A stretch of DNA of 64,000 nucleotides from Trichinella spiralis (GCF_000181795.1 NW_003526941.1:9048037-9112036); one strand, 5' to 3'; counted from the stretch's first letter, positions 1-64,000 are shown. Numbers and translations are program-made. The notes: generated by a model from the letters alone, not told the origin.

Positions 1-2908
1 AATGATAACTACTGATTGCATATCTGAAGCAATCTTTCATTTTTAACATCATAAATATTAAAGATGCTAAAGTGGAGTTTGCGAAATTTCACAACAAATC
101 AAAGATCAGACATTATTACACATTTGGTTACGTCATCGTTTCTCACTACCGTTGCCGCTATTGTTATACAGTTTTAATAATTCGTTACATTCATTTGAAA
201 AATGCGCAGAAAATCACGAAACATCCAAATAAACTTTATACTATTATAATGGGAAAAGATCTGTTAAATTATTCAGTTACATTTACATCTGAATGTGATT
301 TTCATCGACCAAGTTCATTTAAAGTGCGTTTGTAAAGCAACTGCTAAAAATCGTTGTGAACAAAAATGAAAACAAATTTATGTAGCCACGTGTTTAGTAT
401 CGCTGAGAACCAAATCGAGATATAAAGATAATAATCAGCCCGCTATTTTATAAAATTATGCATTTCTCTATCGCACAAAATTTGGCATTGTATACGATAA
501 GAAAATCAAGTATTAATAAATATTATTGCAGGTACGGTCGTAAAATATTCATATGTTGTGCAGAAATTAATTGAAAATGAATAAATTAGCATTTTAATCT
601 GTTTCCAACTAATTTTCTGAAACTGTTAACGACCTCAACGACTGACGTTCATTTATTTGATAACTGTGAAAACAACACACCAACAACCTGTTTCTACATA
701 ACTTCACAAGTGTATTATTATATTTCAATTATGAATTACCTTTTTTCCTTGAAACTGTTTTTAATTTCACCTCAGAAATGTAGCATATTAAGTTGAAATT
801 ACTATGCTCTCTAAATTTGAGAAATTTACTTATTCTGTTCTAGTAAACCGTGAATTAATATTCCCCATCATTTTAAACAATTACCAATTAACTGAAAAAT
901 GTGCAACTTACATGAATGGGTGTCTTCTGTTCGATGTGGGATACTATTCTTGGTATTGTCGACAATAAAATGTACAAAATCACACATTTGTTTTACATGT
1001 GGTCGTACAGTTTCCACGGAGAATGGGCATTCATCAGTTATAGCATGCGCGTTGCGTACTATTGTTTGAAAGCACGTTCGAAAGCAAACAAATAATATGA
1101 GCACACAAATTTGCATTATGTTGCGTTTTAACAATTATTAAATATAACGGCTATTTGAAATTTGCATATTAACAACATAATTGTAGCAAAACGAGTTGAG
1201 TAATAATATCAATACAAAATTATAGTCAGTAATGAGTAAGTAATCTGCTCGCATCATTTATATTATTTATTTCAAAAATATTGATTGTTCAATTAACGTT
1301 GTTATCAGTTTTTGCTTTATCTGTTTGAACAGAATGGAAATTATTGCAAAATGTAAAAGAGAATAGTATTTATGCTGCATCATTATTCATAAAAAATTTC
1401 CGCATAATGAATGGATACTTCATTGAAATGCTCTAACAGATTGAATTACTGACAATTATGCGTCACGCCTGTCGCGTTAGAAAATGTGTTTTCCGTATCC
1501 ATTTTGTATTGTATAATAAGTAACGGCGAAACGCATAGGCTATTTATTGAAATTTTAATGAATTTTTCTTACTGAAAGTTTGTACCGTACGCTAATTGAT
1601 ATCCATTTACTGATTGCAATCAAAAGTGTAGACAATTTTGATATAACGTTTTCAGTGTTCTGGAAATAGCTTAAGTCATGGCTTTATATATATCATATGC
1701 AACTTATGAACTTATGAACCAACCTATATAACTTATGGAAAAAACGGTTTTCTTAGAAACGATATTTCTGATAAACCAAGTCCTGCCTCCTGTCATCATG
1801 TTGAGGAAGGCACAAATATTGCATAATTAGGAATTAAAGATTTTATGTTTTTTATGTATTTTGTAATTGAATGAAAGTTGTTCTACTTACTGATTATGAA
1901 ATGCGTAAAAGCTAGAAGCGCAATTTAAATGTCCGTGTAAAGAAACAGAATGCATTGGAAATAGTTTCGTCTAAATTTCAATGATCGTCTAAATTGAACA
2001 ATTTTTTTTCAGAAATCACTGTTTCAGTGTTGAACATCTACCACTACATTCTTTGTTTATTTGATTATATTTTTAATTGTTGAACAAAAATATTTAATTT
2101 TACTATTTATATTGCCATTTTTAATGATAATTTCAATTAATAAAGGATGAAGAAGAACGTATCATATATTCTCTGTTATAATTAATAAATAACATTTTAA
2201 CGTTTAACTAACTGCAGCAGCATATAAAATTTTTTATTTCAAAAAAATATAATAATAATGCATGCAGCGCCAATAAATTTTCCCATATTAATTTGTGAAA
2301 ATTATTTTTTTAACATTGCTTACCTGTCAATGATGAATAATGATGATTTAAATGACGCAATTGTTGAAGGAACAATTTTTCATAACACTAGTTACGAAAT
2401 CGATGTTTTACAAAATGTAGAAATATTAAATCATTTTATGATAAAGTGATATTCACAAGTAATAAATTTAAGAAATTTCATTTCATGAAGTCGCTCTAGT
2501 TTTAAATTCTAATAAAGCAGCACTAAAGTGTTTCGTGCGCAGAGAATTTTGCATAATGTTTATCATGGGCTTGCAGTATTATGTATGCAAATTTATTTCA
2601 ATGAAATCAGTGTCGGTTTGTAAAGATTTCAAACTTGAAAATCAAATAAAATTACAGCAAATTATTTGTAGTTTCTAGTGTAAATTTATTGAAATATTTT
2701 TTATTAATTGAATAGCAACTGACATGAGTATTGTTGCTGAATTGAACAATCTTAGAAAGTGTCGTAATTATTAGATAAATTGTATAATGAATTAAAAATT
2801 GAAGAATTAATTAATCGAAATGAATACCGTAAAATTTTATGCAGTTGTTGGACAAAAACATTCTTTGAGATGGATATATATATATATATTGGTGACCACG
2901 ATGTGTAC

Positions 2909-4772
2909 TCAGCTGATAACACCATTGTTATCATCATCACCGCCACCATCATCATCCTGCACAAATACTTTTCTTTTTGAAAATGTTGCTTGTGCTTTTT
3001 CCAGTTGAACAATTCGACTTTCCAAATGATCTTTGGTCAACCTCAACGCGGTCGTATCCGAACGTACTGGTAAATGATCAAGCTTCAATTGCAGATCGAA
3101 AATTGCTGCAGAATGAAAAGAATAGTTTTGCAAACAAATTAAACCAACAGATCAAATTTATGTCAAACAAAAGAAATACCTGAAATTTTCAGAACATACC
3201 TAAACGAATGGCAGATAACATTTCACGTCGCTCTTGTAGCGGTATTTCTGAACAGCCCCTTGGTAGAAGTAGTGGATCATTTCGCAACTGTGACGAAGTA
3301 TTCCTTCTTGGTACAGAGCTAGAGCAAAGAATAAAAATGGAAATTTTCAAAATTGAACATTACTGTTGCGCACAATTCTACCATGATCTAGTCATCTTTT
3401 TCTGACACCTGGAGCTCACATCCTGAGCTTGACCATGCCGGTCGTCAGGTATATGGTTTATGGAAGAGCTGGATGAGCAAAAGTTCGACATTCGACAGTT
3501 TTTCCTTTTCGACTCACAAGCTCCAACAGCTGAAGAACAACAACGCTGAAATTATTGCAAATGGATAAACTTTTTAAAATTGGCTTTTTTGAATAATCAG
3601 TCGGCTTACAGCGGAGTCAGGTTTGAGCAAATTTTTCTTCTCATTTGAACAACCGTTTTTCCGATCAACCAAAGGTGGACAATTCCACTCACATCCAGTA
3701 TCTTCTTCATCGTCTGTCAGTTTATCCAAGCACAACGGTGTGATCACTTTTGCTGAGTTGACCTTTCCATTTTCCTGTACGATGTTATTCATTTTAAATT
3801 AGCATAATTCATAATTGAATATATTACAGAAATCAGTTCAAAATTAACAAATAACAAATTGAATTGAACCACTGCATGCAGATAAGATCAATATTACTTA
3901 TTCTCGTATATCAACAGCATCTATTGATTATTGATACTGGCAAAGGTTGTTGCCGCTCAATCATCAAGGTCACACCACATGCGTATGAACAATCACATAC
4001 CATTTTGTTGTTCGTGATTGTCACATTGAAGGAGAAATATTTCATGCAAATTTTTGGAATGCTTCACCATATCATACATTTTTCAAAATAAACATAACGT
4101 GAATGAAATATTTGCAGGTGAATAATTGCAAAATTATCAAACGAACCGAACAATCCTCTATACTGTGTGTCAAGCGTAGCGGTCGACTTTAACAAGAACA
4201 TTATTATTTCATGCAGAAATGTAAAACTTATTGTCATTGTAGAGAGGAAGAAAAGTTGAGCTATTTTGTTTATAAGTTTAAAATTTCATTTCAAAAAATC
4301 AATGAAAATGACCAATTATTAAAATAAGCAATAATAATAATAATAATAATACCAGTGCAACAACAGCTTCGTTCAATGAACAATTTTGCTTCTTTCGGCA
4401 AGTGATGGTCGGTTGATCAGACTTAAACGAATGCCTCTTTTCCATGTTGCGACTGTTATGGATTTTCAATAAATTCTTATCCAAAGCACCATCTGAATTA
4501 TCGAACGGAGAAAATTATTAAAAATGAAAAAGAAAAATTGATCTACTGGTCAATTAATAAATTGAATGTAGAATTTTACTAGTTTTCAACGGTTGGTTCT
4601 TTTTCGAACCGTTCAACAGCACAGCCACACCACAGCCCCGCAAACTGAGCTGATAATTATTCTTCGCTTCTGGTCGAACGCGGAGTCTCCTCGGTTCGTC
4701 CGGCATCACGGCCAATGGTCCTCGACTTTCCATCAGCAATGACGACGAACGGTGCAGACTATTTCTGCGCAT
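2909..4772 (-). CDS. ENKD1: Enkurin domain-containing protein (ENKD1-like), multi-exon; middle exons not resolved
   Basis: The spliced last two exons read DPLLLPRGCSEIPLQERREMLSAIRLAIFDLQLKLDHLPVRSDTTALRLTKDHLESRIVQLEKAQATFSKRKVFVQDDD. This fits the enkurin-domain C-terminus (ending FS..KVFV). The first ORF (4554-4772) has RVRPEA...RG.GVAVLL, resembling ENKD1 N-termini. Confidence 0.65.
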
Positions 4773-5218
4773 TTATTACGGATTATTTATTAGCCCCTCA
4801 TGAATACCACTGCAAAGTCTGCCTCTACTGCTGCTGCTGCTGCTGCTGCTACAGTTCTGCAGCTTGTGCTTTTTTCTTCTCGACCACAATTCACTGCTGT
4901 CTATGGACGACAATTCATCCAAACCTGAACACCAAACGAAGCTTCTTCCAAACACGCAACTGGACAACTGTTGCCATGCCAACCTCACTGAAATGCATAC
5001 ACAAAAACAATTCTACGTAATAAGCACAACAATCAATAATCGTTCATTTTTGTGAAAATCGAGCTATACATACATACATATATATATTGAACAAAACTGC
5101 TACATTTTTGTTGTGTTCAAAAAAAACTGTACACTTTTTTTCGAACATATTATTATTATTTATTTCAATATTTTGGTAAAACAGCATCTGCTTGTTTTGA
5201 TTAGTTTTTTTTTCGACT

Positions 5219-7005
5219 TCAAACGGATTGCAAATCAGAAGAAAGCTCGTCGGCGGGGAATTTTTCCCCAGAATCGAAGCTGCTCCGCGATTTGAGCTTT
5301 TGGGAGGCGGATGGGGGCGGGATCGAGGCCGGGGCCGGCGGCAACTGCATCACCTTCTTCTTCGGCGACCGCTGGGCACGGTTCTGCGGAGCCATCGGTG
5401 TCGACGAACGGGATCGCTGTTGCGGAGGCGTTTCTCCACCGGTCGGTCCTCCACCACCGGCACTGATCATTTCGGTCGACGGATTGCAAGCCGCCGCCTG
5501 CGCTTGTTGTTGCTGCTGCTGCTGCTTTTCGTTAGCTTGAGGGTGAATTTTTGTCAACGAGTCGATCGCGCCGACCAGCATCGCCTTCGGTGATTTGTGC
5601 AACTCGCGATAGCGGGTCCACAACGAAAACGCGATCTCGTTGCACATGATGTTGCCCGAGTGATTGAAAATCATCCTCAGGATGAATATCCCATCCGGAC
5701 GTAAATAATTGTTGACGAACTTGTCCAAATGTTTGCCGTCCTTTTGCGGATCCGGCGGCGCGTCGGAGAACTCCAAGCAGCGTTGGATGAACCGCAACCG
5801 CAACGAAGGCAACAGGATCGTCAACAGCCAGTAGGCCATGTTGACAAAGGTGAGCAACGTCAAAAAGAGGAACCACAGCCAGAGGAAGAGGAAAATTTTC
5901 TCCGTGAACATGTTGATGACCAGCACGCACTGGACCGTATGCCGGTGCACGTTGCCAAGCACGCGGATGTCGAAATCGCACAGCGTCACTCGAGGAAAGA
6001 CGCCCGAATTTTGCCACTCCACTCCCTGGAACATGCACAAACGGATATTTTGGAAAAAATGAAGCAACAATAAAATAAGCAACCAAAACCATAGAAAAGC
6101 ACACATGAAACTAACCCACCTGCAACAGATTCCACACAACATGCGCTCCAAGAAATTGGGTATTCTCGTTGGCCAAGAATCGATTCAGCAAAAAGAACTG
6201 ACCAAAAACGTTGATAAAGTACAAAAATTTTACAAAACAATACATCAGCGTGACGTAGGCACCGTAGAATTTTCCAATTCGTATGAATGCCCATAAATAA
6301 ACGGAACGCTCTTTTCGACCAAAATCACGCTGAAAGCGCAGGGCATCGTCAATGTGCCTGGCAAGCACGTTCACTGTATACAGACGATTCTGCGGTTCAA
6401 TGTTGCGCGAATCGCAAGCCAATTCCAAAACCCCCAAAATATTGATGCCTAAAAAAATTGAACGATCAAAGATAAGAAACAAAATGAAAAAATAACTTTT
6501 CTCAAAGTACCCGACTGAGCATTCATGAACCGCCATACAGATGTGGGAATGTAAAACATAAGTGCCTCAATGGCTAGCACAAACGGTACCCATTGGTAAT
6601 AGCCAATTTGACGTTCTTCGCGTTCGTCAGACCGTTGTGGTATGAAATCATCAAACGGTACCCAGTAGGTGTTTTGTATCCAGCAAAAATTTTCCGTATA
6701 CTGTTCCATGGCTTTGGTAAATTGAGCCGGCACCCAACATTCGATCGGATGCCCCGCGTATTGTTTAGCCGACACGAGAATGGCCATCATGATGATAACG
6801 CCACTTGTGTAATAATAGTTGAGGCGGTCGACGAAATCATCGTCGATCCGCGGTTCGATGCTTTTCAACACACTTGTCAAAAAGTGCATACTGAGCAGAG
6901 ACTGCCAACGGTAGCCTCCGCCACGCCCGACGTGACCACCTAAGTTGTGGTGTGCCACTGGAGCTGGATAAACTTGAGTCCAAACCGGTGCCGCACGGTC
7001 TGATC
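5219..7005 (-). CDS. Innexin (gap-junction protein, UNC-7/UNC-9-like); exons approx. 7005-6511, 6448-6120, 6025-5219; internal Met at 6889
   Basis: Signature motifs DDFVDRLNYYYT, KQYAGHPIECWVP, YYQWVPF, FPRVTLCDF, CVLVINMFTEKIFLFLWLW, YLRPDGIF; canonical GT-AG introns; Q/P-rich C-terminal tail. Confidence 0.96.
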
Positions 7006-10000
7006 CTATTGGAATAAAATTTAATATTACACACATATACATATACACATACATATGTGTCTGAATTACTGTACAAAACAAAACTAGATGACCAAGATAA
7101 ATAATAATAATATTCTCCAAAGTATCAATAAAATAAACTACATGAAAATGAGAAGCTTCTGAAAATAATAAATTCATCACCACAATAAAATGATCACAGT
7201 GTAATTAAAATTTAACTTCAATTATTATCCAATAAAACAAAATATTTAATCGTAAAGAAAGCAACAACCGTAATGATCAAACGGACGGAATATTCTACTT
7301 CTCTCTTTGATTTAACAAGCTATTTTGCAAGCAAGCTAATACAACAAACAACACACGGTGTGTAAAATGGCAAATTTTTTACAAAAGCAAAAGAATAACA
7401 TTAATTTAAACCTATTTGAATAAAAATTTAAAAAAAATAAATAAGTCCTTTCACAAAAAAGAAAGAATCAAGTTGCAATTGTTTTTCTTTTTTCAAATTG
7501 TAATATGTTCAACTTGATTGAACAGAGGTTTCAAAAATTACCTTCAGTCACTTGGTGTGCATGCAAGTGGTGGATGTATATATTATAATAAATAGTTGAC
7601 TTGTTTGGAAATTTTTAGCTGTCTGAAAATGAACACAAACACGCCTAGCTATCTGTCTGTCCGTAGATGAAGAAGTTAGTTAGTCAATGCTTGCATATTG
7701 GAAAGACATTTTCAATCCTACTGTACAACAAGATGAAAGGAAAAGATGAAAAAATAAATAAATAATCTTCTCAAAACAACGTGACGCATTCGGTTATTTC
7801 TTGCGCGGCTTTTTTCCTAGCTTTGCTAATGGTTCTACACCTTGGAATTAGCTCGACAAAGTATCTTCTGAACCGACGAACACACAGATGCTCCCCTTGG
7901 GCCTTGTGAGAATTCCAACTTGCAATATTTTTCTTTGTTCAACAATAAAAAAAACTAATAACAGACAAAAAATGGAAAATAAAATAAAATAAACTAGCAT
8001 ATATTCGAAATCCAATTGGACTAATTTCGAACGTTTGTTCGAAAAGCATTCAGAAAAAAAAGACACATAAAAGCTAACCTCTGTGCAATTTATCAAAGCG
8101 ATGTGTTTTGAAATTTTCTGCAAAATAAAAGCAAAACAATAAAATAGTAATTATTAAAAGAAAAAACGTTTTCTTCGTCAAAATAAACTTTGCGTTTCGT
8201 TTCGATGAAGTTGATGAAGTGGAGAAAATTTTGATAATATAAGCTAAGAAGCAAACTGCATTTATTATAGTATAAAATAACGTCGTTACCTGAAATGAAC
8301 TGCGGCAACAAATTTTCTTTTATTAATAAATAATTTGATATTTAAAAAAAACAAATAAATCACATGCAAATAATATTACAAAATTATTATTTCATATGAG
8401 TATTGTTTTTATTTTTTCAGTCACTACAGTACATAAGCTTCTTCTGTCGAATCATTTTCATCATGTGTTTCAAGATTCAACAGATCAAATTTATTTTCAA
8501 TCTTTTCGCTTGAAATTTTAAAAAAATAAAATGTGCAATAGGGTAATTTTAATGATGCCAAAAATAATAATGCACATTGGAAGTAATAGTATTGCTCAAA
8601 AATTAAATGAGAAAAAACCCACAGTGGCAAAGCAATGGAAATCATAGATTGTGTGTTTGTTAGTTAGCGAACAGATTTGCAAAGAATAAGAAGAAGAAGA
8701 AGAAGCTTTCCAAAGAACAAAAACATTAAAAGCTAAAATAACTGCAGCGTTGCAGAAGGTCTGCACATCTTAATGACAAGTTTACAACTCGTGTTGCATC
8801 ATTTGAAAAAGCGTGCCTGCTTGTTCTTTCCAGCTTTAGCCAACATGAACACCAATATAGATAGACAGATAATAATGATGACAGATCACAAACTCTGTTG
8901 AAATTGCCGCCTTATCTGTTTTTGCAAATTCAAATTTCCAAATAATTACGATGACGTTTTTACGACGCTATGATGATGATGATGAGGATGATGATGCGTA
9001 CACGTAACATTTTATATGCAACCAAACGTTGAACCTCATTATTTACTAGTACTAGAAGCAATACTACTACTAGCAGTAGTATTTATTAAAATTTAATAAA
9101 TTTTGTTCCATTATAAATAAATCAAGAAAGCTATTTATGTATATAAATAAATAATCTTTGGACATATCATTATTTATCGTAATAATCAATTGTTGCAAAA
9201 TTTCAACAATGAATCATAACTAAATCTTTTCCTTCTATTCAAAATAAATATCACTAATTCATTTATTGAATAATATAATTTAAAATGCATATAAATATAC
9301 ACAACTATAATACACATTTGAACTCATCAATTACATTTCGAATAATAATTGCATTCCTTCTATTTAACAGATACCTATACATATGCATATATAAATGTGA
9401 ATTTAAAAAATAAGCAATAAGAAATAATTGTATTTCTGTTCATTCAAATTTATAACAACAGGACGTTATTTTCTACGATTTTAAATTACTTAAACTAAAT
9501 TTATTGCATCAGAAAATTGAAATCATTAGCCGTAAACTTTGATTTCAAATTTTCAATTTATCCCCAACAACTACTTGAAAATGCAATGAAAACATACTAA
9601 AAAGCGAATATGAATATAATTATTCAATGAAATAAAAAGTAAATTTTTTCCATTTTCCCAATTTCATTGTTTCAAACAAATGCTGTTTTTGTAGTTGTGT
9701 AACAAACAAAATGACAGATATTTTTCTTTATAGTAATATGCTCAATGATTGATTAAACAATCGAAAAGCAAAAGTATATTTGTGACTTATTATTGCTGAC
9801 CTAGCGTAAATGACAAAGCTAATGAATGTTGAATAAAAACAACATTCAAAATCAACCTTTCAACAAATAAAAACACTTCAAATCAATCGAATTAAAAGAT
9901 GATAACAATCAATGAATTAATTAATAAGAAAATATGGATAATTTTTAAAAAAAAATTTCACACAACATCAACAACACCTACATTAGAAATACTTTTTTTC

Positions 10001-13000
10001 CCTCTGACAAATATTTCAACTTTGAATGACACCATAATGTCATTTGTTTGCTAGCAAAATGTCTGCCTAGTGGAGAAACGTTGCAAAAGTGGACGCATCG
10101 GTGAAAGCCCACAGAGACCGTTAAAATAGAAAAGCATGAAATATATTCATATTTAACCTTATTTCAAATTTTAATATAAAACAAAAACAACAACTACAAT
10201 CAATAGGGTATATTATTAATCGTTGAAATTTTAACGGTGCAATAATGAAACAGACAACAATTTTCATTTAACATACAACACTACATCCAGCTTGTCAATT
10301 GAAAAAGCCAAAAAAGCAAAAAAAAGAACAATCCTATTCAGAATGAATGAACAATAAAGAAAATAAATAAATCTATTAATATGCAATGCTTCCTCCCCGA
10401 TGAGTAGATGTGTCAATTTTATGCATCACCGCCGCGAATATCAGCAGCATTCAACAGCTTTGCCACAGCTAACAAACCGAACAAGTCAAGTCTAGATGAG
10501 AAAGCTTTAACAATTTTTCCCTTCTCATTATCTTTGTGCAAATGAAATATATTTTGAAAAAATGCACACATAACAAGCCCAATAATTCCTGCCTCAGTAA
10601 TGAGATGTTCAAGAATGTTTGTTTACCTGTTGTCCTCGGTTCCGTGGGGCGTCCAAATGAATGAACATTAAGCATTTGATTTGAAAACGAAGAAGAAAGA
10701 AATACAAATTGCTTTAAAAAATAAATATTAAAGTAGAAATTGCAAAAAAAAATAAACGAAGAAGCAGAGCCAACAACAACAACAACAGCTACAGTAACAA
10801 GAGGCTAAAAGTAGAAAATAGTAAAACGTAAAAAAAGGAGTGTCGTTAGAAAGTGTTGGCAAATGTGATCTATGCGTGGAAAATGCGGTTAGCCAGTCAG
10901 TATAATGAGATGTTGAATAATTCAAAGTGATCAACTGGTATACAGTGGTGGTCAATTTCATTCGATAATGAGTTGGACCGAAATTGGGCAATGATAAATT
11001 CCCAAGTCGACCGTAGAATAAAAGTATATAAAATGTGTGTGCACGTACTTGGTTGGGAAATTCTTGAAATTTCGCCAAAATTGACCGGATAGTCCATAAT
11101 CATTGGCCAAATTCAATAGCAAAAGTGCATTTTATAAACGAAAAAAAAGCATTGACAATAAATTACTTTTGTACTTTCACTAAGTGAAAAATTCTTCTTC
11201 TAAAACTTTTCCTACTGTCAATTAATAATGATTCAGTTGGCAAGCTCTATCTGTGTTTGAGTATGTGTGTGTATGTGTATGCATGTGGGGGTATGAACCG
11301 ACTAGAAGCGATCAGTAAGCATTGGTCGTAGTAGCTCAACGTCAGTCGATCAATTACGCTTTAATCCAATTGGCTGGTAATTCGATAAAAACTTGCAATT
11401 CATTCACTTAGTCAAAAAGTATTTTTCCATTCCATCCGTCCGTTCGACAGTAATAATATCAAAAATAACACTATCCAAACCCCTCCCTGTCCCTACCCCT
11501 CTTTCCTTTGCTCGCTCGCTTCTGCATCAACTCACCTGACGTGCGTTCAATGGATGTCTAATGAAATGAATAATATAAAAAAATGAAACTTTCATAAAAT
11601 CTTCTTCATCTAATATAATTACAGTTACTTTTACTTGTCTATCTTTTGTCTGATTTTAAAATCGTGTACTGAAATTAACCGAAAGTGAATAGTTCAAAAA
11701 TTGTTACATCAAACTTGCAAGTAAGCATGGTTGCTTCACAAGTTGTTTCAGGCTTTTGTCATCTATTCGATTATGGACAAATCAAATCTTCAAACTCAAA
11801 TGGTCGTCTGAGATTAAAACGGAACCTCAAATGAAACAAATGCCACCCGCAATGAACGAATAAAGTGAAGACTGCATTCATTTTGAAAAAATTTTTTTAA
11901 ATGCACTAAAATATTTGCATATATTATGTATATGCTAAAACGGAAACAACAAAAAATGTACACATGAAATGAATCTACTGCTTCTAGAGTTTGAACGACA
12001 ATGCTTCCACACTAGCAGATATTGGTAATTGGGAACGTTTTTGACTTCAACATAAAACTCTGAAAATTGATACTGCCATTACTGCTGCATTCATTTATTC
12101 AAAATCGATCATTCAAAAATATCCATATTGAACAATTCATATATTCAAATTGTTTCTACTTGAAGAAAAATAGAAGAAAAGTACCATTTTTCTTTTTATG
12201 TATGTTGGTAATTGAGATGGAAAATGAAGTTAGTAAGAGAAAGAAAAAGAGATATTTCGCTTTATGCATGCTATAAAATATTGTGAAAAATTGATGAACA
12301 ACAACAAATAATTTGATCACTAATTATGGGGAAAGTTTTCCAAGAAAACTTCGTGAAATAATTTTCAATTAAGCTCAACTGAACGTTCATTTCAACAAGC
12401 TTATTATGAAATACGACACAATCCCAAATGATTCAACTCTGAATTCATCGTATACACTATAACTCTAAGATTGGGATTTTTAATTTTTGCTTTTCTATTA
12501 TTTTTCATACAAAATTTCCACCCGTCCATCCAAATTCAGTAATGAAAATAAAATAAAATAAAAATACCACCTAGCTATCAACACAAAAATAATTGCAAGA
12601 AGTTATCAAAATTGTTAAATATTATTTTCCAGATGCAGTATCAACTTCAATTTCACATAACAGAAATTAATAGACGCATACCTTAGGTGAAATCATTGAC
12701 TACAGTTGAACTTAAAAAAAAGAACAAAACGGAATTCACTATATATATATTTTTTCCATTTAATAAAGCACCTAATACAGTCGCTTCAAAATGACACAAC
12801 AAAAGAAACAAACAAACAAACACATGTGAACCTTATTCCAGAAATTAAATGGAAACTGAATTCCAAAAATACATACACGTGAAGATGGCAAAACAGAGGA
12901 CTGCACGCATTGCATATCATACGCAAAAAACAACAGGATTCATTTGGTGCTTCAATCAAAGCATCGCTTTTCTGTAGTCCGTTGAAACAGAAAAACTATC

Positions 13001-15787
13001 CGTTCAGATAAAATGGACATATCTTATTTAAATTTAAACTTTTCACATTCAATTCAACATTAGAGCATTGTCAATAATTTGGCAGATCGTGTTTTGTTTA
13101 TTTATGAAAATCAATTTTTCTAAATCTGCTATATTATTTACTTTGAAGATTAAACTGTTGTTGTTTGGTTATGAAATTGTGATGAAAGGAATTGGAAAAG
13201 GGAATTTCAATTTCCATATCCCAATCAACAACAACACTAACAATAAGTCAAGTGGAAAATGAGGATAAAGTACAAATTTGGACAAGTGAACACAAGTGAT
13301 TATCAAAATTACAATTTCCACAACAAAGTTGAACAGAAAAATGAAAATGAACATAAGCTATTTTAAAAATTTAGATACAGATTTTTTTTGAAAATTTTAA
13401 TTTTCAAACATGTCGTCGTTGTTGATCGGAATTTCGCTAGATCAGATTTATAAAATTGAAAGTGTTGTTCATCAATGTGATCAAATTGAACAACGACAAG
13501 TTAAGAACAATGACAACATGCCGATATGTAATGCAACAGACAAACAGCTGCTATAAAGCAACAATGCAGGATGAAAAACAACACCAACATTAGAGGAGGT
13601 GTATTCAATCGTTAATTGGGCTGTTCAAGCCTTTGCGACAAGATCAAGCAGGTGAACACACATACACATACACATACACACACCTGATATTATAATATAA
13701 GCATGATCTGTGCGATTGGGATAATTTAAAAATACGAATAATCTGAACAACAACAATTCCTTCTAGTCAACGAAAATTGATGTTCAATTATAAAATGAAG
13801 GAAGTTATCAGTTCCCAATATAATGTAATATGATAAAATATAATATACACTGTTCCTCATTTGCTCTGATGATGACTAATTCACAAAGCACCTGTTGTTG
13901 GGAAAGTAGAAAGCAATTTTTTTATCAAAAAAAGCATAAATCTTTCACATGATGACAGAAGAAAAATATTTCAGATTTTTAAAATTAATGCCTAGAAGTG
14001 AAATGAAGAAGAAGAAGAAGAAGAAATGATGAATATTTTCCTTCATAGTCACCCCTTTCCCATGCATTTTCCTCCTTGACAATGAAGAATCAATTTTTCA
14101 AAAATATTATTAAAAAAAGTATTTCGCTGAAAGATATTTTCATATATTACATTCACAACAACCTTAAGAAAATTTCCACAAAAACAAATGTTGAAATTTC
14201 AAACGCAATAATGAACGAACATTCGAAAGAACAGAAAAGTACAAATTTGTTCAAATGCTTGGAAACAGTGATCGAGATGAAAGGATCATTCACATCCAAA
14301 CGTACAAACCAATCGGTTCAACAGAGGCAACATGCAAATTCTTTTGAAACTTTTTTTACGTCACCAAAGATTCGACAGAGAAAATAATTTTCTCTTTAAA
14401 ACCAATAATGAAAATAAAATCACCAATTTCTCCGATTGATGAAAAAGATGAAGATGTGTACAATTGTATGGGTGGAAAAATTAGCATTTCAGGAAAAAAA
14501 ATTCAAATAAAAATAAATGAATAACATTGCTTGTTCACAGTTTCAAAGGCTAATTAATTTCAAAACATGCAACAAAGCAGTAATATCAAATTTCTTTTTT
14601 CTTCAAAAAAAAAGAATAATCCTTTTATAATAATTGTAATAGGGATGGATTCGATTTTCTTTTCAACAAAATTCAACAAATCACAAATCACACCAGCAGT
14701 ATAATCACAAATCAGTGATAATGAATGTTGTATGAAAATGGGAAAGAATAATTTAATATAATTTGACTTGATTTGATTTGATTTGATTAATTCTATTTCT
14801 TCTCTCTTGCTTTTTTTAAAAAGTTTTCAAGAAGCTCAACCAAATTAAAAATAAAAAGAATCTATTTTGTTGCCGTTGGATAATAAAAAATGGACAACAA
14901 TATCCTTCCCGTTCATATGATAAAAATAATTAAAAAAATATGAAGAACTAAAAATTCAAATTTTCAACATCCAACCAAACTTACCATGAGACATCGTTTG
15001 TCGGACAGTTTGAGTTTTCATAATTGTTCAATAGAGCAAGGAAGTGTTAGAGGCGAAAATTTCCGCCGGCGAATCATTAAAGCTTGAAATGAATAATTTC
15101 ACCGTAACCATGAGCAAAAACCGAGCGTATTGCCATACCGAGAACAACCATGATGCACGCGAGAGATTAATATTAACAACAACATGTGGTTGGACGACGC
15201 AAGTGAAATAATGATGATGATGATTTATTTGTTATTTATTCCACATCATCGGACCGAGATGATCACACATCAATACAACGATGATGCTCTCTCTCTCTCT
15301 CAGTTGAAACAACTTGGAAGAATGTATGTGTGATAAAAGTTTGCGTATGCGATGTTTGGATTGCCTAAGGGAGAAGTTGTGAAGCGTAAGATTATTTGGT
15401 CGAAAATTTCGGTTCAGGATCAACAGAGATTATCCATCCACTAGAAATGGAAAATATTTTCTCTCTCTCTCTTTACAGATCTGGCAGCAAGGAAGAGGGG
15501 GAAAAAGACGACGGTGATGAAGAAGTTACGTTGCTGTTTCTAGTCATGCTTTTCAAGCATTGTTAAAATGAAAATTCAGTAGGAGGGAAGCGTGAATAAA
15601 AATAGGCAGAATAAGAAGAAGAAGCTGACAAACAAATGAGAATCAAATAATCAGCTATATACATAGCTATGGAGAAACTATGAGAACGAAACTTCGTTCC
15701 ATCTTCTTCTTTTACTTATCATATATATTCTTCTTATTTCATCGTCGTCTTGCCAGAAGCGTGCCTATGTCACTTTATGCCAAATGC

Positions 15788-15788
<1 letters not shown>

Positions 15789-15820
<32 letters not shown>
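15789..15820. repeat. (TCA)n microsatellite
   Basis: About 10 tandem TCA units read directly from the sequence. Confidence 0.9.
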
Positions 15821-18800
15821 TTATTCGCTTCCTTTAAACGTGCTCTACTATGTCTCAGCGTGTGTGTGTGTACGTGTGTTTTTTCCGGTTTTGCATACTC
15901 TTTTCCCAACAGCATTCATTTCAACACCAAATCATGACAATGCAAACGTGTATAAGTGGACAAATTTTGATTTTCTTTCAACTATATCACTCATTCAGCA
16001 TGATTTAGAAATAAATTTAACAACAACAACACAAATTCATCCCTTTTCTGCCGTGTACTTTTACTCATCATCAACAACCCCCGTATATAATATTCGCACA
16101 TGGCTCACGCATATTGCGAACATCTCTGACAAATCAGTATTTGCAACATCATTTTCCGAGATGATGCAAAATTCCAAGTTTAATAACTTATAAATTAACT
16201 GATTCTTTTTTTTTCTTCGTCACTTTCAATAGCACACATCCTGCATGCTCTGATTTGAGAAAACAACTCTTACTTTTCCATGCTTCTTTTTTTTGCCCAA
16301 TATGTCACAATTTCTCATAACATTCAATTAATTCAAATTTTGCATGAAATGTCCATGTTGTACTTATCTTTTTTCCCCTCCTTTTTTTTAAAAAACAGTT
16401 ATAACTGACAATCATAATAAAATAAATGCACTAAATAAAGTCATAAAAATTAAAGTATGCTAAATTGTCCAATGTTGACAAATTCTGATGAAAATAAATA
16501 AATAGCTTTTCACATGTCATTAGTTTAACTAAACCAACAAGCATACATCATCATCACACACACAACTTACAACAAGTCAGGGTATTTTGCCATTCGATGT
16601 GGAAGAACAATGGAAAAGTTTCACAAGCTGCATGCATTTTCAACAAAATAACAAACCGCCCAAGCAAGCCAATTACAACATTTGGGCACTTTTTTTCGCT
16701 AATTTTGCAATTAAAAAAAAATTAACGATTAATAGTATTAAGCTTTCTTCTCTGAAAAGCACAGATGTTCTTCTCTTGCACAGCATGCCAATATTTAAAT
16801 GCTCAGTTTAAAAATAAAACTAAGATGAAAAAGAGACTTGATGAATCACTTTGTACACAACAACATATAGCAATACAAAAAGGCAACGGCGATTCTACAG
16901 TGAACTTAAATTTCACTTCCTTATTCCGGATATATTTGATCCCCCAAAATTGTAAACTTCATTACTACTACTACTAGTACTACTTTAATTGTGCAGTGAT
17001 GGAGAATTTTTTTTTAATATCATAATATCTGTCCTGAATCAAAAAATAAATAAATAAATAAATTTTTTTCAACTCAAACATATAATTGCAAATGACACGT
17101 GAATCGATATTTTTTTCTTTCCGATATTAAAGTATTCACTGTAGTTGTGCAATTTTATATAATAAAAGCTGGCATTTCGGAAGCAAATCGAACCTCGAAT
17201 GTCAAAACACTGAACTTTTTATCAACAAAATGGCACTCAATGCCCCAATCCCTGGACAATAAAAACTGAACTTGCAAAAAGCAATTTGACGAATTAAAAA
17301 CGCTTCAAAATGATTTACAAAGAACACTTATTTCAGTTAAAAAATCAAAAATTAAAAATAAAAATTTATTTATATTCATCATTTCCATTTTTTCTCCTCT
17401 TTACAACCTATTTATATGGCTCGAGAAGTCACCGAGTCTTTTCAAAGCTGCATAATGATTTTCATTATTTTACAAAAATAAAAAAAATTCAACAATAATT
17501 GATTGAAGCATTCAATTTTTTCGCTTTCTTAAAATATGTAATCTTTTGTCGAGAATATTTTTAAAAAATAGATGAATGAAAGCTTGCTTTCCAAGAAAGA
17601 AGACAAATCAAAAATTGCATTACCTGAAGCGACAATCATTTAAGCAAGAAAAAGGATTGAACTAAATGCCTTTTACGCAGCAGTGCTAATGTGTGGCTTT
17701 GAAACGAACCTGCCAGCCAAGTTTTGCTCTGAATAAAATTAAAAATAATCAAAAAATCAAACCGCACCCGTCTACACGATTGCATCTTGATTTTATTTAC
17801 TGTAAAAAATACAGTAACAGTTCAACTGCAATTTTGTTAACTGTATTTAAATTTAGTTGCGCTTGTTTTTTGCATTTCGTTCAAAACAAAAAATTGAAAA
17901 CATATTCACAACCTTTTCCATTGGAAATTTGAAAAATATTCGTTTTTAAAAACTGAAACAATCATTGAAAACGACAAATCCATCTAATGCGATCAAACTG
18001 ACTGACCGATCAACTATTTTCGACAGGTTAAAAGGCAGACATTTTCTTCTTGCGGACACATCGAAAGTTTTTTTTTGAAAGAGAAGAAAGAAACCCACAA
18101 GTCGTGATTTTTCCTAATTGAATAATGCAATCAAAATACAAGAACAATGAACTGCGTCCAAATGGCCAACTTCAGATATTTATATCCCACGGCGGCAATT
18201 GATAATAAGCATGCTAAGCAAAGTTGACGAGAGAGAATGTAGAGAGAAAGTGAATCAAAAGAAAAGGAAAATGAAATCTCATGTTCAAATATAAAATACG
18301 CTCAGTAAAAATTATCACTCTGCTTATGATCATAATTTCACAAGAAATGGAACAAATTCATGCAAAAACTTGACAAATACTGAATCACTTACCGGGATCA
18401 TTGGATGACAATGCAACAGCCATGCGCAAACCATATACGGCAATGCAATATACCAAATACAATACAATACAGCTTATACCATGCACAATTTTCTTGCTTC
18501 AATTGCCCATTTATTATTTCGGCAATATTCTATAAAAAGTGAAAAATAAATTATTATCATTCTTTCCTTTTTCAAAAATGAATAATCCATTTTAAAATTG
18601 TCATACAAAAATTGTTCTTCCTTATTATCTTCTTCAAATCAAAACTTTGTATTATTATCATTATTGCTGTAAAATATATCGGATGCATAGTCTTGATCGC
18701 AGATTCGTCTCATCGCATGCTCTTTTATGCAATGTCATCTTGCTTCTTCCACGCCACCAACCTACTTTTTGTCAGTCATGGTTACCAAAAATAAAAAAAA

Positions 18801-19006
18801 AACAAAACGTCAAATTATGCAAAATTTACTTGCAATAAAAATAATCAAAAGTCATTTTTATGCACACACTTTTTAATCGGATGAATACAATTTCAACTGC
18901 TGATAGTGGTGATACATTTTTGATTAATTCAATATTATCGGAAGAAAGAATAAAAACGGTAATAACACTTGATTGATTTTTTCAACTGGTCACGGCAAAA
19001 ATATTT

Positions 19007-20889
19007 TCACGAAATTCCCCAGAACCACTGAAAATTTAAAAAATGAATTATTTTCAACAGTTGTGTAAAAGTTGGGGAAAAGGAGAAAAAAAAATGCTAC
19101 CGCTTCTTTGCTAGCCGTGACGACGTGAAAGGATTTTTTGCCGCACAATACTCGGGAACAAGCATTGTCATGTGGACCGGGATAACTCAACATTGGAAAC
19201 AGCTGTACACAGTTGGTCGAATTTGGCGAGACCTTCACATCCCAAAGGAACAATTTCCCATCTTGAGACCCTGGACATCAATTGTAAACAAACAAATAAT
19301 ATCAATGAGATTGTTCTCCAATATTTGCATAATCACAGCTCATTCGATGAAAATATTACCCGAGATTACAGTAGTCGAATTTGATGCAAACGATGAATCG
19401 ATCTTCAACTTGGCACTATTCCTGTGACCCTGTTGACAAACAAACAAAACGTTCAGCTTGATCAACATGAAATTCAATGCTAATTTGACTGACCATCAGT
19501 TTCGCAACTTCAGTTCCACTTTTTGTACTGATCAACCGATTCTCCAAGCCGTCGGTGCAGATGAGTAAAAATTTTTTATTTGGAGAAAATTGAATGCTTG
19601 TCCAGATTTCATTCGGATTCGCCTTTTTTATGACACTACGGCTAAATGGACCCTGTAAAAAATCATCCATTGTGTTACAAGATTATCGAACAAATAAACA
19701 AATAGACATAACACAGGTATGTACAGTATTACATGGTAAATATTCAAAAAAAATAAAATACCTCCGAGTAACATTTTCGAATATCGAACAGTGATACTTC
19801 ACCAGCCTGATTGCATGTGGCCAAAACTTCAAATTCATCGTTCAACGTAGCCAACGGGTGGACGCCAGCTTCCAATGCAGCCTGAAATTTTAATAAACAA
19901 ACAAACAAATAAACAAAATTGAAACTTTTGCAACTTTACAATTGGCGACCTATCCCGGTCGTCCCAAAATACAACGCTTCGATCTTTCGACGATGACGCG
20001 AAAAAATGAGGAATAGCCGGTGATGAAGAAATCGACAAAACTCTACAATAATCGACCGACATTGTACAACATGCTCAATGAAACAATCAAAAAAAGATAA
20101 TTACTTTGCTTGATGCAACTGGAAATAACGAACATAAGATGACTTATCCAAATTCATCAAGCGTATTTTGTCTATAAATGAAAGTATAGTTAGATATATA
20201 ATAATTGCGTTCATTATGAATTCTGTTACCATCAACTTTGGAAGATGAATGCACAATGTGCATAGAGTCGTTCATAAATTTTATAATGCCGCAACCGTAT
20301 TTGTCAGAATTCAAAGTATCTTCACTTCTAGAAAAAACAAATTTTCAACTACTTTTGCAAATATATTCAACTTGGTAAAATTCACTAATGAAAACAAACA
20401 ACACTTGTACATTTCGGCTCGCATTTTCACGTAAGAAATTAATCCTTCTGCATCGCAGAAAACCATATTTGTTTCAGAGTAATCAAAATCCATGGCCGAA
20501 ATTTCAAACTCATGCTGCACAATCAACTTCTGCGGATGCAGACCAGCCAGTGCTGCTCTATCCAGTCCGCAAACCGAGTATTGTATTACTGGCTCGAGAA
20601 CTTAAAAAATACAACTTTTATTTAAATAAAAAAAACAAGACTAATTAAAATAAATTACAATGTTATCAATTACAAAATTGCACGTTCTCATGTAAAATAT
20701 CAATAATTTAAAGACCAACAATAGAAAATAATCTGTTTAATTGAAAAATCGATCAATGTTCAAGAACAGCCAAGAAACCGAATCAAAGAAGAAAATAAAT
20801 TTATTATCCCTAAATGAGAACACATGTGCTTCCGAAAATATTACAATAAAAAGAAAAAAGCTAAACTCACCAGGATCAGACGTCTCCAT
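19007..20889 (-). CDS. WD40-repeat protein, divergent WDR82/Swd2-like, multi-exon
   Basis: Exon fragments ISAMDFDYSETNMVFC, FASSSKDRSVVFWD, GPF...WTSIQFSPNKKFLLICT, GHRN...IDSSF, LFLWD follow the order of the WDR82 repeats. ATG followed by a GTGAGT donor at about 20889-20870. Confidence 0.65.
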
Positions 20890-21348
20890 TGCAAATTTGG
20901 TAATAGAAAAAAATTTCGAATCATACTGTAAATAAATGCTCAGGATTGAATATTACAATTGAGCATCAATTTGATCATTTTTTTATAACTATTGAAATTT
21001 TATTTTTAAAGTGTAAAATTTGATTACCATTTATTTACAATGTTTATTCAAAAATGATGATGATGCATTAATTGCATTTAACGGCAACAATTTTATTTAT
21101 GCTTCAAACAGTTACGTTAAAATTGGAAAATTCGAATTCGAAAGAATTTTGTGCGCTGGTTGTTTACCTTTGCATGTCCAACATCGTTCGTTAAATTAAC
21201 AAATTTTTAAAGATAAAAAATAAAACTTTGTTAAAAGAAATAAACTTCGATAAAAATACAAAAGTATAAAATACAAATCACAGTAGGAAAAAAACAGCAA
21301 AAAGCAATTTAAAATTTTATTTCACATCAACCAACGACTGAAACACAA

Positions 21349-21744
21349 TCAAGCTGCACTCCCTTGAGCATCCATGTACTGTTTCAAAAGCTCAAGTGCA
21401 GGAGTCTCTTCGCCATAGTCCTTCACAACAACGCAGCTGCATTTCACCACTTTCCGAGGTTGGCTGCCTTTATCAAATTTGCACAAACCAACATAATGCC
21501 CAAGCGACATTTTATCATCAACACAAATGAGAGGAATTTTATGCGAAGCGCACAGTGCTTTCACAAGTTTAACGTACATCTCTTCGTCACAATTATCCGC
21601 AAGAACGCACAGATGTGCCTGCCTTTTGTCCAAAGCTTTGACAGCTTCACGAAGACCTTTGGCTAAACCGTCGTGTGCGTTAGCAATACGCAAAACTTCG
21701 CGCAGCCATGAAATATAATCGCCAGTAGACGCGGATTCTTCCAT
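21349..21744 (-). CDS. RPS12: 40S ribosomal protein S12 (eS12)
   Basis: [36 protein letters not shown]...[29 protein letters not shown] has no intron. Confidence 0.97.
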
Positions 21745-22804
21745 GATATAAAGTACTGAAATTAGAAGGCTAAAAAACAGAATTAATTAAAAACAAAAAT
21801 AATTCACCTGTCCGATGAAAAGTAAGAATTACCTGAACAGCTAACACGCCAAGGCAACTATTACAAATGTGAAAATCAAGTATTATTCATAAGCAAACTG
21901 TATATACGAATGAAATGAAATTCTGTTTCACAAATTGATGAATAATAAATTGATATTTCATTTAATTGACACATAATAATCACATATTTTAATAAAATTT
22001 AAAAAGCACCAACAAAATGTAGATGATATCAAGTAACAGATTTCTACTTTAAAAATTGGAAAACTGTTATGCTAAAAAGTGCATAATTCAAGGATGTACA
22101 GTTTTGAATAGTGAATTGAAATATTAAAAAATTAAAAACAAGTTTACTTGAATACGGTAAAGGGAGAATTAGTAAGTAATAGTAGTAAAACGTTTTTACA
22201 TCATATCAGATTTCTCAGTGCTCAAACTATGCATTTGCTTAAATTATATACTGAATTACTTAAATTGTGCATTACCTTTAATAAAATAATCTACAATAAG
22301 TTTAGATACGCACATTTTACCAAAGAATATTAGAGCCCATTATACTTATCAATACTTATATTATTACAGTACCCTAACAATAGCGAATTCTATGAAATAA
22401 ATAAATAGATGGCTTAAATGCAAATGGTAGTAAATCGCAATAAATTAAAAGAAAACCAATAAATTATATTCAATTCTTTTCACCAGGCCTTATTCACCGG
22501 AAAACTGGAAATTAAAATACTGCATTTTCAGACTGTAGCACACAATAATTACACGTTAACTGTGGAAAGTATCATAAAAAAACAAAAAGTAATACAACAA
22601 ATTGAATAATTCAACTTTACTAATAAATTTAAACTTAAGTCACTGATACTGGATATACATGTATTCATAATTTCTTCTTATAAAACCATATAGACTTTGC
22701 TGCAAGATACAGGTAATACTAACATAAAACAAATTTTATAAAATGTCTAAACATATTGGGATGGATATTGAATTTCATAAATATGCTAACTTTGAGAAAT
22801 ATGT

Positions 22805-23375
22805 TTATGCAGCTTTTCCTCCAGTCGGTGGAGCTCCTGGAACAGCTGGATTCTTTTTTCCGATCAAAGAACGATGGATATGAGGAATTACACCTGAAAT
22901 TTTAAAATAACAAATTCTAATAATACACCTGGAATTAAACGTACCTCCTCCTGCAATAGTAGCTTTGATCAAAGTGTCCAATTCTTCGTCGCCGCGAATC
23001 GCCAAATGTAAATGACGAGGAGTTATACGCTTCACTTTCAAATCTTTTGATGCATTTCCAGCCAATTCCAGCACCTGTAAAAATACATTACAACAGTATT
23101 GTTTATATAAATTCAAGTTTAACCTCAGCAGTAAGATATTCCAAAATTGCAGCTGAGTAAACGGCCGCAGTTGCCCCAACACGTCCGTGAGATGTTGTTC
23201 TTTGTTTCAAAAATCGATGAATTCTTCCTACAGGAAATTGCAATCCTGCGCGAGCGCTTCGCGACATTGCTTTAGTTCGTGATTTTCCAGTATCTTTTCC
23301 AGCTTTTCCAGCAGCCTATAATATAGTTTTACTCAAAAAAGATTCAAAACTAACAATTAACAAATCACCAACCAT
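22805..23375 (-). CDS. H2AZ: Histone variant H2A.Z (4 coding exons; first is ATG only)
   Basis: [64 protein letters not shown] / [43 protein letters not shown] / [14 protein letters not shown]. Confidence 0.97.
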
Positions 23376-24584
23376 TTCGACGTTAGTAACGATGAAGACT
23401 AAAAGACGATATTTCGCTTCGTCACTTATAGATGACGCTGACCTTCAAAATGTACCTGATTATCATGACCTATATTTTCTATTTCAAATTTTTAAATCTT
23501 CCTTCATTAATTACAATATAAATCGAAATTTATATCAGTTCAGTATTAAGTTATTAATTTATTATTAAAATAATAACCTTTAGAAACGGTGAACGTTCTG
23601 TTTTATTCTCGTATTCTTACTGTAGATTTATGCGTATACTTATTAAATACTGTAAAATTCGTATTACTTGATCAATTTATTAAACTTCAGCGTACTAGAA
23701 ACTGATGCAATTTTTCAAAAAGGCAGTTAAACGATTAATAAATTAATAATTATAATGTGACTCACGTTACACATAAAAATACTAAAATCACCAAAATTTC
23801 ATCGTGATATTATTTTAAAAAAGTTTATAATTATTCTATCTGAAAATTAATCATTTTCTTAAAAGCTAAAATTTAATAAAAATTTTATCACATTTATATA
23901 TTCCTTAAGATTTTAACATATATATATATGTTTGCCATGCAGTACGTTTATAGCAATTTCTAAAAGTATTGGTGGACTGAACTAAATAATTGAACCTGAA
24001 AATTATTATAAATTATGTAAGTCACAGTTCCTCACACACAGGACAGTAAAATTTGAAATTTTGTAAAATGTTGAAATGAAGTTAGTTTTAAATTGAAGTG
24101 AAAATCATAAATTTGTAAATTTTAATTTCATTATTGTGGTTTATAAAAAAACTTATCGACTTGTATTATTTTGTTTTAATTTTTAGCTTTTTTTTTACCA
24201 ATTCTACACTCTATCAGCTATTTTCGCGCAAAAAAATAAGAATAAAAGCCAAAAATCAGACAATTAAAAATTATATGCGCTGAGAAAAACAGAGTAATCA
24301 TTGAAAACAAAATTTAAAACAGATTTGAAAAGTTTCATTTATTTACCATTGTAAGCTGCGCTCGACGACAGGCGAGTATCAGAAACAAATTTTTCGTTCT
24401 TCTTTTCTCATGTTGCAATTGTAATATTTTCAAATTTATTATTCGTAACGTTTTCAAATAATCTAAATCAACACACTGACAACGAAATACTGGAATATTA
24501 AAAGGATAAAATGTAAAGAATTAATACAAAAAATTTTCTGTTTACAATTCTGATAAGAAGATATTCACTCACCATGTGAAATTG

Positions 24585-25968
24585 TCACTGATTCCAGGAA
24601 GAAAATGTTCTTTTGAAATGATAAACTGCTGGATATAGACCGCCTATGTTGATGTGACATAACTTGCGACAGTCAAAGTAATTGTTAACTCTCATGCAAC
24701 TACGAGCGAGCGTCGATTTGTCGTTGGTAACGAGGCACGCCCTGCCGGTACCAATTTTCAGCACACGTGCGAATTCACTCAACAGAGCAGGATATAGAAT
24801 TTGGTTGCTTCTCACCGATCCACTTCTTCTACCATAGGGAAGATCCGTAACGATGCAATCAATGCTTGCCGTAGTCAACGGCAATTTGGTAGCATTCCAA
24901 CGTTGAATGCTAATTATTGCACTGGTGGAATGTTGGAGTGTGAAAAAATTTTTCACATTTGTTTCGCAGCGTTTCAAAGCTCGACAATTCGAATCACCGG
25001 CAAGCAGGATGCACTTTGGCCAACAGTGTGCAGCTTCTAAAATTATAGCTCCCGTGCCGCACATAGGATCGCAGATAATTTCTGAAATTTTGAAAAATAC
25101 ATTGCACAAATTCACAAATAATAAAAACTGATGATACTATTACCGTAATTCTGGATTTCGCATAAATAAAGTATACCATAGCAAATTGTTGCTTTCATTG
25201 TCGTCGAACCAAAGCAAATCAAATTCCGCAAAGCCAAACACTTCTTAGTCAATGCTAGGCTGACTCGAACCTGGCTGCCGCTAATGCGAACAATCACTTC
25301 AATATCAAAATTGACTAAATCTACAGTCCATTGAAATTTTGCTTGAACAACACCGCCAAAGCTGCTGGCAGCTTCCATAGAAGTGAAAGGATGTTCTCCT
25401 CCGGACCGTTGGCAGGATACTCGAAACTTCGGTACAAATGATTCATTTTTGAAACTTGCTTCGCCACCGTCAACAGCGCTTTGCCAAACTTCAATGCCTT
25501 TATTCCAACAAGCTTCTTGAACAAGAGCATTCAAATTATTCAAAGCTTCTCCCTGAAACAGATTCGTTTAAAAAATAAAACGAAAACTTTAAATTAAATA
25601 AATTCTATTAAAATTCCTAAAAGTAAACGATTCAAAAAAAATAAAAGAATACTTTTTCAAGATTTTCAATGCTGCATTCCGCTTTGTCCAAAATAACCAC
25701 GTTAATGTGATTAACTGAACGTAAACAAAGTACCTAAGTTGAAACAGAACAATTAAGTTTACAAAACAGATAACTAACTATACATGCGTTTTTTTGTAAT
25801 TTAAACCTTTTTAACATCAACATCATCAGAAATAGAAAAGACAATATGACCACGTTCTTTGTTAGCAAGATTGCATTGAAGTTTAGCTTGCACTTCCAGA
25901 ATTGCAATTTCTTCCATACCGCTCGCGACAGTTCCTTCGAATGTACGCAAGCTACATTCTGTATTCAT
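24585..25968 (-). CDS. THUMP-domain tRNA m2G methyltransferase (THUMPD3/THUMPD2 family), multi-exon
   Basis: N-terminal TVASGMEEIA; THUMP-type FRVSCQRSGGEHPFTSMEAASSFGG; methyltransferase motifs CDPMCGTGAI and DCIVTDLPYGRR. Confidence 0.88.
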
Positions 25969-26989
25969 TTTTAATTAAATTCTAATTAAAAACACAAAAA
26001 TTATTATTCATCATGAAATGTTGTCTACACAGTGTGTTTAAATATTTTAAGGGAAAAATTCAATTCGTGGTCAATTTGAAAACTTTTCACAAAAACAGAA
26101 GATGAACAATTTACACTTTTATTAATTCACGCAGCGTCATAGAATCAAAATTAAACATTCATTATTACAATTAATAACACTATAAAGTGTATACCAAATT
26201 TAAACAATACGTCATATTACAGTAGGAATAAAAATAAAGATTCAATGCGCATTATGTTTTACTCAAGAAAAGTGCTACATAAACTTCAATAATAGAAATT
26301 ATTTAATCATTGTTTTATTGTAAATGTATAACATTTTGAATTTAAAAAGACATACATATTGAAATAGAAGATTACTGAAATTTAAACAGCATTAATAAAG
26401 TCAATGTATTATTTGGCATATATTATGAGATTTCAGATGGTAAAAAATTCAATTGAATATATATTTTTTCATTGCAACTTTATAAGGTACTTGAAAGTTG
26501 TCCATACTGTAAATTTGTAGTCACTGATGTTGCAGATTGAGCATTTGAGGTGGCTTCAGTTTGGCATGTCATTTTACGTGGAACATTTTCTTCCATTTCC
26601 AAATTGATAAACATTCTTAAAGTCAATAATACTTCATTTGCTATTTAGTTTTGGTGCTTTTGCATTTGCACTCTTTTTGCAATTTTGCACAGATGAAAAA
26701 TGAAAATTGCAACGAAACAAGTTTCGAAGCATCACATTTGTTGTCAACAAGCTATTTTCAGTTTATCATATTTTAAATCAACAAACGGATTCAATTTGTC
26801 TTTTTTCTTGACAGTCCCACTCGTCTTTCATCGATGCTAGCAAGTTAGTTTGAATTTGTTCAGTGGTGAAATTGGACACTTTGCTTGTTGGCTGTGGTGT
26901 AGTTTTCGACGCGTTGCACCAAATTTTTCCAACATAAATTTTGCTTGTTTATGATTATTATTATTAATATGCTTTTAGTGTACACAAAA

Positions 26990-28493
26990 ATGTTGTTTCG
27001 TTGGTCGTCTGCAGGTTCATTTTTTGTGCACAAACGTTCGCTGCAATCACTGCAGATGGTCTATGCCGAATATGGGGATCCGTCGAAAGTTCTTCACGAA
27101 CGTACGGAAGAGTTGAAGCCGCTGTCCAAAGGTGAAGTGAGGTACAAAATGCTGGCCGCGTCCATCAATCCGTCCGACATCAACCAAGTGCAAGGGGTCT
27201 ATCCGGTGAAGCCGCCGTTGCCAGCAGTGGGCGGTGGCGACTGCGTGATGAAGATCGAAGAACTGGGTCCGGAGGTGAAAGAGTTTCAAGTGGGCGACTG
27301 GGCTATACCGTCGCATCCGGGTTTTGGCGCCTGGCGCACCTGTGGCATCACCACGCCCGACCACTTGATCAAAGTGAACAACAAACTTCCGGCCCAGTAT
27401 GCGGCAACGTTGTCGGTGAATCCAAGCACCGCCTACCGTATGCTCAAAGACTATGTCAAACTGGGACCAGGCGATGCGGTGCTGCAAAACGGGGCCAACA
27501 GTGCCGTCGGCCAACTGATCATCCAGTTGGCCCGCCATTTTGGACACAAGACAGTCAACATTATCAGAGATAAAAACGACGGTGGAAAAACTGCCGAATA
27601 TTTGCGCAGTCTTGGAGCTGATCACGTCGTCATTGACACTCAATTCAAGGTAATGTAAAAAATTATAAGCAGACGAAATTTCAATGATAATAATCAAATG
27701 AATTTTATGAAATTTACAACATCTGTTTCATTCAGAGATGACGACAACAACATCGGTTTAGTCCATTAAGGTCTAGAAATAAATTATCTGATCAATAATT
27801 ATTTATTGAAAACTGGTATTTGAAGCATGTCAACATTTTCAACTTTGAAAATTCATCTTCTGCTTATATATATTACTTTATTTATTATTTTTAAATAATA
27901 TTGTTGCGTTCAAAAATATCTATATCACTGAGTCAATCAATCACCTAATTATAATATACATACGACAAACCAACTGTTGAAGAAAAGGTTTTGTGCAAAA
28001 ATTGAAAACGTTAAAATATTTTTACATAATTTGCATTTTTCCATATGATTAATGTTTAAAGTGAATCCATTAAGTTTTTTTTCTTTGGTTACCTTTTCAG
28101 GACGAAAGTAAACGCATATTTGGACAACTCGGACCACCGAAATTGGCGTTGAACTGCGTTTCAGGCAGAAGTACGTTGTACTTGGCCGGCGCCCTGGCTG
28201 CCGGCGGAAAGCTGGTCACGTACGGCGGCATGTCGAAACAAGCGTTGCAAATTCCATCTGGTGCGTTGATTTTCAAGCACATCCAAGTGTTGGGATTTTG
28301 GCTAACCGACTGGGATCAGAAGCCGGAAAATCGCCAGCAGCGTATTCAAATGTTGGATGAATTGTCTGAATTGGCGTTGAGTGGCAAATTGAAAATGCCG
28401 CTTTACGAATCGGTACCTTTCAAAGATTTTCGACGTGCAATGGAAGAATCTTTGACCGGCACAGGAAAAAAGAAAATGCTCGTTTTCGATTAA
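26990..28493 (+). CDS. MECR: Mitochondrial trans-2-enoyl-CoA/ACP reductase; exons 26990-27649 and 28101-28493
   Basis: INPSDINQVQGVYP, VNPSTAYRML, QNGANSAVGQ, LALNCVSG, LVTYGGMSK, GFW motifs of the MECR/Etr1 family. Confidence 0.94.
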
Positions 28494-28799
28494 CAATTTG
28501 AAAAGCCAAAAAAACCCACATCCCTCATATTCAAAAATGCTTTCTTAACCGTAGTTGTTTGTAGCTTTTCAATTTGATTCTTTTTTTTGTTTACAGTGAA
28601 TCGAATCTTACTGCTCAGGTTGACCGACAAGGCTGATTGATCCATCATCATACTTTTTTAGCTCAAAATTCACATTCAGGCGTAGGAGAATGATTTGTGT
28701 AAAATTAATGATTATGCTAAGTAAAAAAACCTAATTTATTGATGATATTTATGCATAAATTTACTTGTTTCTATTATTATTAAAACAAACGCGGAACAA

Positions 28800-31682
28800 T
28801 TATAATACAAATTGCAACAATGCACAAAACATCACCTTATATAAAGATGTGAAACCAGGCATACTCAGTTCATTTTCTCCTTTTGGATTTCCCTTTCTTT
28901 TTCAATTTTCTCTTTCCCTTTTTCAGATTCTTTTTCAATTTCCCACGAGATTGTCTTGCTTTTGATTTCGTCGTGTAGACAAATTTCGGCTTCTTCAAAT
29001 CCACATTCACCAAAGCTGCATCGACTGCACTTTCCGGAAGATAAACTGTAGTAGCATCTGAATCAAGTAAAAATAATAAATTATATATTATTATTCAGAA
29101 GAGTAGACCGAATTATTTTACCATCATTTGCTGCACTTTTCATATTAAACGATGGATATTTCGAAAGAGTCTTTACATTACGATTCAATTCGTCAAGATG
29201 GGCTGAAAGTTGTCGTTTCAAATGATCAATTCGACTTTTCACATTACGTTCATTTTCTTCTCTTCTAAATATGAGTAAAAACACTTATAAATAGCTATAA
29301 TATTTATAAATATTTATGAACAACGCATACGCATCATTTTGCAATACATCTTCGTCTAGAATAATGTCGGTTTCTTTGGCAGCTTTTTGAAACCAATTTT
29401 TTTCAGCGCTAACACCTTTTCGCCTGTGCTCTAGTGATTCTAATTCGCTTGTTATTCGTACCAGCTTGGAATAGAATTTCATCAGTTCAAAATCGACCGG
29501 AAATACTGGCAAATCTTTCCCTAGGAAAATTACATTAAATTAAATTAGAAATAAATTCACAAAACCTGCATCCAATTACCACGTTTTAATGTTTTGCAAA
29601 CGCGGCGAAAATTATTCACATCTTGCTTGTCGACAAGCATCAAGCTGAGACCTCTTTGATTCAGCCGAGCCGTACGTCCACTGCGATGTATGTAAGTCTG
29701 CAAAAGAAAGAAAGCAATGCAACAATTCATTGCAGGAAAATGCAAATTCATCGCAAATTGCTTGAGCAACACAACATCATCCCCTGCTCACCTCGGCAGT
29801 TCTTGGCACTTGATAATGAACAACGTGTTGCACATTTTTGATATCCAATCCTCTGGCTGCGACATCAGTAGCGACCAAAACGGTGTTGTCATTGTCTGAA
29901 AGTTTGATCACAATTAAATACTTCTACAAAATTATACAAATTATATTAAAAAAATTTTTTTACTTGTAAAATTTTCCAAATTCGACAAACGCTTCTTCTG
30001 ATTCACATCCGCGTGCAAAAAATAAACTTTAAATTTCAGCAATGATAATAAATTTTTCAATCGACGGACGCAGTTGACACTGTTTGCAAAAATTAAAGTA
30101 CGTCCCGGATAATGGCGCAAAAAATAATACAAACTTGTATCCTGAAACATTTTTCAAATGAAATTTTTTTAAAAAAAATATATATAACCAATTACTTTCA
30201 TTTCTAATGTGCTACAAAATAAACAAGATTCGACCAATGAACTGGAAAGACCATGCTTTGATGATAAATCGATCACTTTTCTCTTCGGGCGCATCGATAA
30301 AAATGATATCAAATTTTCTACAACACATCATCAAATTTTCAATATACATGCAAATTTTTTTTGAAATTGCTATAAATATTAAACTAACCTATTTTTTCTT
30401 CAGGTGACAGTGGTTTTGCATTTGCTTTCGACAGAAGACGATTCGGCATTGGGTGAACGAATGAAAGCGTGGCCGAAAAGACCAACGTCTGCCGTTTTCT
30501 GATTGCATTTTCATCTCTGAAATAATATTCAACAAATTCACACTTTCAAAACAATAAACCAACACAAATAAATTACCCATTTAAAAATTCAAGCAACTGA
30601 GAAAATTCTGCGAAATTCTGCTTTTCTGCCATTCGATCAATTTCGTCAATAACTAAGTATTTAATTTTATGCAAATTTTCAAGTCCTTCACAGTCCTACA
30701 AGTATGAATAATAAAAAAGAAAGGAAATCAAATACTGCTGCACTCACCTCTGAAATCAAAGCCCACAATCTTCCTGGAGTGGCAATAACAATATCTGGAT
30801 CATCCTTCAATAGGCGTTGTTGTTTCTGTACGGAAAGGCCTCCTGTAGCTGTAGTTAACTAAAATCTTCATTTCTTCATTTTTATTATTTTAAAACTATT
30901 ATTATTATCATACTTTCAGATTTGTATATTTCATTATACTACTCAAATGATCTTTTATTTGAATAGCCAATTCTCTGGTGGGTGTAAGAATCAGTGCAGA
31001 AGGATGAATTTGAGAATCGGAATTTTCAGACAACAAGCCAGCGATAACAGGAATGCCAAATGCCAAAGTTTTTCCACTTCCCTGAAACGAAAATCAAATC
31101 AAATCAAATCATATGAATGAATAAAAATAAAATATTTTTTTTTAATATGCACCGTTTCTGCAGCTCCTAAAATGTCAAGACGATCACGTATTGCCGGAGG
31201 AAGGCACAATGCTTGAATTGGTGTCGGTTCAAAATATTCCAAATCGTCCAACGCATGAAGAATTTCTTCCGGTACAAACAGCTCTTGCCATTTCTTTAAC
31301 TTCTTTCCGGGGACATAATTTTCATCAACTGAAACAATCAACAAACAATTATGAAAAATAATGCAAACAAACGCAAATCATAAACAAACAATTCATTTAA
31401 CTTTACATGCAAAATCACTTCAAGGCAATATTTACCGGATTCAAAAGATTCCAATTTACTCTTTTTCCCACTTGCTTCTTGCTTATCAATTATTGCACGG
31501 CTCTGCTTATTTTTAAGCTTACGCTTCTTACTTGTATTCTTCTTATCATTGATTGTCGTTGATTTCAAACAAGTGTAATCTGTTATCTCTTCAAAATCGG
31601 TAAGAAAATCAAACGTTTCATCTGTAGATTTTATTGAAATTTCATCAGGCAAATTCGATTTCTTCTTCTTCTTCGTTTTCAT
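28800..31682 (-). CDS. DDX24: DEAD-box RNA helicase DDX24/Mak5, multi-exon (3' end approximate)
   Basis: [88 protein letters not shown], and a C-terminal WFQKAAKE. Confidence 0.9.
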
Positions 31683-33950
31683 TCAAATTCTATTCAGTTG
31701 AAAGAATCTAAAATTTCAAAATGCAAATTAGTACATTAATAACACATTCTGAAAATTAAAAAGCTTTTGCTCGTTTTTATTTCGGTTATACCTATAATGC
31801 TATAGTTTTACCTATTATAAGCATAAGAAAAGAACATTACATGACATTTAAGCGAACTGTTCGATTAATTCAGAAAAACAAATATGTGAAACATGAAATT
31901 AAAAAAAATAACCAATCAAAAATACAAAATTTCCAATCAATCAAATGTAATTCAAGATCAATTTACTTAAAAAATGTTTTTTTTTCAAATCTGAATCGAA
32001 CTACTTGAAAATAATTCCTAATGTGCGAATGTGAAGCTTATGTTGCATTTTAAAGGTTACTTTGCATGACAATCAGGATTTATTAACAATTTATTCACGT
32101 AAATGAACAACGGCTTTCCTAAACAATTTCACTTTTATTCTTTTGTGAAACAAAGCTTTTAATGAATAAAGCAAAATAAGCTATAAAATATTCAAGTTTA
32201 AATAAATAAATAGTACTGTTCTTTGATAATGTTTAACAAAGTAGTACGGAAAATTGTATAATTTTATGATAATAACATCAGTCTAGTAATCGAATAAATG
32301 AATAGTTTCTATAAATTCATTTTTCTATAAAGGCATTACTTTAACAAACACATGCCAATAAACACTTACAATGGGTTTAAATGTATGCCACGGAAGCATT
32401 TTTTGTTATTAATGATTTTCAAGTTTAATCGTCGTAACTACTGCAATATTATGAACGCTATTAAATGTTTTCAATTATTATAAAAAATAAAATTGTAAAG
32501 GTGTACTTCATAATTTTGTTCCAATTCAAAATAGAGATTTTATCATATTCTTGGTAATACAGTAATTTTGTATACTGAAAAAACATTATCATATAATTTT
32601 TTCAGCAATTGCAACATTACATTTGTAAATAGTTTTGCATTACTAATTTGTATTAATATTTGTTTTTCATGTATAAATTTTAAAATTGCAATTGAATGCT
32701 ACGTAATGTTAATAGGAAATTTGGTTGCATACTGTAGATTTGCGTAGTGCCAGTTAAATTCAGCCCTATGTGATTGATGCTTCTAATGATTGCTCGTAAA
32801 GTTAATTTTAAGAAATGAAAATTCAATTGTTGTTGCAGCAAAGAAAAGTATTTCTATTTTTGTACATTGTAAGCTTCAGAAATTGCGTAACTTCTTCAAT
32901 GATATTCCTGTTGAACTTCGCTTCCTTGTTTGATCTATTCTCTTCATAAATATTTCAATGGTCAGCTAGGTAAAAAAGTTTTCAATTTTTAGCTTTTCGA
33001 ATTGATTCACTTTATTTTGTTTTTGTTTCTTCTCCAACATATGATGCGGTAAATCATATTTTTTACTTTGCTAAATGAAATGTTGCTGTTTTTTTGATAC
33101 TACGTGTTCTTTTGACAAAATGCCAACTAATTTTGCATTGGCAACAGTGATTTTATGCTATAAATTTGTCTATTGTTAGTTGGATATGTTTGCAATTTAT
33201 GATTGTATTTGAATAGTGCTTGCCATTCAGCTTTCAGTTTAGTCAGAGTTGCACATTGAAAGTGAACAGTTGTGAAATTTCCACTTCTCAGTGGTTTGTT
33301 CGGTGGTTATAGTACATTTCAACATTTGCCATTTCTTGCATATATTGATTGTTGCAAATGGCACTTGAATATATTGTTTGAAAATTTTAATCCATAAACA
33401 TGAAAAATTGAAAAAGTTGCTAGCTAATAATATGAGCTAAGTTGCAGCACTGTTTGTTGTTTCAATGACAGTGTGACGTTGATATTTTATTAATTTCACG
33501 ATGCCTGTTTGGTTTTTTTGATTTCTTAGTTAATTAGTTGCTATTTATAATGGTGGCGCTTATTTTTGAAGCTTTCAGTGAAAATGAGTTTGGCGGATGG
33601 CGGCGTTTGATTGTTTTTGATTAATTGTTCATTTGAAAGGGGTTGTGTTTATTACGTTTTGAAAACAGGGTTCGCGTGTTGTGAAATTTAGCCCCATTTT
33701 CGGTCGTTTTCTGTATTGTATTCTGTCTGTATTGGTCGACGGCGTGTGATTATTGCGTGTGAAGAGTGCGCGAGCGAAAGTTTGTCGGAAAATTATTTAA
33801 AAAAAAATTTTTCCAAAGGTGGCAGCCGGATAACCAATCAGTTCGGCCAGGCGGCTAGTTGATTGTTTGTGTGATAGCAGTTGAGGTTTTTCAGCAAAAA
33901 TTAGCTCCTTGGACGGCTAGTAGCGGTGTTGGGCCGCGCACAAGCAACCG

Positions 33951-36900
33951 ATGAACGCGTCCGGTGATCGTAGCCTGCAACAGGCGTTGCTTATGCCGAT
34001 GAACGAGGTGGATTTGAAATGGCCGCCGGCCGTGTCCGGTGAATCGTCGGTGTCCAGTCACAACGGTGATTCGACCAGAGTGAACAGCACTGACGAGAAT
34101 AAGCTGTCGGTGATGGAATTCACTTCCACCACTGCCGAAGTGGCTCCAACGAGAAGTACAGTTCCGCAGGTAAAACGAACAATTTACCCCTTAAAATATG
34201 CCGTTGATCGATTGCACAAAATTGCAACGCTGTCGAATGATTAATTTGTTTTTTACTTCTTCTTCATTTAATTTCAACCACTTACTTGCTTGCATTCATA
34301 CTGTATGTACCATTGACAAATGACATTTTTATAAATTGTTTTCTTTTCAAAGTAATGTTTCAATTGAATTATAAGTTCATCAAAATTGCAAAAGTGTTTG
34401 TTATTTGTCGACGCATGTGATAAAGTATATAGGAAGTGAAGTTTTGTCGACAGATTATCGTTTGTTTGTTTGTTTGTTTGTTGATTTTTTGTTTTCTAGT
34501 CGGTCGCCACAGTAGCGAGCCGAAATGTTGTTTTGCCAAATTTGGATTCATTTGCCCAGTTTGATTCGAAAAACGACACTGAACAGTCGTCCGATTTGAC
34601 TTCGACGCTGCTCTACGAGTCGGACCAGTTCGCGCATGGCAAAGAACGACGAAGCTATTCGGGAAGCAGCTTGTGTCTGAGCAGCGAGCAACAGCGCCAT
34701 GTTCTCGCCGAGCCGGCTTATCAACGGTCGCGTTTGATGTCGTTTCCGGCCGGCTTGGGTGTGGGCGTGGCCGGTGGTTTGGCCAGTGGAAGGGGCGTCG
34801 TTGACAATGGTTCGGCGTCGTTGTGTTTGCCGTTCTACACGCCGACGGTGGGTCGGTTCGATCCGACGGGTCCGTCGTTGGTAATTGACGACGACGACGC
34901 CGTCGTCGGCGCAAACGCCGCCAGTAGCGGTAGCGGTGGCGGCGGAGGCGGCGGTTCGGCCACGGCGTCGGATTTGGATTTTTTCCTCTTGCCACCGGCA
35001 TCCGGCAGTGGAGGCGGCGCGGTATCGGAAGCCGAACTCGGTTTGTTGGGTTTTGATTTTGGTGCGACTCAGAATTTCGACTTGGTCGACATGGGCGACT
35101 GCGACAACAGTACGAAAGTGAAAAGCGACCGCAAGCGTCACATGACCGCGCCGTGTTCGTTGCTTTCCAATCCGCAACGACCGACCACGACCACGACAAC
35201 AAACCACCCTCAACAACAACAACAACAACCTCAGCAATCTCAAGCTCAAATTCAACCTCAGCAACAGCAACGACGAAGAAGCCGCGGCAAGCCGGACAGT
35301 ATTTTTTCACTGTTGAGAAAAAACGGCATGACCGACGGCTCGCAGTGGAGTCGCGCGCGTTCCTATTCCCTGCGCCACATCGACTCGCAGCCGTTGGCAG
35401 CCGCCGGCGCGAAAGGCAAATCGGACGAGTCGTTGCAACGCGCCGGCGCCGGCTCGTCGGCTGCTCCCAGCCGTCGCAATAGTCGTTCGTCGGCGGCGAC
35501 GTCGGCGTCCAAATTCAAACCGTTGCCGTTGGTCATTCCGCCGCACGTTTTCTTCAACCGTTTCCAAAGTCAACTCCGTTCGCCGACAATTTCCGAAAGC
35601 AGCTTCGCGTCGATATTCGGCGTGCCGGCGCGCACCCCGTACACGCCGCCGCCGATTCTCAGCCCTCTGCGCAAAGGCTCGGGTTTGTTTTGTCGCGTTC
35701 ACCGGCCTTGCCCGGCGCAGCCGAAAAGCGCACCGGCGACCGGCTTCGGCCGCGAATCGTTTTGGGACAATCCGAATTTGAACGCGCTCATCGCTGCCGC
35801 CGGCTATACAACCAGCGATTGCGTCAGTCCCGCTATCCCATCACCGCCCGATTCGCCCGTCAAAACGGATTCTCTACCGTAAGATTTATCACAATTAATA
35901 TATTTTCATTGCACGTATTTTTGTTTCGCATTCATTGTTTTATTTTTACAATCCAAATTTTTACAGCCATATCAACGTTGGCAACGAATATCAAGCTGTC
36001 ATTCCACCGATGGATTGTACGAATTGTTTATTGTTGTTGTTGTTCGTTTATTGATTTTTATTTTTCCACTAGTATCGATGGATGATAAGCCGGAAGATCG
36101 TGAAACTCTCGTTTTTGATCCGAAATGTTTGGAAAATGTCACCGATGCTGAATGTACGTATAAAAAAAAATTTCCATTTTCAAATATTATTTATTATTCG
36201 ATTTTTCTTTTCTTTTTAGTAAACGCTTTGTTGAAATTGGCTAACAGTCCGGCAGTTTTAGGCGGCGGCTTGAATTCTGAACTGGCTTGGCACTTGTTGT
36301 ACGACTGCGGTGGCAATGTCAAAGTGTGTGAACATTGTTCTTGTTGTTTTTAACATATTTTTAATTAAGGAAGCAGCGTTGCGTCTACTCAACTCTGAAA
36401 ATCCATTTCCAGAAGGACATCCATTACATTCGTGCAATTATCCAGGTGAATTTGATTCAAAAAAGAATAACAGTATTATATCAATTTTTCCTGTCGCTTT
36501 CGCTCAGATGTACACATGTGGTCACCGGAAGAAATTGAAACTTTCGAAACGGCATTGTTAAAATTTGACAAAGATTTCAACGAGATCTCGAAAAAAGTAT
36601 TACATGAAATATCAATTATTGCTTTATTTTATTTTTTGCTTTTCTGAATTTTAGGTGAAAACAAAGTCCGTTCAGCAGTGCATTTCGTTTTATTATTCTT
36701 GGAAAACGCTTTTCAAAAAAAGTTACAGAAAATATCGACGAACAAAACAACAACGCGAATACCTCGAACTGGGCATGAAGCGATCGTTGAGAAGCTGTTC
36801 GCCGGCGGCGGTCGAACAAAATTCAAATTCTACTTCCGGTTCCGTTGCCATGGCAACCAGTGCTGAAGTGACCAACGCCGGTACCGGCACCGGCACTCCA

Positions 36901-37292
36901 ACAATTGGCAACGCCAAGGGCACATCTCCGACTGTTTCGGAAACCGTCGTCGTTCCCACACTGTCCGTCACTGCGATGGAAGTTGAACAGCAACAGAAAA
37001 AGCTGCAGCAGCCTCATTGCAGCAGCAACAACAATAGCAACGGCGCCGTTGGCGCAACTGCTGCCGGCAGCGCCGATATTTACGTCTCGCCCATTCATTT
37101 CTCTTGTAAATTCTGCGGCAAGTAAGCAACCGACACTATTCTATTATACGTAAAGAAACTTTTATTTAGCTGCTGTTGCTATTTTATTACTTGTTTTTTT
37201 CAAGGGTTTTCTCAAAAGTGAAAAGTCGAAACGCTCACATGAAAGTTCACTATCGTGATTTGAGGGAACATCCTCCTCCATCCACTTCGTGA
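33951..37292 (+). CDS. ELM2-SANT-C2H2 transcriptional corepressor (SAEG-1/TRERF1/MIDEAS family), multi-exon
   Basis: Family motif YTPPPILSPLRKGSGLF; ELM2 start HINVGNEYQAVIP; SANT WSPEEIETFETALLKFDKDFNEISKKVKTKSVQQCISFYYSWK; zinc finger CKFCGKVFSKVKSRNAHMKVH. Confidence 0.88.
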
Positions 37293-38388
37293 TGATTGAA
37301 ATTCACAATTCTTCCGCTTGTACATATTGTTTGTTTGCCTCGCTTGTTCTGTTGACAACTGACATCCTCTTTTTTTTCCTCGATCATTTTTTCTCAGGTT
37401 ATACACTATTTTACCTAGAATATATATATTTTTTTTGGGCGAAATTTATCCTTTTCTCTATCTATCTGTTCGACGACGTTCGCCTACTGTGCTTAAAAAA
37501 ACTGCTTGCTTATTTTTCCTGCCTCCTGACCACCGTATATTATTATGCTTGTTTGTTTGTTTATTTGTTTGTTTTTGCCTCTCCATCCCTTTTATCGCAG
37601 TTGCGCGCGCGTTCCAGTCACCAACTCTCAATTACGCCCACGCACCACCACCACAACAAAAGGGTCCGCTGTTTTGATGAAACAGTTTATCGAAAAAGAA
37701 GAAGAATCAAGTTTTGTTCTTTTTTTTTCTTTTTACCTCACCGCAACAAGCAGAAAATATCAGGAGAGACGGAAAAGAAGAAGTTTATGTTGTTGTTGAC
37801 CGACTGATAATATGGCTAATAATTAGAAGAAACGTCTGGATTTGTTTCTTGTGGATGAAGAAGATCAAAGCCGCCAAAATACAACAAGTGAAAATCGATT
37901 TTCCGAACGAACAAGAAGTAAATGCTTGCCCGCCTGCCAGCCGGTAGTTACTATCCAGTGACAGTTGCTTTTTTCTTAAAAATAAATTTTATTTCATTTT
38001 ACTTTACTGCTTTAAGACGACAAATTAAAAAGCAGAACAGTCATTTTTTCCATCCTTCTTCCATTCATTCATTGTTGTGATTAATTTTTATTTCACTGTG
38101 TATTATTTTATTTATTATATATAGAGCAGCAGCAGCAGCAGCAGTTACTAGTGATAAAGTGGTGCAGAGAGAATATGCAAACTAAAAACTAATTTCAAGA
38201 AAGCTTCTTTTCTGCCAGAGAAAAACATCCACGAACGAGTGAGTAGAAGAATAATAAAGATATTACAGTACACAGTTAGAGAAGAAGAAAATTTAAAAAT
38301 TTCACGTTATATCAATGCACCGAAACTACAGTAGTAATTAGTGATGAAAATGATGTGTATATTAAAAAAAAACAGATTACTTTTTTCT

Positions 38389-41300
38389 TTAAATTTCTCT
38401 TCCTAATCGAGTAAGCTGAAAGAAAGAAGACACAAATGAGAAATGAATTTTCAATTTTGTTTTCAAACCTGGGAAAGAAACTGACACCCGTTGACAAGCT
38501 CTGTGCAACCGTAGATGATGCGACGGGATTTTCTATATTCGACCAGATTCTGGTATTCGGCGTACGTACCGCCACCAATCATAAACACTATGGTATCGTT
38601 GAAGGAAGTTTTGCTTTTCTGTTGTTGCCTGTCAAAAAAACCCTTTCTTTCAGATGAAGATGGTTCAGCAGATGAACAACAACAACAAACAAACAAACAT
38701 CAGTGCACTTCTTACCCCTGCGGTGCATATGCAACTGAAGTTTTGTACAACTTTGGATCGAATTGCAAATAACCGTCCACTTCTGGATTATTTTTCATCT
38801 CCATGATCGCGTCGACAATGCCAGTCAGAGGTAAGTTCTTGAAAAAACAATAAAATTGAAAAATACAAACAAACAAACAGTAAACAAAGCAAAGATATAC
38901 CCGTTTTGGAATGACCAAATTTTTCACTCCTTCCATGATAAACTGCGAGCTCTGGCTGAGTAACTTGCTGAACATGTTGACCGTTTTCATACCACCACCA
39001 GAATACTGATCCGAAGTAGCGTTCGAAGAAAACTGCCTGCACAAACAGACAAGCATGAAACTTAATTTCATTGTAAATATATTTATTTATTAATAAAGTT
39101 AAACTCACTTGACCCGTTTCAAATATTTGAACGCGGATACATCGCAGTCGATTGATTCCAACGCTTGCATCAACTGCCCAACTTCATTCTACAACAAAAA
39201 CCACACCAGCTTATTAAAAATATACATATATACACAGTGCAGAAAAAACCATTTCACACAACCTCTGACATGTCGGTGCATAAATATTTGATCAAAGCAA
39301 TGCGCATCTTGTCTTCGGCAGAGCCACATTCTACATCCTTGATCATGTCGATCACCGATCGTTCAGTAGCTTGTTTATTCATTATTTTCTCTTCAGCTTC
39401 GAAAAACACGTCCAACTTGCGACACTGAAAAATTAATACATCACAAATAAGCGAGCAAAATTTGAATGAGAAAAATCACCTTGATCTGTTCCAGAACAGC
39501 CGTAGCAATGTTGGTGTGCATGTCAATCAGACGCTTGTGTTCCAATAATTCCGGCAGAGATTTGACAGTGGAAGTCAGTTCAGCCGTGTTATCGGTCAAC
39601 AAAGAAATCGTCTCGTCGGTCTCGCCATCCAAACCCTGACTTGCGTATGCAAATTTCAAAACAAACAAACAAACAAGCAAAAACAATTACCATAGAATGT
39701 TTCAATTTACGAATATCTTCTTCTTTCGCGCGATAAGATTCAAGCTCTTCTTGTATTGCTTCGGCAACGGTTGGAAATGGACTGCAACAGTGAAATGGGA
39801 AAAAAAATTAATAAAACTGATGATGATGAACTTTAAAAATACATCATCATCCGTTTGCGAAACGTACTTTCCTTTCTGAGCAATCCAGAATTTGTCATTC
39901 ACATTGATGTCCAATTCTTTTGCTTTGTTCGCTGAATTAGCATCGAGTTTGACACGATTCAACTGAAAAGGCTGAACAAAAAAAAAGCGGAGCGTGGGAA
40001 AAGAGATGCATCAACAAATAAACAACTAGATTTCAAAAATTCTCACCAGAACTTCATTGATCAAAGCTTGATAGGTCCAAGTGTGATGCAACGGTGTGGT
40101 AAGGTCCAAACTGCGGTCGCAGATGATCAGCACTGGCCGTTGAAAGCTGTACAACGAGGATCGCAATCCTTCATCAGTGAACAAACTGTTACGCCCGTCG
40201 AGCAAGCTGTCTCGAATTTTGGTGTTCAATTTCTGCAAATAGTCGATGATGGAAAATTTAAATAAATTAATAAATAATTTCAACCCCGGCAACAAGTTCA
40301 GCGGCGTTGCCGCGTGGGCATCGTATATACGGCACGGCACCGAGCGTGACGCACACGGAAAACAGACCGTCCACAATTGCATTCACAATTTCTTCCATCG
40401 CACCGCTGTCCACTTGTGGTCTGTTTATCGCTGAATACCACGAACCATGTAAGCATAAGTGAATACCAATAAACACAACAATTTACCATAGAAAGATAAT
40501 GGATTTTCGTCAGTGTATTTTTTCAAAACAAACAGATCATCTTCGAGCGAGATAAACGATAAATACTGATCGAACACCTGAACAACAAACACTACAAACC
40601 AATCAACACTATTCATTATTGTTGAGTACTTTTTGAATTTGTGAAACTGAATTCGTCTCAACTGCTACAGTAGCTACATCTTCCAACAGAGGACGGCTGA
40701 GAGGAGATATGAAATTCAAATAATAACTTTCGTACATTCCTCCAGCAAGATCCTAGATGTTGAATTTTCTGAAAAAAAATAGAATACAAAGTCACCAACT
40801 CACTTTGCACAAAAGATCGATCGATTCTCTGATGGGCATGATAAAATAAATGCACGGTACTTCAGGAAGTGATTGCCGTTGACTGGACAACAATCTATAA
40901 TCAAATTTACCCAAATGTCAAAATACTACTTGAAATTCTTCATAAATACAAAATCTTCACAGTATTTCAAAGAAATTCATATGGAATATGCATCACTTTT
41001 AAACAAACCACAAAGTTCATTCAACTGAACAATATCATTAACACTATTGCAGCTTGCATTCTTTTAAATGCACTTATTGTTAATATATTCACCTGTGTTC
41101 ACATATGTTGTTCACAAATATGTAAAATGTAAAGCAAATCAAACTCATCATATCAACTACCTGTTGAACAACAACATGCTGCTTGATCTATTCTTTCTTC
41201 AAAATAAACAAGCTTGATTCAATTTAAAGAAACGAATGTTTCAATAATTTACAGAAAAATAAAATATTGCGTGCCAGAAACAAAAGAAAAGAAACATTTC

Positions 41301-41737
41301 CGTAGTATACTAATAAATTGCAAAGAATAAAGTTATTCATCATGCAGCTATTCAAACAGAACAGGTAGCTGATTTAACTTACAAGTGCAACGTTACACCA
41401 CATTCACGAAGCTCTTTCACACTAATCAGTGGCGACAAAATGTCCATTCCAGCCTTATCATAAATTAGCACTTTCCAGTATGGTTCATGAGCAACAGATT
41501 CAGTTAATGGACGATTGAAATTTAATATCTGTTTCAAAACACCTGTAACAATGAATCGTTTATAACAACATATGGATGTATAATTAAACATTCATAAATT
41601 GAATAAGCAGATCATATAAAATTGCGAGAGGAAAGAAAAACAGAACAAAAACTCAAAGTATACTTCGTGACAGTATAAAAACGTTTACCTAGCTGTTGAG
41701 AACGGAGTGTGGGTGTTTGCATCGTTGGCAAAGACAT
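38389..41737 (-). CDS. SCFD1: Sec1-family protein Sly1/SCFD1, multi-exon
   Basis: WKVLIYDKAGMDILSPLISVKELRECGVTLHL, FDQYLSFISLEDDLF, SFQRPVLIICDRSLDLTTPLHHTWTYQAL, LPELLEHKRLIDMHTNIAT, IVFMIGGGTYAEYQNL. Confidence 0.96.
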
Positions 41738-42213
41738 CTTGAATCAAAACTCGGAATACGAAATCAGTCGATAAACACCGCACGCCCTCCTGAAACCAAA
41801 AATGCAAAAAAACTTCTATTCTCATCGAACTGAATTTGAGCAAAACAAAAAAATTTGAAATATAATGTTCATAATTTGCTTGACAAACTTGTTATTATGA
41901 ATTCAGTCAAAAATGATTAAAAAATATTACACCCCACTTTTGAGTAAAATGGGAACCTGAAATTAATATATTCTTTTGCGAAAATTAAAAAATACAACAA
42001 CTTCCATACTTATCTACGAAGAAAAATAACTCATACAGTATTATGACACAAACTGTGACAAGACGACAAATGGCAGTCTCTGCTACAGTATACAGCAAAT
42101 ATCTTCAAAAAGACAGAAAGAAGAGCGGATAGTCAAGTTTTTATTCTTTACAGTACGTAATTAATACTAATTTTTAAAATTATATTTTAAAATTCAACAA
42201 TTTTTTTCAACAT

Positions 42214-43282
42214 TTATTTACTTCGAACAGCACGAATTTTTTCCTTATCAATTATTCGATCAATTTCTTTTTGTTTTTTAGAAAAATAATCTCGAAACCA
42301 AGCAATGTGTTCGTGCTTTCTTTGCACTGTCATGTACGGATTTGTCGATAAGCCCTGCACGACCAGTTCCATAAAGCGACGAACTGGACCATCTTTCGGG
42401 AAACCTTTCTCTAACAGTGGTTCCAAAAAAACATGCTCATAAAATGGATACTCTTTTTCAAACCAAAGGTATTCATTGTCAATCGGATACGGGAACATTT
42501 TCCCTTCCAACGTCCACTGGATCATCTCTTCAAAACCATTTCTCGGCAATGCAGTCGACCTAGCTGATAGTTGTTCCAATTTTTTCCACACTGGAAGAAG
42601 AGGCTTTTCAGTTGTCACTGGATCTTCCTTTTTTGTAAAAATGTTCAATCTTGCGCTTGAATTTTTCTCCAAATTCAACTTCCTAAGTGTATTCACAAAA
42701 GACTTTCGTGGAAAAATCATTCAAGCTCAAAAAACTTACTCCAACATGCCACTGCTTGGAAAAGAAAGTGACGATTGTCTGGTAAATCTTTCAGCTTTGC
42801 GGTATGGCACGTTGCTCTTTGTTGGAGATTCGTCGAAAGTCATTTTGGAAAATAGCTTCTCCAACTGTTCAAATGGCACTGATTTTGGCTGCGATGCTAC
42901 ATTTCCCTCGTGTAATTTATTGTATATTTCCGATTTTGTCTTTTCCACGTCACCACCGAAATTAGATGCAACATCTTCAACTGCATATTCGACAGCGGTT
43001 TTCTTAATCTTCTCCACTGGCTTCTTAGTCTTACCGGGAGTGGATAATTTGAAGCCGATACGTTTTGTACTTTTCTGAGCCAATTCCATGTTATTCAACA
43101 GTTCGCGCAGCAGTTCATTAGTTGATTGCTTTTTGTCACAGAAACCTAATCTTTTAATATTTATTTACATTCAAAGTGACATGACAAATATACAACTACT
43201 TACATCGCGTATAATTCAAATGAGAACAATGCAAAATTGGAGATAGGATTCTTTTTGTGTGAAACCAAAGTTGTTTTGCCAT
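42214..43282 (-). CDS. MRPS31: Mitochondrial ribosomal protein S31 (mS31), 3 exons
   Basis: C-terminal NGFEEMIQWTLEGKMFPYPIDNE...FYEHVFLE...FPKDGPVRRFMELVVQGLSTNPY...KHEHIAWFRDYF. Confidence 0.92.
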
Positions 43283-43587
43283 TCACTTAAAATCACGTAT
43301 CACACATTACACAAATTGAAAAGTATTTCGCTTAATATATTTAAATTTTAACAATTCACGTTAACAATTACACAAACTACAGTAACGAAAAAATCAAGAC
43401 CCGACCAATTTGATTTATTATTTTTGAAAATTTAATTTACTTAAAACATTATACTACAATTTTCTTTTTATAATTTTTACTTTCACTTCTGTTTCTATTG
43501 AAATATATAACTTTCGAACAATACATTGCACTGATATGTTTATTTGTTTTAATCACTGTAATACAGTATAAAAAAAAGTAAACGCGT

Positions 43588-44454
43588 TCATAATTTCACA
43601 GCATACAAAGCGTAATTGACGTTGATGTTCTTTGTCCAGTACCATTTGTTTTGCAGTGGATTGTACATCAAACCATTAATCATTCTTACGGAACAACCTC
43701 GACGTTCTAAGTTCACTTGCAAATCTTGAGGAGAGAAAAATTTGTTCCACTCATGAATACCTTTCGGTACAAGACGCAAAACGTTCTCAGCCACAAAAAT
43801 GGCAAATATCTTCGACCAAATTGTCTTATTAATAGTTGTAAAAAACAGCAGACCTCCGGAACGAACTAAATCAACGCAGTGATTGATGAACAGAGTCTGA
43901 TCGTTGACGTGCTCGATAATTTCCGATGCAACAATAGCGTCGAACGATGATTCACCGACACTTTGTGCAACAGATTCAACATCGCACACAAAATATTTCA
44001 AATTTTCCCCTAAACCAGCCAATCGTTGATGCTCTTTAGCCAAAGCTATTCCTTCAGAGTTGGCATCGATACCGACAACCGTTGCACCCAGCCGAGCTAA
44101 ACTTTCACTCATAATACCAGCCCCACAACCAACGTCCAGAATTTTAACACCATTCAACGGCTTATAGCCAAAAAACGTATTAATATTTGATGAAGCTTTG
44201 CCAAACTGCAAAACTACAGTATCTTTTATCCACGGCACACGAACCGAGTTGAATGAATGCAACAATTTCATGGGACCCTGTTCGTCCCACCAAGTTTGGC
44301 TGAGATTTGAAAATCGCTTAATTTCTTCATTATCAACAGTTGAGTTCATTGTCGAATTACTAAAGTACGAAGGAAAAAACGCTGTAAACTTACGTAGAAA
44401 AGAAACAGACAAAAAGGTTGAAGCTGCAGAGGTCAACTTATGCACAAGAAGCAT
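43588..44454 (-). CDS. COQ3: Ubiquinone biosynthesis O-methyltransferase, single exon
   Basis: STVDNEEIKRF...WWDEQGPMKLLHSFNSVR, ILDVGCGAG, SEIIEHV, TTINKT, VPKGIHEWNKF; the N-terminal 35 aa lack acidic residues, like a mitochondrial presequence. Confidence 0.95.
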   Translation of the reverse strand: MLLVHKLTSAASTFLSVSFLRKFTAFFPSYFSNSTMNSTVDNEEIKRFSNLSQTWWDEQGPMKLLHSFNSVRVPWIKDTVVLQFGKASSNINTFFGYKPLNGVKILDVGCGAGIMSESLARLGATVVGIDANSEGIALAKEHQRLAGLGENLKYFVCDVESVAQSVGESSFDAIVASEIIEHVNDQTLFINHCVDLVRSGGLLFFTTINKTIWSKIFAIFVAENVLRLVPKGIHEWNKFFSPQDLQVNLERRGCSVRMINGLMYNPLQNKWYWTKNINVNYALYAVKL

Positions 44455-44901
44455 TATTCTCTGCCAACAAGAAAACGTGAAAGAAAATCTGTAGGCTTCT
44501 TTTCGACGTGATCTTCAAATAAAGTGTTCAACAACACGTTTCCAGGTGTCCAAGCTTCTTTCAAATTTTTCAGCTCCACTTCCGCTTTATTTGTCAGAAT
44601 ATCCACAGCCCGAATATCTCGAATTTCAGCGTTTCGGACAAACTGTCGCTTAATGGCGTCTCGCAACACGTCTTCTCGAAGATGCAATTGATAAAGGAAA
44701 TTCAGTGTTGGAACAAATTTCATCCTTAACAAAAATAACAATGTACACTTTTGATATCATTACAATTACTGATATTCAAATGTACCAATCTTTATAAACA
44801 CGCAATACACGCTTACGAGCCTCTTCAGGGTTACGAGACACTATTGGTTTAATCTGCTTCTTGAAAATTTGCCCACCAGAGCAAAAATGACGAATGCGCA
44901 T
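44454..44901 (-). CDS. NDUFA6: Complex I accessory subunit B14 (LYR family); exons 44901-44786 and 44724-44454
   Basis: KQIKPIVSRNPEEARKRVLRVYKDWMKFVP...IKRQFVRNAEIRDIRAVDIL...KKPTDFLSRFLVGRE matches the NDUFA6 pattern. Confidence 0.92.
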
Positions 44902-44903
44902 AA

Positions 44904-45256
44904 TCAATTTAACGTATCGCTTTTGGTCACCTAAAACAGTATAGCTAAAATGCAAAAGAAAAAAGTAATTGAAAACAACTAATTGATAATACGTTTGCTT
45001 CTAAATATTCAATTTTCTTCTCCAAAGAATTAAGTCGTTCGTTTACCAAATTTATTTTATACTTGCAAGATAACTCTAAATTTTTAAATTTGCATATTAT
45101 AATTAAAAAACAAAAGTCCAAACCAAAATTGCAAAGAAAATCAGAGATCTTTTTGACGTTGTGAGATATCAATGCTGCAATATCACGATTGTCCCAGTCT
45201 TCTTGTAATTCAAGTTTAACATCAGATTGGGAATGCTTTTGAGGTTGATAACTCAT
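44904..45256 (-). CDS. BRK1: BRICK1/HSPC300 subunit of the WAVE complex; exons 45256-45124, 45075-44993, 44930-44904
   Basis: LQEDWDNRDIAALISHNVKKISDFLCNF/ELSCKYKINLVNERLNSLEKKIEYLEAN/VTKSDTLN-stop; the C-terminus parallels the human VTKGETLT. Confidence 0.92.
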
Positions 45257-45555
45257 CAAATATAAGATAAATCACGCTTTGAGTCACATGGGAAAAATCT
45301 TACTGTATTACAGTGTACTAAAATAGTTTAATTAGCCTTATCTAGCACACATTTTTTTAATCATAAAAATAAAACATTAAAAATTTACTTAAGAAATGTA
45401 AATTAAAAAATATATTTGTAAATTACATTTTTGGAATTTTTATTTTTAAAGTTTTGGGAAAACCTTATTTGTACTTGATCTTCAATAATACTTTTGGCCA
45501 ACTCACGCAGCTAACAGTTTTAACATTTTGATCAATTTGTTGCGTCACCTATAAA
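45257..45555. promoter_or_regulatory. Putative bidirectional promoter between the BRK1 cluster (-) and RPL10A (+)
   Basis: Start codons are divergent and about 300 nt apart; inferred from geometry only. Confidence 0.5.
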
Positions 45556-46826
45556 ATGAGGTAAACTTTTTTTTTATTATATCTAAGCTAAAATATTTCA
45601 AATGAATTTTTAGTACTAGCAAAATTAGTCGCGAGACTTTGAATGAATGTGTCAACGCCGTATTGCAGAATTCAGCCAAGAAGAAGCGAAAATTTTTGGA
45701 AACTGTTGAACTGCAGGTTGCTCTGAAAAATTATGATCCACAAAAAGACAAACGTTTTTCTGGAAGCGTTAGGTGTGTCTTTGCGCTACTCTGATGACTT
45801 TATCGATAGCAAATGGTTAACTGATGAAGAGTTTGACTCTTACCCAGGGTCTTTATAAACTTTGGGGAGGCGATGAGCCGACTTGTAAAATATAAATAGT
45901 GCAGGTATTCGGAAGGTATTTTTTCTTGGGCTGAGTAGAATTGCCAACATTCAATTAAGCTGTAATTATGAAATTTAAACTTTTAATGTTTACTCAAAAT
46001 GAATAGTAAGTTATTCGTTTTATTTTGAAATGTAAATTATGATGATAACACATGCACCACGCTGAAATTCTTTGAAGATTTTCAAATCCATGTGCTACTG
46101 AAAATTCTTAAAGCATCGTTTTCTTTTGTTAACATTGGTCTTTTGTGTTTTGATCTTTATTTAAAATGTAGGTTGAAGTATGTTGCACGACCGAGAATGA
46201 AAGTTTGCATTTTGGGTGATCAACACCATACGGATGAAGCGAAACTGAACAATCTCCCATACCGAGATGTGGAAGCGTTGAAGAAACTGAACAAAAACAA
46301 AAAAGCCATTAAAGTCCTTGGTAGATAAATGCCAATTAATAATTATTTTTGATAGAAATTAACAGTGCTTTTTTTAAGCAAAATCATTCGATGCATTTTT
46401 GGCTTCTGAATCGTTGATCAAACAGATTCCTCGAATTTTGGGTCCTGGCTTGAATAAAGCAGGAAAATTTCCAACTGTAGTTACTCACGGTGAATCGCTG
46501 GTTGCCAAAGTTGAAGAACTTAAAGCAACAGTTAAATTTCAGATGAAGAAGGTGAGTATTTGTACGGATGTTCCTTTTTATAATATTACAAGTTTTGCAA
46601 CACATGAAATGTTTTTTTCTTTATTTTTAACGAGCTAACGAGCTTAAATTTTTAGGTTCTGTGCTTAAGCGTTGCTGTAGGTCACGTTGCAATGGCACCT
46701 GAAGAATTGAGCAACAACATTGCATTGTCGCTGAATTTTTTGGTATCGCTGTTGAAAAAGAACTGGCAAAACATTCGAAGCGTGAATATCAAATCAACAA
46801 TGGGTCCACCGCAACGTTTGTATTGA
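45556..46826 (+). CDS. RPL10A: 60S ribosomal protein L10a (uL1), 5 exons
   Basis: [98 protein letters not shown]. Confidence 0.98.
45786..45938 (+). ncRNA. Candidate long structured box C/D RNA or regulatory element in RPL10A intron 2
   Basis: Terminal stem CTAC/GTAG flanks box C (TGATGA 45792-45797) and box D (CTGA 45931-45934). Internal CTGA at 45821 and CGATGA at 45871. Several hairpins; GC-richer than neighbouring introns. Confidence 0.55.
46035..46106 (+). ncRNA. Box C/D snoRNA in RPL10A intron 2; predicted guide for the 18S site equivalent to human Gm1328 / yeast Gm1271 (SNORD32/snR40-like)
   Basis: Box C ATGATGA 46039-46045, D' CTGA 46062-46065, C' TGAAGA 46073-46078, D CTGA 46098-46101. 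The D' guide CATGCACCAC is complementary to the conserved 18S GUGGUGCAUG. Confidence 0.85.
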
Positions 46827-47396
46827 ACTGATTTTGCTGGAACTGCTGGTTCATGAATAAAAAGATTGATTTAATTTTTATTTCATTTAAATCAGGCATA
46901 AATAGGGCGCTGCGTAATGTTTTTAGCAATTGAAATTTAATAATAGTTCGGAAATGTGATGAAATTCACGTGAAGTGATATAAATTTCAAAAGTATAATA
47001 CGTTTTACTGCGAAGCTTAAATTTTTGCAAAAGGAAATGATATCACTTTCAAAAATTCGCACGGCATCATCTTCAGATTATGAAAAAATTATATAATTAT
47101 TTTCCAAATGCTACATTTCTGACATTTATTAACAACAATACAACGATAATATTAAATAATTATAGAAATAAAATCAAGTACTATATATTACTGTACTTTA
47201 ATCATGGAGTTTTTGCGTGAGATGAAATGTTGCTGAAGTGACAGCCATGGAATGAGAATCATGATATTGCAATTATGTTTTTAATTTTTATTTTATACAA
47301 TTACATAATAGTACTTTTAACGTTTTTGCATTCATTTGTAAGCAAATTAATGCAGTAGTGTTTTTTGCTGTTTTCCAGGCTTCATACAGTCGATAA

Positions 47397-49689
47397 ATGT
47401 CTGTAGATGATACGATTTCAGCCAAACTTCAGCCAGAAAAAGAGATTCGCTATGACCGACAGTTACGTCTTTGGGGTGATCACGGACAAAATAAGTTGGA
47501 ATTGGCGAATGTTTGCCTTTTGAACGCAACCATCACAGGCTGCGAAATTTTAAAAAGTTTGGTTCTTCCTGGTATTGGATCTTTCACAATTTTTGACGGT
47601 GATGTTGTGCATCTGGACGATGGCAGCAGCAACTATTTTATAAATGCTACCAGTCACGGCGAATACAAAGCGAAGTTAGCATGCGAATCGTTGAATGTAT
47701 GTTTATTGTTGCAGTTTTCAATTATTTCCAATATTTTGCACGTATAAGTTATGTATTTATCAATATATTTTGGTCTTGTTCGTCATCTTTTTTCAAGCAC
47801 TTGTTATTTGCAGGAGTTGAATCCAGATGTTATTGGCAGGTATGTAGCCGAATGTCCGAAACGTATTTTTGCTACCAACCGTGCTGCATTCGACGGATTT
47901 TCACTTGTAATCGGTACAGCCCTGGGCGAGAAGTTCGCTTTGGAACTAAGTGATAGACTCTGGCACCATGGCATTCCTCTGATTGTTTGCAAAACCAATG
48001 GTCTGGTTGGCATGATTCGACTGGTCGTTAAGGAACACTGCATTTTCCAATCGCACCAAGAGTTTCCAATTCCAGATTTAATGTTAGATTATGCCACTCC
48101 AGAACTACATGAATATGTCGAGTCTATCGATTTTTCTTCACTAACGCATGCAGAGTTGAAGCACATGCCAAACTTAATATGGATCATCAAAGCACTCCAC
48201 TGTTGGCGCCTCGAAATTGGTAATCCGAATGCATTCCCTTCTTCATTTCAAGAAAATTGCGTTATTAAGGTAATTTATTTTACTTTTTTTGATAAGCTAC
48301 CAGTATTTTCAGAACGGCTCGTCGTAAATTGCTCTTGAGCATTTTCAATTTACAGTATAACTGCAATTTGTCATTTGTTTTTTTTGTACTTTGAAAAAGT
48401 GAAAACTTTTAATATTATTGAACACATTTGTGAGCTTCGATTTAATTTTTTTAGATAATGTGAATTTTAAATAATGGTTTAAAATAATGAATAAATTTAA
48501 ATAATAGTGGAGTAATATTGCGAATAAATGGAAGAATTGAATTTGACGCGTTTGAAATGAAGAAAGAAGTAGTCGGTTGAAATAAATCAGTTTGAAGTGT
48601 TTTCAGTATGTTTTGGAAATTTATTCTTAATTATCAAACTGTAGCAGTTTTCAAATAGCGTCCGTTTGATATGTTTATAACGTGATGAAATATAATTGTT
48701 TTTCTTTAAGTGATATTGTATAATTTAGTCAACATTTGAAAAATATCTGAGGAAGATTTGTCCCGATAATTTACTTTTTGACTCCATTTTTGTGTCAGCA
48801 AGACGTGCAATTGGTATATATTTGCACAAATATCAGATGCCGTATCACGTGTCGCAAGTTTTGAAGGACCCGTCGGCACAGCATGTGAACCACGAGAGTG
48901 GAACGTTCTGGATCCTAGCCCATGCTGTGAACCAGTTTGTCAATAACGAAGGGGCCGGACGGCTGCCGATGAGTGGCGTTCTGCCGGATATGGAATCGGA
49001 CACGAATCGTTTTGTCACGTTGCAGAATATTTTTGCCAAACAAGCTGACAAAGATGCGGCAATAGTTCACGGCTATGTGGAGAAGACGGTCGAAGCGTTG
49101 GCGATGAGCCATCGACAGAGTCGTTTCAGGTCGATCAGTTTGAAAAATACGAAGCATTTTTGCAAGAATGCATCTTCCATTCGCGTGATTCACGGACGTT
49201 CTCTGTTCGATGAGTATCGGCCAGGCAAGTTTGCATATACATATACGTATGTATATGGATATGTATATATTTGAAAAATTAAATTGTTCAGAATCGGCCG
49301 AAGTGAACGTGATGAGAAACGAGTTGCAAGCTAGTGGTCGTCACTTCAGCTGGTATGTGCTGCTGAGAGCCGTGGACCGCTTCCATGCAGAAAACGACCG
49401 ATATCCGGGCAGCGGCACCACACAGCAGCAATTCGACTGGGACAAAGTCGAGTTGGGGAAAATTGTCGACGGCATATTGGAATCGTATGATTTGCCGAAA
49501 CTCATCAAATCGAGTTCTGTCGACGAGATCTGCCGCTATGGCGGCGTGGAATTGCACTGCACTGCTTCGGTCATTGCCGGCATGGCAGCCCATGAGGCGG
49601 TGAAACTGCTCACCGGTCAGTACGTGCCTTTGGTGAACACCTTCGTTTACGACGGCATCGGCAACGATGGTCGCGCCTTCGAGCTCTGA
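47397..49689 (+). CDS. NAE1: NEDD8-activating enzyme E1 regulatory subunit (APPBP1/ULA-1), multi-exon
   Basis: [102 protein letters not shown]. Confidence 0.95.
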
Positions 49690-49709
49690 TTTCTTTTCAA
49701 GTATTATTT

Positions 49710-49740
<31 letters not shown>

Positions 49741-49742
49741 TT
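49710..49742. repeat. (TTTA)n microsatellite in the NAE1 3' region
   Basis: Tandem TATT/TTTA units read directly from the sequence. Confidence 0.85.
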
Positions 49743-50510
49743 TTTCTCTTTAAACTTGGGAAGTTAGTGAATCATCATCAAAATCGATATGGTTCAAATA
49801 TCGATGATTTGCGTGTTCAAATATTCATTGCGTGAAATTGAAAATTGCATTTAATTGCGATTTTCTTTTCTTGTTTATTGAAATCAGTTGTCTACATTTT
49901 GCTAATTACTTTTTCTGAATTATGCGTGAAAACGAAGTGAAGAAACACAAGCTTTGAAACGCGCTCAGCATTTTTTTTGGTGAAAGTTTCGTTGTGTCAA
50001 GAGGAACATGTAGTTAGTGTTTTTGATTGAGAACAGGAAAAAAACATCATTTTATTTACTTCATTCAACTTTCTCGTACTGTTCGATAATCAAATTAATT
50101 CTCTTTTTTGTCGAATAAATATTCGGTTAATATAGGAGGAAATTATAATTTTATCACATGTCGAAAAAGATCATTTGCATAAGTTGAATTTGAAAACTGT
50201 TTGGTGAATTGTCTATTGTAGAACTGGTGAATTAATTTTCCAATACACAATAATTTTTCTTCGTGCATTGTTGAGCTGTTTCATATATACAGAGAGATTG
50301 AGTTAAATTTTTCTTTAATGAAACAAAAATAAATGGACATATAATAGGAAAATAAAAAAGTATTTTTATTGGAATTTGAACATTTCAACTTTGGTAACTT
50401 TAGCATGTTTTTTGTCCTTTTTTAATTTGTGAAAGATCAAGTGAGAAGAATGTTAAACGTCAATTAGTTGCATGCTTGTTTTTATGTGTATGTATTTCTG
50501 CTTGATGAAT

Positions 50511-52690
50511 TCAACCTGCAATACTGGCCACGCCCAAACCCAGAGAGGTGAGTGAAAGTATTACACGTAGACCTGTATAAATGTGACCCGGACTACCGGC
50601 TTTCAAGTTGTCAAAGAACACCCTGACCGCTCGGACAATTTTCGATGCTCTGGACATATCCGATTTTGAAAGTACCTTGTTGATGGAGTCGACGAAAAAT
50701 TTCAAATCCAAAATCTGCCATTTCAAACGCATGGGATTGGTATCCGGGTTCAGTTTGATCTTTCCGATACCTTTGTATTTGGGATCATTGTACTCGATGG
50801 TCAGTGCCTCTATCCAAGCGTTGTCTGTATTTCGATTGTCAGCCACGAAACCTCGATACAGCTGCAAAATTGATGAATTCAATTAAAATTCTCCAACAAA
50901 ACAAATAGAAAAATCAGACGGATACTTATTCTCTTTTCGAATTTAGTTAGTTCTCATTGTTGTTGGAAAATTCTGGAATTTTATTGTATTTTATTTTCGT
51001 TAATTCAACAGTGGTTGATGGAAATCGATTAATTAATTATCTTTGAACAAAAGTAAAAATACCATTGGAATCATACCTCAACTTTATGTTTAAATGTCTT
51101 TTCCAGCAAATATGTTGCGTGTCTGGGATCGTAAAATTTGCTCAGCTCTTTCAATAATAGGTCGTAAAGTTTTGGTGGAATGAATGTAAATTCTGTACTG
51201 TCAACAAAATCCTATAAAAAATATTCAAATTTGAAGAGAATATATATATATATTTATTTATTTATGTGCTATGACAAATACTTCAGGAAAGCTGACTAAT
51301 TCATCGGGATTTTCCGGCTCGACGACAATATATTCTCTTACTGACTGTCCTCTGAAAGGAATGTGTTGAAAAATTGACTGACAGAAAATGGAAAAAAGTT
51401 TCCATCAACCTGCTTATCAGAATTTGTACCAAATAATTGGGACCATATCGACGCAGAACCCCTCGACCCGTTACGCCGGTTCTGCCATTCGGATTCAACG
51501 GATACTTTCCGTTCAGGGCGTATGATTTGTGTTTCCCGCTGATATGCTTCTTCAAACGACGACGATCAACATTATTGTCGTAGTCGTTGAAACGGGGCTC
51601 AAAGTTGGGATCTCTGAAGTGAAATTTTAATATTTGATCACTTTGTTCAACAGGGAAACAATTATAAACATGAAATTTCAATTCAACTCTATATCCGGAT
51701 CACAGGTCACATCTTTGGGACATTCTGCAGTGTAAGCAACGGGTTTGTAGCCGGGAAAATCTACCGACCAACTGCGATACATTTTTGGGACGTGGCCACG
51801 TTCAATCTGATAAGGAAAAAAATTTTTTTTTATTTGTCACTTTAAAATTCTGACGTTCATCAAATTCTCACCGTTGTATTGTAATAATATTTTTCATAAC
51901 TGATGCTACTTTGGCATATCTTCGCAAAAATCTGCAAATCTCAAGTTCAATTTAAGCATTTTACTTAAAGAAACGAAATGTATATATTTGTTTATTTATT
52001 TATTTATTTATTTATTGAACTTGCTTTTCTTTTTGTTAAAATTGTTGTGCGTGTGAAGTGTGTATTATTATTACATATGTGAATTTGTATTCGGCCTGAA
52101 AATTCCATTTCAGTTTTAGTTTAATTATTCACTTGAAACAATTCACTTTCATTGAATGAGATTTGATATTTTTGTTTACTTTTCAATTCAAGTAAACAAG
52201 TGATTAATATTAATAAGGTTTAGCTGAAAAGTAAATTTCAACAGATTGTTGAACATATAATGATATAAATAGATTAATATAAATGAAATTGTTCAACTGA
52301 GAAAACTTCAAATGCAGAAAAGAAAGTAAAAGAAAATTAGTCGCTAAATGATGATAATTATTAATAATCATCATTTCAATACAAACAAACAGATACGAAA
52401 CAGAAATTCCCTTTTGAAGTGATGTTCGAAAATTTTAATAAATATGGTACTTATTTTAATAAATAATTGACCAGTTGATTGTCATTCAAACTGCTAAAAT
52501 GAAAAATTTTATTATTTTCCAGTGCAATTGTTTCAAAATATAAGTGAAAATTTTCCTTGTCATTTTTTTCAAGCAACCAAAAAAGCATTATATTAATGGT
52601 GAAATTTATTATTTTTTTAATTAAATATGAATTTGAAATTTTTTCACTTACCAAAGTAGAGATGATGAATGTTAGATAGCACCGGAGCAT
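50511..52690 (-). CDS. NUDT9-like (ADP-ribose pyrophosphatase family) protein with degenerate Nudix box, multi-exon; 5' exons tentative
   Basis: IERGHVP...WSVDFPGYKPVAYTA...DPDI; PRFNDYD..VDR; YPLNPNGRTGVTGRGVLRRYGPN; LYRGFVADNRNTDNAWIE. All of these are NUDT9 hallmarks. Confidence 0.85.
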
Positions 52691-55600
52691 AGTGATGATG
52701 AATTATGATTGAATGTCGTCGTCCACTTTTGCATCTGCCATTTGTACGCTTATGCATCAGAATTTAATTACATCATTGCTTGTGACGCGAATGTTTAATT
52801 AGAAAACAAATCAACTGTTAGCTTGTTGTTGCTGGATTTGAGGGTCTTTTTATTCAGCAGATTGTGGTTAAACAGTTCAACGTTCAGCAGTACAAATCAC
52901 TGTCATTAAGCTATTAATTCGCCGGCTTGTTTGCCACTTGCGGAGAAGCAAGCTTTTACAGATTTGCGCGTTTCGTCATTTTGTTACGTTGCGTTACAAG
53001 CAAGTTTGTTTATTCAGCATTGAATGGAATTTTGTAGTATTTTTTGTGGTATGCATATTTTGCATTGTTCGTGCAATTGCAGTTGCCTGAAATATTTGTC
53101 CAAGTGTTTTGATATTGTTCTCTCTTTTTCTCCAGTGTTTTACTATATACTACAATCGTTCTCGCATTCAATTGGTTACTGTAAAAAAACAGAAAGTAAA
53201 AGAAAATAAAGCGACACCAACTAACTGTAGATATGCTTCAGCGGAAATTTTTATTCGTATTTTTTTTATTCATCATTTCATCATTAGCATTGCTAATAAT
53301 GTGACCATTTATTCCATGTCTACAATGAAGCATGTGTACAGTTTTTACGTCATTATTTATGAAAAAATTCTTTTTCAATTATTGAAAAAGGCTTTGAAAT
53401 TTTTTTTGTTTACTATGCTTCGTAAATATAATTATCTGAACATTTTTTCTGTTAAATATTTTTCTATTTTATTTTTTTTAGTTAATGATGATAATAATTG
53501 TTGTGATTATTATTTGTGCATTATAAAATCAGAAAATGTTGCTTGATTGGAAAAGATTGCAATTAGCAAAAAAAATTACACCATAATCAAACTGCGGCTG
53601 TACATTTTTGATATTTCATGCCAGAATTTGTTGAGCAGTTTACTTGAAATTTTATTCAACAGTTGCAAATTGATCACAAAATTTCCCCACTTTTCAAAAG
53701 CTGATTTAATTTTAATATACCATTGTTTTTTTTTCCGGATCCATTATACTGATTGATCTATTTTTTCAGTGCATCCTTTTTTTATTTCATAAATTAGTTA
53801 TGTTAATCAGAGGATTAGTTTGTACCGGTTAGTAATGTGTTCTTAACAGCTGTTCATGTTAGCGTTATCCGTGTCTTGCATGAGCCATTATTCAGCTAAC
53901 TGACCAATTATCTCAGGAAATTATACAATTTAAATATGCAAGTATTTAAATATTTAAGTCCACAAATTTTGTCTTCTATCTTTCTTTTTTCTTAATAAAT
54001 GACTTCTCGTAAAATTGTATTATTTATTTACATTATTTTCAAATAAACGTCTGTTTTTGTTGCTGTTAATTATCAATAATAACTGAGAACGGTAATTGTT
54101 TTTTGAAGTTAAAAAATGCACGTTTGCAGAATTTTATTTTTCACCGTCACTTGTTTACTTTCTAAAATATGATCCGTGTTATTTGGCTAGGGTAGAATAA
54201 TTGCATCCAAATGTATCGTAATTTTTACGTTTGCATTTAACAGATATTGTTTTCTTTTGTGAAAAATTTGCACACAACCGTGATTTTGCAAAGAAAATAT
54301 CGTTGCTGAAGATTAAATTTGATTAAATTTGGGATGTAGGGGGGGGGAGGTGAGGGATGGGGAATTCTTCTCTAAAGTGCAAATGAATTATTTGTTTGAA
54401 ATGTAAAACAAAAAAAATAAGTAAATAAATAAGCATAAATATTTATGTATATACGCATATTTTTGTTTTGTTGTTGTTGAAAGTTTTCTAGGCAATAATT
54501 TGAAAACCATACCTGACATTTGTGTGCGATTTTGCGCAGTATGTTGCCTTGGGCTAATATGAAAGTGAAGATTTATGTGTAAGTGAAATTTAGTGATCAT
54601 AGTTCAAACTGTTTTGTCAGCTTTTGCAAAATTACTGGAATTTGGTTTTGTTTTTGTGGTGCAAGGTGGAAAATGGAAGGTCAAAAGATGAACATTTCTG
54701 TTGATCAGCGAAAAAATTCCATGATTTTATCACGTTGTAATTGATGATTTGGAAAACAATTATGAAAAATAACCCAATAACAATGAAAATTTTTCAAAAA
54801 TGGATAATATGTTTAATAGGCATTGGGTTTTGTAACTATATAAGTTCATCAATTTTCATGATATTAATTAACTTTTCTATTTTTCATTACTATATCATAC
54901 TGACTTTCACTTTCATTTATTCATTTCATCAAACTTTTTATACTGACCAACAGATGATGATAATAGCACATTTGAGAATATCAACCTGTGAGGTGTATTT
55001 CTTTTATAATTTAAAATTGCATAGGATAATTGTCAGTAGAATTGGTTTCAAAATTTGGAATTTTCAGTTGAAGAATGATTTCGAAAAATATTATTCAATC
55101 GTAAAATTAAAATGTCAACGTTTTAATGATGAATTGATCTAAAGATTTTACAATTCTTATTGACATTTCTAAAAGAACCTGTCTTAATTACTTTTAGTTA
55201 TTTATGCAAAGTTGTAATCTGTTGAAAATGCTGCACGTATTGGAAAAATGGCTTTGCAACAGCATTGAAAGAATGCTGTTTCATGTCGAGACAAATCTCA
55301 ACAATCTGCCGAATATAAAATACATATTTTCTTAATGAATGTCGTTTTCAAGCAAAGAAAAGTTCACATCAAGCACAACAGTGGCATAAAATCAATTTTT
55401 TTTCACCTTTGCAACAGTGCAATGTTTTGGTTACGGTATCATTAAAGAAATGCATGTTTGTATCGATAGTAATTTTTTGTCCAGCGACGTGTGGAAATTT
55501 GTTTTCCAAATTGGAAGTAATCGATATTTTTTCAAAGCGTTAATTTTGTTCAATGTTCCATTCTTACGTAATGATTGAATCGAAGAGAAAATTAGTGGAG

Positions 55601-56044
55601 AGTCAAAGTCGGGAAAAGAGGAAGCTGAGAGTTGGTTGATGGCTAATTTTCGATTTTCACTCGGCAACTCATTTGCTTTTGTTGCAAGCTTATTTTGCAA
55701 ATCCGGTTGGTCATTTTCCAGTTTAAACGTGTTCCATTTTTACAAAGTGTTCTTATAAGTGAATCGTTTGTGTTGTTGTTGTTGTTGCTGCTATTGCTAT
55801 TGCATTTGGTGTGCAACTAGTTGGTTACCCAGTCGTTTGTGCTTGACTAGTTTGGTTTGCTCGGGTCATCAAATAGGTCAGCAGAGAAAGCATTTTTCAC
55901 CGTCACCGTCATTGGCATTATTATTATGATTATTACTATCTTTGTTGCTATTATGTCATGGTGTAGCTGGACCGGCTGGTCAGTGGTCAGCTTGGGATAG
56001 AGTAGCAACTGCGACGACATTCATCAGCTAAACTGTCTTGCAAC

Positions 56045-59000
56045 ATGTTGCAGTACAACAACGGAACAACGGCACTTATTTTCGTCGAAAATGCCTACCC
56101 ATGTTCTGACCGAGGACTTTTGCTGCCGTTGATCGACGAAAGCCGATGGCCAACGGCTACACGAGCTTTTCTTTATCTGATCGGCTTGTTGTACTCTTTT
56201 GTGGGCGTGGCAATTTTGGCCGATTCGTTCATGTGCGCCGTCGAGCGCATCACCAGCACCAAGAGGACGTTGAAATTGCAGACCGCCATCGACGAAGAAA
56301 CTGGATCCGTTCTGGAACAGTACCAAGAAGTTTTAATTTGGAATCCAACCGTGGCCAATCTCACCCTGATGGCGTTGGGCAGCAGTGCACCGGAAATTCT
56401 CTTGTCCATCATTGAAATTATAGGTGAGCATTTCAGCAGCGTAGAATTGAACAAATTTTGTAATTTAATTTATCTTCATGATAAATACGAAATCAAATTT
56501 TCTATTTAAATTTATCGATCAGTTTTGCATGGCGTTGTCGTTTCATCATCTCATTCATTCACACAACAAGTAGAGATGATCATTTTAAACAGTGTAGCTG
56601 TTTCATGTGTATTTTGCACGGTGTTTTTTACATTCTCAGCTAACGAGAACAAAAAAAACAAAAATTAATTTCATTTTAATATATTCATACATTCCGTTAG
56701 ATTGTTGACAAATTTGTAATTAAAATATTCTGTTTTGTCTTTCTGTAAAACTAGTTAGTTCTTAGATGATCAAGTTGTACATATTAATTATGACAAGTGT
56801 TGGTCGCGCAATTATTACCGAAGGATACATATAATGAATATAACATTCTTACTGGCAGAGCAATGTACTTTTATTAATTGTGTAAATTTTTTCAATGAAA
56901 GTTTGTTTCATGATAATAGAAGCGTCAGTTAATTTGTTGTATACATTTCAATTCAAGTCATTTTGTTAACTTTTTCATTCAAACAATACAATACAATACA
57001 ATAGTAATGTTAATTCAATAATTCACCTTTGTTTTGATGCAGTGCTTATTGTCACTTTCAGGCAATGGATTTAAAGCCGGCGATCTTGGTCCTGGAACCA
57101 TAGTCGGCTCGGCTGCGTTCAACTTGTTCATCATAACGGCCGTTTGTATTCTGTCGGTCGGATGTAATTCGAAAAAGCGTATCGAAGATTTCCAAGTGTT
57201 CTGCGTCACCACCGGCTGGAGTGTGTTCGCCTACATCTGGTTGATTATTGTTCTGGTGCTGGTATCGCCGAACCGAATCGAAGTGTGGGAAGGCCTGTTG
57301 ACGTTGTTGTTTTTCGGCGCGTTGCTTTTGCACGCCTATCTGGTCAGCAAGAAACTCTGCTCCGGGGGGCGTGGTCGGGGCCGCCCGACCACGGAACGAG
57401 ACCGCACGCCGAAAGCGTTGCGTGAGTTGAACCGACGGAGCTGGACCGGACCCGCGCTCAACGGCAAGGAAAAACTGTTGGACGTGGTCGAGCAGAACAG
57501 GGTCGACAGATTGTCCCGTGAACTGCGACGCAAATATCCGCACTTGACCGACGACAGTCTGGCTGAGGTGGTGGCCAAGCAGATCGAGAAAGAAGCGCCC
57601 CACGATCATCTCTGGTACAGGATAATGGCCGTGCGTAGACTTGCTTCGTCTATGCGTAGCCGTGTGCGAGCGAAGCCGGTCAGCGAGCAAGTCTGCCAAA
57701 AATTGGAGACCCTCTCCAGGACAGGCATGCTTCGACGAACGCAAACTGAAACTGGTGAGCTGTAGTAGTAGTAGTAGTAGTAGTTTTGTCATTCACATAT
57801 ATCCCAAGCAACATTATTCATATAATAATAAATTTGTGATGGTTTTAAAAGGTGTTCGATCAGTAACGAATGTGGAATTTGCCGCCAACGCATACGCCGT
57901 CGATCCAACCGGTGAGAGGAGGGTACGTTTGAAAGTGGTGCGCCGGGGTTCAGCTCGCAAGCAGTTGGTTTTCAACTATCGAACCATGAGCGGCTCTGCT
58001 GTACAAGATGTGCATTTCTTGAAAAAATCCGAAACGGTCGTTTTCGCCCCACAAGAGCGCGAAAAAACCATCCGCATTGAAGTGTGCAATCCAGCCCAGT
58101 GGCGCCCGGGTATCACATTTTGGGTAAAGCTGGAACTGATCCCCGGAGACAAGGACGATCGAATTACTCTTGGTCTAGCCAGCGCGGCTAAGATAATTTA
58201 TCCCAAAGCTGCCGTCGGCGAAAGTGTGGAATTTGCCATTTCAGATTTGCGTGTGGGCGAAAATGAAGGCTTTGCCAGGATACCAATTTCACGCCGTGCA
58301 TCGCTGTCGACGGATCCACGTTCCGTTTTTGTAATGACGACGATGTTTGTTTGTTTATTTCACACTGATCGGTGGTTTGCTTTGTTCGCAGAGCTCAGCT
58401 TCTGTCGAATGGAAAACAGAAAATGGCACAGCTAAACAAGGCGAAGATTTTGTCGGCGAAAAAGGCGAACTGATCCTGGAGCCGGGCGTTGTGGAAGCTT
58501 ACATCGACATTCCCATTGTTAACGATTATGAACCGGAAAAAGACGAAACGTTCACTGTCAAACTGTTACCAGGTAAAGCTTCTCTCGGCGCTTGTCAATC
58601 CATCGTGGTTACCATTGTCAACGATGACAACATTTCTCGGTAATTTTTTGAAATTGTTGAACTTGAATTTTATTTATAAAAAAGGACTTACTGTAACTGT
58701 AGATATTATGCGAAATTTGAGGAGAAAGTTCGTCAGTCGTTGTTGACATGCAAGTTGGAAAGTTCCACTTGGAAGGAGCAATTTTTGAAGGCGGTGAGCG
58801 TGAACGGCGGCGAAACGTCGGACGCTTCGATGGTCGACTGTTTCGCACACATCATCGCGTTCCCGTGGAAAGTGATCGCCGCCTTCGTTCCACCGACGAC
58901 AATTTTCGGCGGCTGGTTAGCTTTCATCGTCGCACTAGCGTTAATCGGCTTATTGACAGCTATAATTGGTGATCTGGCGGCAATATTTGGTTGTTTAGTT

Positions 59001-59512
59001 GGTTTGAAAGATTCAGTGACTGCGATCACTTTTGTCGCCCTTGGCACCAGTTTGCCGGATACGTTTGCCAGTAGACTTGCTGCATTGCAGGTACTTTATG
59101 AAAAGAAATGTCTTTTTTTGTGAAAACAAATAGACAAATAAACAATGTGTGTCTGTTTAAGGATAAAACCGCTGACAACGCGATAGGGAATATAAATGGA
59201 AGCAATTCGGTGAATGTGTTTCTCGGACTCGGCTTGCCTTGGTTCATTGCTTCGGTTTATTGGGCTGCCCGTGGTGAAGCGTTCGTGGTTCACAGCGGTG
59301 ATGTCGGCTTTTCGGTTACCATCTACACCGTGTTGTCGTTAATTTGCATTGTGATGATGATGCTCAGGCGTTTCTTGCCAGCGCTGGGCGAAGCAGAGCT
59401 CGGCGGTCCGACAATACCCAAGTGGATATGCAGCGTGACGTTGATATTGTTCTGGTTTCTCTACATCCTACTGTCAGCATTGCAAGCATACGGTCATATA
59501 TCATCTTTTTGA
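56045..59512 (+). CDS. Na+/Ca2+ exchanger (NCX/SLC8 family) with two Calx-beta domains, multi-exon; true start uncertain
   Basis: Alpha-1 repeat [23 protein letters not shown] and [15 protein letters not shown]; Calx-beta segments ([32 protein letters not shown]); alpha-2 repeat [13 protein letters not shown] and [15 protein letters not shown]. Confidence 0.96.
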
Positions 59513-59933
59513 ATATTTTATTTTTTACATATCAAGGTAATTAATTGATTAATTGGCTCGTGAATTGTTGGCATTTTTGTTGCGCGAACTGTGACCAACT
59601 ACGATATTGGTTGGTTGCAGTTGATGTTTGCAAAATTTTCAATCTTTTCGCACTTCTTGCAGTGATTCTGAGCAAAACTTATAATTTTACCTAATAACTG
59701 TCCCGAAAATGAAACTTTAATTAGTTTTTTTTTATTTTTAAATTCATATGCATTTTTAGTTTTTATCATTTTGAGTTGATTGATGGAACATGTGAAGAAG
59801 AATTTATGTTCTTTCTCACATTCAATTATATATACATATATTTATATATTTATTTATTATTCTCAACTTGCTTTTTGAGTGGAATGCTCAGCTAAATATA
59901 GAATTGTCTGCCAGAACTATTTAATAACTTGTC

Positions 59934-59960
59934 ATGATGATGATGATGATGATGATGATG
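59934..59960. repeat. (ATG)n microsatellite
   Basis: About 9 tandem ATG units read directly from the sequence. Confidence 0.9.
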
Positions 59961-61838
59961 GAAAAGTTGAATGTGCCATCATTATGTACTGTTTTATGAA
60001 GAAGATTAAAATATATATGCACATATACATAAATATATTATTGATTGATGATCCATTTCAAACAGTTATTCTGTTTGATGGTGATGGTCATGACGGTTCA
60101 GTTTAGTTGATTAGTTAATAATTAGTTATTTGATGAGTTCGCCTTGTGAGAAAATATTTACGATAATAAAAAATAATAAAAAGGAAATTTCACCACTTCT
60201 CCATTTGTAATTACAAGTATCAGAATTTAGATTTACCGTGAGCTGATGATGTAAATTTGCCTGTCATGCATCTTGATATTTCACCGTGATCGATATTTTT
60301 AAACGAAAAGTAAATAGTTATGTGAATATGGCTAATAAAAAAATTTTATTTTGCATTTTTTATAATTTAGCGTTTTCAAAATATTTAAGTCGTGTGCCTG
60401 TAGTCGCAGTAAAAAATCAACACCGTCTGTCGATGATGTAGATGAAACAAATAGAAGTTGATCTGTCGCCAAACACAGTAAGTACGTTTGATAATTTATT
60501 TCATTTTTTTCTGTGATTTTTTATTGTTTTTCTTTATGAATTTGATGCAGTTGATAAAACTGATGTAGGTCTTTTTATATACTAGTATTCTTGTTATTTA
60601 TGGAGTAGCAATTTTTCTAATTTTCAATGTTAAAAACTGGTTTGTTTGTTTTTAATCGTTGAATTTTGAAATTGAATCTTGCACATCAATGATTTTTGAT
60701 GTCAACAAATTTAGATTGAGTTTTTGCATTTTACATACAAGAAGGTTTACTGTAAAGTTGTCTTTTGTTTGTTTTCTACACGAAAGAATATACTTTTGAT
60801 GATTTTTGATGATAATAATTTGTTTCAATTTGGGATGCATCAGATAGCGGCTGCGCAATTTTCAAACAATTTGAATTTCTGGGAAGTGGTATACTAATTT
60901 GTCAATATTCACCTGAACAATTTTGCTTGATCAATTTGCAACAAGCTTGGCCGATTGTTCGTGATTTACGGCTGTGGGAAAGCCACGCTTTTCAGTGCTG
61001 TCGTTGCATTTGCAAAGTACTGCGTGATTCTTTTCCAATGAATGTATCCGATGAAAAAGGTGGCATGTGAAAGTTCCTTCAATGCACTTCAAAGACATGC
61101 CCAGATTGCAGATTACCACAAAGCGACACAATTTGTTGATTTGTCGACCATTCACAGTCTGGACATCTTATTTGCACGTAAGTCATTCGATTCAATTATT
61201 AATTATTTGCCGATTATAAATTAACCACCCGTTCAACAACTAATATGCAAAATTTAAATAATGGAAAGCATATTTTAAAAAAATTAATACAACATAAAAT
61301 GGGCATAAATCGAAAAATTGTTCCCTTCTTTCTTCACTTAAATAATGAATAGGTCATCATTTTATTCCTGTTAATAAATGGTAAATTTAAATAATCAACA
61401 TTGTTCAGTTACTGTTTTTCACGTGTGGATTAGCTGAATAGTTGTTGGTTCCTCACTTGTTTTTCTTCTTTTTGCATAGCTCATTAGCATGCAATGATTT
61501 GTACTGATTTTTCTTCATGCAGGAAAGAATATTGTTGGTGAAAGTTTGTCCAGTCAAAGAAATATGCTAATTGAATTTTATTTTTAAACAACGAGCATTA
61601 TTATTATTTGAAGTGCTTCATTTGAGAACTGGTCGATCTTTTACTTCAATGCTTTTCTGACAATGACAGAAAAAATAAATAGAATTGAAAAAAAGGAAAA
61701 GAAGAATATTTTTCCTCGGACATGCTTTTCAGTAAATAATAAACTGGAACAGACGAGCTAGATATTCTCAGTGTGTATTTGTACAGTTGGAGATTATTTT
61801 GCAATTCTTTTACGCTTTTACGAGTTCTCAGCTGAAAA

Positions 61839-63944
61839 ATGATGCTATACACCGGGAGGAATGGGAAAAGTAAAATTCTGCTTTGCACGTTCGTGAACGC
61901 CGTTTACGCTTCAATCGTGTCGTTGGTGTTTTCACGACAGCTCATCCCGAGGGCCGATCTACTCAGCCATGCCGACTACAGTGGAGTTTCAACTGATGCG
62001 CAGGTTCGTTGGATCGGTCACATTGTCGTGAGGAACAGAAATTGTTCGTTGATTGTTCAAAAATTGCCCGACCAAGTCGACGAGCCGCTCCGGCCAGGAT
62101 TTGAATTTAAACTTTTCGACGCCTTCGAAGATTACAGGTGGACCTTGGACGGTCGGGGGATTGTTGTCCAGCATCAGTTGCTGTCAGAGCCGGACAAACA
62201 GTACCGTCAGTTGACGATGTTGGATCTGCAATCTCCAATATCTGCCAGTCGCAGCCGGAAATTGTGCGTATTCAAAGCTTGGCGTTTGCAAATAGTTCGT
62301 TTCTGCTATCGCGACAACTTGCAGCAGTTGTTGGTGTTTGTCAACCAAAGAGGGCGTCAACTGCAGGATGCGTATTTGGTGGACTTGCGCAACGGCGACA
62401 AGCGGCTGTTGTACAAAAATGATAAATATATTCTTTTGAGTTTCGATTTCAACTGCACGCTGAGGTTAGGGTTGACAGAAAATAAAAATGGCATACAAGA
62501 AGTTTACACCAAGAACGCCAGCTCTGCTTTTCAGCTTCACAAAACGTTCACCGCTGACACGAGCGTCGGTTCGCGACTGATCAGCATCGACAAAGACGGC
62601 TCTACAATTTATTGGATCAGCAATGAGCATGAAGACAAAGGGTCGCTTGTAGCTGAAGATGCGATCACCGGTTTTCAGCATGTGATTCAGCGGCCGAAGC
62701 GAGCTGACATCTCCTACGTCTATATTGACTTTCTCACTGGCGAACCGTTGCTAGCTGGAGAAGAATATTTCTACCCGGAAATAACGTATGTGCATGAAAA
62801 ATTGGCCGCTCATTATTCTTTCCTGAAAGAGCGATTTCCGGACGCCACAATATATCCACTGAGGATTTCTGCCGATTTCAGTCGTTGGTATTTCACTGTT
62901 GTCAGTGATCGCGAACCTGGCACTTATTATTTGTACTGGAATGCCGGTGACCGACGCAGATTGCTCTTTCTGTTCTACAGTAATCGAAAAGTGCGGAAAT
63001 ACAAGATGCAACCAAAACGCGCCGTGGAAGTGGTCACTCGAGACGGTCTGGTACAAGTTTGCTATTTGACTTGTCCAGCGGATCGGTTCTCAACCCCCTA
63101 CCCGCTGGTGGCCGACGTGCACGGAGGACCGCATGCTAGGAATTATTGGGAATTCGATTCGACTGTACAATTGCACGTCGATCGAGGCTATGCAATTTTG
63201 CAGTGCAATTTTCGAGGTTCAACCGGATACGGCAAAGCATTTCTCAGAGCTGGATTTGGCCAGTGGGGAGGTACGATGCAGAATGACGTGATTGACGCCA
63301 TCGATTGGTCAGTGAGTGCGGGCATTGCTGATCCGGCACGTCTGGCCATTTCCGGTGTCAGCTACGGCGGCTATGCAGCTCTGATGGCCACGGTGCAGAC
63401 GCCGGACATGTTCCAGTGTGCGGTCGACTCATTCGGACCTTCGAATCTGGTGACCCTCTACCAATCCATGCCACGCGAGTGGAAGCCGACCAAAGCATCG
63501 TACGCCATTCGACTCGGCGCCACGGCAAATACCGAAGCAGAAATGCGGTGGTTGTTCAATCGTTCTCCAATTGCGTACAAAGATCGCATCAAAACGCCGC
63601 TGCTCATCATCCAAGGCATGGACGATCTGGTGGTTCCGGTCAAGGAATCGGACCAAATTGTCGAAGCGTTGGCCGGATCCGGACTGACGCTCATATATGC
63701 CATATTTATGGACGAAGCTCACGGGCTCCATTACGTACCGAATGTGCTACTTCAGTACAGTCTGGTTGAACGTTTTCTGCAGCTTTACTTGCACGGTGAA
63801 TCGGAAACAGTGGCCACGATCCCGAAAGGCTGCACTGCCATGCTTGAAGCCTATCCAGAATGGAATGTCAGTTTTGTGGAGCTGTTTTCCAATCATTCTG
63901 AGCGATATTTTAGGGAACGAAACGAAATTTACGAACAATTTTAA
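61839..63944 (+). CDS. Family S9 serine peptidase (dipeptidyl aminopeptidase/acylaminoacyl peptidase, DPF-6-like), intronless, 701 aa
   Basis: VHGGP, NFRGSTGYGKAF...GQWGGTMQND, nucleophile GVSYGGY, Asp in QGMDDLVV, His in DEAHG; N-terminal hydrophobic stretch followed by LIPR. Confidence 0.93.
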   Translation: MMLYTGRNGKSKILLCTFVNAVYASIVSLVFSRQLIPRADLLSHADYSGVSTDAQVRWIGHIVVRNRNCSLIVQKLPDQVDEPLRPGFEFKLFDAFEDYRWTLDGRGIVVQHQLLSEPDKQYRQLTMLDLQSPISASRSRKLCVFKAWRLQIVRFCYRDNLQQLLVFVNQRGRQLQDAYLVDLRNGDKRLLYKNDKYILLSFDFNCTLRLGLTENKNGIQEVYTKNASSAFQLHKTFTADTSVGSRLISIDKDGSTIYWISNEHEDKGSLVAEDAITGFQHVIQRPKRADISYVYIDFLTGEPLLAGEEYFYPEITYVHEKLAAHYSFLKERFPDATIYPLRISADFSRWYFTVVSDREPGTYYLYWNAGDRRRLLFLFYSNRKVRKYKMQPKRAVEVVTRDGLVQVCYLTCPADRFSTPYPLVADVHGGPHARNYWEFDSTVQLHVDRGYAILQCNFRGSTGYGKAFLRAGFGQWGGTMQNDVIDAIDWSVSAGIADPARLAISGVSYGGYAALMATVQTPDMFQCAVDSFGPSNLVTLYQSMPREWKPTKASYAIRLGATANTEAEMRWLFNRSPIAYKDRIKTPLLIIQGMDDLVVPVKESDQIVEALAGSGLTLIYAIFMDEAHGLHYVPNVLLQYSLVERFLQLYLHGESETVATIPKGCTAMLEAYPEWNVSFVELFSNHSERYFRERNEIYEQF

Positions 63945-64000
63945 TCGCGTAAAATATTTCTATTCAAATTTCCACTTTTGCATCACTATTGTAGAGGGAA

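What the first reader, a model, noticed from the sequence alone, without database searches (positions are those of the whole stretch)
43588..45256. Three unrelated genes (BRK1 > NDUFA6 > COQ3) abut stop-to-start with +2 nt and -1 nt (TAATG) spacing: an operon with no intercistronic space
Seen: on the minus strand BRK1 ends ...AAT TGA (44906-44904), followed by TT and the NDUFA6 ATG (44901). NDUFA6 ends GAA TAA (44456-44454), and the last A of that stop is the A of the COQ3 ATG. Known: nematode operons normally have intercistronic regions of roughly 100 nt or more, holding a 3' UTR, a poly(A) site and an SL trans-splice site. TAATG overlaps are typical of bacterial translational coupling and viral termination-reinitiation. 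Inference: two such junctions in a row are unlikely to be chance. Either a mature polycistronic mRNA is translated by reinitiation or leaky scanning, or overlapping mRNAs are made by mutually exclusive trans-splicing, with each CDS doubling as its neighbour's UTR or outron. The COQ3 N-terminus from this ATG looks like a mitochondrial presequence, which supports it as the real start. An AATAAA follows COQ3 at 43544-43539.
Basis: partly seen in the sequence, partly recalled or inferred. Interest (0 to 1): 0.88.

Follow-up and report, generated by a model that had tools for sequence, protein, structure and literature searches.

The report
Gapless three-gene worm operon, likely polycistronic
In a Trichinella roundworm, three unrelated housekeeping genes sit stop-to-start with no room for normal operon processing, and the first two carry almost no internal start codons, which suggests that one messenger RNA likely makes two or all three proteins by ribosomes scanning past the earlier starts; no RNA data could be checked.

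Summary
BRK1, NDUFA6 and COQ3 are intact genes of a Trichinella species, joined at +2 nt and -1 nt (TAATG). Mis-fused annotations imply the same spacing in other Trichinella, so it is not an assembly error. They also show the gene order in Trichuris, Soboliphyme and Panagrellus; C. elegans gene names point the same way. An unnamed, probably nematode contig keeps a 115-nt NDUFA6-COQ3 gap, so the overlap is not universal.

New here: the spliced BRK1+NDUFA6 coding sequence has 2 internal ATGs against 12.8 expected (P 3e-4; the most depleted of 64 triplets). Five control genes show no depletion. This is the published signature of leaky-scanning polycistronic mRNA. It is not required by trans-splicing or by reinitiation.

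Against: a good splice acceptor lies 6 nt before the COQ3 ATG, and BRK1's last intron offers one for NDUFA6, so overlapping trans-spliced mRNAs remain a serious rival. No TURBS motif precedes either junction. The 'downstream Met' escape is unlikely.

No RNA data could be obtained, so the mechanism is inferred: scanning 0.5, trans-splicing 0.33, reinitiation 0.1.

The parts
44904..45256 (-). BRK1/BRICK1 (HSPC300) gene, 3 exons, 80 aa; no internal Met, one out-of-frame ATG at 45222
44931..44992 (-). BRK1 intron 2 (62 nt, T-rich); acceptor at 44931 (score 5.4), tandem acceptor at 44945 (4.0), TAYYTT at 44967; candidate trans-splice site for NDUFA6
44902..44903 (-). 2-nt spacer between the BRK1 stop and the NDUFA6 start
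44454..44901 (-). NDUFA6 (complex I B14, LYR protein) gene, 2 exons, 128 aa; no out-of-frame ATG, one internal Met (residue 40, at the start of exon 2)
44586..44591 (-). AATAAA inside NDUFA6 exon 2, 130 nt upstream of the candidate COQ3 acceptor; a possible poly(A) signal, untested
44461..44480 (-). acceptor-like pyrimidine tract plus CAG in the last NDUFA6 codons, 6 nt before the COQ3 ATG (score 3.2, the median of real acceptors)
44452..44456 (-). TAATG stop-start overlap (NDUFA6 stop / COQ3 start)
43588..44454 (-). COQ3 ubiquinone O-methyltransferase, single exon, 288 aa, presequence-like first 35 residues
43539..43544 (-). AATAAA after COQ3, the first AATAAA outside coding sequence downstream of the BRK1 start
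42214..43282 (-). MRPS31, next same-strand gene, about 305 nt after the COQ3 stop (start codon inferred)
38389..41722 (-). SCFD1 (Sec1-family) gene, next same-strand gene, with a strong acceptor at 41790 (ends approximate)
45257..45555 (.). 299-nt AT-rich gap between BRK1 and a divergent RPL10A-like gene (named by eye); presumed shared promoter; no strong acceptor just upstream of the BRK1 ATG

Best explanation
BRK1, NDUFA6 and COQ3 are three intact genes with no intercistronic space, and they are likely expressed, at least in part, as one spliced mRNA predicted to end at the poly(A) signal after COQ3, from which ribosomes would reach the second and third ORFs by leaky scanning. Shown: gene structures, spacing, ATG depletion, old gene order. 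Inferred steps: (1) transcription starts in the ~300-nt gap shared with RPL10A; (2) the three introns are cis-spliced and the RNA is cleaved only after 43539; (3) some 40S subunits initiate at the BRK1 ATG (T at -3), most of the rest at NDUFA6 (A at -3), and a small remainder passes only two further ATGs in the whole 631 nt and starts COQ3; (4) the purge of internal ATGs is the trace of selection for this, and once scanning did the job the spacers could shrink to nothing. The tiny spacings would then be a consequence, not the mechanism. Trans-splicing at 44931 or 44461 may add monocistronic or dicistronic forms. I put about 0.65 on at least one junction being read from a mature multi-ORF mRNA, and about 0.35 on all three proteins coming from one mRNA.
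For: Internal ATGs in spliced BRK1+NDUFA6 CDS: 2 in 618 nt against 12.8 expected from 5,166 nt of control CDS, Poisson P 2.6e-4. Out-of-frame only, with the proteins held fixed by synonymous recoding: 1 against 5.7, P 0.003. None of 5 control genes (SCFD1, MRPS31, RPL10A, NAE1, COQ3) is depleted, P 0.13-0.81. ATG is the most depleted of 64 triplets; control 618-nt windows hold 6-19. The depletion is spread over all three segments: BRK1 1 vs 4.9, NDUFA6 exon 1 0 vs 2.3, exon 2 1 vs 5.6. Acceptors next to the downstream ATGs would not require that. The same signature marks algal leaky-scanning bicistrons (obs/exp 0.43-0.49 before ORF2; here 0.16; 10.1101/2024.07.24.605010, section read). BRK1 cores lack Met in 5 of 6 distinct nematode or nematode-like proteins against 1 of 12 unnamed others. 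There is no non-coding space for a poly(A) site; T. spiralis intercistronic regions are 74-213 nt (PMC7668243). Only 19-31% of T. spiralis genes are trans-spliced. The C. elegans ids Y57G11C.11 and .12 occur in none of that paper's predicted-operon tables, which is weak evidence.
Against: No RNA, ribosome or protein data. Each gene alone is only weakly depleted (out-of-frame P 0.16 for BRK1, 0.014 for NDUFA6), and the controls are five genes of one window. An acceptor-like site lies 6 nt before the COQ3 ATG: best of 25 exonic AGs in NDUFA6, P 0.04 against synonymous recoding, and only 4 of 254 control exonic AGs score as high. An in-CDS AATAAA lies 130 nt upstream of it, at a normal intercistronic distance. 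The 'weak BRK1 start' argument is thin: 2 of 4 neighbouring control starts also have T at -3 (and the SCFD1 start read from its output). NDUFA6 has A at -3, which should limit read-past. The Met-free nematode BRK1 could be one ancestral change, and T. muris BRK1 has a Met. Trichuris NDUFA6 has 2-3 internal Met.
Confidence: 0.5

Rival explanations
1. Overlapping mRNAs made by alternative cis/trans splicing. NDUFA6 mRNA gets a spliced leader at BRK1's last-intron acceptor (44931 or 44945). COQ3 mRNA gets one at the CAG inside NDUFA6's last codons (44461), or at NDUFA6's intron acceptor (44725). Each upstream gene uses the next CDS as its 3' UTR, ending at in-CDS signals (AATAAA 44591, AATGAA 44350/44331) or at 43544. 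Only the first ORF of each mRNA is translated.
For: 44931 scores 5.4 (above 18 of 22 real acceptors), 44945 scores 4.0, and no ATG lies between them and the NDUFA6 start. 44461 scores 3.2 (above 11 of 22), P 0.04 against synonymous recoding. The Q-R-I-M reading in T. zimbabwensis is compatible with the same CAG. TAYYTT lies 36 nt before 44931. Trichinella has SL2-type trans-splicing and operons (PMC7668243). Operons with no intercistronic region exist in Ciona and as C. elegans SL1-type operons (PMC7986045; 10.1101/642082).
Against: It does not predict ATG loss across BRK1 and both NDUFA6 exons. 44931 must be a good acceptor anyway, as BRK1's cis site. The T-rich tract before 44461 encodes the conserved D-F-L-S-x-F tail, and one AG that good among 25 is expected about 0.4 times at the control rate. 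No TAYYTT lies within 100 nt before 44461, and the motif is very common in this genome (407,711 copies). AATAAA/AATGAA also occur 3 and 9 times in 5.2 kb of control CDS. The acceptor model rests on 22 introns, not on trans-splice sites.
Confidence: 0.33
2. Coupled termination-reinitiation is the main route: ribosomes finishing BRK1 restart 2 nt later on NDUFA6, and those finishing NDUFA6 slip back one base at TAATG to start COQ3.
For: Both spacings fit the coupled stop-start geometry described for viral and a few cellular mRNAs, including UAAUG (PMC5972666, passages). The spacing is kept across Trichinella. Some cellular cases lack TURBS.
Against: UGGGA occurs only at 45196 and 44289, not just upstream of either stop. 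Reinitiation does not need an ATG-poor upstream ORF. L023 has the same gene pair 115 nt apart. The one cellular case quantified in the passages read gave about 82-fold less downstream protein, which is hard to square with NDUFA6, a stoichiometric complex I subunit (own knowledge).
Confidence: 0.1
3. Fusion proteins by alternative splicing, as public gene models assume. Skipping BRK1 exon 2 (83 nt) puts exon 1 in frame with NDUFA6 (182 aa), and cryptic introns join NDUFA6 to COQ3.
For: The exon-2 skip is open through to the NDUFA6 stop in the window and is the T. nativa model.
Against: The fused models use different junctions in different species, as ab initio artefacts do. The NDUFA6-COQ3 fusions delete the COQ3 presequence or the NDUFA6 tail. 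Off-frame differences are silent in the BRK1 and NDUFA6 frames. The three proteins work in different complexes.
Confidence: 0.04
4. An ordinary operon misread: COQ3 starts at Met36 (44349) after trans-splicing at the TTTAG at 44360, leaving a ~100-nt gap.
For: Met36 has A at -3, is kept in 5 of 6 Trichinella models, and the gap would be of normal size.
Against: Met36 is Lys in the T. nativa model (a draft, so it could be an error). The acceptor scores -1.3 (above 3 of 22). The 35 upstream codons stay open and colinear in T. zimbabwensis. The L023 orthologue has a similar N-terminal extension with no Met there. This reading does nothing for the BRK1-NDUFA6 junction.
Confidence: 0.03

Closest known systems
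Leaky-scanning bicistronic nuclear mRNAs of green algae (10.1101/2024.07.24.605010; passages and section 8 read)
   Same: Short upstream ORF, unrelated partners, ATG depletion before the downstream ORF; some loci there have overlapping stop and start codons.
   Different: Here the host is an animal with SL trans-splicing and there are three ORFs; the mRNA and its translation are not demonstrated.
Nematode SL2-type operons of T. spiralis and C. elegans (PMC7668243; passages and Tables S3, S6)
   Same: Same-strand cluster of unrelated housekeeping genes; the later MRPS31 and SCFD1 genes have spacers with poly(A)-like signals.
   Different: The first two junctions have +2 and -1 nt between coding sequences instead of a 74-213 nt intercistronic region plus UTRs; the cluster is not among the 45 benchmark operons.
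C. elegans SL1-type operons and Ciona operons without intercistronic region (PMC7986045, 10.1101/642082; passages); C. elegans dicistronic-mRNA and shared-exon clusters (Blumenthal 2015 WormBook, recalled, not held)
   Same: No space between cistrons; an acceptor inside or at the end of the upstream gene can serve the downstream gene.
   Different: There the poly(A) site meets the trans-splice site and a 3' UTR still exists. Here the coding sequences themselves touch, twice in a row, so a 3' UTR must be the next gene's CDS.
C. elegans nuo-3 locus (Y57G11C.12 NDUFA6; Y57G11C.1147 HSPC300; coq-3 neighbour recalled)
   Same: NUO-3 is listed as the fifth WAVE-complex subunit (PMC3521709) although nuo-3 is NDUFA6 (PMC11761250; PMC2719872), and HSPC300 carries a Y57G11C id. 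This suggests the same BRK1-NDUFA6 linkage.
Coupled termination-reinitiation at UAAUG (influenza B segment 7, caliciviruses, SART1; PMC5972666, passages)
   Same: TAATG overlap and near-zero spacing.
   Different: No TURBS core upstream of either junction; ATG depletion points to scanning instead.
Drosophila dicistronic mRNAs (stoned, Adh-Adhr; PMC2776167, passages)
   Same: Animal mature mRNAs carrying two full ORFs.
   Different: Two ORFs, in an animal without trans-splicing; here three unrelated genes from an old nematode cluster.

Membership tests
Leaky-scanning polycistronic nuclear mRNA | ATG depletion upstream of the downstream ORF | tested here: met
   2 vs 12.8 (P 2.6e-4); out-of-frame 1 vs 5.7 (P 0.003); 0 of 5 controls depleted
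Leaky-scanning polycistronic nuclear mRNA | short upstream ORF(s) | tested here: met
   243 and 387 nt
Leaky-scanning polycistronic nuclear mRNA | upstream start context weaker than downstream | tested here: inconclusive
   BRK1 T at -3, NDUFA6 and COQ3 A at -3, but 2 of 4 control starts also have T; no Trichinella context model
Leaky-scanning polycistronic nuclear mRNA | one mature polyadenylated mRNA holds the ORFs and all are translated from it | not testable with these tools
SL2-type nematode operon junction | non-coding intercistronic region of ~50-200 nt between poly(A) site and acceptor | tested here: not met
   +2 and -1 nt between CDSs; only in-CDS signals could serve
SL2-type nematode operon junction | trans-splice acceptor upstream of the downstream ATG | tested here: met
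   candidates 44931/44945 and 44461 score like real acceptors; their use is not shown
SL2-type nematode operon junction | Ur motif (TAYYTT) within 100 nt upstream of the acceptor | tested here: inconclusive
   present before 44931, absent before 44461; motif is common and seen at only 48-65% of downstream genes
SL2-type nematode operon junction | SL2-type leader on the downstream mRNA | not testable with these tools
   no reads; Y57G11C.11 and .12 absent from published predicted-operon tables, weak
SL1-type / shared-exon / dicistronic clusters | same site used for cis or trans splicing, or poly(A) site abutting the acceptor | not testable with these tools
   anatomy allows it at 44931; definitions partly recalled
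TURBS-type termination-reinitiation | stop and start overlapping or within a few nt | tested here: met
TURBS-type termination-reinitiation | UGGGA core shortly upstream of the stop-start site | tested here: not met
   only at 45196 and 44289

The most novel reading that the evidence does not exclude
Trichinella makes a mature tricistronic mRNA from which an actin-regulator subunit, a complex I subunit and a ubiquinone enzyme are all translated by leaky scanning. An ancient nematode operon has switched from RNA-level resolution by trans-splicing to ribosome-level resolution and lost its spacers, and the BRK1-NDUFA6 half may be an unrecognised bicistron across nematodes, including the C. elegans nuo-3 locus.
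Probability: 0.35. Interest if true: 0.82.

Novelty: new variant of a known kind. Interest (0 to 1): 0.64.

Why it matters
Nematode operons are taken to be resolved into single-gene mRNAs before translation. A locus where three full housekeeping proteins come from one mRNA would show a second way out of an operon in animals. It would also give a tractable case of how intercistronic signals are lost. Even under the rival, coding sequence would double as acceptor, outron and 3' UTR at two successive junctions. Practically, many public nematode gene models fuse these genes (P0002, P0004, P0008, P0123-P0128, P0135, P0150). If the linkage holds in C. elegans, RNAi or alleles of nuo-3 may hit BRK1 as well as NDUFA6, which could explain why NUO-3 appears in print both as a complex I and as a WAVE-complex subunit. 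The ATG-depletion test gives a cheap genome-wide screen for further cases.

Tried and rejected
No assembly is held for this window, so there was no genome-wide scan for tight gene pairs. No RNA evidence could be obtained, so leader sites, poly(A) sites and multi-ORF mRNAs are untested.

Pfam did not recognise the unspliced BRK1/NDUFA6 pieces; PDB sequence search did.

Metagenome scan with a 13-sequence nematode-type NDUFA6 alignment: 31 loci, 1 of 31 with COQ3 adjacent (L023), 0 of 31 with BRK1. Most loci look non-nematode.

Literature: searches for nuo-3+coq-3+operon (0 papers), nuo-3+HSPC300, three of six locus names (1 review without an operon statement), locus ids (7 listed), dicistronic/operon terms, reinitiation terms and bicistronic+gene names found no description of this arrangement. 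PMC3437764 and the 2015 WormBook chapter are not held, and most subscription papers are outside the library. Supplement file 12 of PMC7668243 was unreadable. bioRxiv supplements were closed.

The protein atlas did not answer. Earlier scan notes had nothing on this locus.

Rejected: assembly artefact, downstream-Met start, functional fusion protein, TURBS. The Fisher test on Met-free BRK1 counted a duplicate core and ignores relatedness, so I do not rely on its P value. No structure or complex prediction was run, as it would not bear on the question.

Full report
1. Observation. The minus strand carries three intact genes at the stated coordinates. BRK1 (45256-44904; three exons; 80 aa) matches BRICK1 in the PDB. 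NDUFA6 (44901-44454; two exons; 128 aa) matches T. pseudospiralis NDUFA6 at 97% over exon 2, and a fused model containing it matches PDB NDUFA6. COQ3 (44454-43588; one exon; 288 aa) is a methyltransferase, 93-97% identical to Trichinella COQ3 models. The BRK1 stop is 2 nt before the NDUFA6 ATG, the NDUFA6 stop shares a base with the COQ3 ATG, and AATAAA lies at 43544. The organism is therefore a Trichinella species. Downstream on the same strand lie MRPS31 and SCFD1 with ordinary-sized spacers. Upstream, an RPL10A-like gene (named by eye) starts 299 nt away on the other strand.

2. Is it real and conserved? I had no DNA from other Trichinella, but gene finders there fused these genes, and the fused proteins read through the junctions. 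All 6 fused models checked (T. pseudospiralis x2, T. nativa, T. nelsoni x2, T. zimbabwensis) have L-I-M entering NDUFA6. The T. zimbabwensis model reads the COQ3 frame across the NDUFA6 tail in the window's register. The three off-frame differences tested are all reachable by changes silent in the upstream gene's real frame. So both spacings are very likely shared, and the upstream frames are the ones under selection.

Gene order is older still. BRK1+NDUFA6 are fused in models from Trichuris muris, Panagrellus redivivus and KAI6236188.1 (organism name cut off in the output; its locus name also mentions a methyltransferase domain). NDUFA6+COQ3 are fused in Soboliphyme baturini. For C. elegans, one paper lists NUO-3 as a WAVE-complex subunit (PMC3521709, passages), others give nuo-3 or Y57G11C.12 as NDUFA6 (PMC11761250; PMC2719872), and another gives HSPC300 as Y57G11C.1147 (10.1101/2022.11.29.518248, passage). 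That coq-3 is Y57G11C.11 in an operon with nuo-3 is recalled.

Two results limit this. Metagenome locus L023 has the NDUFA6 tail followed 115 nt later by an intronless COQ3. Its COQ3 falls with nematode sequences in a weakly supported group (87/92, drawn open), and I cannot tell whether it is genomic or a transcript. Locus L011, a nematode-like NDUFA6 gene, has neither neighbour in 3,756 nt. Of 31 loci, 1 had COQ3 and 0 had BRK1. So the order is old but not universal, and the -1 overlap is plausibly a derived contraction (one comparison only).

3. The COQ3 start. Residues 1-35 have no acidic residue, 3 K/R and 11 S/T. They differ from T. zimbabwensis at 5 of 35 positions against 14 of 253 for the rest, without indels. 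Met36 is Lys in 1 of 6 models. The TTTAG before it scores -1.3.

4. Test for trans-splicing. I built an acceptor matrix from 22 introns of the window, leaving BRK1 intron 2 out (leave-one-out median 2.9). BRK1's last acceptor (44931) scores 5.4, and a tandem site (44945) 4.0. Either would give an ATG-free leader to NDUFA6. A CAG 6 nt before the COQ3 ATG (44461) scores 3.2, the best of 25 exonic AGs in NDUFA6. Synonymous recoding of the last 14 codons reaches that score in 4% of trials, and 4 of 254 control exonic AGs do. An AATAAA lies 130 nt upstream in the NDUFA6 CDS, and AATGAA at 44350 and 44331 in COQ3. Such hexamers also occur in control CDS (3 and 9 in 5.2 kb). TAYYTT precedes 44931 but not 44461. 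The parts for overlapping trans-spliced mRNAs are thus present, but none is strong evidence. The cluster is not among the 45 benchmark T. spiralis operons. The ids Y57G11C.11 and .12 occur nowhere in the searchable supplements; fused gene models could hide them.

5. Test for scanning. Between the BRK1 and COQ3 start codons, the spliced message has only the NDUFA6 start and two other ATGs. That is 2 internal ATGs in 618 nt against 12.8 at the control rate (107 in 5,166 nt; P 2.6e-4). With the proteins fixed and codons redrawn, out-of-frame ATGs are 1 against 5.7 (P 0.003; BRK1 alone 0.16, NDUFA6 alone 0.014). The five control genes give P 0.13-0.81. ATG is the most depleted of 64 triplets (0.018 after multiplying by 64), and no control window of that length has fewer than 6. 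All three segments contribute. In green algae this depletion marks bicistronic mRNAs, and adding an ATG upstream lowers ORF2 output (10.1101/2024.07.24.605010, passages and section 8). BRK1 cores are Met-free in 5 of 6 distinct nematode or nematode-like proteins (one duplicate core and one unparsed row dropped) against 1 of 12 unnamed others. Among 35 full-length NDUFA6 homologues, 6 have a single internal Met, 4 of them nematode-like, but Trichuris has 2-3. Start contexts are only suggestive. Controls come from exon blocks of five genes in one window, with one SCFD1 block dropped for lack of an open frame.

6. Test for reinitiation. The geometry fits (PMC5972666, passages), but there is no UGGGA near either stop, the pair exists 115 nt apart in L023, and ATG loss is unexplained by it.

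7. Mechanism. I commit to leaky scanning of a mature multi-ORF mRNA (0.5), with overlapping trans-spliced mRNAs as the main rival (0.33), reinitiation 0.10, fusion 0.04 and the ordinary-gap reading 0.03. The routes can coexist. Shown: anatomy, ATG depletion, candidate acceptors, fused models in other species. Inferred: transcript ends, leader use, translation. An intronless last ORF and a plausible abundance order (much NDUFA6, little COQ3; own knowledge) fit scanning but were not tested.

8. Novelty. Polycistronic mRNA by leaky scanning is known in algae, dicistronic mRNAs in Drosophila (PMC2776167, passages), and spacer-less operons in Ciona and C. elegans. C. elegans dicistronic and shared-exon clusters are recalled from a chapter I could not open, which may already list the nuo-3 locus. 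My ten searches found no description of this cluster or of a scanning-decoded nematode polycistron, but the library lacks most subscription papers. I file it as a new variant of a known kind, interest 0.64. Earlier scan notes held nothing on this locus. Three report the same ATG signature in fungi or a red alga; I saw them after my analysis and did not check them.

Noticed in passing
window 45289-45284 (-): A start-stop element (ATG directly followed by TGA) lies 33 nt upstream of the BRK1 ATG, and no strong acceptor lies between it and BRK1; whether it is in the mRNA depends on the unknown start site.
   Followed up: partly
window 45075-44993 (-): Skipping BRK1 exon 2 (83 nt) gives an open 182-aa BRK1-NDUFA6 fusion; the tandem acceptor at 44945 gives a 77-aa BRK1 with another tail; BRK1 intron 1 (48 nt) is in frame and stop-free.
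   Followed up: partly
window 44454-43588 (-); L023:181-1044: COQ3 has no intron here, although neighbouring genes are intron-rich (SCFD1 has at least 12 by spliced alignment); the L023 orthologue is also uninterrupted.
   Followed up: no
window 42216-42187 (-): The MRPS31 stop is directly followed by an ATG opening an 8-codon ORF, a reminder that stop-ATG adjacency alone arises by chance in this AT-rich DNA (read).
   Followed up: no
L011:1390-1629: A nematode-like NDUFA6 gene lies head-to-head with an RPL5-like gene (named by eye) about 240 nt away, with no BRK1 between; the window's cluster is head-to-head with RPL10A.
   Followed up: partly
P0003 residues 1-4: T. zimbabwensis COQ3 has a second in-frame Met at residue 4 where the window has Val, a possible backup start.
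   Followed up: no
window 43282-38389 (-): Public models of T. nelsoni, T. zimbabwensis and T. pseudospiralis fuse NDUFA6, COQ3, MRPS31 and SCFD1 into one 1,200-aa protein, so the downstream gene order is shared too.
   Followed up: partly
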